Positions 1-64,000 of a stretch of DNA of 64,000 nucleotides are shown here, piece after piece. Under the pieces are notes generated by a model. The model saw nothing but the letters and a program-made list of their open reading frames with translations, was not told where the DNA came from and did no database searches. Source of the stretch: Mobula birostris. Its lineage: Eukaryota. The stretch's first letter is position 1. Each line of letters opens with the position of its first letter. The position numbers and the translations under genes were made by a program. The DNA lies in contig NC_092376.1 of NCBI RefSeq assembly GCF_030028105.1, positions 35,016,935-35,080,934 of the forward strand, written 5' to 3'.

Positions 1-231
1 AAACCAGTAATTGATCCTTTGTAAAGTCAGCACCGATGACTAGTATTTCACTTTTAGGATGCTCATCAATTAAATTAAGGTTATTGTAAGAAGAAATACA
101 GTGTAATTTATTGCACATAAAAGTGGCATTGAACTTGGTGCCACAACTTGCAAAGGAATCTTGTTAAAATTAAGTCTGGAACTTTGCCAGATTGGTTATC
201 TCATGACATCTTCTGATTAAATCCGTTGTAG

Positions 232-324
232 GTCGGTCTAAAGTATTCTAAGAAGTACGGATCTGATCGGGTACGTGTACTAACATTAACAAAAAACCGT
301 GGGAAAGGTGGAGCTATTAAAATG
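232..324 (+). CDS. ALG5: ALG5 dolichyl-phosphate beta-glucosyltransferase, internal exon (equivalent to human exon 5)
   Basis: AG|...|GTGAGT, 93 nt. Translates VGLKYSKKYGSDRVRVLTLTKNRGKGGAIKM, matching the ALG5 NRGKGGA motif. Upstream exons lie outside the window. Confidence 0.95.
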
Positions 325-1256
325 GTGAGTTAAATTTTTTTACACCAGATCCTTTAGGGATAGAAATTAATTTCTTAATTTCTGCAAGCTTCTGTAAAAT
401 TTCTGATTCAGCATAACAATTTAAGGTTCATGGTACTGAATGGTACAGAGATGTTGGAGCTAACTAAATCTCATGGAATTAAAGATGAATTTTCTAATGA
501 CGATGGAATTATCTTCAGTGCCATTGTTTTGATTCCACAATTGAGATAATACAGCCATTCATTGTCCCTGCTTGTTAGGTTCCCATCCCCATTTATCTAA
601 GTTGATTTCATTTCCCTTCATATATTTCCATTCATATTTTCCCATGATAAGTTGCAGTTTTGAATTTTCATTTGCCTCTTCTCATCCCCACAAAGCAGAA
701 ACAGATGTTTACACAATAGAGTTCAAGTTTTCCACTGCATTCTGTCAAGTAATTCTCCCTAATTTTGCTAATTAATTCATTCATGTATATTAACTTATCC
801 TCCCTTGTTTTCAACTCGCCTATCAAAATGGTTTCTCTCTGTCTATGCATTCAACTTCTTAATGATCAGCTGTTAGGAAGGGCACCCCTTCGTTTTCATC
901 ACTCAATTATATTGAGTCATCTGGTACTATAATATTTACACAACAGTCTTGCAGCTTCCCACACAGTGGCAGCACTTTTTGAATTCCAGCACTCTATATA
1001 AAATTTTCTGAGAGCTGAAGGGTACATAATGCTTGACATACAATTCCCATGTTCCTTCTCAAAGCTGCCTTGTAACACAATTCAGCTTATATAATATTCA
1101 AGTATATTCTTATAAGCTATGGAAATTCATTGCAACATAAAAAATAAACTGTTCCTGTATTTTTTGTTGGTGCTCCGTAGAAGTTTTGCATTTGCCAGAG
1201 AATTTGTCTTACAGAAATCCTTATTTATTTAATGCCCATTTCAAAGTTAAAGATTA

Positions 1257-3081
1257 CAGTGCCATGTAAAAGTATTCAGCCCCCAATCCTTTCTTCACAT
1301 AATTGAGTATTATAACCAGGGATTTTAGTCAATTGAACTAAGAATTTTTACTTGTGATGACATGCTCCTTTTTTCACAGTAGAGGATAAAAAAAGGACAA
1401 TTTTAAGGTTTTTTTTTCTCTGTGCCATACTCCGCCAGAGCCTTGGCGACCACTTTTTCAAGTGGTTGTCTTGGAGGAAAGATTCTGTGAATGGTCCGTC
1501 ACGTCCTTCTCACAGCACAGTCTGTTTTTTACTAGGCCGAGCTGCAAGCTCGACACTCAACCCGGCACAGATGGAAGGCGTGCCCGGGAGTGGCCCAACT
1601 GGATTCGAGCTCGGGAACCTTCACTCTGGAGTCCGGCCCTGGTGTTATACACCACCAGCCGGGTCGTTTTAAAATATAGGAAACTAAAAATTTAGAAGCT
1701 GAAATGCCAGCAGATCAAAAGTATTCACCCCCCTTTTAGTTGAACCACCTCTCGCAGCCATTACAGCCACTAGTCTTTTTTGGATAAGTCTCTTAGCTTT
1801 GCACAATGTCATGGAGCAAGATTTGCCCATTCCTCCTTGCAAAATTGCTCAAACTGTACCAGGTTAGTTGGGGAGCGGTGGTGGACAGCAATATTGAGGC
1901 CTTGCCAGAAATGTTTGATCCGGTTAAGGTCAGGAATCTGACTGGGCATCTCAAGGACATCAGTTTTCTTCATTAGAAGCCAATCCGTGGTTCTGGCAGT
2001 GTGCTTTAGATTGTTGCCCTGATGAAAGACAAGCTTTCTCCCCAGTTTAAGCTTTCTGGCAGAGGCTAGCAGGTTTTATCCAGGATCTTTCTGCATTTAG
2101 CAGTATTCATCTTCCCATCAATCCTGACCATATTTCCAGTCCCTGTTGCTGAAAAGCATTCCCATAGCATGATACTACCTCCACCATACTTTCCAGTAGG
2201 GATGGTGTTACCTGACTGATGCGCAGTATTAGATTTATACCATACGTACAGTTCAGTGTCAAGGCCACTAAGTTCCAACCACAAGACCTTTTTCTACATC
2301 TTTACAGTATCTTCTAAGTGACACTTTTCAAATCTCTATGGGCAAGTTAATGTTTATTTTGCCAGGTCTTCGTCCTTGCCACTCGTCCATAAATACCCTT
2401 TGTTGTGCAAGGCCTTAGAGCCATGAATTTCATCTCCAATTGCAGCCACTGGTTTCTGCACCTCACTCAGAGTGACTGTTGGTGTCACAGTAGCCTCTCT
2501 TACAAGTGCCATTCTTCTCCGGTAAATAAGTTTAGAGGGACAGCCTGACCCAGTGGCTGTGGTTTCATATTTTTCCCACTTTCTCATGATGGACTGGACT
2601 GAACTGAGCTCTGATGTATGTTCAGTACCTTTCAGATGGTCTTGTAACCTTTCCCAGTTTTGTGCTTATTTAATATCATTTCCATGATTTGTCTTGAATG
2701 TTCTTTTGTCTTAATTTTGGATTGCTCTGTTGAAAAGCTGCCATACTGTTGGACCTTGTAGAGAGAGGGGTTATTTATTCAGGTGATCCTGCAATCTCCT
2801 ACATCAACAAATTGGGAGACATGATAAGATAATATATAGTATTGCACCTTAGGAAAGTTTGTGTAGAAATTACAAAGGGGATGAATACTTTTTCAACTTC
2901 ATATTTGTTTTAATTTTAAATAAATTATTGATAGGTTTTGGAATTTTTTCAAACTTAACATGATGCACAATGTTTTGTAGATTAGCTCAAAAATCCTATT
3001 TTGATGTATTTTAAATGTAAAAAACGAGACAGTAAAATGTGAAAATAGTTGTGAGGGCGGAGCATTTTTTTCAAAGCACTG
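1257..3081 (-). mobile_element. Tc1/mariner DNA transposon (IR/DR type), decayed transposase, in ALG5 intron
   Basis: TA|CAGTG...CACTG|TA ends. Repeated AAAAGTATTCA(G)CCCC direct-repeat cores. Transposase fragments ([14 protein letters not shown]...RIDGKMN) on the minus strand. Confidence 0.9.
1407..1666 (-). mobile_element. tRNA-derived SINE nested in the Tc1 terminal region
   Basis: Minus strand shows A-box- and B-box-like (GAGCTCGAATCC) head and an A tail. TTTTAA is duplicated at 1401-1406 and 1667-1672. The segment is absent from the second Tc1 copy. Confidence 0.75.
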
Positions 3082-4157
3082 TATAATGAAAATCAGAAGG
3101 GTCACAAATCCAAAAGGCTTACAAAACTGTTTAGCTTACCATTGATGCTACCTGACCTGAGTTTTTCAAGCATTTTCTTTTTTTTGTAGGATTATAATGG
3201 TGTATCTGATGTAGTTTTATATATTAAAAAAAGCTAAAGATGCACATAAACAGGATTTAACACTGTACTACTTAAGGTATTTGATCAGAAGCTTGATCAA
3301 AGAGGTGGGATTTCATTAATGTCTTGAAGGAAGGAAAAGAGGCAGAGAGGAATTGAGATCATAGGAATTTGTCATCTGAAAGATTGCCCACCAATAGAAG
3401 AACAATTAAAATCAGGTATGGTTTAGAGGCCAGAACTGGATGAACATGTTTCCTAGGAGATGGTCCATATTACCGATGTGAATGTAGACAGTCTTACTGA
3501 TAATGTGGACATGGATAAAAACTCAGCTTAGAGTCATAGTTGACTCTATGTTTGTGAACAATCGAGTTCAACCTGAGAAATTTGCCAGTGAGACGGATGA
3601 AGCTAGTATCTTTGAAACTGAGTTTATTGTGAGGGCTGAGGCTGAAGACCTGAGGCTAAATGATTTCCACCTTCCCATTTATTTGGAGGAAATGAATGAA
3701 TGAATTCATTTTATTTCTTATGTCCTTCACATACTTGAGTAAAAATCTTTACGTTACGTTTCCATCTGAATGTGCAATGTGCAGAGTAATTTATAATAAA
3801 TAGAACAGTCAATGTAACATAGAATACACTCAAATCAGTGTGAGTTAATCAGACTGATGGCCTGGTGGAAGAAGCTGTCCCAGAGCCTTTTGGTCTTGGC
3901 TTTTATGTTGCGGTACTGTTTCCCAGATGGTAGCAGCTGGAATAGATTGTGGTTGGGATGGTTTGGCTCCCCAATGATCCTATGGGCCGATTTTACACAC
4001 CTGTCTTTGTAAATGTCCTGAATCATGGTAAGTTAACACTACAGATGCACTGGGCTGTCCACACCGCTCTGCAGAGTCCTGCGATTAAGGGAGATACGGT
4101 TCCTATACCAGGCAGTGATGCAGCCAGTCAGGATGCTCTCAATTGTGCCCCTGTAGA

Positions 4158-4554
4158 CTTCTCAAACTTCCGCTAATGCCCCACCTCCCCCTCGTACCGC
4201 ATCCATTATTTATTTATTTATATACACACTTTCTTTTTCTCCCTCTGTCCCTCTCACTATGCCCCTTGCCCATTCTCTGGGCTTCCCCCCTCCCCCTTTT
4301 CTTTCTCCCTGGGCCTCCTGTCCCATGATCCTCTCATATCCCTTTTGCCAATCAACTGTCCAGCTCTTGGCTCCATCACTCCCCCTCCTGTCTTCTCCTA
4401 TCATTTCAGATCTCCCCCTCCCCCTTTCAAGTCTCTTACTAGCTCTTCTTTCAGTTAGTCCTGACGAAGGGTCTCGGCCCGAAACGTCGACTGTACCTCT
4501 TCCTAGAGTTGCTGCCTGGCCTGCTGCGTTCACCAGCAACTTTTATGTGTGTTA
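4158..4554 (+). mobile_element. Penelope pseudo-LTR fragment inserted in the Rex1 LINE
   Basis: Close match to 24770-25180. CCCTGTAGA is duplicated at 4149-4157 and 4555-4563. Confidence 0.85.
4457..4492 (+). ncRNA. Minimal type I hammerhead ribozyme motif (Penelope-associated)
   Basis: AGTC-CTGACGA-A-GGGTCTCGGCCC-GAAAC-GTC-GACT: stem I AGTC/GACT, CUGANGA box, stem II, GAAA box, palindromic ACGT stem III, GUC cleavage triplet. Confidence 0.8.
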
Positions 4555-5345
4555 CCCTGTAGAAAGTTCTTAGGATTTGGGGGTCCATACCAAACTTCCT
4601 CAACTGTCTGAGGTGAAATGGGTGCTGTTGTGCCTTTTTCATCACACAGCTGGTGTGTACAGACCACGTGAGGTCCTCAGTGATGTGGATGCCAAGGAAC
4701 TTAAAGCTGTTTACCCTCTCAACCCCAGATCCATTGATGTCAATAGGGGCTAGCCCGTCTCCATTCCTCCTGTAATCCACAGCCAGCTCCTTTGTTGACA
4801 CTGAGGGAGAGGTAGTTTTCTTGATACCACTGTGTCAGAGAGATGACTTCTTCCCTGTAGGCCACCTCGTTATTGTTTGAGATAAGGCCATCAATCTAGT
4901 GTTGTCAGCAAATTTAATTAGATTAGAGCTCTGGGTGATGACACAGTCATGGGTATACAGGGAATAAAGGAGGGGGCTTAGTACACAGCCTTGAGGGGTT
5001 CCTGTATTGAGAATTATTACACATCATGTATTTGGATATAAACCCAGCAATTTGGAGGAAGGTGTTATCAACTTACATGCAGAAAGCTGCTAGCGTTTTT
5101 GTGTATCTGAATGATGTCATCATGGGGAGGAAGTAGATGAGGAAAGGAAAGATGCATAGGTAGAAGTAAGAAAGTAAATCATTGTAAGCAATTCCCTGGC
5201 TACAGTTAGATCAATGTGAAACAAGTAAAGGTTAAGAAAGATCTGAACTGTTCTGTCTCATTCTTATCTGCACTGAAGCTTAACTGTGTCATTAGCATAT
5301 ATGCACGTTATAATACTAACCTTGAAGCACATTATTTCTGGTCAG

Positions 5346-5459
5346 GGTGTACTGAGCTCTCGAGGAAGATTTATTCTGATGGCTGATGCTGATGGAGCTA
5401 CAAAATTTGCTGATATTGAGAAAGTAGAAGCAGGCTTGAAAGCTCTCCAGCCAGGTCCA
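5346..5459 (+). CDS. ALG5: ALG5 exon with DAD (DxD) motif
   Basis: CAG|...|GTGAGT, 114 nt. GVLSSRGRFILMADADGATKFADIEKVEAGLKALQPGP. Confidence 0.96.
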
Positions 5460-6000
5460 GTGAGTATGCCCAGCATTTATTCTGATCTGTGGAAAATGCA
5501 GAAAATTATCTGCAAATGAAATCAAATATAAAATTCCAGAAAAATTATATAGTTTATGTTTTTCTTTTAAAGTAATTTGAATGGAATTAAGCATAAAAAG
5601 TTTGCTTTGACACCTGAATTACAAAGGATACTGGCACGTTGTCTTAATCTCTTCCTTCTAACCCATTTCTAGAATTCTGCGAGCAAGGGAAAAAGATTTC
5701 TTAAGTTGTACGATATAACTAAAATGAGCAAAATACTTGCTGTATACTGGGAACAGATCCTTATATGTGTTATTCATAATGGATTGCTTGGGCCCATGAG
5801 TTATTGGGATTGTGTGACCATAATTGATTCATTGGGAAATCTATTCCATAATTTGTATTGCATAAGCTGCCAAAATATTATTAAGAGATCTAAAGTGCTA
5901 ATGTAACCTATTTGACACTGACATGGCTTGAAAAATGCCATCACACAATTAGTTTCATAATTTTGGGAAGCTGGCTAACTAAATTTTTTCTCTCTTCTAG

Positions 6001-6060
6001 GATAACATGGCCATTTCATGTGGATCTAGAGCTCATTTGGAGAAAGAAACAGTAGCCAAA
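6001..6060 (+). CDS. ALG5: ALG5 exon
   Basis: Polypyrimidine-TAG|...|GTAAGG, 60 nt. DNMAISCGSRAHLEKETVAK. Confidence 0.95.
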
Positions 6061-6449
6061 GTAAGGACAAATGTTGAGCAATAAATAGATGGATTTGTTG
6101 TGTGAATTTGAAGCCATTGTATTGCTAAAATTAAACAAGAAATGTTTTAATCAGATTAAATCTACAGGGTACAAAGTTTCAATGTCAGTTAAAATAGTAT
6201 AATTTGCATATTTTCCTTTAATCTAAAATTGTTTAGTTTAAATTTTATGTTGATTCAAATTGAAATAATATAAAATACATTGGAAACTTCTTAATTAGTT
6301 CATGGCTGAACTATTGGTAAATATTGTGATGTTCTAATTGGTGGCTTGAGATTAGCTCTTCAATCCTGACTTCATCAAAAGGCTACTCTGCCAAGGTGAT
6401 AACTTTCAATGTTTCTGACATTCACAGAGTAATTCACCTCTGAAGTAGA

Positions 6450-6990
6450 TTCTTTAGCCCAGCATATTTATGCCAGTAATCAAGTACCCATCGGTATTAA
6501 TTCCAAATCCCAACACCTGGCCTTGACTCTTCTGTTTTAGTGATTTAAGTGTTTGTCCTGATACTAATTAAACGTGAGAATTTTTGCCTTCACCACCCTT
6601 CAGGTGGTGTGTTATAAATTCCAATCACCCTCTGGATGAAAACATTCTTCTTCAGATTCCCTTTAAACCTCTTACCCCTTAGTCAAACCTATTCTCTGTG
6701 GTTTTAGACACCTATTCTCGGGAATGGTTTCTTTCTATCTACTCTATCCATGATCCTTTATAGTATGCCCTTATCAGATCCTTTCTCCAACTCTCAACCT
6801 CCATCACTGTCAGGAAAACAAAACCTAGCCTATCCAGTCTTTCCTAGTCACTGAAAAGCTCCATCCAGGGCAACATTTTGCAAAACCTTCTTTGTACCTT
6901 CCTTGATGCAATTGCATCTTTCCTATAATGTGACAAACAAAACTCTAAACAGTACTCCAGCTGCGGCCTAAGCAAAATTTCATAAACTTC
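6450..6990 (-). mobile_element. Old CR1-type LINE 3' fragment
   Basis: Degenerate similarity to the CR1 3' end at 31080-31630. Boundaries approximate. Confidence 0.6.
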
Positions 6991-7469
6991 CTGCTCGTCT
7001 GAAGACCAAGAAAAGAAAAAAAAAATCAGTATAACACAAACACATCAGTGCCAATATAAATATGAGCATCAAATGCTGGGTTATAGATTGATTCAGAAGT
7101 GAGTTCCAATCCCAGCCTTTAAGGATTAAATTTTCAGTTTGCATACCTCTGAAATCATGTTGTTTGTTGCCAGGGAGTGCTGTAAATGACTAGATCTCTT
7201 CACATAGAGGACAGACAGCTAACCCCAAAATTTGAAATGAGCGTCACATTGGCTTGATTGTTTGAGGTTTTGTTTGTTTTGTTTTAAAACTTCTGGGGAG
7301 CCAACATCACGGACGACCCTAATGGCAGCTCTCATTGAAAATGATGAAAAACATCAAATATTCTCATTTTAGCCTGCTACGCTGAAAACCACAACTGCAT
7401 ATCTAATGTGTACGGTCAATGACGAGGTTCTAATGCAGTTGAACGATTCATCTTAAAATCAATGGAAAT

Positions 7470-8689
7470 AGATTGGTCTGTGACCGGTGTACTGCCCCTT
7501 TAAGAAACTGCTGGTGAAAAGGGTCGACGTGCTGATCTGATGGTGCATTTTAAAAAAAAATGAGGTTTTTGACTCTCAATACTAACTATCTAGCTAGTAA
7601 ACGTGCAGTCTCTGGTAAATAAAATTGACGATCTCAGAGCTAGGTTGCGTCCTCTGCTTTCGGCATTCAGTGATGAAGTGCTTTGAGAGGTTGGCTATGG
7701 CTAGAATCAACACCTATTTCAGGAGGGACCCGGGCCCACTGCAGTTTGCCTATTGCCACAAAAGGTCTAGAGTAGACGTGATCTCAATGGTTCTCCACAC
7801 AGCCTTGGATCACCTAGACAATGCAAATACCTGTATCAGGATGCTGTTGATTGACTATAGCTCAACATTCAACACCATTGTTCCTACAGTCCTGATTGAA
7901 AAGCTACAGAACCTAGGCCTCTATACCTCCCTCTGCAACTCGATTCTCGACTTTTTCCTTGACTTCCTAACCAGAAGACCACAATCTCCGCAGATTGGAA
8001 ATAACATCTCCACCTCACTGACAATTAACACTGGTGCTTCACGAGGATGTCAATATCTCTGAGGACCTAAGCTGGATGCAACATATTGATGCAGCTATAA
8101 AGAAGGCAAGACAGCGGCTATATTTCATTAGAAGTTTGAGGAGATTTGGTTTCAACTAAAACACTGAAAAACTTCTACAGATGTACCAGGGAGAGCATTC
8201 TGACAGGCTACATATCTGTCTGGTATGGAGGGCCTACTGCACAAGATTGAAATAGGTAGCAAAAACTTGTAAAATTAGTCAGCTCTATCATGGGTACCAG
8301 CCTCCATAGTATACAAGACATCTTCAAGGAGCGGTGCCTGAGGAAGATGGCATCCATCATTAAGGATCCCCATCACCCAGGACATGCCCTCTTCACACTG
8401 TTTCTGTGAGGAAGGAGGTACAGAAGCTTGAAGGCACAAGCTCAGTGATTCAGGAACAGCGTAGTCCCCTCTGCCATCTGATTTCTAAATGGATATTGAA
8501 CCCATAAACACTACCTCACTACCTTTTATTTCTGTTTTTTTAACTACTTTATTTTAACTTAACTGTTTAAGAGATGAATAAATACTTACTGTAATTCCAC
8601 TTTTTCCTCTATATTTATCATTGTACTGCTGCCATAAAGTTAACAAATTTCATGACATATGCCAGTGGTATTAAGTCTGATTCTGATTG
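7470..8689 (+). mobile_element. Internally deleted Rex1/Babar-like LINE
   Basis: Endonuclease start (LVNVQSLVNKIDDLRAR) joined to RT (MKCFERL...LQFAY...DYSSTFNTI), joined to the 3' part, ending in a (CTGATT)n tail. Confidence 0.75.
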
Positions 8690-8971
8690 CACTTCAGTTG
8701 ATGAGGTGATCTGCTGGAAATTTCAATATAATTTCTGAAAAAGCGTAAGGATATAATAAATGAAAGCAAACTATAGAAGCTCATAGTCTTTGTTTATCAT
8801 ACATTCTGCTTTCCATTTTCTTACCAATGCCTTGGTTTTCTTTGTTAAATTCTATTATCTCTGTACCTACCTTTTTTAAAACACCAGTGTGGTTTCAGGT
8901 CAAGAAAATGTGAGATCTTACTCAAATTAATTCTCCAGCACTCTTATATTAATATTAGTTTAGAACAATAA

Positions 8972-9400
8972 CACAGCAGTTAGTACTGCTGCCTTTCAAA
9001 CTCAGCAATCCTAATGCTTAACTCCTGACTTGGTGTTGTGTATGTTGATATTGCATCATCTTCTTCTTAAGCCCATCACCCCTACTGGGGCGTAGGCCAC
9101 TGACAGCAGCTGGCCAGAGTCATCTCTTCTGGGCCAGTCTTTCAAGTTGTCCCCAGGTGTATCCCTCTTCGAAGATCCTTCGTCTCCCACAGATGAGATC
9201 TTTGGAGCTTCTTTTGGCATTTCTGTAGCTCTGTGTTTTTATGGGATGGGCTTGGTATCTATATGCCCAACCGTCCTCCTTTCACAGCCGGGCTTGAGAC
9301 TGTCCATAGCAGAATTTCTTCCAGTTTCCTACTACATCCTAAATTTGTGCTAGTAGGTTAATTGACTACTGTAAGTAATCTGTTTTGTATATACAGTAAG
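8972..9400 (+). mobile_element. Old V-SINE interrupted by a short RTE-derived element (about 9059-9315, minus)
   Basis: tRNA-like head and GGTTTCCTC..CATCC core are separated by a segment with an (AAG)n tail on the minus strand. Boundaries approximate. Confidence 0.5.
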
Positions 9401-9818
9401 TGAGAGAGAATAAGTTGCTACAGAAAAAAAAAATAAGAGTGTAATAGAATTGATGGGATTCCTCTGGCAAGAGCATACCCAATGGCCTCTTTTGTTGTAA
9501 TAAAAAGCAGTAAGTAATTTCTTTTTAGGTCATTCCTTAGTTCTTCATTGTTTCTAAAACATAATGATTTCTAATTTGAAAATGTCTGCAAAACATTTAT
9601 TTCATGTACATGCGATTGTCTTAAAGAAATTCCCATGCCTGTACTCATTGGGACCTACTTTTGTTTTTCTTACTCTTTTCCTTTTTGCACTCTCATATCT
9701 TAAAATATCATTTTTTTGATTCTTACAAGCATTCTTCATTCTATTTTCCCTGTCATTTTTTGAACTATTTCAATTTTGTTGTCAATAACTTTTGATGAGG
9801 TTTTAACTTCCATTTCAG

Positions 9819-9970
9819 CGTTCTTATTTTCGGACGTTACTCATGTATGGGTTCCATTTTCTGGTATGGTTTCTGTGTGTGAGAGGAGTAAGGGATACAC
9901 AATGTGGCTTCAAGCTTTTAACCAGAGAAGCAGCTCGAAGGACCTTCTCAACTTTGCATGTAGATCGATG
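9819..9970 (+). CDS. ALG5: ALG5 exon
   Basis: CAG|...|GTATGT, 152 nt. RSYFRTLLMYGFHFLVWFLCVRGVRDTQCGFKLLTREAARRTFSTLHVDR(W), containing the DTQCGFK motif. Confidence 0.96.
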
Positions 9971-10511
9971 GTATGTTTTTGAATTACACCATGATACAAA
10001 GTTTAAGGTGCTTTTTGGATGTACAGACTTACTGAATTCGCTTAATTTGAATCTTTAAATAAGTCAATTTTGTATTTGTTAGAGGATTGCACTACTGTTC
10101 CATTTTGTTGCATGAAGTAATTTATAAATGAACTATATAAGAAAAAATGGATTTATTCACAGAACCATCTTCTCTGCACACCAGGTGAATATGATGGACG
10201 AGTTCTCTGGAAGGTGAATAGCAGTGGTGCCCCAGATCCAGCATGAACTAATCTATTATCTTGAAAACATTGATCAAATTAGCCCTTAACCTTCTGTATT
10301 CCAATTACAAATGTCTGTCTCTAGGGGATTATCTAATGTATGATCAGACTTAATAACCTAATGCCCAGATATCATTGTGAAAGGTTGTGAGAGACAGAAA
10401 GAGAAAAGGTGGAGAAACATGTTTTTAAGGTGTTTTGTCCTTTGTATACACTGTGAGACTACTTGTTTTTCTTCCCATAATCTTATAATGTTTTCTTCTA
10501 CTACATTTTAG

Positions 10512-10597
10512 GGCTTTTGATGTGGAGCTTCTCTATATAGCCCAATGTTTAAAGATTCCAATTGCAGAAGTTGCTGTTGAGTGGACAGAGATAGAGG
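10512..10597 (+). CDS. ALG5: ALG5 exon
   Basis: TAG|...|GTAAGA, 86 nt, phase fits both neighbours. (W)AFDVELLYIAQCLKIPIAEVAVEWTEIE(G). Confidence 0.95.
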
Positions 10598-10619
10598 GTA
10601 AGAACCTTTTGTAGAAGCT

Positions 10620-10852
10620 GATGAAACCACAGCCGCCACTTACTCTTGCCCAAGCTGTACCGGACTGTATGGATCGCGGATTAGCCTCTACAGCCACCTG
10701 AGGGCTCACCAATAGACAAGTCTTTAGGACAGGCTCCCAACTTGAGCTCTACACACCTCTTTCTTAATGGTATTGGTCCATAACATAAAAAATGGTTGGG
10801 ATCCCCTGTCTTAGGAGAACATCATATTCAACTCGAGTGATCATACTGCTAC
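10620..10852 (+). mobile_element. RTE-type LINE 3' end carrying a hAT MITE (10730-10808)
   Basis: YSCPSCTGLYGSRISLYSHLRAHQ* C2H2-like terminus. MITE ends CAGG..CCCAAC / GTTGGGATCCCCTG with near-duplicated CTTTAGGA / TCTTAGGA flanks. Confidence 0.6.
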
Positions 10853-11734
10853 GAGTCTGATATGCAGAAAATGCTGGAAAATCTCAGCAGATCAGGTAGT
10901 ATCTATACAAAGAGAAAATGTTCATGTTTGGATTCAAAGTCTTTTCATTAGAACCAAGTGAGAAAGCAAAATAGTGTAGGTACTAGGGAAGGCAGGGTAG
11001 GATGGTGAGGGAATCTTTGTGAAAGGCTGAAATTGTGTAGTTATTATGGGGTTAGTGAGCTCCTTTATGCTATGGCTGCTAATCTTGTGAAGTCTGGGTA
11101 ATCTGGCCCGCTGGGTTTACCAGCATTTCACTTTTAGGTTCAGATGTATAGTCTTTGTTTTTTTAATTTTCAGCTTGTGTACAAAGTTGGGTTAGCTACT
11201 AAAGGAATGATGATTGTTTATCTCTCTTGCTCTCTCCCCAGTTGTTGCTGCCTTGCAACGTTTATTCTTTTGACGTTAGAATAATATACGTGGCTGAAAT
11301 TAACTGGTTTTCCTATATGGGTATATTCCCTTTATAAACTGTTCCTAGAATACTGTTGAAATAAAAGTAAAATGTAAGGTTTTCTAAAGAGTGAGCTTTA
11401 AAACTTACATTGGAAAAAATATAGTATCAAAGATTTTGCTGTAGTTGGTGTCTGAAAGGAAGTAGAGGATTAGAATTCTTCTTTTAGAAAGTATTTGAAA
11501 TGATTTCATGTTGTAACCATGTTTCATTTTTGAGGGGCATTCATTCAATAATTTCATAGGGTTCAACACCTTAAATAATTCCTCTAGCTGAACCTTAATC
11601 TAAGTCTACTTTGCCTGCTCAATATATAAGTTAATAATGTGCAAACAATAACCAAAAGCTTCTTTATCAGACTTCCAACTAACAGTTCTCCTTTTTTTTT
11701 CTGTCTGTGACTGAGGCCATGAAAGTAATAACTG

Positions 11735-14700
11735 GTTACATAGCACATAGAATATAAAACAGCACAGCACAGTTAAGGCCCTTTGGCCCACAATGACGTA
11801 CAGACCTTTTAATGTACTCCAAGGTCAATCTAACCTTTCCCTCTTATACAACCTCTCCATTTTTCTTTCATCTGTGTGCCTATCTAAGAGTCTCTTAAAT
11901 AATCCCTAATGTATTACCACCCCTGGCAGTGCATTCCATACACTTACCACTCACTGTGTGTATAAAAAAATCTACCCCTCACACCACCCTATGCTCTCTT
12001 CCAAATCTATTGAAATAACAACTTTCATGTTAGCCATTGCCACTCTGAGGAAAAAGGTGCTGTCTACTCACTTTATCATACATACCTCTGACAAGACACC
12101 TCTCATTCTCCTTTCCTACAAAATGAAAAGTTCTACCATGCTCAACCTTTCCTCATAAGACATACTCTCTAATTCAGGCAGCATCCTGGTAAATCTCCTC
12201 TGCACCCTCTCTAAAGCTTCCACATCCTTTCTATATTGCGGCAACCAGAACTGAATATGATACTCCCAAATGTGGTCCAAAATGTTTTATAGAGCTGCAA
12301 TATTACTTCACAGCTCTTGAACTCAATCCCCCAACTAATGAAGGCTAACACTCCATACACCTTCTAAACTATCCTATCAACCTGTGTGACAACTTTGAGG
12401 GATCTATGGATGTGGACCCTAAGATCCCTCTTTTTTCCAATGCTACTAAGAGTCCTGCTATTGATCTTGTATTCTGCTTTCAAGTTTGATCATTTAAAAT
12501 GTATCACATCACTTTCTTCTGGAACGCCATCTGCCACTTCTCTGCCCAGCTGTGCATCCTATCGATGTCCCATTGTAATCTACGACAACCTTCTATACTA
12601 TCCAGAATACCACAAATCTTTGTGTCATTTGCAAACTCGCTAACCCATGCTTCTACTTTCTCATCTAAATCATTTATAAAAAATCACACAGAGCAGGGTT
12701 CAGGAACAAATCCCTGCAGAACATCACTAGTCACCGACTTCCTGGTAGAATATGCTCCAACTACTACCACCTTCTACCTTCTGTAGGCAAGCCAATTCTG
12801 AATCCATCCATGGATCCATGTTTCCTGACTTTCTGAATGATCCTACAATGGGGAGTTATATCAAACGTCATTCTAAAATCCATATACACCACATCCAAAG
12901 CTCTACCTTCATCAATTTGTCACTTCCTCGAAGAATTCTTTCAGGTTCATGAGGCTGACCTATGCCTCACAAAGCCATGTTGATTATCCCCAATCAGACT
13001 ATGCCTCTCCAAATGCTCATAAACCCTGTCCCTAAGAATCCTTCCCAACATTTTGTCCACCATCGATGTAAGCCTCACTGGTCTATAATTCACAGGATTA
13101 ATGCTATCACCTTTTTTTTTGAACAAAGGAATGATGTTTACCATTCTCCAGTTCTCTGGTACTACTACTGTAGCTAGAGAGGATGCAAAGGTCATTGCCA
13201 ATGGTACAACAATCTCTTCCCTCGCTTCCCATAGTAACCTGGGATATGTCCCATACATCCCCGCAGACTTGTCAACCTTAATGTTACTACACCGCTCCAA
13301 CACTGCTTCTTCCGTAACCTCAACAAGCAGTAGCACATTAGTCTGTTCTACACTGATCTTACATTCATAAAGGTCCCTCTTCCTGGTGAACACTGCACTA
13401 TTCATAAAGGATGTGTCCTACCTCCTGTGCCACAGCATGTTTTGCCCTTTACCCTTGAGTAGTCCTCACCTTATTCTTTACGTACAGAGCCTTGAAAAAT
13501 TATTTACCCCTCACAACTATTTTCACATTTTATTGTCTCATTTTCTATATTTAAAATATATTGAAGTAGGATTTTTTAGCTAATGTACAAAACATTGTGC
13601 GTCATTTGAAATTAAAAGAAAAATTCCAAAACCTATCAACAGTTTACTAAGAATTAGAAACCAAAATATTGAGGGTGGAAAAAGTATTCAGCCCCTTTGT
13701 AATGACTATGCTACACTATACAGGTGCAATGCTATATATTACCTTACCAACTCACCCAATTTGTTGACGTAGAAAATTGGAGGATCACCTGTTTTCAATG
13801 ATTTCATAATAAATACCCTTTCTCTCTATAAGGTCCAACGGTATGGTATATTTTCACCAGACCAAACCAAAATGAAGACAAAAGAGCATTCTAGATAAGT
13901 CAGGGAAATGATAATAGAGAAGCACAAATCTAGTAAAGGGTGCAAGACCACCTCAACGACATTGAACGTCCCTTGGAGCTCAGTATAGTCCATTGTGGGA
14001 AAAAAAATGAAACCACAGTCACACTGCCTCGGTCAAAATACTCCTCTCAACTTTGTCACCAGAGAAGAATGGCACTTGTAAAAGAAGCTACTGTAACACC
14101 AGTGGTCACTGACTGAGCTGCGGAAGTCAATGGCTACAACTGGAGACAAAGTTCATAGCTCCACATTCTCTAGGGTCTTGCACAAAAAGGGTATTTATGA
14201 AAGAGTGGCAAGGAAGAAGCTGTTTTTTTTTAAAAAAAACATATCCTTGCCTGTAAAGACTTTGCAAAACTCACTTAGAAGATACTGTAAAGATGTGGAA
14301 GAAGGTCTTGTGGTCGGGTGAGACTAAAATGGAACTTTTTGGCCTCATCGCTAAGCTGTATGTATAGTGTAAATCTAATACGGCAGGTCAACCAGGTCTG
14401 CAGTACGGTAGAGGTAGCATCGTGCTATGGGCATGCTCTTCAGCAGCAGGGACTGGAAATCTGGTCAGGATTGATGGGAAGATGAAAGCTGCTAAATACA
14501 GAGAGATCCTGGATAAAAACCTACAACCCTCTGCCAGAAAGCTTAAACTGGGAAGGGGGTTCATCTTTCAAGAGGACAATGATCCAAAGCACACTGGCAG
14601 AGTGACCACAGAGTAGCTTCAAATGAAGAAAATTGATGTCCTGGAGTGGCCCGGTCAGAATCCTGACCTTAACCCAATCAAACATCTCTGGCAAGACCGC

Positions 14701-15385
14701 AAGATTGCTGTCTACTGCCGCTCCCCAACTAACCTGGTACAGCTTGAGCAATTTTGCAAGGAAGAATGGGCAAATCTTGCTTCATCACATTATACAAAGC
14801 TAATAGAGACTTATCCAGAAAGACTACTGGCTGTAATAGCTGTGAGAGGTGGTTCAACCAAGTACTGAGCAAAGGGGGACGAATACTTTTGAACTCCATA
14901 CATCTCAGTTTTTGAATTTTTAGTGTTTCATGCTTTACAATTTTCCCTTTTAGGGGCCTGCTGTGAAAAAAGAAACATGATTCACAAATGAAAACTCTCA
15001 ATTAAACTGATCAAAATCCCTGGTTGTAGTACTCATTGGAACAAAGAGTAGGGGCTGAATACTTTTACAGGCACTGTACGTGAATGCCATGGGGCTTTCC
15101 CTAATTCTACTCACCAAGGCCTTCTCACGTCTCCTTTTAGCTATCCTAAGCTTCTTAAAGTTCCTTCATGGCTACCTTATAACTGTTAAGAGTCCTGTCT
15201 GATCCTTGCTTCATAAACCTCAAGTATGCTTCCTCCTTGCTCTTGACTAGATGATCCACTTCTCTTGTCAACTATTATTTCTTCATTCTACCACCCTTTC
15301 CCTGCCTCAGTGGCACAAACCTCTCCAGAACCCCATACAAGTGCTCCCTAAGCAACCTCCACCTTTCCATTATACATTTTCCTGA
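11735..15385 (-). mobile_element. CR1 LINE (decayed ORF2), interrupted by a Tc1
   Basis: KVDKSAGMYGTYPRLLWEAREEI...NYRPVRLTS...QHGFV. The sequence resumes after 15078. Confidence 0.85.
13485..15076 (+). mobile_element. Tc1/mariner DNA transposon (IR/DR type), second copy
   Basis: TA|CAGAGC...GCACTG|TA. Transposase remnants FQEDNDPKH and WPGQNPDLNPIKHLW, ending RGGSTKY*. Multiple frameshifts. Confidence 0.92.
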
Positions 15386-15386
15386 G

Positions 15387-17225
15387 TACATAGAACAGAA
15401 AGATACAGCACATAACATGCCCTTCAGCCCACAATGTTGTGCTGACCATGTAATCTACAATAGAAACTGCCTAGAATTTCCCTACCACATAGCCCTTTAT
15501 TTTTCTATGCTCCATGTATCTGTCTAAGAGTCTCTTAAAAGACCCTATTGTATCCGCCTCCACCACTGTCGCCGGCAGTGCATTCCACGCACTCACCACT
15601 CTCTGTCTGAAAAGCTTATCTCTGACATCCCCTACTTCTAAGCCCCTTAAAATTATGCCCCCTCATGTTAGCCATTTGAGCCCTGGAAAAAAGCTTCTGG
15701 CTGCTTAAATGATCAATGCCTGTCATCATCTTATACACCTCTAGCAGGTCACCTCTTATCCTCCATTGCTCCAAGGAGAAAAGGCAAAGTTCACTCAACC
15801 TATCCTCATAAGACACACTCTCCAATCCAGGCAATATCCTTGTAAATCTCCTCTGCACTCTCTCTCATAGTATCCACATCCAGTAGTGAGGTGACCAGAA
15901 CTGAACACAGTACTCCAAGTGGGGTCTGACCAATGTCTTGTATAGGGGGAACGTCGACTTGGACCATAAGAGGCCTGCATTGAACATTTTCATGCCTTAC
16001 AAGTCGCAGATTGGAAGTCTGTATGGGGCGCCACTCCTCGCACAGACTAGAGCAATGTGTGATGTCTTGTTTAGCTATGACATTACCTCACAGCTCTTGA
16101 ACTTAATCCCACGGTTGATGAATGTCAACCTTCTTAACAACACTGTCAACCTGCGCAGCAGCTTTGAGTGTCCTATGGACACAGACCCCAAGATCTCTCT
16201 GATCCTCCACACTGCCAGGAGCCTTACCATTAATACTATATTCTGTCTTCAAATTGGACCTACCAAAATGAACCACCTCACACTTATCTGGGTTGAACTC
16301 CATCTGCCACTTCTCAGCCCAGTTCTGCATCCTATTGATGTCCCGCTGTAACCTCTGACAACCCTCCAGACTATCCACAACACCCCCAACCTTTGTGTCA
16401 TCAGCAAACTTACTAACCCACCGTTCTACTTCTTCATCCATATCATTTATAAAAATCAAACAGAGGAGGGGTCCCAGAACAGATCCCTGCGGAACACCAC
16501 TGGTCACTGACCTCCATGCAGAATATGAACCATCTACAACCACCCTTTGCCTTCTGTGGGCAAGCTAATTCTGGATCCACAAAGCAAGGTCTCCTTGGAT
16601 CCCATGCCTCCCATACATGTGTTCCTAATTTACTATCAAACGTTCCTGCCTAATAACATCATTATTCAGCATCCCTAATTAAATATTTTCCTGTACAGTC
16701 TACTCCTGTTCCTGTCCAAGACAATTCTAAAAGTCTTGGGGTACCGGGTCAGTCACCGAAATGTTCACCCACCAAGAGATGTGTCTCCTGACCAGGTTCA
16801 TCGCCTAGTACCACATCTAGTATGGCCTCTCCTCTAGTCGGCCTGTGTACATATTCTATCAGGAATCCTTCCTGGACACGCCTATCAAAATCTGGCCCAT
16901 CTAAACCTTTTGAATTGAAGAGGTGTTTATCAATATTAGGGAAGTTGAAAACACTCATGACGACAGCCCAGTTATTTTTGTACCTTTCCAAATCTGCTTC
17001 CTGATCTGCTCCTCAGTGTCTCTGTTGCTCCTGGTGGGGAAGGGGGAGTGGTTGTGGGGTGAAGGCTACAGAGAAATCCCAATAGAATGATTGCTCTCTT
17101 CCTATTTCTGACTTCCACCCTCATGGCATCCTCCCTTCCTGCAGCTGTGATACTATCCCTGATTAATGATGCCACTCTCCCATCTGTTCTACCTCCCTCC
17201 CTGTCCCTTTTGAAAACATTTAAAC
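15387..17225 (-). mobile_element. CR1 LINE with internal deletion; contains a 116-bp truncated SINE insert (15946-16061)
   Basis: [13 protein letters not shown]...KFADDTK RT motifs and endonuclease PTRGEAILD. The insert is flanked by ATGTCTTGT(A/T)TAG duplications at 15933-15945 and 16062-16074. Confidence 0.85.
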
Positions 17226-17744
17226 CTCTTCACTCACTGAAGTCAATGTCCGTTAGTTGTCCAACATGTTATTAAGTGATGCTGGTATATGCACAAGTCA
17301 TTTTGAGAAAACTGGAAAGGTGCCTGGAAATAATTGCATTCCCATAATGTTTTAGATTTTCTAAAAAGTTTAAAAAATGAAGTTCTAAATACACCTGTCA
17401 ACAGAATGAATCCATTAATAAGCTATGGCTAGGGGCCATGTCTTTAGTAGGCGAATACATTAAAAAAAAGTAAATGGATAATATAAGAACACAATGGCAC
17501 ACAGTTCTGTAGTTGCTGTAGATTTATTGGAAGCATCTAAATAACAAGGAAGCACTATTGACTGGTCTACACAGACAAGTAAACGAGCTGTGAGTATGTA
17601 GATCCATAGATACTGCGAGATCCACTTAGTTCAATTATAGCTTTTTATATCACTAGGGAAATCTTGCACCAGATTGGATATTTGTTTTTGTGCCACTTTT
17701 ATCAACACAAAGTTCTATCCATTTCAGAACTGAAAAAAGATTAC

Positions 17745-19295
17745 AGAGGAGTAAGAGTTTGCTGTCCTGAGGCAAATTAGGGTGGATAAATCCCCAGGGC
17801 CTAACAAGATGTTCCCTCGGACCCTGCGGTTGGCAAGTGCAGAAATTGCCAGGGCCCTAGCAGAGATATTTAAGTCATCCTTGGCGACAGGATTGGTGGA
17901 TAGCCAATATTGTTCCGCTATTCAAGAAAGGCTCCAAAAATAAACCAGGAAATTTTAGGCAGGTGAGCCTTACTTCAGTCATGGGGAAGTTATTGGAAGG
18001 AATTCTGAGGCACCAGATATATATAAAAGTATTTGGATAGACGTGGACTGAATAAGGATAGTCAGCATGGCTTTGTGCGTGGTAGGTCTTATCTAACCAA
18101 TCTTACAGAGTTTTTAAAAGTTGTTATCAGGAAAGTTGACGAAGGCAAGGCAGTGTATGGTGTCTCCATGGGCTTTAGTAAGGCATTTGACAAGGTTCCG
18201 TTTGGGAGATTAATCAAGAAGATCCAGTCACTCAGTATTCAAGATGAGGTAGTAAATTGGATTAGACATTGGCTTTGTGGGAGAGGCCACAGAGTGGTAG
18301 TAGATGGTTGCCTCTCTGACTGAAGGCCATTGACTAGTGGAGTGTTGCAGGGATGGGTGCAGGGTCAGGTGTTGTTTGTCATCTGTCTCAATGATCTGGA
18401 TGATAATGTAGTAAACTGAATCAGCAAATTTGCAGATGACACCAAATTTGAGGATGTAGTAGACAGCGAGGAAGGCTATGAAGGCTTGCAGCAGCATTTG
18501 GACCAGCTGGAAAAATGTCTGAAAAATGGCAGATGGCATTTAATGCAAATAAGTGTGACATGTTGCACTTCAGTAGGACCAACCAGGATAGACCTTACAC
18601 AATGAGCGGTAGGCAAGTAAGGAGTACAGCAGAGCTGAGGGATCTGGGAACACAGATCCATAATTCGTTGAAAGTAGCAACACAGCTAGATACGGATGTA
18701 AAGAAAGCTTTTGGCACATTGGGCTTCATAAATCAATGTATTGAGTAGAGGAGATGGGATCTTATGTTGAAGTTGTATAAGGGATTGTTGAGGCCTAATT
18801 TGGAGTATTGTGTGCAGTTTTGGTCTCCTGCATATAGGAAAGATGTAAGTAAGGTTGAAAGAGTACAGAAAAAAATTTACAAGGATGTTGCCAGGTCTGG
18901 AAGACCTGAGCTATAAGGAAGGATTAAATATGTTAGAACTTTATTCATTTGGACGTAGAAGATTAAGGGGAGGTTTGATAGAGGTATGTAAAATTATGAC
19001 TGATATGGATATGGTAAATGTTAGGTCATGGGTTAAGGGTGAAAGATAGAAAGTTTAAGAGGAACATGAGGGGAAACTTCTTCACTCAGAGGGTTGTGAA
19101 GAGTGTGGAATGAGCTGCCAGCACAAGTGATGCATGCAAGCTTGATTTCAATGTTCAGGTGAAGTTTGGATAGGAACATAGATGGTTGGGGTATGGTCAC
19201 TGTGCAGGTTGATGGGAGTAGGCAGTTTAACTGGTTTGGCACAGAATAGGTGGGCCGAATGGTCTATTTCTATGCTGTACATTTTTATGATTCTA
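17745..19295 (+). mobile_element. CR1 LINE, 5'-truncated
   Basis: QHGFVRGRSYLTNL...FSKAFDKVP and FADDTK. CR1-type TTCTATG 3' end. Confidence 0.88.
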
Positions 19296-19556
19296 ATACT
19301 TTAAAGACTAGATGATTTAAACCTGAACTAAAAACACATGCTCAAAGCATTCAGCAAGTTAAGCAGCATCTGTAGATATAGAGTTAATATTTCAGCTTTA
19401 AGCCTTCTTGTCAGAACACTCAAGGAAACGTTTTAACCAGACCCATTAACTTTCTGTATCCATGAATGCCACTGAACCTGCTGAATGTTTCCTGTTCTGA
19501 AACTAAATGCATCTCTGGTTTCCTTAAATTTTATTGTTATTTACCTTGTGTTTTAG

Positions 19557-19672
19557 GATCCAAGCTCATTCCCTTCTGGAGTTGGCTACAGATGGGTAAA
19601 GATCTCCTCTTCATTCGATTACGTTACCTTACCGGTGCCTGGAATCTAGAAATACCCAAAAAAGTTAATTAA
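19557..19672 (+). CDS. ALG5: ALG5 terminal coding exon
   Basis: TAG acceptor. (G)SKLIPFWSWLQMGKDLLFIRLRYLTGAWNLEIPKKVN*. Confidence 0.96.
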
Positions 19673-19804
19673 GTTATTGCACTGTAACTAAGGTGAAAGG
19701 AATTGTCAACACAAATATAATCAGGGGATATGATGAGACAAGAAACTTGCTGTAGATGGCAGCAAAGTTTATTTTGCTTTCATTTTGTAAATTGCATGCC
19801 GGTG

Positions 19805-19810
19805 AATAAA
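19805..19810 (+). terminator. Candidate ALG5 polyadenylation signal AATAAA
   Basis: First AATAAA downstream of the stop codon. Use is not verified. Confidence 0.45.
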
Positions 19811-22256
19811 GTGGAATATACAGGTTGAATTATTGGTTAACTCTAAAGTTAAAAAGACTCAACCAAAAAGATACACCACAGGGGTTATGTTTAATGGTTT
19901 ATCGCCCTCTTGTCATTGTAATAACATGTTGTAGTTCCTTTTTCTGTAAATTCAGACAATGTATATTTTGTGCTGTATAATTGACAGCACTGTCTTAAAA
20001 CAGTCTTGTATAATTTGGTTGCCAAATTCAAAAGAACTGCCATGCCTCATTATGGGTGAAGCATGAGTAAATGATGAAGTTGTACTTGTGTTTCTTATTT
20101 GTAATCCTTTATTCTGTATATGGATTATTTGATTTCATTATTAATTATTAAGCAGTTCAGATTCCTAAGTACAGATTTCATTAGCTGAGATAAAATCGAA
20201 TAGAGCTGGTCTTAAAAACAAAAAAGCACTCCGGCATCATTTGTAGCAAAAAAGGACAAAGAGTTAATCAGGTTTTTTCCACTGAGGTTGGGTGGGATTA
20301 TAACTCACCCATCAGAATTTTTTTCATCAGAATTGGGAAATGAGAGAAAGCACATTAGATGTAAGTTGGTTGATAAAAGGTCTGTGTTCTCTTTTCACAG
20401 AAACTGCCTGGCCAGCATTTATTCTTTTTATTTTGAATTTCCAGCATCTACAGTTGGTTTAAACTTTTAAAGTGGGATTTATGTTAGGGAAGTTTCAACA
20501 TTAAACTTGTGGTTGATTTTGGTTAATTAACCTAAATTTTAAGGACTTCATTTGAATCACTGTAACTTGAAACTCAATTTTTTTCTGTTCACAACATTTT
20601 AATTAAAAATTATAAAGGCTAACTTTGGAATATCTTTTGTATTCCTAGATAATAACACACAGATTTAGAAAAATCCTACCCTTGGGACTCTAGATCCCCA
20701 AACCACAACGTTACGAGAAAATTTTAATAATGTCTACAATTCACTTCATTGCTGAAAAGATTTTTGGGATGTTCTGAGTGTCAAAGGTGCTATATAAATG
20801 TAAAGCTGTCTTTTCTATTTTCAAAATGTGATGGTTTACTGAATATTCTTTCTAAGCACTTGTATTATTTAATATTGGAGAGATTATACAGATATCTAAA
20901 GTGTCAGTCAAAACAAGATGGGTATTCAATGTCATGAGCACAGGATATTGAATAAATTTATAAACAAACACAGATTAAATTGGGTCTGCTTGTTTGTAAT
21001 TAGAGTATTTCCAATAGTGAGTAATCAAAAAATATTTAAAGCAGAATTAGTAGAAGATGCAAACTGGATTGTTTGGCTTAAAGATCTATTCTGATGTCCC
21101 TCATTCCCTGTACTTAAATGATCACATGCATTAGATCTGTTCATCTTGAACACAGACCAATTCTTGCAGAATGATATGCAGTTTTCTTATGTTGCTGTGA
21201 AGTACAAGGAGTTTCTTTGTCATTGTTTGTGCAGCCACAGATTTCATCAAATTCTTGTCCAAATAATAAAGCCATGAGTAAAATTTTATGAAAGATTACA
21301 GCAAAATGTGAACAGATGTCAGATTCAAATTTAGAACCAAAATAGCATCACGATCTCTTAAGAATCAGTTAATTTAAAAGTTGCCAAGTTATAGAATGGA
21401 TTGTCCAGGATGCATGTAACCTAACCCAGGAGAATATATTTGTAGTAGATAACGAGAGGCAACTGATCTCAGATACATTGTTCGACTGGAGCAGCTCTGG
21501 TTGTTGTCCTTGGAATAAAAATCAAGAGGAGATATGATAGAGATCATAACTAATTTGATAAATGTCTAACATCATAAACAAGATGTTGTTTGTAGAAGTG
21601 ATGTTTTTAAAGAGGGAATTGGTTACACACTGAGAGAAAATAGCGGAAAAAAACAAGGAAATCCACCTGTTTTGATTTACCAATTAAGTGCTGTCTCCGT
21701 GCCCTTGAATAGTTCCATTCTATGGTGTAACAGTTCTGTAATTTATACTTCCAACTGCTTTCATTTTGAATATCATTGTGAAGTCCAGTATTTTCCTCAT
21801 GTTTAATATTTTTAAATTATGTCTACATATTCAAATGTAAGTGTTGGTCCCGTACCCTGGAACACCAATCTATACACCTCATACCTGTCAAAACATCTTT
21901 TAACCACCATTTGTTTACTAACCCTTAGTCAAATTTGTAACCATGCTAATCGTGAACATTTCACATTTTAGACTTCAGTTTTGCTAACATGTCCTACCTA
22001 CTTCATAGATATTTATTGGGTTCCATATATAGCATCACCCTCATCCACTTTATTTGATAAATCCAAGCTAAGTATGTTACTGTATTATTCAAGTGGCTGT
22101 ACATTTTCTCCTGGATTAGTTTGTAAAGCCTTTCCTGAAGCCCAATGTTAAATTGGCACTAGATCCTTTTTGGCTTATAATTGCCAAATTTAAGCAACAC
22201 ACATCAAAATTGCTGGTGAACGCAGCAGGCCAAGCAGCATCTGTAGGAAGAGGTGC

Positions 22257-22292
22257 AGTCGACGTTTCAGGCCGAGACCCTTCGTCAGGACT
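22257..22292 (-). ncRNA. Minimal hammerhead ribozyme motif in the inverted Penelope arm
   Basis: Minus strand reads AGTC CTGACGA AGGGTCTCGGCCT GAAAC GTC GACT. Confidence 0.75.
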
Positions 22293-23091
22293 AACTGAAG
22301 GAAGAGTGAGTAAGGGATTTGAAAGTTGGAGGGGGAGGGGGAGATCCAAAATGATAGGAGAAGACAGAAGGGGGAGGGATAGAGCCAAGAGCTGGACAGG
22401 TGATGGGCAAAAGGCGATACGAGAGGATCATGGGACAGGAGGTACGGGAAGAAAGACAAGGGGGGGGGGACCCAGAGGATGGGCAAGAGGTATATTCAGA
22501 GGGACAGAGGGAGAAAAAGGAGAGTGAGAGAGAGAATGTGTGCATAAAAATAAGTAACAGATGGGGTACGAGGGGCAGGTGGGGCCTAGCGGAAGTAAAA
22601 GAAGTCGATGCTCATGCCATCAGGTTGGAGGCTACCCAGACGGAATATAAGGTGTTGTTCCTCCAACCTGAGTGTGGCTTCATCTTTACAGTAGAGGAGG
22701 CCGTGGATAGACATGTCAGAATGGGAATGGGATGTGGAATTAAAATGTGTGGCCACTGGGAGATCCTGCTTTCTCTGGCGGACAGAGCGTAGATGTTCAG
22801 CAAAGCGGTCTCCCAGTCTGCGTCGGGTCTCGCCAATATATAAAAGGCCACATCAGGGGCACCGGACGCAGTATATCACCCCAGTCGACTCACAGGTGAA
22901 GTATTGCCTCACCTGGAAGGACTGTTTGGGGCCCTGAATGGTGGTAAGGGAGGAAGTGTAAGGGCATGTGTAGCACTTGTTCCGCTTACACGGATAAGTG
23001 CCAGGGGGGAGATCAGTGGGGAGGGATGGGGGGGACAAATGGACAAGGGAGTTGTGTAGGGAGTGATCCCTGCAGAATTCAGAGAGAGGGG

Positions 23092-24790
23092 TGATCGTGA
23101 CCCCACTAAGGAGCACCAGGCCATTGTCTCCCACACCATCACCGACTTTATCCGCTCAGGGGACCTCCCATCCACTGCTACCAACCTTATAGTTCCCACA
23201 CCCCGCACTTCCCGTTTCTACCTCCTACCCAAGATCCACAAACCTGCCTGTCCTGGCCGACCTACTGTCTCAGCTTGCTCCTGCCCCACCGAACTCATTT
23301 CTGCATACCTCGACACTGTTTTATCACCCCTTGTTCAATCCCTTCCGACCTATGTTCGTGACACTTCTCACGCTCTTAAACTTTTCGATGATTTTAAGTT
23401 CCCTGGCCCCCACCGCTTTATTTTCGCCATGTATGTCCAGTCCTTATATACTTCCATCCCCCATCAGGAAGGTCTCAAAGCTCTACACTTCTTTTTGGAT
23501 TCCAGACCTAATCAGTTCCCCTCTACCACCACTCTGCTCCGTCTAGCGGAATTAGTCCTTACTCTTAATAATTTCTCCTTTGGCTCCTCCCACTTCCTCC
23601 AAACTAAAGGTGTAGCTATGGGCACCCGTATGGGTCCTAGCTATGCCTGCCTTTTTGTTGGGTTTGTGGAACAATCTATGTTCCGTGCCTATTCTGGTAT
23701 CTGTCCCCCACTTTTCCTTCGCTACATCGACGACTGCATTGGCGCTGCTTCCTGCACGCATGCAGAACTCGTTGACTTTATTAACTTTGCCTCCAACTTT
23801 CACCCTGCCCTCAAGTTTACCTGGTCCATTTCTGACACCTCCCTCCCCTTTCTAGATCTTTCTGTCTCTGTCTCTGGAGACAGCTTATCCACTGATGTCT
23901 ACTATAAGCCTACTGACTCTCACAGCTATCTGGACTATTCCTCTTCTCACCCTGTCTCTTGCAAAAACGCCATCCCCTTCTCGCAATTCCTCCGTCTCCG
24001 CCGCATCTGCTCTCAGGATGAGGCTTTTCATTCTAGGACGAGGGAGATGTCTTCCTTTTTTAAAGAAAGGGGCTTCCCTTCCTCCACTATCAACTCTGCT
24101 CTTAAACGCATCTCCCCCATTTCACGTACGTCTGCTCTCACTCCATCCTCCCGCCACCCCACTAGGAATAGGGTTCCCCTGGTCCTCACCTACCACCCCA
24201 CCAGCCTCCGGGTCCAACATATTATTCTCCGTAACTTCCGCCACCTCCAACAGGATCCCACCACTAAGCACATCTTTCCCTACCCCCCTCTCTCTGCATT
24301 CCACAGGGATCACTCCCTACACAACTCCCTTGTCCATTCGTCCCCCCCATCCCTCCCCACTGATCTCCCTCCTGGCACTTATCCGTGTAAGCGGAACAAG
24401 TGCTACACATGCCCTTACACTTCCTCCCTTACCACCATTCAGGGCCCCAAACAGTCCTTCCAGGTGAGGCAACACTTCACCTGTGAGTCGACTGGGGTGA
24501 TATACTGCGTCCGGTGCTCCCGATGGGGCCTTTTATATATTGGTGAGACCCGACGCAGACTGGGAGACCGCTTTGCTGAACATCTACGCTCTGTCCGCCA
24601 GAGAAAGCAGGATCTCCCAGTGGCCACAGATTTTAATTCCACATCCCATTCCCATTCTGACATGTCTATCCACGGCCTCCTCTACTGTAAAGATGAAGCC
24701 ACACTCAGGTTGGAGGAACAACACCTTATATTCCGTCTGGGTAGCCTCCAACCTGATGGCATGAGCATCGACTTCTTTTACTTCCGCTAG
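23092..24790 (+). CDS. Penelope RT + GIY-YIG endonuclease ORF, 5'-truncated, open but probably inactive
   Basis: FYLLPKIHK, GVAMGTRMGPSYA, RYIDD, VIY...YIGET, EHLRS. The RT motif A Asp appears as Tyr (MYVQSLYT). The first ~10 codons of the listed 575-aa ORF come from the inverted arm. Confidence 0.88.
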
Positions 24791-25084
24791 GCCCCACCTG
24801 CCCCTCGTACCCCATCTGTTACTTATTTTTATGCACACATTCTCTCTCTCACTCTCCTTTTTCTCCCTCTGTCCCTCTGAATATACCTCTTGCCCATCCT
24901 CTGGGTCCCCCCCCCCCTTGTCTTTCTTCCCGGACCTCCTGTCCCATGATCCTCTCGTATCCCCTTTTGCCTATCACCTGTCCAGCTCTTGGCTCCATCA
25001 CTCCCCCTCCTGTCTTCTCCTATCATTTTGGATCTCCCCCTCCCCCTCCAACTTTCAAATCCCTTACTCACTCTTCCTTCAGTT

Positions 25085-25120
25085 AGTCCTGACGAAGGGT
25101 CTCAGCCTGAAACGTCGACT
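25085..25120 (+). ncRNA. Minimal hammerhead ribozyme motif in the Penelope pLTR
   Basis: AGTC CTGACGA AGGGTCTCAGCCT GAAAC GTC GACT. Confidence 0.75.
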
Positions 25121-25414
25121 GCACCTCTTCCTACAGATGCTGCTTGGCCTGCTGCGTTCACCAGCAACTTTGATGTGTGTTGCTTGAATTTCCAGCATCT
25201 GCAGAATTCCTGTTAATTGCCAAATTTATCCCGTTTTTAGAATAAGGTAGTACGATGCTTCAAAGCCCCCATTTCTTTTGAATCACCTCATCTAAGTAGG
25301 ATGCAGATTCTACTCTTTCCCCCAGCAATGCTACCTGGACCCAAATGTGATCAATTTGTATTTATTGAGCACCATTTGTATAGCAAAATATTATAAGGTG
25401 TTTAAGGTATAACA

Positions 25415-25720
25415 GTGTTGCAGTTAGCATTATGCTATTACAGTGCCAGTTCATTTCCACTGCTGCCCCTAAGGAGTTTCTATGTTCTGGAGCAACATGG
25501 TAGCCTAGCGGTTTGTGTGTTACAAGCTGGCGACCTGGATTCAATTCCTCTGGCTGTAAGGAGTTTGTACCTTCATCCTATGATACATGGGTTTTCTCTG
25601 CGTGCTCTGGTTTCTTCTCACATTCCAAAAAAGTACTGGTTAGTATGTTAATTGGTCACTTGTGTAATCAGGTGGTGGGCTCACTGTGCCGAAAGGACCT
25701 GTTACCCTGTTGTATAACAA
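25415..25720 (+). mobile_element. V-SINE-like element(s), CpG-depleted
   Basis: tRNA-like head, GGAGTTTGTAC...TGGGTTTTCTC...GGTTTCTTCTCACATTCCAAA core and a CR1-like tail. Confidence 0.65.
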
Positions 25721-25999
25721 GAAAAGTGAATGCACATCGAGAGTTTGAGTTCCAAAATTAACATTGCATTTTCATTGTACATGCTGATGGTCTCAAGTAC
25801 CACTTTGGATTTAATTGATAGCATAAAATATAGCAAAGAAAGTTTAGATAATAGAAAGATTGTAGAGTTCTGAGTTGCAGAACAATCGAGGTATCCTTAA
25901 CCATGATTTTGAAAAAGCTAATGTACAAGTAATTAGGAAAATTGACAATATTGTTCACTGCTAAGAAACTGCATTTAAAAGTGGGGAGATTAGTCTTTA

Positions 26000-27200
26000 G
26001 TCATTGGGCAATCAAATAGTAAGTCCATATCTGGAATCTTGGATGTAGTATTGGTTATGTTTATTGAAGGAAGGACATTATTGCATGGTTTCCTGAATTA
26101 TAATGAAGGGGATTTTTCTCTTAGGAGTAAAGTTGGACAGGCTAGGTTTGTATCTGCTGGAGTTTGAGGGAGAGAAGTGATTGGAACAGATAAGATCATG
26201 ATGAATGTGGGAGAATCTTGAACTAAGGCTTCTGTTTGAACATTAAGTTACTCATATGAGACCAAGATGAAGCAATTTTTTTCTCTCTGATGATTCTAAG
26301 TCTTTGACCATTTTTCTCAAAGGGTGGTGAAATTTTAACACAAGTAAATGAAAGATAGGAATGTAGTTACAGTCAGATCAGCCACTATCTTATTTAATGG
26401 CAGAGCTGGCTAGAAGGGACATGTGTTCCACTGCATGGTTGTATTTTATTCATAGTCTATTTGTACAACAATGGAAAAGCTTTATAAAATACTAGCAAGA
26501 TTTCTAAGATGATGGCACTATCACAAGGAGAGATTGGATCAATTTGGTCTATATGTTGAAAAAAGTAACAAAAAATGATGGTATATTAATTATATAACAA
26601 TTGATTAGAATATCTGATAATCCAGCACCACCAAATTGCCAAACTTGCTGTATTATCAGTGATAAAACTAAATATAATAGGACACTGCAGTGTTGTAATT
26701 CTTTGATACATGTACAATATTAGGCGTAGGCAATGACTTAACCCTTCTAACCTACTCCACTATTAAACAAGATCATTGCTGACCTGACTGTATTTTTGCA
26801 TTTCCTTCCAGTCACAGCAACCATTCCTCTCTTGGTAATCAAATAGCAATCTACCTCTACTTTAAAGATATTCAAAGACTCTGCTGTCACCACCATTTGA
26901 AAAAGAGTTCTAAAGATTTTGTTGTATTTCAGCCTCATTTGTCTCTAATGGACAATTCTTTATTGAAGCAGAGTTATAGTTTTTCATACACATGAGGAAA
27001 CATCCTCTCCACATCCACCAAGTCTGGAACCCTTGTGATTTTGAACTGTTCAATCATCCCCCCTCACTCTTCTAAATTCCAGAAGATAGAAGCCTAGCCT
27101 GTCCAATCCTGCTCATAAGATGACTTGCCCATTCCAGTATCAGTCTCTACCAAAGCTCTGAATTGTTTCTAATACAATCATCCTTGAATGAGATCAATAA
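26000..27200. mobile_element. Old CR1 3' fragments (about 26000-26430 plus, about 26745-27200 minus)
   Basis: Degenerate similarity to CR1 3' ends, e.g. AESLNIFKVEVD. Boundaries approximate. Confidence 0.5.
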
Positions 27201-27422
27201 TGTAAACAGCACATGATACATTGCCTCGTATCCCTGAAGCATACCCTATTTTGTTCACATCTCTACAAATAAACATTATCTCACATGCTCTATTTTAGCT
27301 CTTTGCCACAAACTGTTATACCTTTGAAACCTATGCACTCTTCGTAATTGTCTACCTTTGTGTTTGCAGAAAATCTAGCAACCCCATCTTCCAACACACT
27401 TTAAATTGTGAAAATGAGGTAG

Positions 27423-30400
27423 TGTAGTGGTGTGCTACACACAGAGCTAGAAATAATGACACGCAGTCTGTAAGTTGCACTCGAGACTCGTTTATTCAAA
27501 CTTTGCGGCACTGGCTTTTAAGCGGTTCCCTTCCAGCCCTCCCCGGGTGGAAATGACGTCAGAGCTGCATTACAGAAGTCTCTCCCCACGTGGGCTATTT
27601 TGTGAGCCGGTTTGCTTGTGTAGAAAGTGGGTCGCCACATAATTCCCCCCCCCCCAAGAACCGGTGATACACCCCCAATGTCCACAGTCTGGATCAGTCT
27701 CTGTTTGGGCGGTCTGCCTCTGCGCTGCAGTGCCTGAACCTCGACCAGCTGCGCCAAGTCCACATGGGCCGGTTTGAGTCAGACCACCGTGAAAACCTCC
27801 TCTTTCCCCCCAATGTCCAGAACGTACGTGGACCCATTGTTACTGATCACCTTGAACAGCCCCTTGTACGGCCGCTGTAGTGGTGTCCGGCATGCACCCC
27901 TTCGTACAAATACAAACTTAAAGTTCTGCAAGTCTTTGAGTACGCAGGTCGGGATCTGTCTGTGCTGTGAAGTCGGTACGGGGGCCAGGTTGCCAAGCCC
28001 TTCACGTAGTCTGTCCAGGACTGCTGCGGGTTCTTCCTCTTGCCCCCTTGAGGCTGGTATGAACTCTCCTGGGACAACCGGGGTGTGCCGTACACCAGCT
28101 TGGCCAACGAGGTGTGCAGATCCTCTTTGGGTGCTGTGCGGATTCCAAGCAGGACCCAGGGAAGCTCGTCCACCCAGTTAGGCCCTTTCAGGCGGGCCAT
28201 GAGAGCCAACTTTAAGTAACAGTGGAAGCGTTCCATGAGTCCGTTCGACTATGGGTGGTAGGCAGTTGTGTGGTGTAATTGTGTTCCCAACAGGCTGGCC
28301 ACAGCCGACCACAGGCTGGAGGTGAACTAGACGCCTCTGTTGGAGGTAATGTGGGCGGGTATCCCAAAGCGTGCTACCCAGGTTGCAATCAGCGCTTGGG
28401 CGCAGGAATCGGTGGTGGTGTCGTTGAGCGGGACCGCCTCTGGCCATCTCGTGAACCGGTCTATCACAGTTAGGAGGTACCGCGCTCCTCATGACACCGG
28501 CAGGGGCCCCACGATATCCACATGAATGTGGTCGAACCTCCGGCAGGTGGGTTCGAACTGCTGCGGTGGGGCTTTGGTGTGCTGCTGCACCTTGGCTGTT
28601 TGGCACTGAGTGCATGTTTTGGCCCATTCGCTGACCTGTTTGCAAAGTCCGTGCCACATGAACTTGCTGGAGACCATCTGGACGGTTGTCCTGATGGGTG
28701 CACCAAGCCGTGTATGGAGTTGAAAACTCGCTGCTGCCGGGACGGTGGGGCGGGGTTGGCCGGTAGCCACGTCACACAGGAGGGTCCCCTCACCTGGGCC
28801 TATGAGGAAGTTTTGCAGCTGCAAACCCGAGACTGTAGTCCTGTAGCTGGGCATCTCGTCGTCTGCCTGCTGTGCCTCCGCCAGTGCTGCATAGTCCACC
28901 CCCTGGGACAGCACCTGGATAGCTGGTCTGGAGAGTGCGTCCGCCACAACGTTGTCCTTTCCCGAGACATGCTGGATGTCCGTCATGTACTCGGGAGATG
29001 TAGGACAGATGTCGCTGCTGGCAGGTCAACCAGGGATCGGACACCTTTGTGAACGCGAAGGTCAACGGTTTGTGGTCCATGAACACGGTGAACGGCCTGC
29101 CTTCTAAGTAGTACCTGAGATGCTGGATTGCCAGATATAGTGCCAACAGCTCCCGGTCGAAGGCACTGTACTTGAGTTCGGGTGGCCATAGGTACCTGCT
29201 GAAGAACACCAGGGGTTGCCAGCACCCCTCGATGAGTTGCTCCAGCACCCCACCGACTGCTGTGTTGAATGCATCCACTGTGAGGGCGGTTGGAACGTCC
29301 GTTCTGGGGTGCACTAGCCTCGAGGCGTCTGCCAAGGCTTCCTTGGCTTTAACGAAAGCAGCCACAGCCTCTTCGTCCCAAGTAATGTCCTTGCCTTTAC
29401 CCGACATCAGGGTGAACAAAGGGTGCATGATACAGGCTGCTGAGGAGGGGAAGTGGTGGCAGAAGTTCACCATACCAACGCACTGTGTTGGGCCAGGCGA
29501 AGTGGTGGATCGCATCTACCTTGGCGGGCAGAGCTGTTGCCCTGTCTTTGGTAATCCTGTGGCCCAGGAAGTCGATGGTGTCGAGTCTGAACTGACAAAG
29601 TGAATAGGAATAAGGAACCTTGGTTCTCAAGGGATATTGCAACTCTGATAAAGAAGAAGAGGGAGTTGTATAACATGTATAGGAAACAGGGAGCAAATAA
29701 GGTGCTTGAGGAGTATAAGAAGTGCAAGAAAATACTTAAGAAAGAACTCAGGAGGGCTAAAAGAAGACATGAGGTTGCCTTGGTAGTCAAAGTGAAGGAT
29801 AATCCAAAGAGCTTTTACAGGTATATTAAGAGCAAAAGGATTGTAAGGGATAAAATTGGTCCTCTTGAAGATCAGAGTGGTCGGCTATGTGCGGAACCAA
29901 AGGAAATGGGGGAGATCTTAAATAGGTTTTTTGCATCTGTATTTACTAAGGAAACTGGCATGAAGTCTATGGAATTAAGGGAAACAAGTAGTGAGATCAT
30001 GGAAACTGTAGAGATTGAAAAGGAGGAGATGCTTGCTGCCTTGAGGAAAATTAAAGTGGATAAATCCCCAGGACCTGACAGGGTGTTCCCTCGGACCTTG
30101 AAGGAGACTAGTGTTGAAATTGCAGGGGCCCTGGCAGAAATATTTAAAATGTCGCTGTCTACAGGTGAGGTGCCGGAGGATCGGAGAGTGGTTCATGTTG
30201 TTCCGTTGTTTAAAAAAGGATCGAAAAGTAATCCGGGAAATTATAGGCCGGTAAGTTTAACGTCAGTAGTAGGTAAGTTATTGGAGGGAGTACTAAGAGA
30301 CAGAATCTACAAGCATTTGGATAGACAGGGACTTATTAGGGAGAGTCAACATGGCTTTGTGCGTGGTAGGTCATGTTTGACTAATCTACTGGAGTTTTTC

Positions 30401-32742
30401 GAGGAGGTTACCAGGAAAGTGGATGAAGGGAAGGCAGTGGATTTGTCTACATGGACTTCAGTAAGGCCTTTGACAAGGTCCCGCATGGGAGATTAGTTAG
30501 GAAAATTCAGTGGCTAGGTATACATGGAGAGGTGGTACATTGGATTAGACATTGGCTCAATGGAAGAAGCCAAAGAGTGGTAGTAGAGAATTGCTTCTCA
30601 GAGTGGTGACCTATGACTAGTGGTGTGCCACAGGGATCAGTGCTGGGTCCATTGTTATTTGTCATCTATATCAATGATCTGGATAATAATGTGGTAAATT
30701 GGATCAGCAAATTTGCTGATGATACAAAGATTGGAGGTGTAGTAGACAGTGAGGAAGGTTTTCAGAGCCTGCAGAGGGACTTGGACCAGCTGGAAAAATG
30801 GGCTGAAAAATGACAGATGGAGTTTAATACAGACAAGTGTGAGGTATTGCATGTTGGAAGGACAAACCAAGGTAGAACATACAGGGTTAATGGTAAGGCA
30901 CTGAGGAGTGCAGTAGAACAGAGGGATCTGGGAATACAGATACAAAATTCCCTAAAAGTGGCGTCACAGGTAGCTAGGGTCATAAAGAGAGCTTTTGGTA
31001 CATTGGACTTTATTAATCAAAGTATTGAGTATAAGAGCTGGAATGTTATGATGAGGTTGTATAAGGCATTGGTGAGGCCGAATCTGGAGTATTGTGTTCA
31101 GTTTTGGTCACCAAATCACAGGAAGGATATTAATAAGGTTGAAAGAGTGCAGAGAAGGTTTACAAGGATGTTGCCGCGACTTGAGAAACTCAGTTACAGA
31201 GAAAAGTTGAATAGGTTAGGACTTTATTCCCTGGAGCGTAGAAGAATGAGGGGAGATTTGATAGAGGTATATAAAATTATGATGGGTATAGATAGAGTGA
31301 ATGCAAGCAGGCTTTTTCCACTGAGGCAAGGGGAGGAAAAAACCAGAGGACATGGGTTAAGGGTGAGGGGGGAAAAGTTTAAAGGGAATATTGGGGGGGG
31401 GGCTTCTTCACACAGAGAGTGGTGGGAGTACGGAATGAGCTGCCAGACGAGGTGGTAACTGCGGGTTCTTTTTTAACATTTAAGAATAAATTGGACAGAT
31501 ACATGGATGGGAGGTGTCTGGAGGGATATGGTCCGTGTGCAGGTCAGTGGGACTAGGCAGAAAATGGTTCGGCACAGCCAAGAAGGGCCATAAGGCCTGT
31601 TTCTGTGCTGTAGTTTTTCTATGGTTTCTATTTGGCCAGGTTGATCATGAGGCCGAAATCACTCACGCGGGAGTAGAGCTGGCAGACATGGGACTGACGC
31701 TCCTGACGACTACTGCTGGCTATGAGGATGTCGTCCAAATAGATGAGCGCAAAGTCCAGGTCGCGTCCCACCGCATCCATTAGTCGCTGGAACGTCTGTG
31801 CGGCATTCTTCAGGCCGAACGGCATTCGGAGGAATTCGAACAGGCCGAACGGGGTGATGAGTGCTGTTTTGGGGAAGTCTTCAGGGTGTGCCGGGATTTG
31901 ATGCTACCCACGGACGAGGTCTACTTTGGAAAAGATATTTGCCCCATGCAGGTTTGCTGCAAAGTCCTGTGTGTGCGGCGTGGGGTAGTGGTCTGGAGCT
32001 CTCCCTCTTGGCTTCCCACAGCACGTCCGCCCGGGACGCCACCTTCCGGGGGTCACTGAAATCTGCGTCGGCCAGCAGCAGATGTATGTCCTCGGGCAGT
32101 TGCTCTAGGAATGCCTGCTCAAACAGGCAGGGCTTGTGTCCTTCAGCCAAGGCCAGCATCTCGTTCATTAATGCTGACAGCGGCCTGTCGCCCAAACTAT
32201 CCAGGTGCAGCAAGCGGGCACCACGCTTATGCCGTGAGAGGCCAAAGGTTTCTTAGAGCAGAGCTTTGAATGCTGCATATTTGCCTTCTTCGGGGGGTGA
32301 CTGTATGAAATCCCCAACCCGTGCGCTTGTCTCCTGGTCAAAGGAGCTCACCATGTAATAGTAACGTGCGGAATCCGAAGATATCTGCCGAATCTGGAAC
32401 TGGGCTTCTGCTTGCTCAAACCACACGCGTGGTCGCAGCGTCCAGAAAGTTGGCAGTTTTAGCGAAACTGCGTGAACAGATCATCTTTGGTCCAAATCCT
32501 GTTTGGACCATCGGGGTCACCCGTGCAGCGATGTGCTACACACAGAGCTAGAAATAACGACACGCAATCTGTAAGTCACTCTCGAGACTCGTTTATTCAA
32601 ACTTCGTGGCACTGGCTTTTAAGCAGTTCCCTTCCAGCCCTCTCCCGGCGGAAATGACGTCAGAGGTGCATTACAAAAGTCTCTCCCCGCACGCAGGCTA
32701 TTTTGTGAGCCGGTTCGCTTGTGTAGAAAGTGGGTCGCCACA
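27423..32742 (-). mobile_element. Ty3/Gypsy LTR retrotransposon (CsRN1-like), defective
   Basis: TG..CA LTRs at 27423-27639 and 32524-32742. GTAG TSD. tRNA-Trp-like PBS (GGTGACCCCGA) at about 32511-32523. Polypurine tract next to 27640. gag (VSLKLPTFW), RT (MPFGLKNAAQTFQR..YLDD), RNase H (YSAFDRELLA) and integrase (HIHVDIVGPLP) all frameshifted. Confidence 0.95.
29598..31630 (+). mobile_element. Young 5'-truncated CR1 LINE nested in the Gypsy RT
   Basis: Long, nearly intact ORF2 segments (298, 66 and 213 aa). TTCTATGGTTTCTA tail. The Gypsy RT sequence is contiguous across the insertion. Confidence 0.95.
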
Positions 32743-33379
32743 GTAGGCCCCAGCAGTTATCCCTATTTCACATCGCTGATTATTATCTTACCATAAGTTC
32801 ATCTGCCTGATGGGCAGAATGTACATTTATGCATTTATCTTTATACATTTACATGAGATACATTTATTCATTTTCAGTTTGAATGCTGACAACACAAGAA
32901 GCAGACTTCCACCTAGAAGTAGCTACTTCTAGTCTAGGTTGTTGATGATAATTAATGACAAAAAATCCTTCAAAATATCACATTTTATTAATGCCACTGC
33001 TCTTGCATTACAAAGTGTTGCATCTTACCCAATTTAGCCATGTTTATCTGCAAATACAATGGACAAATAAGCCTTGTAATAGGCAATTGATACAGAAAGC
33101 TTACAATATTATATTTAGGAAAGATGCATCAAAACCCATGTCCAATAGTTATTCTAACATGAAGTTTTTACTTTGTACTACTGAACTGTTTAAACTATTA
33201 TTTTCTTTATTATTTCATTTTCATGTGGAATTCATTCCAAGGATGACAGTTTTCCCTTCTGTATTTCACCTAGGCACACATCTCCTAACCTGAAGACCAT
33301 GCCTATTCAGCAAGTGATCAATAGAAACATCAAAGGTCAGTCCAGATCCTGTCATCATTTTCAATTAAAGCACATTACT

Positions 33380-33620
33380 TTAATTGAACCCTAACACCCA
33401 GAAGACCAAGGAGATCATTGTGGACTTCAGGCATGCTAGGAGCCACACTCACGTCCCCATCTACATCAACAGAGCTGTAGTAGAGCATGTATTCAAATTC
33501 CTTGGTGTCCACATTTCCCAGGACCTTACCTGGTCCCTGAACTCCTCCATCCGGATCAAAAAGGCGCAACAGCACCTTTATTTCCTGCAGAGCATCAAGA
33601 AAGCTTACCTCTGTCCTGAC
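33380..33620 (+). mobile_element. Rex1/Babar-like LINE fragment
   Basis: KTKEIIVDFR...FKFLGVHISQDLTWS...KKAQQHLYFL. Confidence 0.75.
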
Positions 33621-35871
33621 AGACTTTTCAGGAGAAAAATAAAACAGATCCAACTGTCTGAGTCATTAATTATCAGCAACATCCTAGCGTATAAGTAATT
33701 GTAATTAGAAAGGAAGTCTGCTTGTTGATTTGGGTTGCAAGCACTCATATAGAACAAACTTACCTCACACTGGAATTTTAAACTTAAAGTGTATGAGCCC
33801 ATTTTTAAAAAAATTATTAATAATAATTTTATTGTAGGATTTATTTGATTTCTTGAATTTAAATATCCATGTAACTGGATGACATATCCAGAGTTATAGA
33901 TACTATTAACACTGAAATCTGAAGGGCAGAGTCCTGATTTGAGAATGTTAATCAAGATACAGTACCTGTATACTTTGAACTTTTGCTACACTCAAGTTTC
34001 TTTATAGTTCATTATAAGTTTCTCAAGAATGATGTGGAGCCAGATGTTAATATTAAACATTTAAGTGTACAGAATTGTAGATTAGCATGAAAATATGTCA
34101 CAGTAGTTCTATTATCTCTTCAAATATGATAAGTTCACAAATTCATGAATAATAGACCATAATTTCATTTTTAGTCATATCACTTGCAGAGTCTAAATCC
34201 TCCAATTTCATTACAATATTTACCGTTATTCAAAACCTATCTCCACCTATCTCTGATTTAAAATGGAAATTAGGATCTATTTAAAAGAAATGTTTCTTTT
34301 TCCCCTCAGCTGTGCCTTTTGCTGCAATGAAATCTCAGGTACAGCTCAGCTGATAACACGCGTTTCCAAGTCAGAGAGCATAGATCCAAATTTCACTCTG
34401 GAGAACCAACCTTAAGACTCAGGAATGACATTCCAAAAAAAGGTGTTGAATTGTCAGAAATTCCACCTTTCAAATCAGAAGCAAATTAAGCCCCCTGCCA
34501 CTCAATCAATCTCTCAGGAAGGCATAAATGATCATGGAACTATCTTTAATAACCTATTCTACCTATTCTTCAGTTTTCCAGCTCTTGTCAATCATGGCTC
34601 TTTCACACTGCAATCCTTTCTATGCCTCAAATGCAGTGAAGCACTTGGTATGTGAAAGGGATGATTGCATCTAAACTACAAACCACACAACATGTTAACT
34701 TCCCTTTCTTCCCTGCCACAACACCCCCATCACAGGCAAGATTATTCTAAACACTGGTTAACATATGGTATTCCAATCCCCTACAAATATAAAATTGAAC
34801 ACCAGTACAAAATGCAGTTTAGTATTTATCAGAATTAAAATTGTCTTAAATTTCATGGAAACAGCGCAAATGGCATCACCTGCATTTGATTTTTTTGTTC
34901 TATTATAAGATCAATTCTAATCCAATATTCATTGGAATACTGAAGTATTTCAAATTCCAAATGAACTTTTGAAAAATTGAAATATTTTCATTGTGATTCA
35001 GTATTTACATATTACTTTGGCAGTTACTTGAAATGGAAGATGCAGGCTTGACTTGAGAGAGTTGAAGCTCCCATAAATGAATCAGAGAACAAGTATACCA
35101 GATGAAGCAAAGGTGTGAAAGTGCAGCTGCAGTTAGTATCCTTGTACTGGGTAGAGTTGCATTATGTAAACTGAGATCGTTTTCCACCTCGAATTCTATC
35201 CAGGGACCAGTTTAATCCTACGCATAAAAAGTGGTCATGTCATGTTTGGGTTTACTGATGAAAATCATGGTTTCTCTTATCTGTGAGATTGAGATGAGTG
35301 ATATGCAGAATTACAAAAGAGAAAATAGTATCATCCAGAAAAACTTGTCATATTTACTTTAATGAATCAGAGACCTAATATGCCCAAACTAAACACTCAG
35401 AGAATCAATGATATTTCTGCAAATTTATATGCTGTAGATAGATCAACTATTGTTTATAATCATAATGGAAAACTAAGTTTATTTCTTCAAAAGGGACAAG
35501 CACCAGAAAAGATTACAAAGTCATGATTTATTTAAAGGCAGTATTTTACAATATGGTTAAAAAAAGATTTAACACATCTACAAATAAATTTCAATTTTTC
35601 TCAACAGCATATAGCATTGAAGTTTTACAATTTAAAACAGTAATATACATAGCTACAAATTCAACTTTTTTTAAAATCACATCTAATTTCACATTTAATG
35701 CCATGCTTGAAGTATGGGAAAAACATGATCATATCTCTACAACTGTGTGATCTATATTGATTTCTTGCTTACCATGTTAAAAGGCTGTTGCATGAAAGCA
35801 GAAACTAAATTTTCCAAAGATGTCAAACCTAAACTAAGCCAAATTTCATAACTATTTTAAAAACAGGATCC

Positions 35872-36012
35872 ATGATAGTCCTAATGAAGGGTCTTGGCCC
35901 AAAATGTCACTGTTTATTCCTTTCCATAGATGCTGCCTGAGCTGCTGAGTTCCAACAGCATTTTGTAAGTGTTACTCTGCATTTCCAGCATCTGCAAAAT
36001 CTCTTGTGCTTT
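35872..36012 (+). mobile_element. Decayed Penelope pLTR end with mutated hammerhead, downstream of the RFXAP stop
   Basis: AGTCCTAATGAAGGGTCTTGGCCCAAAATGTC...GATGCTGCCTGA...TTTCCAGCATCTGCA. Confidence 0.75.
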
Positions 36013-36555
36013 TAGAAAAGGGGATCCTTTATTGCATGAAAACAATCTTAGTCTCTTCAATTTAAGATAATGTATTTTTTTTAAAAAAGGTCCCCCTTTA
36101 TCAGTTGATCTTGAGATATCTTTCAGCACAACAATTAATATTTAGAATAAAACATGATATCAGTGCAAGGTTAAGGGAACTTTCTTTTTAACTGCAGTGA
36201 ATCTGAATCTAACCTAGAAATGCTCACCATTGACGCAGGGTCCTGCCACAGAGAATTATTCCATTTTCCTATTACAATTCCTGCTGACAAGACCACAGCG
36301 TTCACTAGGAAAGGGGTATTGGTGAAAACGCAAATTAACCAAATTTTGAATTGGATATAGTGCTTTAAGCTAAACATTATGGTGTAGCAGCTAATTCCCT
36401 TGTCATTTTTTTAAAAAAAGAAAGTGCATGAGATTGTTTATACAGTTGCTCTGTTGTTCTGGAAATGCAGAAGCTCTGCAAAATGCCAAACATGCTCTAT
36501 TCCTACCTTCCATTATTTAAACTTTTATCACTTGATTTGTTTTGTAAAGTAAGCA

Positions 36556-36663
36556 TCACATGGGTTGTTCTTGAAACTGCTGCCTTTGGGCAAGGGCTTG
36601 GTTACTCAGTAATCGTTGCTGTTCTTGTAGAAACTGGATAACTTCTGGACTTCTCAATAATGA
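36556..36663 (-). CDS. RFXAP: RFXAP exon 3 (terminal coding)
   Basis: TAG acceptor. SLLRSPEVIQFLQEQQRLLSNQALAQRQQFQEQPM*, the conserved Gln-rich C-terminus. Confidence 0.95.
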   Translation of the reverse strand, partial: SLLRSPEVIQFLQEQQRLLSNQALAQRQQFQEQPM

Positions 36664-36870
36664 CTAAAATTAAAATTAATAGTATTAAAGACTTCCACTA
36701 AAAAGTCATAATAGAATTTGTTCCACATTTACATTCTATGCACCCCTGGCAAACACAGGCATGCAGGAAGCAATATTGCAACTTAAAATTGAGACGTAGC
36801 GACAGTTCAGATATTAGTTGCAAGTGCATACATGCATGAGTGAAATTCAGTCAGTTACTGGAAGACTCAC

Positions 36871-36987
36871 CAATCTCTTTTGATTTAAAACCTGCTCAAG
36901 AAGACTTGCTTTACGACTTGCTTGATGCACAATCATACAGCTTAGACGCTGTTTGGCAACAGAAGCAGGTCTTTCATCTGTGTCATC
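36871..36987 (-). CDS. RFXAP: RFXAP exon 2
   Basis: CAG|...|GTGAGT, 117 nt. DDTDERPASVAKQRLSCMIVHQASRKASLLEQVLNQKRL. Confidence 0.93.
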
Positions 36988-37034
36988 CTGTGGAACAAAG
37001 AGAAGCAAATAAAACCATACCCCGAAAAAAAACA

Positions 37035-37680
37035 CAGAACAGAACAGCACAGGGCCTTCACCCCATTCAACAAGTTTGTACCAAACCTGATGCCAAATTA
37101 ATGTATTACCATCTGCCTACACGTGATCTACATCTTTCCATCCCCTTCCTGCTCATGTGCCTGCCTAAACATCTCATTAGTGTTGTTATCACATCTGCTT
37201 CCACTACCACCACCCAATAGCACGTTCCAGGCGCTTTCCACTGTGTGAAGCAACTGCCTTACAGATCTCTTTTAGACATTCCCTGTTCCCACCTTAAACC
37301 TATGCCCTCTTGAATTAAGCATTTCCATCCTGGGAAAAAAAAACACCCATCTACTCTATCTGTGCCCCTTATGATTTTATATACTTCTCTCGAATTACTA
37401 CACAGCTTCTGATGCTCCAGAGTACAAAATTACACATTTGTCTAAACTCAGCTTAAAGCAAAACACCCTAATCCAGCTGAACCTCTTATGCAACCTCTCA
37501 AACCTTCCTGTGATGCTGTGACCAGAACTCCAAATGTGCCCTAACCAAATTTTTTATGGAGCTGCAGCACAACTTACTAACTGTTATACTCAATGAGGCT
37601 AAGTATGCCATCTTTATTAATCTATGGCAACGAATAATTAGAGGACACACAAAGATCCTTCTGTACATCAAGAGCATGGT
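37035..37680 (-). mobile_element. Old CR1 3' fragment in RFXAP intron 1
   Basis: LVRAHLEFWSQHHRK and a CR1-like 3' end. Confidence 0.65.
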
Positions 37681-37744
37681 GTTATTTTTGCAGTAATGTT
37701 TGGTCATGATGTAATTCAGCTGAAACACAAATTTGCATTTAAGT

Positions 37745-37936
37745 AACACACATAAAAGTTGCTGGTGAACGCAGCAGGCCAGGCAGCATCTCTAGGAAGA
37801 GGTTCTGTCCTGACGAAGGGTCTCAGCCTGAAACGTCGACTGCACCTCTTCCTAGAGATGCTGCCCGGCCTGCTGCGTTCACCAGCAACTTTTATGTGTG
37901 TTGCTTGAATTTGCAGCATCTGCAGAATTCCTGTTG
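37745..37936 (+). mobile_element. Miniature fold-back Penelope derivative: ~58-bp inverted arms around a hammerhead motif
   Basis: 13-bp TSD TTTGCATTTAAGT at 37732-37744 and 37937-37949. Arms at about 37745-37803 and 37844-37901. Loop contains GTC CTGACGA AGGGTCTCAGCCT GAAAC GTC GAC. Confidence 0.9.
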
Positions 37937-38093
37937 TTTGCATTTAAGTTCTGTTTGTTGCATAAACAAAATATTGATTTACAAATGATGCTCTAGAATT
38001 ACAAGTTATAAAAGCAATTTGACTCAAACAGTGGCATAGAACGCACTGTGACAGTACAAAACAGTTGGATAACATTTCTGGCTCAAATATTTA

Positions 38094-39342
38094 CAGTGGA
38101 TTCTGATTAATTGGAACACATCAGGACAGGTATGTTTTGGCCTAATTATACGGCTGCCCCAATTAGCCAAAATTTTATGGAAACAGTTAAAATGATATTA
38201 AAATATACAAACTACTGTTTAACTGAGTTACAAAATGGATGTAAATGAAATGCAGAAAAAAATTAGAACATTAGCAATACTACTGCAGTAGTATAAAACT
38301 GTATTAGTTTCTAAAATGTACCAGAGGAATTCAGCGTACACTGACACTTTCTTTCGATTTACTACAAATGCACAAAATCAACACAGACACCTACTGCAGA
38401 TAATCAAACCATTATGCAATCCATTTGCTTTCTTTGAACCTGACAACTGTTGTACAGTATATTTGTAGCCAAGGGAACTGTTCAGCATGGCACTTTAAAA
38501 AAAAGCCTTTTTCATAGGCATCGAAGACATCATCTACACAAAATTTATGAAGCAAGTCAGTGAGTTTTCTAGATTTCCATGTTTCTCCACTTACAGCATC
38601 AGCACTGTCTTCTCAACGTGTGCTTTCTTGAATTTAATGTGGTGCCAACATTTCCATAGATAACCAATCATCTGCTGCTTTAAAATCTTCATTCGAGCTT
38701 CTTAGCTAGCACCTCCGACTTGTTTTTTTTTTTACAAACATTGGTCCACTGACACTCATGTTCAGTTATAACGGGAACACATTGAATGAGGTTCTCTTCA
38801 ACATCGGGATCCTTACCTCCACGCTTTTGTTTTTGGGATGTTCCCTGTTGTTCCTCTCATAATGCCCATTCTTCTCACAGTTCATCTTGCAGATGTGTCA
38901 AGGGTGTAATTGTAGATTTTAGAACTCCAGTTATCTCTGCCAGCTGAAGATGCATGGTGTTAGGTGGATGGCTTTTAATTTGCTCCAGCAGGATTTTTTT
39001 GGCTAGTGTCAAATCTTTTTGTGGCATCTTGGCAAGGGCCTGAATTTTTTAAGTCAAAATATAAACATTATTAAAAATCACTGCTTTTTGAATCGGCATC
39101 CTTCGGCCCAAAACTAACAACATAACACAAGTACACACAGCTGACACCACTTAAAATCTTTGTTCAAAGCACAGTTTAATATCTGATGGTCACACCATTA
39201 CACGCTACAGATACTAGGGAGAAACTGTTCAGCAGCATGGTGTCCCTAAAAAAGAAGGGAATCCTGGCTATTTTCTCAATGAGTTTTTGTTCTTTAGAAT
39301 TGTCCCAAAAAAGACGCTGTCCCGATTAACCAGAATCCACTG
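38094..39342 (-). mobile_element. Tigger/pogo-like DNA transposon, decayed
   Basis: TA|CAGTGGATTCTGATTAATTGG ... CCGATTAACCAGAATCCACTG terminal inverted repeats. No intact ORF, so the strand call is tentative. Confidence 0.75.
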
Positions 39343-39889
39343 TTGTTCTAACTCATTTCTTTTCACAGCTTTAGAATGTCCAAAATGGCTTCACCATTTT
39401 GTAATGTGGCACTGACAACAGGCAGACTGCACAAGACCTATGTCCAGAAGGTCTTGTGCAAAGAGGACATTTTAATCAATGATAGAGGTATGATATTGGT
39501 CACATAGATCATCTCCAATAATCTTAAAATTAGTAAGTGAAAGAAATAATGTGCCTTTTCCAAGCTACACAAAAACACTTTAGGTCAGTAAGTTACAGAA
39601 AATGCTGGGGGGAAAGAACGGCCAGCAAAGCAGCTGAAGAAAGAGAAACAATAACAAAGTGGGAAAAGATACAGGTTAGTTTTCAATAGAGAGAAGGTGG
39701 AGAATGAATGCACAAGACTGAAGAAATGTCTGTGATAGGGCAAATAAAGATGGCTTAATTATCTGAAGCTATCAGCAAATTGAGCTTCTTGGTCTGCATT
39801 ATGTGTTAGCCTCAAAAATAGTGAAAGCTGACCAGCAGGCTAGACTTATACAAATAGCACAAGAAAACGGAACTAATATAATTAGAACA

Positions 39890-40585
39890 TGGAAAACAGC
39901 TGGAGGAACTCAGCAAGTTAAGCAGCAACTGTAGAGGCAAAGAAACAATTGTGACTTGGGTCAAGCTCCTGTAATAGTATTGACAGTATGGTGGGAAGGT
40001 AGACAGTATACAGAGGGATGTGACTATGGGCTGGTGGTACAATGGGGGCTGATGAGCAGATGGAACGGTGGGGGAGGCTCAGAGGTATTAAATGAGCCAA
40101 GATGAGGGAGCGATAATGGGCAGATGGGGAGAAGGAGGAAGACAGAGGTTGAGGTCTGAAGATGAAAAGTATGACAAGATAAAGGAGGGATGAAAAGCAG
40201 ATTTAACCACATGGTGAGGCAATTAAAATAGTAGGTCGAGGGTGAAGTATCCCAAGTGCATGACGAGTGGGGGAAGAGTAATAAACCGAGGAACTAGGAA
40301 TGCTGACAGACGAAGAATGGGTCTAGGTAGACCAGGAATGGAAAAGGAACACCAAAGGTCTGAGTTACCTAAAGGTGGAAACTTCAATGTTCATGCCATT
40401 GGATTGTAGGCTATTCAAGTAGATTGAGGTGCTCTACATTTTGTTCACGTTTGGCCATACATTGACATTTAAGAAGGCAAACAAGTCAATGTTGGAATGG
40501 GAGAGAGAAGGTTAAATGGCACACAACCAGAAACTCAAGATGCCTATTAGAAAGAAATAATTTTCATTTCTGATGAGGGACTTCT
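39890..40585 (-). mobile_element. Old Penelope 3' fragment
   Basis: Degenerate GIY-YIG C-terminal sequence (LQSNGMNIEVSTF) plus pLTR. Confidence 0.65.
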
Positions 40586-40908
40586 GTTTAGCACAAAGGA
40601 CAGGACCTAAAATAGTAATGGATGGGTATTTCATTTACAGTACTCACAATTGTGTAAGTAGTGGAAAGAAGGAAAAATACAGGGGTCAGAGTCGTTGAGC
40701 TAACTACCAATACAGATTTAGTCCAAATACCCTCCTTCCATGTTATAACTTAAGTTTCTGTGGAACCGAGTTATGTCTTCTCCAGCAAATAAATAGCACA
40801 TAATAAATATCTCAAAAGTACAAGGGAGGGCTCAAATAGCACGAAAAGGTAAAACAAATACATCAGTGAACCAATTCTGATGAGTCCAGTAACAGCAAAT
40901 TTCCTCAC

Positions 40909-41343
40909 ATCACTCTTGCTTGTGCTGGCCAAGGCCTGGACACTCTTCCTCTTCTTGTACTTGTCTTTATAAGTTTTGTTGCGGTGTTTCTTGCACATCC
41001 AGGGCTTCCTCGGTTTAGCCACTTGGGTAGTGTTCTCGGTACATCCCTCATACACACACTTTCTAGTCACCCTCTCGCTGTCGCCGCTTTCATCTTCGTC
41101 CTCCTCCTCCTCCTCCTCTTCTTCATCCTCCTCGTCTTCCTCCTCATCGTCCTCCTCCTCTTCCCCGGGGCTGTCTCTGTTCTCCGAAGGCTCTTGTGCT
41201 CCCCGCCCCCCGTCAGGATCGGCATTAATTTCATTACCAGCCTCGTCCATGTTCACCGTGGTCAATTCATGGTAGCTGACGTTACACGAGGGAGGGGTGG
41301 ACTCCTCAGCTGCCCGCCCGCTGTCATTACCTCCCGCACTCAT
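40909..41343 (-). CDS. RFXAP: RFXAP exon 1 (regulatory factor X-associated protein)
   Basis: ATG to |GTGAGG, 435 nt. Acidic tract followed by CVYEGCTENTTQVAKPRKPWMCKKHRNKTYKDKYKKRKS. Assembled protein is 219 aa. Confidence 0.93.
41090..41163 (+). repeat. Imperfect (TCC/TCT/TCG)n trinucleotide tract encoding the RFXAP Glu/Asp run
   Basis: Directly visible in the sequence. Confidence 0.9.
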
Positions 41344-41384
41344 CCCGAAGCCCCGAGCCCTGACCTCCCCATTCGGGAACTCCG

Positions 41385-41540
41385 TAAATCTCGCGCGATT
41401 TCGTGCGTAAATCTCCGCCTCCTATTTCAGCAGTCAGCGACGCTTTCCCCCCGCCCCCCATCATCTGCACCAATCCGCTGCTCGCTCCCGCCCCTTCTCT
41501 GCGCATGCGCACCTGTGCGGCCCGAGACGGCCGTGCGATT
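41385..41540 (-). promoter_or_regulatory. RFXAP CpG-island promoter
   Basis: Perfect NRF1 palindrome TGCGCATGCGCA at 41500-41511. GC boxes (CCCGCCCC) at about 41450 and 41487. CCAAT at 41470. TCTCGCGCGA (BANP/Kaiso-like) at about 41389. Confidence 0.75.
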
Positions 41541-41689
41541 CTTCTACTAACTCCGAAGCTACTCTTCGGCTAACTGTTAGCGAAGATTTAGGTTACAAAT
41601 CATAGGATTTATCTTCACGAAGACATAAGAGACTGCAGCTGTGGGAATCTAAAGGAAAACTCAAAACGCTGAAAGAGGTTAGCGGAGTG

Positions 41690-43070
41690 TAAGATGTGAT
41701 TTACGCCATTCAGTCTGTCAAGGTCTACTATGCCATTCAATCATGGTTGATGTATTAATCCTCTGCCTCCTCCCATTCCTTTTGACGTCCTTCCTAATCA
41801 AAAGAACCCATCAACCTCCACTTTAAATATACCAAATGACTTGGCTCCCACAGCAATGAATTCCACAGATTCGCCCTTCTCTGGCTTAAGCCATTCTTCC
41901 TCACATCTATTCCAAAGGGGATTCTTTTATTCTGAGTCTGTGCCCTCTGGTCCCAGAATCTCCCAGCACCGAAAACATCCTCTCTATGCCTACTCTATTT
42001 AGGCACTTCAGTTTTAGGTGGGATTTACTGAGATACTCTGTCACCATTCTAAACTCTAGCGAGTTCAGGCCCAGAGCCATCAAAGACTTCTCATATGTTA
42101 ACCCTTTTATCCCCAGGATGATTCTCATAAATCACCTCAAGACCCTCTCCAAAACCGGAACACCTTTCCTAGATATGGGGACCAAAACTCCAAATGCAGT
42201 CCTCTCAATGCCCTTATAAAGCCCCAGCATTACGCCCTCTATTTTGAGAGGACATATTCTAGACCTCTCAAAGTGAAGGCTGACTTTGCATTTGCCTTCC
42301 TTTCTACTAACTCAAACTGCAAGTTAATCTTTAGGGAATCCTGCGCAAGGACTTGCAAGTCCCTTTACACAGCTGATTTCAGAATTGTCCCCCCATTTAA
42401 AAAAAATAACCCATGGATTTATTCTTCTATCAAAGTGCATGACCATACATTTCCCTACATTGTATTTCACCTGCCACTTCCTTGCCCATTCTCACAATCT
42501 GTCCAGATCCTTCAGTAGGCACCTTGCTCGTTCTCCACCTATGTTTGCATCATCCACACACTTGGCTACAAAGCCATAGAGTCTATCATCCAGGTCATTA
42601 ACATTTAAAGGAACACCACTGGTCACTGGCAAGCAGCCAGAAAGGACCCTCTTTACTCCCACTCTTTGCCTTATGCCTGTCTGCCAATCTTCTATTCATG
42701 TTAGTATCTTTAAAGTAATAACATGGGCTCATGTATTGTTTACCAAACTCATGTATGACACCTTGTTAAGGCCTTTTGAAAATCCAAGTAAACAACATCC
42801 ACTGACTCTCCTTTGTTACTTTTTTAAAGAATTCCAGCAGATTTGTCAGGCAAAGTAGCCGCTGAAGGAAACCATGCTAAAATCAGATGATTGTATGTGA
42901 TTCCAAGTACCCCAAAACCTCAATAATGGACTCTAAAATATTGTCAGCTATTGAAGTCGGGCTAACCAGTCTATAACTTCCTGTCCTTTCCTTCCCACTC
43001 TTCTTAAAGTGAAGAATGAAATTTGCAAATTTCCATTCCTCCAGAACTATTCCTGACTAATCATTCTTGC
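41690..43070 (-). mobile_element. Old CR1 LINE fragment with deletions
   Basis: IKGLTYEKSLMALGLNSLEFR...TRGHRLRIK. Confidence 0.75.
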
Positions 43071-43304
43071 TACTTGCTCTTTGATTTGATCAACAGCAGA
43101 AACTCTTATTATAATTTATGCTTGTTCATGTCTCTTCACCACGGTTTACAAAGACGACTAGCTACAATTTCCTCAGAACAAGTCTTTTTTTTTCTTTCTC
43201 TCAAGCTGAAGGGGTTAGGGGAGGGAAGAAGACAAAAGGGATGATCATCATGGTTACGGGTACACTTCATCATTATTTCTTGACTCCCACACCATTAGTG
43301 AGGC

Positions 43305-45300
43305 AGTACCTATGGAAAGGAATAAAAAGTTGATGTTTTGGACTAAGATCCTTCATCAGTGCTGGAAAGAAAGAGGGAAAGAAGCCAGAATAGGGAGGTG
43401 GAGGGAAGGGAATGAGTTCAAGCTAGAAGGTGAAGCCAGGTAGGTGAGGGAGTGGGAATGAAGTGGGAGTTGATAGGTGGAAATGGTAAAGGTCTGAAAG
43501 AGGAGGAATCTAATAAGAGAGGAGAGTGGACTGTGGAAGAAAGGGGAGGTGATAGGCAGATGAGGAAAGAAGAGCGAAGAAAATCATAATCAGCTTTAAT
43601 ATCAGCACCATATGTCGTAAAGTTTGTTAACTTACTGGCAGCAGTACAATGCAATACATGATAATATAGAAAAAATAAGTAAATCAATTACAATTAGTGC
43701 AAAAACAGAAATAATTTTTAAAAACTGAGGTACTGCTCATGGGTTCGATGTACAGTTAGAAATCAGGTGGCAGAGGGGAAAAAGCAGTTCCTGAATCACT
43801 GAGTGTGAGCCTTCAGGCTTCTGTATCTCCTTCCTGATGGTAACAATTAGAAGAGGGCATGTCCTTGGGTGATGGGGGTCCTTTATAATGGACACTGCCT
43901 CTCTGAGGCATCACTCCTTGAAAATGTATTGGATACTACAGAGGCTAGTACCCAGATGGAGCTGACTAATTTTACAACTTTCTGTAGCTTCTTTCGATCC
44001 TGTGCTGTAGCCTCCCCCTCCACCCCCACCCCATACCACACAGTGATGCAGCCTGTCAAAATGCTCTCCAAGCTACATCTGTGCAAGTTTTAGGTAACAA
44101 ACCAAATCTTCTCAAACTCCTATGAAACATAGCCACTGTTTTGCCTTCTTTATAGCCACATTGATAGGTTGGGACCAAGTCAGATGCTCAGAGATCTTGA
44201 CATCCTGGAACTTGAAATTGCTCACTCTCTCCACTTCTGATCCCTCTATGAGGATTGGTTTACATTCCCCCGTCCTACCCTTTCTGAAGTCCACAATCAG
44301 CTCTTTAGTTTTACTGACAAGGTTGTTGCTGTGACACCACTTAACTGGTTGGTATATTTCACTCCTTTATGCTCTCCCATCTCCATCTGAGATTTTGCAA
44401 TGATGGCTGTATCATCAGCAAATTTGTGGGTATCATTTGAGCTGTACCTAAGCACGCAGTCATGGGTATAGAGTAGACCAGAACAGTGGGCTAAGCTAAG
44501 GGGAGCCAGAGTGGGGAATGGAAGAAGAGGGAAGGGGGAGGGGTGAAAATTAAGAAATCAATGTTCATGCCAACAGGTTGTAGGCTAGCCATACGGAATA
44601 TGAGATGTTGCTCCTCTGAGAGTGCGCTCATCATGACAGTAGAGGAGGCCATGAACTGGCATGCAAGCAGGGGAGTGGGATTGGAATTAAAATGGTTGGC
44701 CACCAAGAAATCCTGCTTGTTGCAGATGGAGCAAAGATGCCCGACTGAGTGGCCCCCCAATATATGACAGTTCTCACCAATGTAGACGAGGCTACATCAG
44801 GAGCACTGGATTCAGTGGTGGCCAACCTTTTACATTCCATGCGTCAATTTTTTCACGCACGAGTTCAGATGTGATTTTTTTTCACAAGAGTTCTATATTA
44901 ACATTTTTACAAGAATTGAATGGGCATACAAGGGTTGTATGGTGCATCTGAACTTGTGAGTCAAAAAATTGATGCATGGAATGTAAAAGGTTGGCCACCC
45001 CTACAAACAGAACAGAGGTGTTGCTTCACCTGGAATGACTGTTTGGAGTCCTGAATGGAGGTGAGGGAGCAGGTGAATGGGCAGGTGTAGCACTTCTTCC
45101 ACTTGCAGGGATAAGTGCCTGAAAGGAAATTAATAGGGAGGGATGAATAGACAAAGGAATCACAGAGAATGATGCCCATGTTCCTTGGCAGACAAAGTAT
45201 TTTGATTGTTGGAATTTACCTATAATCCCTATATTTACCTAGAGTGGGGGAGGAGGTAAAGGTGTGTTTGGTGGTAGGATCCCGTTGAAGATGGACATGC
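43305..45300 (-). mobile_element. Decayed Penelope element interrupted by a Rex1 LINE (about 43580-44492, minus) and a hAT MITE (44813-45003)
   Basis: GTYPCKWKKCYTCPFT...SFQVKQH and EEQHLIFRMASLQP. The Rex1 insert shows VERVSNFKF. The pLTR/hammerhead remnant is at about 43325-43365. Confidence 0.8.
44813..45003. mobile_element. hAT-type MITE with ~58-bp inverted ends
   Basis: CAGTGGTGGCCAACCTTTTACATTCCATGC ... GCATGGAATGTAAAAGGTTGGCCACCCCTA. No clean TSD. Confidence 0.75.
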
Positions 45301-45451
45301 AGATTAGGTTAGCGGGATGCAGTTAACAGGCAAGTACACATGCCAATGATGGGTAATTGTTTGATATCAGGCATAAGCAATTTGCTGGACGAACTTCATC
45401 GACCTTACTGCCCTCATTTAGATAAAGGCCACAATTGGTCTTCTTTCAGGA

Positions 45452-45516
45452 CAGGGGTTCCTAACCTTTCTTATGCCATTCTCCAATACCACTCAGCAAG
45501 GAGTTGGGAACCCCTG
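45452..45516. mobile_element. 65-bp hAT (Charlie-like) MITE
   Basis: CAGGGGTTCCTAAC...GTTGGGAACCCCTG with an exact 8-bp TSD TTTCAGGA. Confidence 0.85.
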
Positions 45517-45715
45517 TTTCAGGACAAGGTTGATATGGATGTACACTGGGATAGTGAGCATGTTGTGAAGTCAGTCTGACTGAACATTCAGTATGTCAAG
45601 CTGCATAGGTAAGACCATTTTCACATGCTGGTCTCTAACATGTTCAAAATTATAGTCCTACAAAGGGCAGGAAAATCAGACTAACTTTTAAATGACACCA
45701 TTATTTCTTATGATA

Positions 45716-45961
45716 GTCAAATGTTTATAGAAGGTGATTTCTTGAAATCAGTTTCCGAGTTTTTATTAAAGGTGGTTTGGAGAGAGTGAATGCTATAGTT
45801 GATATCTTCTAAAGCTTTATAAATTATGAAATTGGAGCGTAGCAATGAATAACCTGCAGTTTAGAGAGTCGAAGGAAGACCAAACAGGAATGTATTTGCA
45901 ATCATCACATCTTGAGGTAAGCAGCACAAAGGAGGTTTTAGCAGCAGACAACCTCAGACAA
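45716..45961 (-). pseudogene. Possible highly decayed SERTM1 relic (tentative)
   Basis: Syntenic position and strand fit. Collinear weak matches TTG-TCT-GAG (MSE-like), YIPV/VFLRL (YIYVSIFLSL-like, needs a frameshift), LFIATLQ (LIIALQ-like) and QEITF (QRSTF-like). Confidence 0.25.
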
Positions 45962-46724
45962 GTGGAATATGATGATACTATAGTAGGAACAGTGTCTTCA
46001 CCCCAAATTAGAATCGGATTTCTTTTTCTTTTCAAATCTTTTTATTGTTATATTATACAGGAAAAATAACATGAGTACTTTGAAGTAACAACAATTACAA
46101 TGTCTCAAGAAAGACATTATCTTAAAGACTGGAAAAAAAGATTGTGATAACAAAAAAAACCTACTAAGCAGAAAAGTGAGGAAAAAAAAGAACCCATTAG
46201 GTGTACAGCCCCGGAGCCATGCGTCGTACAAAAAGCTTCTAAAAGTAAACATCAAACCGCCAGCAAGAAAAGAAAATAAACTGAAAAATTTACAATTAGA
46301 TCGTGGAAAAATTATATCAATTAACTCAAATAATAATAACGAGCAAATGAGCCCCATCTTTTCTCAAAATCAAATAAAGGTTCAAAGGTTCGACTTCTAA
46401 TTTTCTCCAAACTAAGACATAGCATCACTTGAGAGAATCATTGTGACGAAGTGGGAGCTGATGTATCCTTCCACTTCAACAAAATGGCCCTCCTAGCTAT
46501 CAATGTAACAAATGCAATAACATGTTGGTCAGACACAGAAATACCATGAATATTTTGAGGAATTATTCCAAAAAGCATAGTTAATTTATCAGGTTGTAAA
46601 TTAATTTTAAGTGCTTTAGAAATTGTTGAAAAAACCGACTTCCAGAACTGTTCCAATATAGAACAAGACCAAAACATATGTGTCAGTGTAGCTGTCTCAG
46701 TTTTATGTCTATCACAATGACTAT

Positions 46725-49700
46725 TGTACGGGGTCTTTCTTTTTTTTGTATGTTAAATTTAAAATGGCTTCTTTGTTATGTTATAATCGGGAATGCTGGT
46801 TTGTTGTGTTAAACGCTGAGAAAGCTTTGCGCTAGCAGCTTGTTGTGGGTTAAGAGGTGATAAGAGGATGTTACGAACCAATTGGGATGGTTGTTATGAT
46901 TTGGTGTATCTGGGAGATTTGTGTGCACGGGGTTTTGGGGCAGAAGGTGGGAGAGCGAGGCAGAGGATGGACCAGGTGCTGTGATGTCCGCTAACGGGGT
47001 CGGACCCCAAGGAGGGCGTTCGGCAAGGAGATGGAGACGGACTCATGTGGAGCGTCTGGTCGACCACCGTTATTGGCCCCAGGCAGCCGGTCGAGGTGGT
47101 CCGAGGGGTCGCAGGGTGAAGAAGAAGGTTCTTGAGCTCCCAACTGTTCTGTGCACGAAGAGATTGAACTATGATAAGTGTGGCGCCTTTTATTTTCCTT
47201 TTATATTTTATTCTCTATTAATTATATAGTTCCAGTAATATCTATAAACTGTAAATCACTTAATCGTATCTGGTGTATTTTCTGTTATTTGGGCGGGGTG
47301 GAGTACATCACACAGCATCCACGCAAACTAATTACCCAGTTTGGCGGGGCCAAGGGTAGTTTCCCTAGATGACAGCGAGCCGAGCGTCCCTGAGGATGGC
47401 CGGGGGGCTACATTGTGTGGGCTTTGTCTGGGATTGGGTCTACTGGTATGCTGTGTGGGTGCCCTGTTTAAATCTGTAATGTGTGTCTCTATGGGTTATT
47501 TGCTGGTGATTGCTGTATGCGTTGTGGGTGCGGTCTTTGTTCGAGTTCAGGCTAGCATTGACGAGTTGGAGGTGGTACTCGGGGCTGCCCATGCGGTTGG
47601 GGGAGAGAGAGGGAAGAGTGGTCTGATTTGTAGGTAGGGTCTGTGAATAAATGTTCTAGCTCTGGCAGGCTCCGCCTGGCACTTGGGATAGTGTCCACCC
47701 CAAGAGGGGCAGAGGTGTGTGGGACGTGGGCGGAGCGGATCTCTCAGTTGTTAGATGAGTGGCAGTGCTCAGTTGAGGGAGAGCGACAGGGATTGGTTGA
47801 AAGTTTAAGTAGGCGGGCTGGTGACCGTGTTAGAGCTGTCAGGTTCAATTACACCGTAGTGACAGCTGTCAGTTATTTAAAAGAGGGGGGAAAGTTTTTA
47901 GTGTGTCTTCTCTGGCTAGGAGGGCAGCTAAATTGCTTGCAGTGCCAGGGGGATCATTTCAGGGGATCATGCCCCTCCTTCAGTTGTTCAGCTGATCAGA
48001 GAGGTGTCGGGAAACTTAGTGGAGGCCCAGTGGGGGAACGGCTTGGGGTCTCTGGGGAAGCACGTTCCCAGCAATGTAACAATGAACTTCCGAAAGGAGC
48101 AGACCCTATTCCTGAAGGCTTAGAGGCCCCAGGGTGTCGTTATGGATAGAGAGAAGCAATGCTAAAGCCATCCTCAACCCCGGGGCGCAGGTCAAGTTGT
48201 TGTATAGTTCGTTTTACAACCGGTGTCTGAAGCATTTATCCTTGACAACCGCAAGGGCACCGGAGACTTTGGGTACTAGTGGCAGTAGTTATCCAGAAGA
48301 CGATGATTGGTTAATGACTCTGGAGTTCATGGGGGCATTGCCTGGGCACCCAGCGTGTCGAATTGCTTCTGGGGACGTGTGTAACAGCCTTGAGCCGGTA
48401 CCGAATTTAAGTGAAACCCAGCGGTGGTACGGCCTGGGGAAAGAAGGTGAGGGTGAGACCCTCTTAGTAGATGCTCCGAACTACCACGAGGGAGGGGAAT
48501 TGACCGCTGAAGACACCTCAGTGAGAGAGAGGTCGCGGCAACTGGACCCTGGCACAGTGGAAGATGGAGGCAGCGTGTGTGTGGATTATGCGACGTGGTT
48601 TAATGTGCTGGATCTGAGGAGTGGATGTTGCCAGATCCCGAGGAGTGCGGCTGTCGAGCCGAAGACAGCCATTATTCCCTCGGATCCTACCGGTCCGAAA
48701 AGATACCCAAGGGCATATCCGGAGCCCCTGCATCCTTCCCGCAGGGCATGAGGAAGATCATGGGGGAAGTGAAGGTGTGTGGAGTTTTGGCGTATGTGGA
48801 TGACTGCCTAGAGCTTGGATTCGCCTGGGGGGACTTTGAGGCGAGGCGAATGGCTGAGCCCAGGCGACAGAAGCGAAGTGTGGAGGAGTTTTTAGCCGGA
48901 GGAGTTTGGTGCAATGTGAGAAAATTGACCCGACATACCAGTTGAACCTCCTGGTGTTGGAACAGACAGTGGTGGACCTGGGGATGAAAACCCAGGTCGT
49001 CAATCTGAATGAGACACAGGGGAGAGAGGGGATTTGCATCGCTGAACTGAGTGCTCAGAAATGCCGGACGGAGATTGAGTGCCGGAATTGTGGGACGACC
49101 ATTGCAGACTTGGAATTCACGCTCGTCAACGTGGAGAAGGAGCAACGGAATTCCGAGCCAACACTGCGGTCATGTACTGATGAATTAATCCAGCAAGTCG
49201 AAACAATGAACCACCTCTGAAGGGATCAGCAGAAACTCAAGACGTCGATTCAGAAAAGATTGGACGACTTACAAGTTGGGGAAGATCAAGGAATTGTTCT
49301 GACTAAGGCCAACAGAAAACCAAGAGCCCAGGGAGGGGAGTTTGACTACACTCCCGAGGAGGTGAAGAAATAGAGGACAGATCTCGGAAAAGGGAGGCGG
49401 ACGCTTGAAAGGAACCTGAAGATGACTATTGACAGTTCAAATGAAGTGGAAAAACTGAAAGTTGACCTGGAAGACGTCATCAGGAAGAAAAAACTGGCTG
49501 AACATCCTTTAACTGCTGCTTTTCAGGTCAGGGTGGGATAACTGCGTCCCAGATTGAGATGGCCAAGAACCCTGAGTCAGAGCTGCGGAGGCTGTGGCGA
49601 GAGTTGAAGGAGTCCCTGAAGAAGCTGGTGTCTCGACCGCAGGAGGCTGAAGGGGTAGCCCCGGCTAAATGTTTCAGTTTGGAGAAACTCAAACAGCAGC

Positions 49701-50889
49701 TACCGATCGAGGGAATGAGGAAGAATACGGATTCGAAGGATGGTGTGCTGCACATGTGGTACATGCTGCCTTTCACTAACTTCCCCGTGATTGAGGAAGA
49801 GACCTTTGGCCCTTCTCCCACTGAGTCAGGTGTAGTGGGGAGGGCTAGCTGTGGGCAGTCTGGGTTACGGGAGGATCAGGAAGGAAAAGAAGCGGGACCC
49901 CGGACACGAGACAGGGGGCTCCGAGCTGTAATGGTCGCCTGAGTGAGAGAGGAGTTGGCAAGCAGGCCCAAGGTATCCCTAGTAGTGTCTGAGCCTTTTG
50001 GGTTTAGGTGAGGGGGTATGGAGGTCTCGGAAGGTTGGCCTATGTAGCGCCCGTGGGACGGGCGTGGGGTCCACTGTTTGGGGAGCACTGTCACTGTGTG
50101 TACCTGTGTATGTGTGTGTTGTGCGTCTGCAGGACTGGTTGGCGAGTTATTTAGAAGTCATGAGGGCATGACTTTTATTTGGTGGGGGGAGAGTGTACGG
50201 GGTCTTTTTTTTGGTATGTTAAATTTAAAATGGCTTCTTTGCTATGTTATAATCGGGAGTGCTTCTTTGTGCTGTTAAACGCTGAGAAAGCTTTGCGCTG
50301 GCAGCTTGTTGTGGGTTAAGGGGTGATAAGAGGATGTTACGAACCAATTGGGATGGTTGTTATGACTTCGGTGTATCTGGGAGATTTATATGCGCGGGGT
50401 TTTGGGGCAGAAGGCGGGAGAGCGAGGCAGAGGATGGACCAGATGCTGTGATGTCCGCTAACGGGGTCGGACCCCGAGGAGGGCATTTGGCAAGGAGACG
50501 GAGACGGACTCGTGTGGAGCGTCTGGTCGACCACCGTTATTAGTCCCAGGCAGCCAGTCGAGGTGGTCCGAGGGGTCGCAGGGTGAAGAAGGAGGTTCTT
50601 GAGCTCCAACTGTTCTGTGCACGAGGAGATTGAACTTTGATAACTGTGGCGCCTTTTATTTTCCTTTTATATTTTATTCTCTATTAATTATATAGTTCCA
50701 GTAATATCTATAAACTGTAAATCATTTAATCGTATCTGGTGTATTGTCTGTTATTTGGGCAGGGTGGGGTACATCACACAGCATCCAAACAAACTAATTA
50801 CCCAGTTTGGCGGGGCCGAGGGTTGTTTCCCTAGACGACAGCGAGCCAAGCGACCCTGAGGGTGGCGGGGGGGGGGGGGGGGGGCTACA
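46725..50889 (+). mobile_element. Non-autonomous Ty3/Gypsy LTR retrotransposon with PNMA-like gag and host-gene cargo
   Basis: TG..CA LTRs at 46725-47412 and 50194-50889. CTAT TSD. Degenerate tRNA-Pro PBS (TGTGGGCTTTGTCTGGGAT). PPT TGGGGGGAGAG. Remnants of gag ([18 protein letters not shown]), protease (AILNPGAQV) and RT (LDLRSG, PKGISGAPASF, LAYVDD). Confidence 0.93.
48940..49500 (+). pseudogene. Captured intronless myosin heavy chain rod (S2) fragment, MYH16-like
   Basis: One frame with two in-frame stops: [79 protein letters not shown]. Collinear with myosin II AELTAKKRKLEDEC..IDDLELTLAKVEKEK..TLDDLQAEEDK..LTK. The LKMTID..N is as I recall from MYH16. Confidence 0.85.
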
Positions 50890-51028
50890 CTATCAACATT
50901 AGAAAAGATTTTAGAAAGTCTCTCCTTTGTCAAATGATAACAATGTACAATTTTAAATTGAATCAATGAATGGCTAGCACAAGAAGAAGAGTTAACCAAC
51001 TTCAAAATTCGCATCCAATCCTTCGTCA

Positions 51029-51109
51029 TAAAACAACTTGTTTCACGGTATATACCAGTGGTATTCCGATTTAATACCACTGGTATATACCGTGAAACAA
51101 GTTGTTTTA
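51029..51109. repeat. Perfect 37-bp inverted repeat with 7-nt spacer
   Basis: 51029-51065 is the exact reverse complement of 51073-51109. Confidence 0.97.
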
Positions 51110-52330
51110 CAATAGCAGTATGTTGCAATACATAATAAACTATTAATTACAATAAAATTTTATATATATGTATATAAAAATCAGATGATACAGATCTTTA
51201 ATAATGAATGTCACCCTTTGGAGGATACCGTCAATGCTGGCGAGGCTAGTACCAATGATGGAGCTGGCCGACCATCAGCAGCGGCCCCTCCATAACTGAT
51301 GGTGATACAACCATTTTAGGTGCTCTCCATGGTATATCTGTAGAAATCTGGAAGTCTTTGGTGAAATACTGCTAACGAAATCTGCACTTTTGCCTTCAAA
51401 ATTGCATCAATATGTTGGGCACAGGATAGATCTTCAGGGATATTGACACCCAGGAACTTGAAGCTGCTCACCCTTTCTACTGCTGATCTCTCGATGAGGA
51501 CCGTTGTATGTTCCCTCGATTTCCCCTTCCTGAAATCCACAATCAATTCTTTGGTCTTACTGATGTTGAGTGCAAGGTTGTTGTTACAACACCATTCAAC
51601 CAGCTGATCTATCTCACAACTATATGCCTCCTAGAATGTAAAATTCTGCCAATAGTTCTGTCATTGGCAAATTTATAGATGGCATTTGAATTGTGCCTAG
51701 CCAAGGTCATGGCTGTAGAAAAAGTAGAGCAGTGGGCTAAGCATGCATCCTTGAAGTGCACCATTGTTGATTGTCAGTGAGGAGATGTTATTCCTGCTCA
51801 CTCTGACTGTGGTCTTCTGATGAAGTGAAGGACCTAATTGCAGAGGGAGGTACAGCTTCCCAGGATTAGGAGCTTGTTGATAGTACTGAGTATCATTGTT
51901 TTGATTGCTTAGCTGTAGGTACTGCTATTGTCCAGGTGTTGTAAGGCCAAGTGGAGAGCCAGTGAGATTGCATCTTCTGTAGACCTATTGTGGCAATAGG
52001 CAATCGCAGCAGGTCCAGGGCCTTGCTTGGACAGGAGGCAATTCTGGCTCTAACCAACCTTACAAAGCTCTTTTCAGTAAATGGGAGTGTAACTAGGCAA
52101 TAGTCACTCACCCAGCTCTTGGGCACTGGTAATGATTGTCCCCCTTTTGAAGCTGGTAGGAACCTCTGACTACAGCAGAGAGAGATTGAAGATGTCCTTG
52201 AACACTCACCTGTTGATTGGCATAGGTTTCCAGTGACCTACCATATACACTATCAGACTTACTCTCATTAAAGATGTTCTGACATCAGCCACCAAGACAG
52301 ATTATAGGGTCAACAGATGCCGTAGGGATT
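51068..52330 (-). mobile_element. Rex1/Babar-like LINE with deletions; its extreme tail lies at about 46008-46021
   Basis: IVDFRKGK...VERVSSFKFLGVNI. The 3' end resembles 8610-8689 and 43580-43670. Confidence 0.8.
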
Positions 52331-53487
52331 CACACAGGTCTAGTTTTAGTCTCCCTTTCAATGCATGCATAAGGTATGCATAAAATTTAAGATCAATTGC
52401 AACACCCATGAGAAACAAGCAGCATTGAAACAATTGGCCCCTCAACCCTGCTGTGCAATTCAATAAGATCATAGATAGACTATCCAATTTTGGCCTCAAT
52501 ACCAATTACCTGCTCTCTTCACATACACTTTGGCTCCATCTCCAAATCATATCCTAAAGTCATGAACACCACCCTACCCTTTTCTTTTGCAGCATATTTT
52601 AACTAGATTTCTCTGCACTCTACTGCTGCCAAAATATTTCATACCACAAGGACAATAAATCTGATTCTTCATTGCTCAAGTAGAAGAATCAGCCCTCACA
52701 GAAAATACATTCCTTTTCATCGGTCTTAAATAAGCTACCCCTTATTCCAAAACTATGCCCCTTGGAGCTAGATAAATTTACTTGGGGAGACATTCTCTCA
52801 TTATCCACACTGATCATCACTAAGGAGACAGGAGTCATAAGTCCACCCATTTTCCAAGCTCCATTGAGTGGCTATTCAACAGGTTTATCTCTGCAGAGAT
52901 GAATCTCCCCATGCCTTGTCAACTCTACAAAAGGTAAACTGAGCAAATGAAGAATGTAAATACATGTTAGCACAATTTAGCCCCTTCAAGCCCACTGTAT
53001 CCATGTGGGCATGTGGAATCAGTCTTGCTAAAGACATTTTACTGCCAGATCCTTGCACCCAAAAGTAGTGGGTTGTCTGATAGGATAATGAATCTATAAC
53101 AAGTGATGCTAATTTAAAGAAACAATCTCTACTATTAGTGATGACTGAGTACTCATCTATAGTTAAATTACAAAGGCTACACTGAAACAGGAAGGATCAA
53201 ATCCTTTGTTTGGCCATCACAAAGGCCTTAATTATGAATTCAATATGATCTCAGCACAATATAGGCCAAATTGTCTCATTAGAATGGGCTTTTTATTTTA
53301 AAAACTAAATTCAGATTATGTATTTGAATTTAGATTGCCTAACTCCATCATAGGATTTAGATTTATTTTGGAATTGTTGCTCAAGTCCTTATGTTGCTGT
53401 GAGACTGGCACCTTTGATGTGTCTGGTGTTGCATGCAATTTCAAACTTGATAGCATGAAAATAAACTTGCCTTGTGAAATTCAAACA

Positions 53488-53625
53488 GGAGAGTGTCTGC
53501 AGATGCTGGAAATCAAAGTAATATGCATATACACAGTCCTGTCCTGATACAGAGTCTCTACTTGAAACATCAACTGCTTGCACTTTTCCATAGATGGTAC
53601 CTGGCATGCCTGTGAAACTTTTCAG
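53488..53625 (+). mobile_element. Old Penelope pLTR fold-back remnant with degenerate hammerhead
   Basis: Inverted tail CTGCAGATGCTGGAAATC followed by GTCCTGATACAGAGTCTCTACTTGAAACATCAACTG...CCATAGATG. Confidence 0.55.
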
Positions 53626-54002
53626 GTTACATGAAGTCAATTATTTCCAGTATGCTGATTAAACAGAAATCATTTCTTGGAGGACAGCTGCAAAATGGCA
53701 GTTCATAATATCCATCCTTAATTCCCCTCCCCCCCCAGGGCTATACAACTGAAGCAGTTATTTTCTTCAAATACAGGTTAGTTAAGCAGGTGTTTCTTAT
53801 TACTACAATATCAATAAAAGCAAAAGTGTAACAATGTACAGATTTGACAGGAACCTGGTGCTGCTGAAACCCCTCCATATTTGGAATATCATTGCAAAGT
53901 TTACTGCTCTTAGTTACTTCTAAATCATTTAGATTGTTTTGAAATGTCTTCACCAAAATGACCAAGATCACAAACTGCAAGTTTTTTTTTTTTAAAATAT
54001 GC

Positions 54003-54008
54003 TTTATT
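54003..54008 (-). terminator. Candidate CCNA1 polyadenylation signal AATAAA
   Basis: TTTATT on the plus strand about 380 nt past the stop, with CPE-like elements just upstream. Confidence 0.55.
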
Positions 54009-54159
54009 GGCTGCCCCAATGCAGAGTACAATATATATTCGTTTCTCATCCAAGTAACTTTAGCTAAAACTGAGAGATGATTTACATTAAAATACATGTT
54101 ACTCAATATTTATAAAACTAAATGAATTTTGTGGATTGTTTAACTAAAATACTGGAGAC

Positions 54160-54237
54160 TAGGGGTTCCCAACCTGGGTCCTCTAACCCTTCTGTTTATG
54201 GTAGAGGTCCATGACTTTAAAAGATTGGGAACCCCTG
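54160..54237. mobile_element. 78-bp hAT MITE in the predicted CCNA1 3' UTR
   Basis: TAGGGGTTCCCAAC...ATTGGGAACCCCTG with CTGGAGAC/CTGTAGAC 8-bp TSD. Same family as 10730-10808. Confidence 0.8.
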
Positions 54238-54385
54238 CTGTAGACAAAAATTGCACCTTAGTATTCTAAAAGTCATTCCAGTCATGGCCTACAGCCATAT
54301 GGAGATACCCAGCAGCATTCCACAAATTATAATGTTGCCATGCCCAGTTTAGTCTATTTTGGTATCAACACTCCATTTTCATCCT

Positions 54386-54449
54386 TCAATTGCACTTCAG
54401 TTCCAGAGGCAAAGTTGCTGGGGGTTCAATGAGAGAAATTCCCAAGTAC
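54386..54449 (-). CDS. CCNA1: CCNA1 terminal coding exon
   Basis: CAG acceptor. (K)YLGISLIEPPATLPLELKCN*. Confidence 0.9.
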
Positions 54450-54522
54450 CTGGAGAGAAGCATTACATTTATGTGAAAAATATTTGCAGATTATATTGAA
54501 TTAAAAACAAAAAAAAACTTAC

Positions 54523-54656
54523 TTTGAGCTCTTGTACTTTTCTTTAATTGCTTGTTGTGGCTGGAATTTTGCTTGAAGAAATGTCTTATGCAAGTCATTC
54601 AGACAAGGTACAATATCAGACAGTGAATAACCAGTGAATGCAGCAAGAGATTCTGG
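54523..54656 (-). CDS. CCNA1: CCNA1 exon
   Basis: TAG|...|GTAAGT, 134 nt. [44 protein letters not shown](K). Confidence 0.95.
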
Positions 54657-55074
54657 CTATCAAGTAAAAATTACAATTTCATTAGTTTTCATTGTCAGTA
54701 ATCTAGAATTGCTTGTAAACTTTATTATGCAAAATACAAATCATTAGTGCTAGAAACTCAGCTCAAACTAGATGAAGATTTGCCCCAAAAATCCAGAGCT
54801 AGAATCAATTTTTTTTTATTAAAAATAGAAGTGTCAGTGTTCAAATTGAATTTTATAGGATAGGTTGGCTTTTCAAGAGTCAATCCTCTGAACTGTGATC
54901 CAATCCAAAATGTTAGTTTTATTGTACTTTAATTAGGATCATGCCTTCACCAAATTATTTTATCTACTGGCTAACAGTTCTATGTGATTATCAGTTTGAC
55001 ATGAAAAGGCCAGTATGAAGTGCTGTCTTCTCATTAATTCTATAGTACATGTCATTAGTACAAAAGATACTTGC

Positions 55075-55188
55075 CCAAAAAGCTTTATTGATTGTGTAGT
55101 TTGCCAAGCAATATGCAGCTGCTGCCATCAGGGAAGGAACATACTTGAGACATACATCAATTTCTAGTAAACTTAGTTCAGCTATATA
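55075..55188 (-). CDS. CCNA1: CCNA1 exon with GC donor
   Basis: CAG|...TGG|GCAAGT, 114 nt. [38 protein letters not shown]. Confidence 0.92.
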
Positions 55189-57166
55189 CTGTAGATAGAA
55201 GAAATATTGTTAGCTAATTAACTTTGCATATTAGATCATTAGTGATAAACTTCATTTTAGAGGTTGCACAAGACAAATTTATTCCAAACTTTGACTAATT
55301 CCAGTGCCAAAACCTGGAGGAACTCAATTTGAGCAACATCTATTGAGGCAGAGATAGTTGACATTTTGGGGTTCCGATGCCAACATCTAGTCTCTTGCAT
55401 CTCTACCAAATCTGGAAAATATCTGTTGACAAAGTTACAAATTCACCACAAATACTCAAGACTCCATTTCAATTAAAAAACAGCTTGACAAGTCAATTAT
55501 CTTTAAGCTCTTCAATCTCAAAATCTGCTTCTGGCTGTTTGAACATGTACTGATCTATCCCAAACTGGATTGTAATAAGCAAATCACATCAGTCAGGCTT
55601 TAATTATTAGTACTTGACATGCTTAAAGAAACACATTTGTCTTTAATGAACTGGCATATTCAAGTTATTGCCCTAGCAGTTCCTAGATGTCCAGAAGTTG
55701 AGTTTTCCTGTACAATCAAGTGCATCATCAATTAAATAAGTGGGCCACATTGCAGTTTGACATCTTAGATCAACAGAATGTCATAGGATCAGCAACATTT
55801 GTCACATGCAGTTAGATTCAATCTGGCCTCATCGCCCACTTTTCTACCCAAACTCTGGCCTTTGCAGAAAATAAACAAGTCTTTCTCTATATTCATTCCT
55901 TCTTTGAAGTCCCCTCATTACAATTTCCAGATCAAAGCACGATTCCTCTTGGCAGCTAGTGACCATTCCTCAAGTACATTCTAATGACATTCCACTGTGT
56001 CAGTACCTTATATACAACAATGACTTCAAATTTTCACACCATCAGGGAAAACATTCAATTTGCCACCCCATTCCCTAAACCCTCAAGCTTTACGGGACAG
56101 GACCTAGATAATGTGTAGCAACATTTAGTCTCTTTAAACAATGTTTCTATCATTTCCTAGAGTCAGTCTACTTGCCAAAATTTCACCCAGTTAAAATACT
56201 TGCAGCATCCCAAATTTGCTTTCCTACCTGCTCTGTATAGTCAAATTTGTCAAAATATCAAGTGCTTTTATCACACTTCTTGCAGCATGCCATCAAGAAA
56301 AAACTACAAGTTGTCATCTGTGCAACAATTGAGATCCTTAAGCACTTTGAAGTACTAACTTCTAAAGTGGTCCAGTCGATTCTTCCCCTACCCCCAAAAA
56401 ACAAGGATTATGAGATTCTGCTCAGTTGCAGAAGTATCAGCATCCCCCCCCCCACCCCAGATGAAAATAAGGCAATTGGCCTACGTTTCTAAATAAGGGT
56501 GTTACAATTCTTGTTTTCCCAATCCACAAAGACTAAGATTCTAGTGAATCTTCATGAACAGGTTGTGATCTTCCACCGTTTTCAGTCTAGAATGGAGATT
56601 CAAGTCCAAAGGAACTCAGATTTGTTTGCAGTGGAGCTTTAACCATAATTACCAAGTCCTATATTTACTTCCCTCCCCCCATCAGATGTTCAGTATTTTC
56701 TACAAAAACTAACAATTTCTTATTTCCTAGTCCCATCCTCTTGGGATATGTGTACCAAGAACCACAGCAGGCTAATTAACTGATTCACATTTGCCTTCCT
56801 CAATTTATCCTTACTGTAATATAAAACACTGCCATAAAAACACTCACAATCCTTCCAGTTACAAGATTCAATCCTCAACTGGCTTTAACTTTTAATTCTA
56901 GATTTTCCAATTTTGCTCTAGATATTAGATTTTTGAATCCAAGACTGATTTAACCAGCCAAATTCCTTCTAGTTTATATTTTAACACCTCTAAACTTGCA
57001 CTTTGGATGGAATTGAAGGGTAGACCTCTGAGGTTTGAAAACCATGTGTTCTCCAATGTGAGTTATCCACCACCTTTCTGATTAAATCCTGTGAACATCT
57101 CAACTATGGTACAAGTTATTCAGCAACTCCGCTGATTTAAAAAAAACAGGGGATACCATTTCAACT

Positions 57167-57479
57167 TTTTAGGCATCTGTTAGCCTTGTGAGACCATGGA
57201 TCTGCACCTGGAAAGTCTTCACTCTCCAGGGCGCAGGCCTGGGCAAGGTTGTATGGAAGACCGGCAGTTGCCTATGCTGCAAGTCTTCCCTCTCCACGAC
57301 AGTGATGTTGTCCAAGGGAAGAGCAAGGGCCGATACAGCTTGGCACCAGTGTAGTCACAGAGCAATGTGTGGTTAAGTGCCTTGCTCAAGGACACAACAC
57401 GCTGCCTCAGCTGGGGCTCAAACTCAGGACCTTCAGATTACTAGCCGAATGCCTTAACCACTTGGCCATGTGCCCACAC
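57167..57479 (-). mobile_element. Full-length tRNA-derived SINE in a CCNA1 intron
   Basis: A box TGGCCAAGTGG, B-box-like GAGTTTGAGCCC, GTGTCCTTGAGCAAGGCACTTAACC core. 12-bp TSD ACCATTTCAACT at 57155-57166 and 57480-57491. Confidence 0.88.
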
Positions 57480-57957
57480 ACCATTTCAACTAGCTCTTCA
57501 AATTCATTGGTCCTATTTTAGAGATAATTTAGAAATTAAGGGAAATCAACTCTTGTATTATATTCTTAAATTAGAACTGGTTGTTTTAGTTGTTTTGTTG
57601 GCAAGACCCAACATGTTTGTAACCAGTACCCCCAAGCCAATTGAATTATTTCTTGGAATTAATATTTGTATCTAAATGCCAAAACAGAACTAGTAAAACA
57701 TATTCACAACTTCAAATTATCAAGTTATTACACGGATTACGATTTTAGTCAATTTCTCGATTCATGCAATACCCCGAAACTCATGTCATTCCACGCCATT
57801 CAGCAGATTCATTTCTCTCTTGAGGGAACGACTGTTCGACCTTGGGAACTAAAATTAATCGTTACCTATTTTATTATTAGAAAAATAGATTTTCAGTTGA
57901 AAGAAACTTATACTAGCCCAGTTATTAGGGCCAATTTCACAAACCAATAGTATGTAC

Positions 57958-58162
57958 CATGGCCAGGTTTCCTATTTGTCCTCCAATTCCCTCTTCCTTT
58001 AAAAATTGTGTTAGGAATTGGTTGACTGTCGGTACCATCATGTCAAAGCTCAAAACCTTGAGGAGGAGATGCTCCATGCGCAAGAGTTGCTTCCTTGTGT
58101 ATGTGTCATCCGTTATGTAGACAAATTCATCAATTTCTGGGGGATATATTTCTTCATATTTG
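57958..58162 (-). CDS. CCNA1: CCNA1 exon (cyclin box)
   Basis: TAG|...|GTACAT, 205 nt. [40 protein letters not shown]...NLAM. KYEE and HLLLKV are A1-type rather than A2-type. Confidence 0.96.
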
Positions 58163-58231
58163 CTAAGGGCGAAATAAGTAGAGAAATTTAAAACTCTACA
58201 CAGCCATTGTTTTCGTTAGTTCGCAATTAAA

Positions 58232-58472
58232 GCGCAGGTGTTAGCTCGGTGCTGTTACAACTCGGCGCGTCGGAGTTCAATTCCATAAAGAGTTTGTACG
58301 TCCTCCCCTTGGAATACGTGGGTTCCGCCGGGTGCTCCGGTTTCCTCCCACGGTCCAAAGACGTACCGATTAATTGTTAATTGATCATTGCAAATTGTTC
58401 CGTAGTTAGACTAGAGTTATGGGCGACGCCTCTCGGAGGGTCAAGGAGGTCCTATTCCGCGCTGTATCTCTA
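58232..58472 (+). mobile_element. V-SINE in a CCNA1 intron, CpG-rich
   Basis: GGAGTTCAATTCC B box, GGGTGCTCCGGTTTCCTCCCACGGTCCAAAGACGTAC core and CR1-like tail. Confidence 0.8.
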
Positions 58473-58494
58473 ATTTATATTAAAAAAAACTTAC

Positions 58495-58718
58495 GATGCC
58501 ACCAGCATGGCCGCTGTCCCCACAAGTTGCAACTTTCCTCGTAGTACCGACATGCATGACAGGAATCTGTCTAAGTAGTTTATTGCCAAGTACAAAGTTT
58601 CCGTTTGCAAATCGTACTCCTCGCTGACTTCCACCAGCCAATCCACAAGGATGCAGCGCATACTAGTTGTTATATCTGGTTGCTTCCTCATGTAATCAAT
58701 TTTTGGCCTACTCCTCAC
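58495..58718 (-). CDS. CCNA1: CCNA1 exon (MRAIL-type helix, here MRCIL)
   Basis: TAG|...|GTAAGT, 224 nt. [31 protein letters not shown]...[23 protein letters not shown](S). Confidence 0.96.
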
Positions 58719-59149
58719 CTAGAAAGTTCAGATTTATTTTGTTAGCCAAGTTATACCCGATGTATAATAAATTAATAAATGAAGATATTTGCTTCTGCAA
58801 AAAGCTGTTTTTCATTGGAAACCCTCCGCTATACATGTCCATGATAATAAACTTGAATTTGGCCTCCATATCGAAATGAATTGTTCCTTGCCGTACCTGA
58901 CACGGTGAAAGCGAATCGTTGTTGGATTCGGGTGGACCATGCCGTCGAAGTGACGTCTCTAGTGGTTCAGAATAAAGATTTATCGACGTGTTTGTGTTAA
59001 CCCACGATACTCAAAAGCGTTAACTTTTGTAATGTTTTAAGTTACTAAAATCGTGTTTACATGTGGCTTTTAATAAGAGACAACTTTAACAGTCGGAGTG
59101 TGTGTTGGAAATAATCTCGACTACAGCAAAACCAGTACGCAGAACTTAC

Positions 59150-59262
59150 TTCGGCTTCTCGAAGGTATTGATGAATGTCTTCTGCATATTCTTCCACAGA
59201 AAGAAAATCTACATGTTCACAATTGAAACGTCGAACTGATGTATCTACTACCATTGGCGAAG
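59150..59262 (-). CDS. CCNA1: CCNA1 exon
   Basis: TAG|...|GTAAGT, 113 nt. (A)SPMVVDTS...VEEYAEDIHQYLREAE. Confidence 0.93.
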
Positions 59263-59425
59263 CTACAGAGGAAGCAGGTATTTGAAACGAGCGATAAAAG
59301 GATAAAGTAATACGTTTTAGAAGCCGAAATGTAATACTGTAGTAACAACAGAAAAGTGGCAAGGCATTAAACTAGTTAGCAAATGACAAGTAGGCTAATA
59401 GCTTTAGTTCAGATCGTGTTATTAC

Positions 59426-59681
59426 CTTCACTAAGATTCAAGAATATATCGTCGCTCGCTGGTTTGGAAGTATGACCAGTTTCCCCCAATCTGGTTTCCA
59501 AATTGGACGTCAGATTATGTTTTGCTACTTCAACCTCATCTTGGATTTCATCCTCCATGTAAATATTGAAGTTTGGGTGAGGTACAAAAGTAACCGAGCG
59601 CGCCCCAAAAACGGTGCTACTTTTAGTAGTAGTGATGCCATTTGTGTCCAGTGCAACGATACCATTGGGTTTCGGAGGAAC
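59426..59681 (-). CDS. CCNA1: CCNA1 exon
   Basis: CAG|...G|GTAATA, 256 nt, phase-compatible. Contains FNIYMED (cyclin A F.I..DE-like motif). Confidence 0.85.
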
Positions 59682-59798
59682 CTGATGTAGCAAGTTGGAT
59701 AGAAGCGGATGGACAAATCGGAATACAAAAGAGAATGTTTAAATAACTTTATAGGTTGTGCAGATAAATAACAGTTTTTGTAACCAAGTACTTATTAC

Positions 59799-59951
59799 CT
59801 GATAAAGTGAATGTATCTGTTGATCGTTTTCATTTAACACTCCCAAAACCGTTCGTTGTTTTTGAAGAACAGAACAATTTTGTGGGACAGAATAAATGTT
59901 CTCTTGATTAGCGTTGCTCCTTACAGTCCCAGCAACATTGTTCCTATACAT
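59799..59951 (-). CDS. CCNA1: CCNA1 first coding exon with destruction box
   Basis: ATG at 59951, CAG|GTAATA donor. MYRNN...NQEN...RTVLGVLNEN (D-box). The eight exons sum to 1263 nt, or 420 aa plus stop. Confidence 0.88.
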
Positions 59952-60039
59952 GACTGAGAATAGTTTTTCTTTGGCTCCTGAACTACTCAAAACAATTTCG
60001 GATTTCTACGACTGAGCACAAACCACACTACATAAATGA

Positions 60040-60260
60040 AACCAATTTTAATTGGCCTCTAAGCAGAGACTAACTCGTTCTGGTTCCATTTTATGTAACA
60101 AATTACTTTCAATCAGCCCGCGTCTATTAAACCCCACCAATCAGCTTCCGTTATTTATGCACATGTGCATTAAGTTAACAACTCCATGGTAACGCAGTAA
60201 ACTATCGGTTTCACGTGATTTCCGTATCGTCTCTGCGGCTGCGTGTTACCTAGGTGATGG
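60040..60260 (-). promoter_or_regulatory. CCNA1 promoter: CCAAT, CDE/CHR, MYB-like site, E-box and X-box-like motifs
   Basis: Minus strand ATTGG-TGGGGTTTAA-TAGACGCGGG-CTGA-TTGAA (60141-60108). TAACGG at 60153-60148. CACGTG at 60212. GTTACCATGG and GTTACCTAGG half-X-box motifs. Confidence 0.7.
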
Positions 60261-60399
60261 CAGCATCCCTGGGAATTTAAAGCAATCTGTCGAACTATCA
60301 CGAAGTGAGTCATACTGCGGGTAGAACGCAGTTAATCTTTGAAATTGATTATTTTTGTTAGTGTTTAAAATAGAATACGTGTCATTTGAAATAACTCCC

Positions 60400-61040
60400 T
60401 GATTAAGGGTTGGTTTGTTATTGTCACATGTATAGAGGTCCAGTGAAAATACCCGTACTTAGTTTTGCATGCCATCCATACAGATCATTTCAGCACATTA
60501 GTGCATTGGGGAAGTACAAGAGAAAAGAATACCGGAATGTAGAATTAAGTTTTACAGTTACAGAGGAAGTGCGGTGCAGACAAACGATAAGGTGAAAGTC
60601 ATAGCAAGGTCAAGAGTCTGTTTCATCGTACGAGTGGACCAACTGTTCAAAAGTCTTATAACGTGAGAATAGACGCTGCCCTTGAACCTGATGGTATATG
60701 CTTACAGGCTTTTGTATCTTTTGTCTGATGGGATGGGATGGGGTGGGGTGGGGTGGGGTGGGGGAGATAGAATAGTCGGAGTGAATAGGGTCTGTGATAA
60801 TATTGGCTATTTTATTGAGGCACCGAGAAGTGCAGACAATCCGTGGAGAGGAGGCTGGTTTCTGTGATGTGCTGAGCCGTGTCCACAACTCTGTGCAGTT
60901 TCTTGTTGTCCTAAGCAAAGCAGAGTGGCTGCAATACCAATCTGTGATGCATCAGAATAGGATGCTTCACTCACAACACGCTGGAGGAACTCATAGGATA
61001 GGATGCTTTCTCCGGTACATCTATAAAAAATGGCGAGGGT
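60400..61040 (-). mobile_element. Rex1/Babar-like LINE 3' fragment
   Basis: Similar to the 3' parts of 8200-8690 and 43580-44100. Boundaries approximate. Confidence 0.7.
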
Positions 61041-61539
61041 GAAAGAGGAATGTTATAGAGTTCTCATTTTGGTTCTGATGTACAAAAAAAAAGACAGATA
61101 AGGAAGTAAGGCCAAATAAGCATATCGGTTAACTAATACGAGGCGATTAAAAGAGATAATGGGCAAGTACTGTACTCAGGTTGGGAGGAAAGGAACTGTG
61201 TGCTGGGGCTGCAAGAAATCACAGTTTTCATAAGATGTGTGGATAATGGCTTAATAAAACAGATGTCCAAGTTTGTTCATGATGCCTCAGTGCAGTATTG
61301 AGAAACAGATGCACCATCAGATAGCAATGATTGTCAATAGTAGGGCATTAAGAAAAATCAGAACTAATGTTGTATTCTGTTTATTTTTTTGGAAATTTCG
61401 TAGTAAATGAGATGGTTGAAGGGGAACTTGCAAATATGTTGTGTTAGATTGTTATTTGAAAAAACGAAAGTTAAGAGCTTAGGGCATTCGAGGGTAATGT
61501 ATTACTATGCAAAGACGTCTGGTTGACGAAAAAAACACC

Positions 61540-61772
61540 TGATTTCACCTATCACCTACCAGCTTTTACTCCTTCTCCTCTTCCCACCTTCTTATTCCCG
61601 GTTTCTTCCCCCTCCCTTTCCAATCCTGATGAAGGGTCTTGGCCCAAAATGTCGACTGTTTATTCCTCTCCATAGATTCTGCCTGATGTGCTGAGTTCCT
61701 CCAGGATTGCTCAGAATTATGTGTGAATTTTGTGTTGATCTGGATTTCCAGCAGCTGCAAAATCTCTTGTGT
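61540..61772 (+). mobile_element. Penelope pLTR fragment with mutated hammerhead
   Basis: AATCCTGATGAAGGGTCTTGGCCCAAAATGTCGACTG...TTTCCAGCAGCTGCA. Confidence 0.78.
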
Positions 61773-62369
61773 CCACCAGAACTGTGTATTCTGAGTTGTA
61801 TATTGAAGGAAAGATATATTTGCATTGAAGGCAGTTTTAAAAAGATTCATTGATAAGTTGATTGCAGGATATCAGAGATGTCTGCCAACAATTGGATCAG
61901 CCATGATCTCATTGAATGGTGGTCCAGACTCAAGGGACTATATGGCCTACTCTTGATCTTATTTCATATATTTATTGCTTTTTTTGTTTTCTTGCTGTAT
62001 AATGTGAAACCATTCTTTCTGATCTAAAATGTAATTATTATTGTAGTTATTTGTAAAAGGGCTAAACTTCTATTCAGACCTAGATATTTATATTTACAGT
62101 GCTTCCAATCATGTCAGCAGGCCTTTTGGCTAAAAATGAAAGATTGTAAATACTCTAATGTTAAATGAAACACTTTTTCAAATTGAAGGGAGTGAAATAT
62201 TTTGCTTACAATAGACAAATAAATTGTGTAGAAATCAGACCTTTGGATATTACTATACATTTAAAACATAGGGATAGTTTAAAACAAAGTTACATGCAAT
62301 TTGGGATTAATATTAATCAATGAGTTATGATGTTACACCTTAGATGTATTTACATTTCATTTACATTGG

Positions 62370-63085
62370 TCAAGTCATACAGTAGAGAGACAGGCTATTC
62401 AGGCCATTATGTCTATGCTGACTAAGTATCCATCTATACTGATCCCATTTACCAACACTAGGTGCATAGGCTTTTATGCCTTGGCAATTTAAGTTCTTGC
62501 CCAGGTACTCAGAGTGATGGAATCATAGAGCAACACAGTACAGATACAGGCTCTTCGCCCCACTGAGTCAACGCTGACCATGGTGCCCACCCATCTCGTC
62601 CCAATTTTCTGGATTGGGCTCAGATCTGCCTGTTTCTCACCCTTGCATGTACGTGTGTATCCAAGTGCTTCTTAAATTATACTATTGTAAGTATACTTAA
62701 GTCTCTCTTAAATTTTTCTCCTTTCATGCTTCTCTTCCCTACTCCCCTACTCTAGGAAAAAGACTGATACTATCAGCTTTTCTATGTCCCCCACGATTTT
62801 ATAAACCCCTGTAAGGCCCATTCTCCTACCCTCCAAGGAATGAAGACCTGGCCTGGTAAACCTCTCCCTATAACTCAGGCCCTCTAGTCCTGGCAACATC
62901 CTCAGAAATCTTACCTGCACTCTTTCCAGTTTATCCATGTCTTCCCTAAAACAGTACACAATACTTAAAGCATGACCTCACCCACAACTTATACAACAGC
63001 AGCATAATGTCCCAACTCCTACACTCAATGCCCTGACTTAATATGTTTTTCACTCCACCCCATCTCCCTGTGATCCCGTTTTAAA
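62370..63085 (-). mobile_element. Old CR1 3' fragments
   Basis: LERVQVRFLRMLPGLEGLSYRERF. Confidence 0.7.
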
Positions 63086-64000
63086 TGTTTTTCGAGTACT
63101 TACCTTCTCAGACAGTGCATTCACCTTTTCATCTCTTATAACACTCTCACTCCTCACCTTAAACTTATACCTCTGTTATAGATATTCTGACTATTGAAAG
63201 GCAAAGAACAATACAAATCATCATTTAAATGTTCTGGAATAAAGCATCACTCTTCTCAGTTTTGCCTCCACATTACCTAGATGAGCACATTTTTAGACTA
63301 ATATTTCATTACAGTACTGAGGAACAGATGCACCAGAGGAGAGCTGGCCTTCCCCAGGATTAGAACTGTGATGCCATCTGTCTCCCCAGATGGATATAAA
63401 AGATCTTAAGGCACTATTGAAAGAAAAGCTTCAAAGATTATGCTGGCAAATACTTAACCCTGAATCATCAATAAATTTAAGCCACCGCTGTTTGAGTTTT
63501 TATTTTCTGCAACTGCATATCCTCCAAAATACTGAATTGTCTGCACACCCCAACATTGTAAAGTTGCTTTATAAATGTACTTTGAAATGCCTTTTGCTTT
63601 CATTATGAAGGGAGCTTCAATACTTTTAGTGAGTACAGCTTATTAACCTCCAAAAACAGCTAGAATGCGTCAAATGGGAATTCCATTTCAAAAACAAATA
63701 TTGGATAAAGACTGTATGTTGGTTTACTTAAATGAGTGTAAAAGGATGATGTATTTATTTAACTATCGATTTGTAGCTGAATCATTCTGGCCAAAGATCC
63801 CATATGTAAATACCTAATTAGTGAGAAAACGTCGTAATTACTTAACCATTGTAGCTGTAAACATTCCACAGTGTTCTTTTGATGCAGTAACAGAGTTTTT
63901 CCCGTATAGTCAGCATCAAAACATTGTACTTATTTTCAAAGAAACGAGAGTTTCAATTTGACCGTCTGTTACCGTTTGCAACTAATTAATATTTCGTTCT

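Follow-up and report, generated by a model that had tools for sequence, protein, structure and literature searches.

Capture of host mRNA by LTR elements has already been reported in vertebrates (PMC5131818, PMC4299795), although a first-pass annotation of the DNA discussed below had considered it to be rarely described for vertebrate Gypsy elements. LTR-mediated capture with microsimilarity, followed by re-mobilization of the chimera, is documented for insects, zebrafish, chicken, mouse, and human (Tan et al. 2016, PMC5131818). In crocodilian endogenous retroviruses (ERVs), the KIT-ligand and nectin3 mRNAs are carried in nine and six copies, respectively, and are under purifying selection (Chong et al. 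2014, PMC4299795). LTR pairs that enclose host genes are described in zebrafish (PMC8672886). For the maintenance of translation itself, the nearest precedent is found in RNA viruses, some of which require translation through a region whose product is dispensable (PMC4395149, citing van der Most et al. 1995).

The DNA analyzed here, referred to as the window, is a stretch of 64,000 nucleotides from the ray Mobula birostris. It contains a 4.2-kb Ty3/Gypsy element at 46725-50889 (all positions are in whole-window numbering) that carries part of a myosin mRNA. As in the LTR-mediated retrocopies of Tan et al., a partial spliced mRNA stands in place of internal sequence and there is no poly(A) (PMC5131818). 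The cases described there are young and occupy few insertion sites, whereas the ray family comprises at least 577 copies and several deletion subfamilies, is represented by gene models in three ray genera, and combines an open frame with the absence of amino acid constraint. With the crocodilian ERVs the family shares an ancient capture of host mRNA by a vertebrate LTR element that is common to related species (PMC4299795). Those elements are retroviral, and their cargo open reading frames are reported to be under purifying selection amid broken viral genes; the ray element is a Gypsy element with hundreds of copies, a neutral cargo, and a path that is open as a whole. Defective RNA-virus genomes resemble it in being helper-dependent and deleted, with a frame kept open though the protein is irrelevant. 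They are laboratory systems, whereas the ray element is a germline retrotransposon for which the requirement would be deduced from evolution only.

Results

Structure of the Element

The features of the element are collected in Table 1. In outline it is a complete LTR element, as had been recognized on first pass, with the parts expected of a Ty3/Gypsy element: paired TG...CA LTRs, a short target site duplication (TSD), a primer-binding site (PBS, degenerate in the window copy), and a polypurine tract. The PBS is presumably of the tRNA-Pro type. The Ty3/Gypsy gene order is represented by the PNMA-type gag in the window and by the RT_RNaseH, Integrase_H2C2, and rve domains, in this order, in the parent locus L129. 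The window copy is not autonomous: integrase is absent, RNase H is nearly gone, and RT and gag are internally deleted. Like most copies, it is also broken by stops and frameshifts of its own.

Table 1. Features of the Ty3/Gypsy element and of its myosin cargo in the window
Feature	Position	Strand	Remarks
TSD, CTAT, 4 bp	5′ copy 46721..46724; 3′ copy 50890-50893	+	
5′ LTR, TG...CA, 688 nt	46725..47412	+	40 mismatches in 684 aligned bases against the 3′ LTR (5.8%)
Degenerate PBS	47413..47433	+	better preserved in older copies
gag remnant with PNMA-type capsid	47479..48121	+	internal deletion; frameshifted in the window copy; Pfam PNMA E 1e-5
GGGAAAC heptamer, gag frame to −1 pol frame	48009..48015	+	hairpin 5 nt downstream; putative frameshift use
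pol remnant, protease-region and RT pieces	48016..48917	+	several internal deletions; blocks defined against an integrase-bearing parent; weak RVT_1 E 0.02
RNase H remnant	48918..48970	+	motif shared with the start of the longer RNase H in parents and older cargo copies
Cargo block 1, donor coding exons 3 (part), 4, 5, 6, and 7 (start), spliced	48971..49497	+	79.9% to donor cDNA 321-847, E 4e-137
Cargo block 2, pieces of donor exon 7 and exons 9-10	49499..49615	+	85.7% to cDNA 879-906 and 1051-1134
Cargo block 3, end of donor exon 13 and most of exon 14	49608..49712	+	72.8% to cDNA 1745-1858
C-terminal pol tail of the parent element, WYMLP motif	49713..49942	+	reaches the shared pol stop; no integrase core
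Polypurine tract	50178..50193	+	
3′ LTR, 696 nt	50194..50889	+	

Identity of the Cargo

The sequence at 48971-49712 of the window is an intronless myosin rod within the element. With stops read as X, the segment aligns without gaps over ~170 amino acids to the S2 region of sarcomeric myosin (overall E 2-6e-16), corresponding to about residues 915-1088 of MYH7 (E 4.2e-16) and MYH4 (E 2.3e-16). Myosin heavy chains account for 12 of its 13 PDB matches. The collinearity with S2 claimed in the first-pass annotation is borne out, as are the reading frame, the motifs, and the two stops (49218 and 49371) that it listed. Its segment limits of 48940-49500 do contain myosin; the part at about 48918-48970 is a remnant of RNase H, and myosin begins near 48971. 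What it had called an integrase tail after 49500 is further myosin, which runs on in another frame to about 49712 (donor exons 9-10 and 13-14).

A Pfam search of the window's cargo recognized no family, and an Atlas search returned only generic coiled-coil and Myosin_tail_1 clusters. A word-limited homologue search with the window segment gave two element-derived Mobula proteins and no myosin, which does not count as evidence. LINE-type intronless myosin-tail pieces seem to be present elsewhere in the genome.

Six exon junctions of the donor gene are spanned by the window copy, at about 49148, 49253, 49340, 49486, 49552, and 49617, where introns of 38,847, 19,459, 28,628, 3,001, 2,120, and 23,825 nt, respectively, are skipped. 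Since these junctions are crossed and no introns are kept, the capture occurred at the level of mRNA, as had been proposed. It is nearly certain that a spliced myosin mRNA was captured by a ray retrotransposon. By exon, identity between cargo and donor rises to 96% in older copies and is 80-90% in the subfamily of the window; the region of cargo block 3 is 87-92% identical to the donor in older copies.

Donor Gene

The donor is a separate gene at G000:C28:17.90-18.23 Mb with 23 coding exons over 326 kb. All 22 introns have GT-AG borders, and the open frame of 1137 amino acids extends from a relic of the lever arm to a MYH16-like C-terminus. The gene was reached by way of the Narcine protein P0014, which is much closer to the cargo than are the genome's own MYH genes and pointed to G000:C28:18.10 Mb. 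The MYH16 gene on C11 and the fast and slow MYH genes were rejected as donors; they match in short pieces with only 24-56% protein identity.

In a tree of the rod, the donor joins the MYH16 clade (100/99) and branches outside the group formed by the seven jawed-vertebrate MYH16 rows (100/100). When the tree is built from the captured region, the donor is joined by 14 cargo rows (98/97), the Narcine protein is sister to them, and two teleost fragments follow (94/87); the genome's own C11 gene groups with shark and true MYH16 (100/100). By these placements the donor is a deep paralogue of MYH16, and the MYH16 orthologue of this genome is the C11 gene, distinct from the donor. The earlier naming of MYH16 itself as the source was revised for this reason. 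The rod of the donor is 60-62% identical to jawed-vertebrate MYH16 rods. Three extra introns are common to the donor and the C11 MYH16 gene and are absent from fast MYH genes; extra introns in MYH16 are on record (PMC6402096). The donor differs from MYH16, the masticatory myosin, in its contig, where the fast MYH cluster is about 0.6 Mb away, and in that no motor domain was found.

A search with the myosin-head profile gave no match in the 430 kb around the donor (best E 3.2), and the control loci gave 33 exon matches with E <0.02. The Narcine model begins at the same methionine as the donor and is 83% identical to it over 30 residues. The donor is quite probably headless, that is, without a motor domain; the claim is kept at this strength because the search reached only 40 kb upstream of the ATG exon and because an AG stands before the ATG. 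Invertebrate paramyosin is likewise a full myosin rod without a motor head, and it is stated to be absent from vertebrate muscle (PMC8945602). Unlike paramyosin, the donor branches with MYH16, so loss of the head would be independent; this tree was built without paramyosin rows. The place of the donor beside MYH16 argues against descent from paramyosin.

Database searches found no full-length orthologue of the donor (best BLAST identity 67%, for exon 10), a blank that is weak evidence. There is a hint that the gene is expressed. Contigs from two runs that are assumed to be RNA, though not recorded as such, agree with donor exon 6 at every one of 145 nt, and no element copy comes near this match. 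The GT-AG joint over the 3,001-nt intron appears in all four runs assumed to be RNA; element copies carry the same joint too.

Parent Element and Capture Junctions

The parent is a Ty3/Gypsy element with a PNMA-type gag and with RNase H located before integrase. The RNase H of an older cargo copy matched 30 loci, comprising 17 with integrase, 6 that are integrase-less and without cargo, 5 with cargo, and 2 others. These six loci, together with the retention of RNase H in older cargo copies, contradict the proposal that the cargo had replaced RNase H and integrase in one step.

At the 5′ capture junction, parent and donor share a microhomology of 10 of 11 nt. At the 3′ junction the value is 10 of 12 nt, measured against the integrase-less form. 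Such levels were reached by 4 (5′) and 29 (3′) of 60,000 random junctions, and codons are joined in register at both junctions. The microhomology is as expected from template switching by RT, the mechanism favored on first pass. The 3′ junction matches the integrase-less form, and integrase would therefore have been gone before the capture. The cargo copies share a further pol deletion with two integrase-less copies, and the RNase H tree agrees, weakly (83/63), with a cargo clade among the integrase-less rows. Judged by these alignments, the cargo replaced ~66 nt of an already integrase-less derivative and RNase H was lost later.

The captured piece corresponds to cDNA 271 to about 1866 (up to about 1.6 kb), from twelve exons spread over 179 kb. 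The longest cargo copy is without 618 nt in the middle of this piece. In a search for copies retaining the 3′ part of donor exon 10 none was found, the sole candidate (1 of 1) being the donor gene, and the 618-nt gap dates either from the capture itself or from shortly afterwards. Most of RNase H was subsequently deleted, as were parts of the cargo that differ between subfamilies. Because the cargo is nearer to the genome's own donor than Narcine is and is also carried by stingrays, the capture would be dated between the Narcine split and the stingray/devil-ray split, with vertical descent assumed. The family has the characters of an LTR-mediated retrocopy: an intronless partial mRNA in place of internal sequence, microsimilarity at two ends, and later non-autonomous spread.

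Family Size and Host Range

A DNA search across both cargo edges gave 1088 first-look candidates. Of the copies scored, 40 of 40 span both edges, covering nearly the whole query, and 39 of these are at 89-92%. A 26-nt piece of a donor exon gave 578 matches with at most 2 mismatches and 0 for the control; one of the matches is the donor itself, which leaves at least 577 copies. This pattern recovers 41 of the 45 aligned cargo loci; it misses some loci, and 577 is therefore a floor. Each of the 45 loci retains some donor sequence, including exon 6 in every case. Six cargo copies have their own, differing 4-bp TSDs, and the TSD was not parsed in 3 of 6 whole subfamily copies and in most older copies. 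Where a clean LTR pair could be identified in a cargo copy, its two members differ by about 4-10%. The first-pass annotation was right that the chimera is older than the window insertion and has spread as a family.

Chimeric gene models of the form RT-RNase H-myosin-tail are found in M. birostris, M. hypostoma, Hypanus sabinus, and Hemitrygon akajei, and several of them carry the names "myosin" or "MYH16". The stingray models combine features of several subfamilies, and their exact place in the tree is unsure. Of nine named clusters of element-derived genes that were examined, a myosin or MYH16 name is on the representative in four and on a member in a fifth; a further case of such naming was found besides.

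Reading Frame and Frameshift Site

A −1 frameshift site consists of an X XXY YYZ heptamer in the gag frame and a stimulatory structure 5-9 nt downstream. The frame was followed in the subfamily of the window, in which 28 of 30 copies, picked by likeness to the window, were retained (L018 and L023 were dropped as near-identical to L017). The heptamer GGGAAAC, read as G GGA AAC, is present in 24 of the 25 subfamily copies in which its place was located, and its register connects the gag frame with the −1 pol frame; the older copy L053 is missing this region. The hairpin after the heptamer has a folding energy of −23.7 kcal/mol (z −1.2, not significant). GGGAAAC is a putative −1 frameshift site. 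The gag frame has its ATG in 20 of 21 subfamily copies and its shared end stop in 96%. Downstream of the heptamer, the modal distances between anchors across RT, RNase H, cargo, and tail are all divisible by three.

Along the whole path the copies have no premature stop in common, against 1.37 + 3.52 + 2.24 + 1.15 = 8.3 expected (Poisson P about 3e-4, or about 0.02 at half the rate); the expectation is derived from the share of stops among private changes in decaying genomic copies and may overstate stops among RT errors. The in-frame deletions measure 75, 27, 159, 60, 99, 78, 333, 27, 126, 618, and 9 nt on the path to the subfamily and 213, 72, 60, and 105 nt on side branches. All 15 of these, sized from the donor or from at least two relatives, are multiples of three; among the 33 private indels, 2 are. 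No individual sizes were obtained for the N-terminal gag and RT-to-RNase H deletions.

An open frame could also be a by-product. Capture and spread would have been alike, RT would have deleted sequence at short repeats that happen to lie in frame, and no stop would have been fixed by chance. The cargo is compatible with this explanation: repeat pairs there are in frame at 52-77% by chance, so the cargo deletions alone prove little, and the cargo's freedom from stops, taken by itself, does not reach significance (P 0.15). One further shared pol deletion also fits, with sizes of 355, 355, 348, and 359 nt in four parents, the first two of which are not multiples of three. In gag-pol, however, the chance share of in-frame repeats (6-9 nt) is only 34-40%, yet seven of seven well-sized deletions are in frame. 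With the chance rates of gag-pol and cargo taken together, the joint chance for the 15 deletions is about 2e-4. The by-product is opposed as well by the deficit of stops over the whole path and by retention of the heptamer and of the gag ATG, and it is regarded as improbable. In this one subfamily, selection for an open frame is likely from the pattern of changes.

Selection at the Protein Level

Pairwise dN/dS is about 0.64 alike within the subfamily, between subfamilies, and against the donor. The ratios of synonymous to nonsynonymous changes on shared branches and in private changes are 22:50 and 75:186 for the cargo (p 0.77), 10:24 and 69:178 for gag (p 0.84), 16:58 and 97:249 for pol (p 0.31), and 3:17 and 40:86 for the tail (p 0.19). 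Purifying selection on the cargo protein, as in an oncogene-type capture, was not found. The myosin cargo is a passenger whose amino acids drift neutrally, and this is held with high confidence.

The first-pass annotation had suggested a fusion of Gag/Pol with a coiled coil. An open fusion frame did exist and was kept, and the part of the suggestion that concerns function is disfavored by the neutral amino acid change. A Gag-Pol-myosin protein might serve the element, for example through a coiled coil that aids the assembly of particles or binds the element's own RNA into them. In its favor, one frame is held at both capture junctions and through the later deletions, and a coiled coil can tolerate many substitutions. 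The shared-branch ratios nevertheless equal those of decaying copies in four of four segments, losses of 9, 206, and 3 codons put the rod out of its heptad register, prolines foreign to the donor recur in the rod across subfamily copies, and the subfamilies retain different, partly non-overlapping parts of the cargo. Since the amino acids of gag, pol, and cargo are neutral, a working fusion protein is unlikely, and we give this explanation only a slim chance.

Slightly slimmer is the chance that the cargo matters as RNA, either as host-like sequence that softens silencing of the element or as a source of small RNAs acting on the donor gene. The retention of donor sequence, with exon 6, in 45 of 45 aligned cargo loci speaks for such a role, and at least 577 copies could supply small-RNA pathways; the window's subfamily, on the other hand, has fallen to about 80% identity with the donor, which erodes pairing, and synonymous and nonsynonymous sites both drift. 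A LINE-made retrocopy inserted into an existing element, for which the LINE-type pieces elsewhere in the genome might be cited, and capture at the DNA level are refuted by the junction data, in which there is neither poly(A) nor a separate TSD, parent sequence is replaced rather than interrupted with microhomology at both ends, introns are missing at exact exon borders, and all 40 scored copies span both edges.

Discussion

Our preferred explanation is that the cargo is a passenger in an element selected for being translated, probably for the stability of its RNA; we consider this fairly probable. The structure of the loci indicates that loss of integrase and of parts of gag-pol came first, in a Ty3/Gypsy lineage. 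This integrase-less lineage would then have been moved by autonomous relatives acting in trans. Within a particle, RT may have switched onto a co-packaged spliced mRNA of the headless MYH16-like gene and back again, with ~66 nt traded for a rod segment of up to about 1.6 kb that joins in frame on either side. The chimera would have been shortened by more deletions and have multiplied to 577 or more insertions, a spread that would have begun before the stingray/devil-ray split. Selection would keep a path for ribosomes from the gag ATG through the −1 slippery site to the stop near the 3′ LTR.

That an element with no useful product stays translatable points to a need at the level of the RNA. 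If the frame beyond gag were closed, well over 2 kb of RNA would lie untranslated after the gag stop. UPF1 is cleared from RNA by ribosomes during elongation, and readthrough of 1-5% can inhibit nonsense-mediated decay (PMC5360307). Frameshifting ribosomes may thus shield the long RNA from this decay, a tentative cause for the open frame to which we give slightly less than an even chance; translation-coupled packaging would be an alternative cause.

The mechanism of capture is known already, and the scale, the donor, and the frame rule appear to be new with respect to the literature searched. None of these searches returned a description of the ray family or the headless donor, or of an LTR element in which only the frame is selected. 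The main text of a mobulid genome preprint (10.64898/2026.10.27.761883) contains 0 occurrences of "myosin" or "MYH"; its supplements could bear on novelty, and so could repeat libraries.

The full proposal has two parts, non-autonomous LTR retrotransposons selected, in the manner of defective interfering virus RNAs, for end-to-end translatability without protein constraint, and a headless, paramyosin-like MYH16 paralogue of jawed vertebrates that was expressed at least once in the germline or early embryo. We regard the proposal, taken whole, as evenly balanced. If it is true, only in-frame captures and deletions would spread, which would bias the pieces of host mRNA that elements carry, and the frame rule would pre-build open chimeric genes.

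The donor, the parent element, the intermediate, and hundreds of descendants are present in one vertebrate genome, where the order of events can be read directly. Because selection for an open frame can be told apart from protein-level selection in a natural element, natural copies can be used to test why open reading frames persist in dead elements. For the rays themselves, the analysis brings to light a gene for a probably headless myosin of 1137 amino acids, for which no full-length database entry was found, and counts of ray myosin genes may be inflated by misnamed models derived from the element.

Neighboring Features and Related Sequences

Features located in the window and apparently intronless myosin-tail matches in the genome (G000; C6 to C17 are its contigs)
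Feature	Position	Strand	Details
ORF with RFXAP C-terminal domain	window 40774-41421	(-)	Pfam RFXA_RFXANK_bdg, E 1e-20
Inverted arms flanking 576-codon ORF	window 22186-25191		arms of 632 and 284 nt, 97-98%
Second Gypsy element, short LTRs	window 27422-32751	(-)	RNase H and integrase zinc-finger matches
Myosin-tail match	G000:C16:85153809		long, stop-containing, apparently intronless
Myosin-tail match	G000:C17:52869143		same
Myosin-tail match	G000:C9:73021819		same
Myosin-tail match	G000:C8:50532253		same
Myosin-tail matches	G000:C6:2100758 and C6:2234357		same

The RFXAP-type ORF is probably the first exon of RFXAP. The myosin-carrying element lies approximately 5 kb upstream of this ORF on the opposite strand. 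The 576-codon ORF ends in a GIY-YIG domain (E 6e-4), and together with its arms it resembles a young element of the Penelope type, bounded by inverted terminal repeats. The second Gypsy element is unrelated to the myosin-carrying one, and LINE sequence interrupts it at about 29.6-31.5 kb.

Intron 2 of the donor gene holds a short, acidic, coding-like stretch (G000:C28:18013938-18014040) that matches the N-terminus of the Cyprinodon gene model P0016 at about 50% (E 6e-6 to 9e-6). It may be an alternative first exon that has been conserved. In one sequencing run, a GT-AG joint connects a point within intron 5 of the donor to exon 6 (L049:143-4452, the donor locus at C28:18.10 Mb); this joint may mark an internal start or an alternative exon. 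Donor exons 3 and 5 are also skipped in the Narcine model. The N-terminal 78 residues of the Dallia model P0021 match AbLIM_anchor (E 1e-21) and precede the myosin-rod part; this arrangement reflects either a gene model that has been fused or a genuine neighbor, and no match to these residues was detected in 430 kb of C28 around the donor.

The six myosin-tail matches may be processed pseudogenes that derive from non-muscle myosins. The 1.7 Mb at G000:C6:186.6-188.3 Mb contain at least six copies with cargo, all on one strand, and this clustering suggests that they arose by local segmental duplication.
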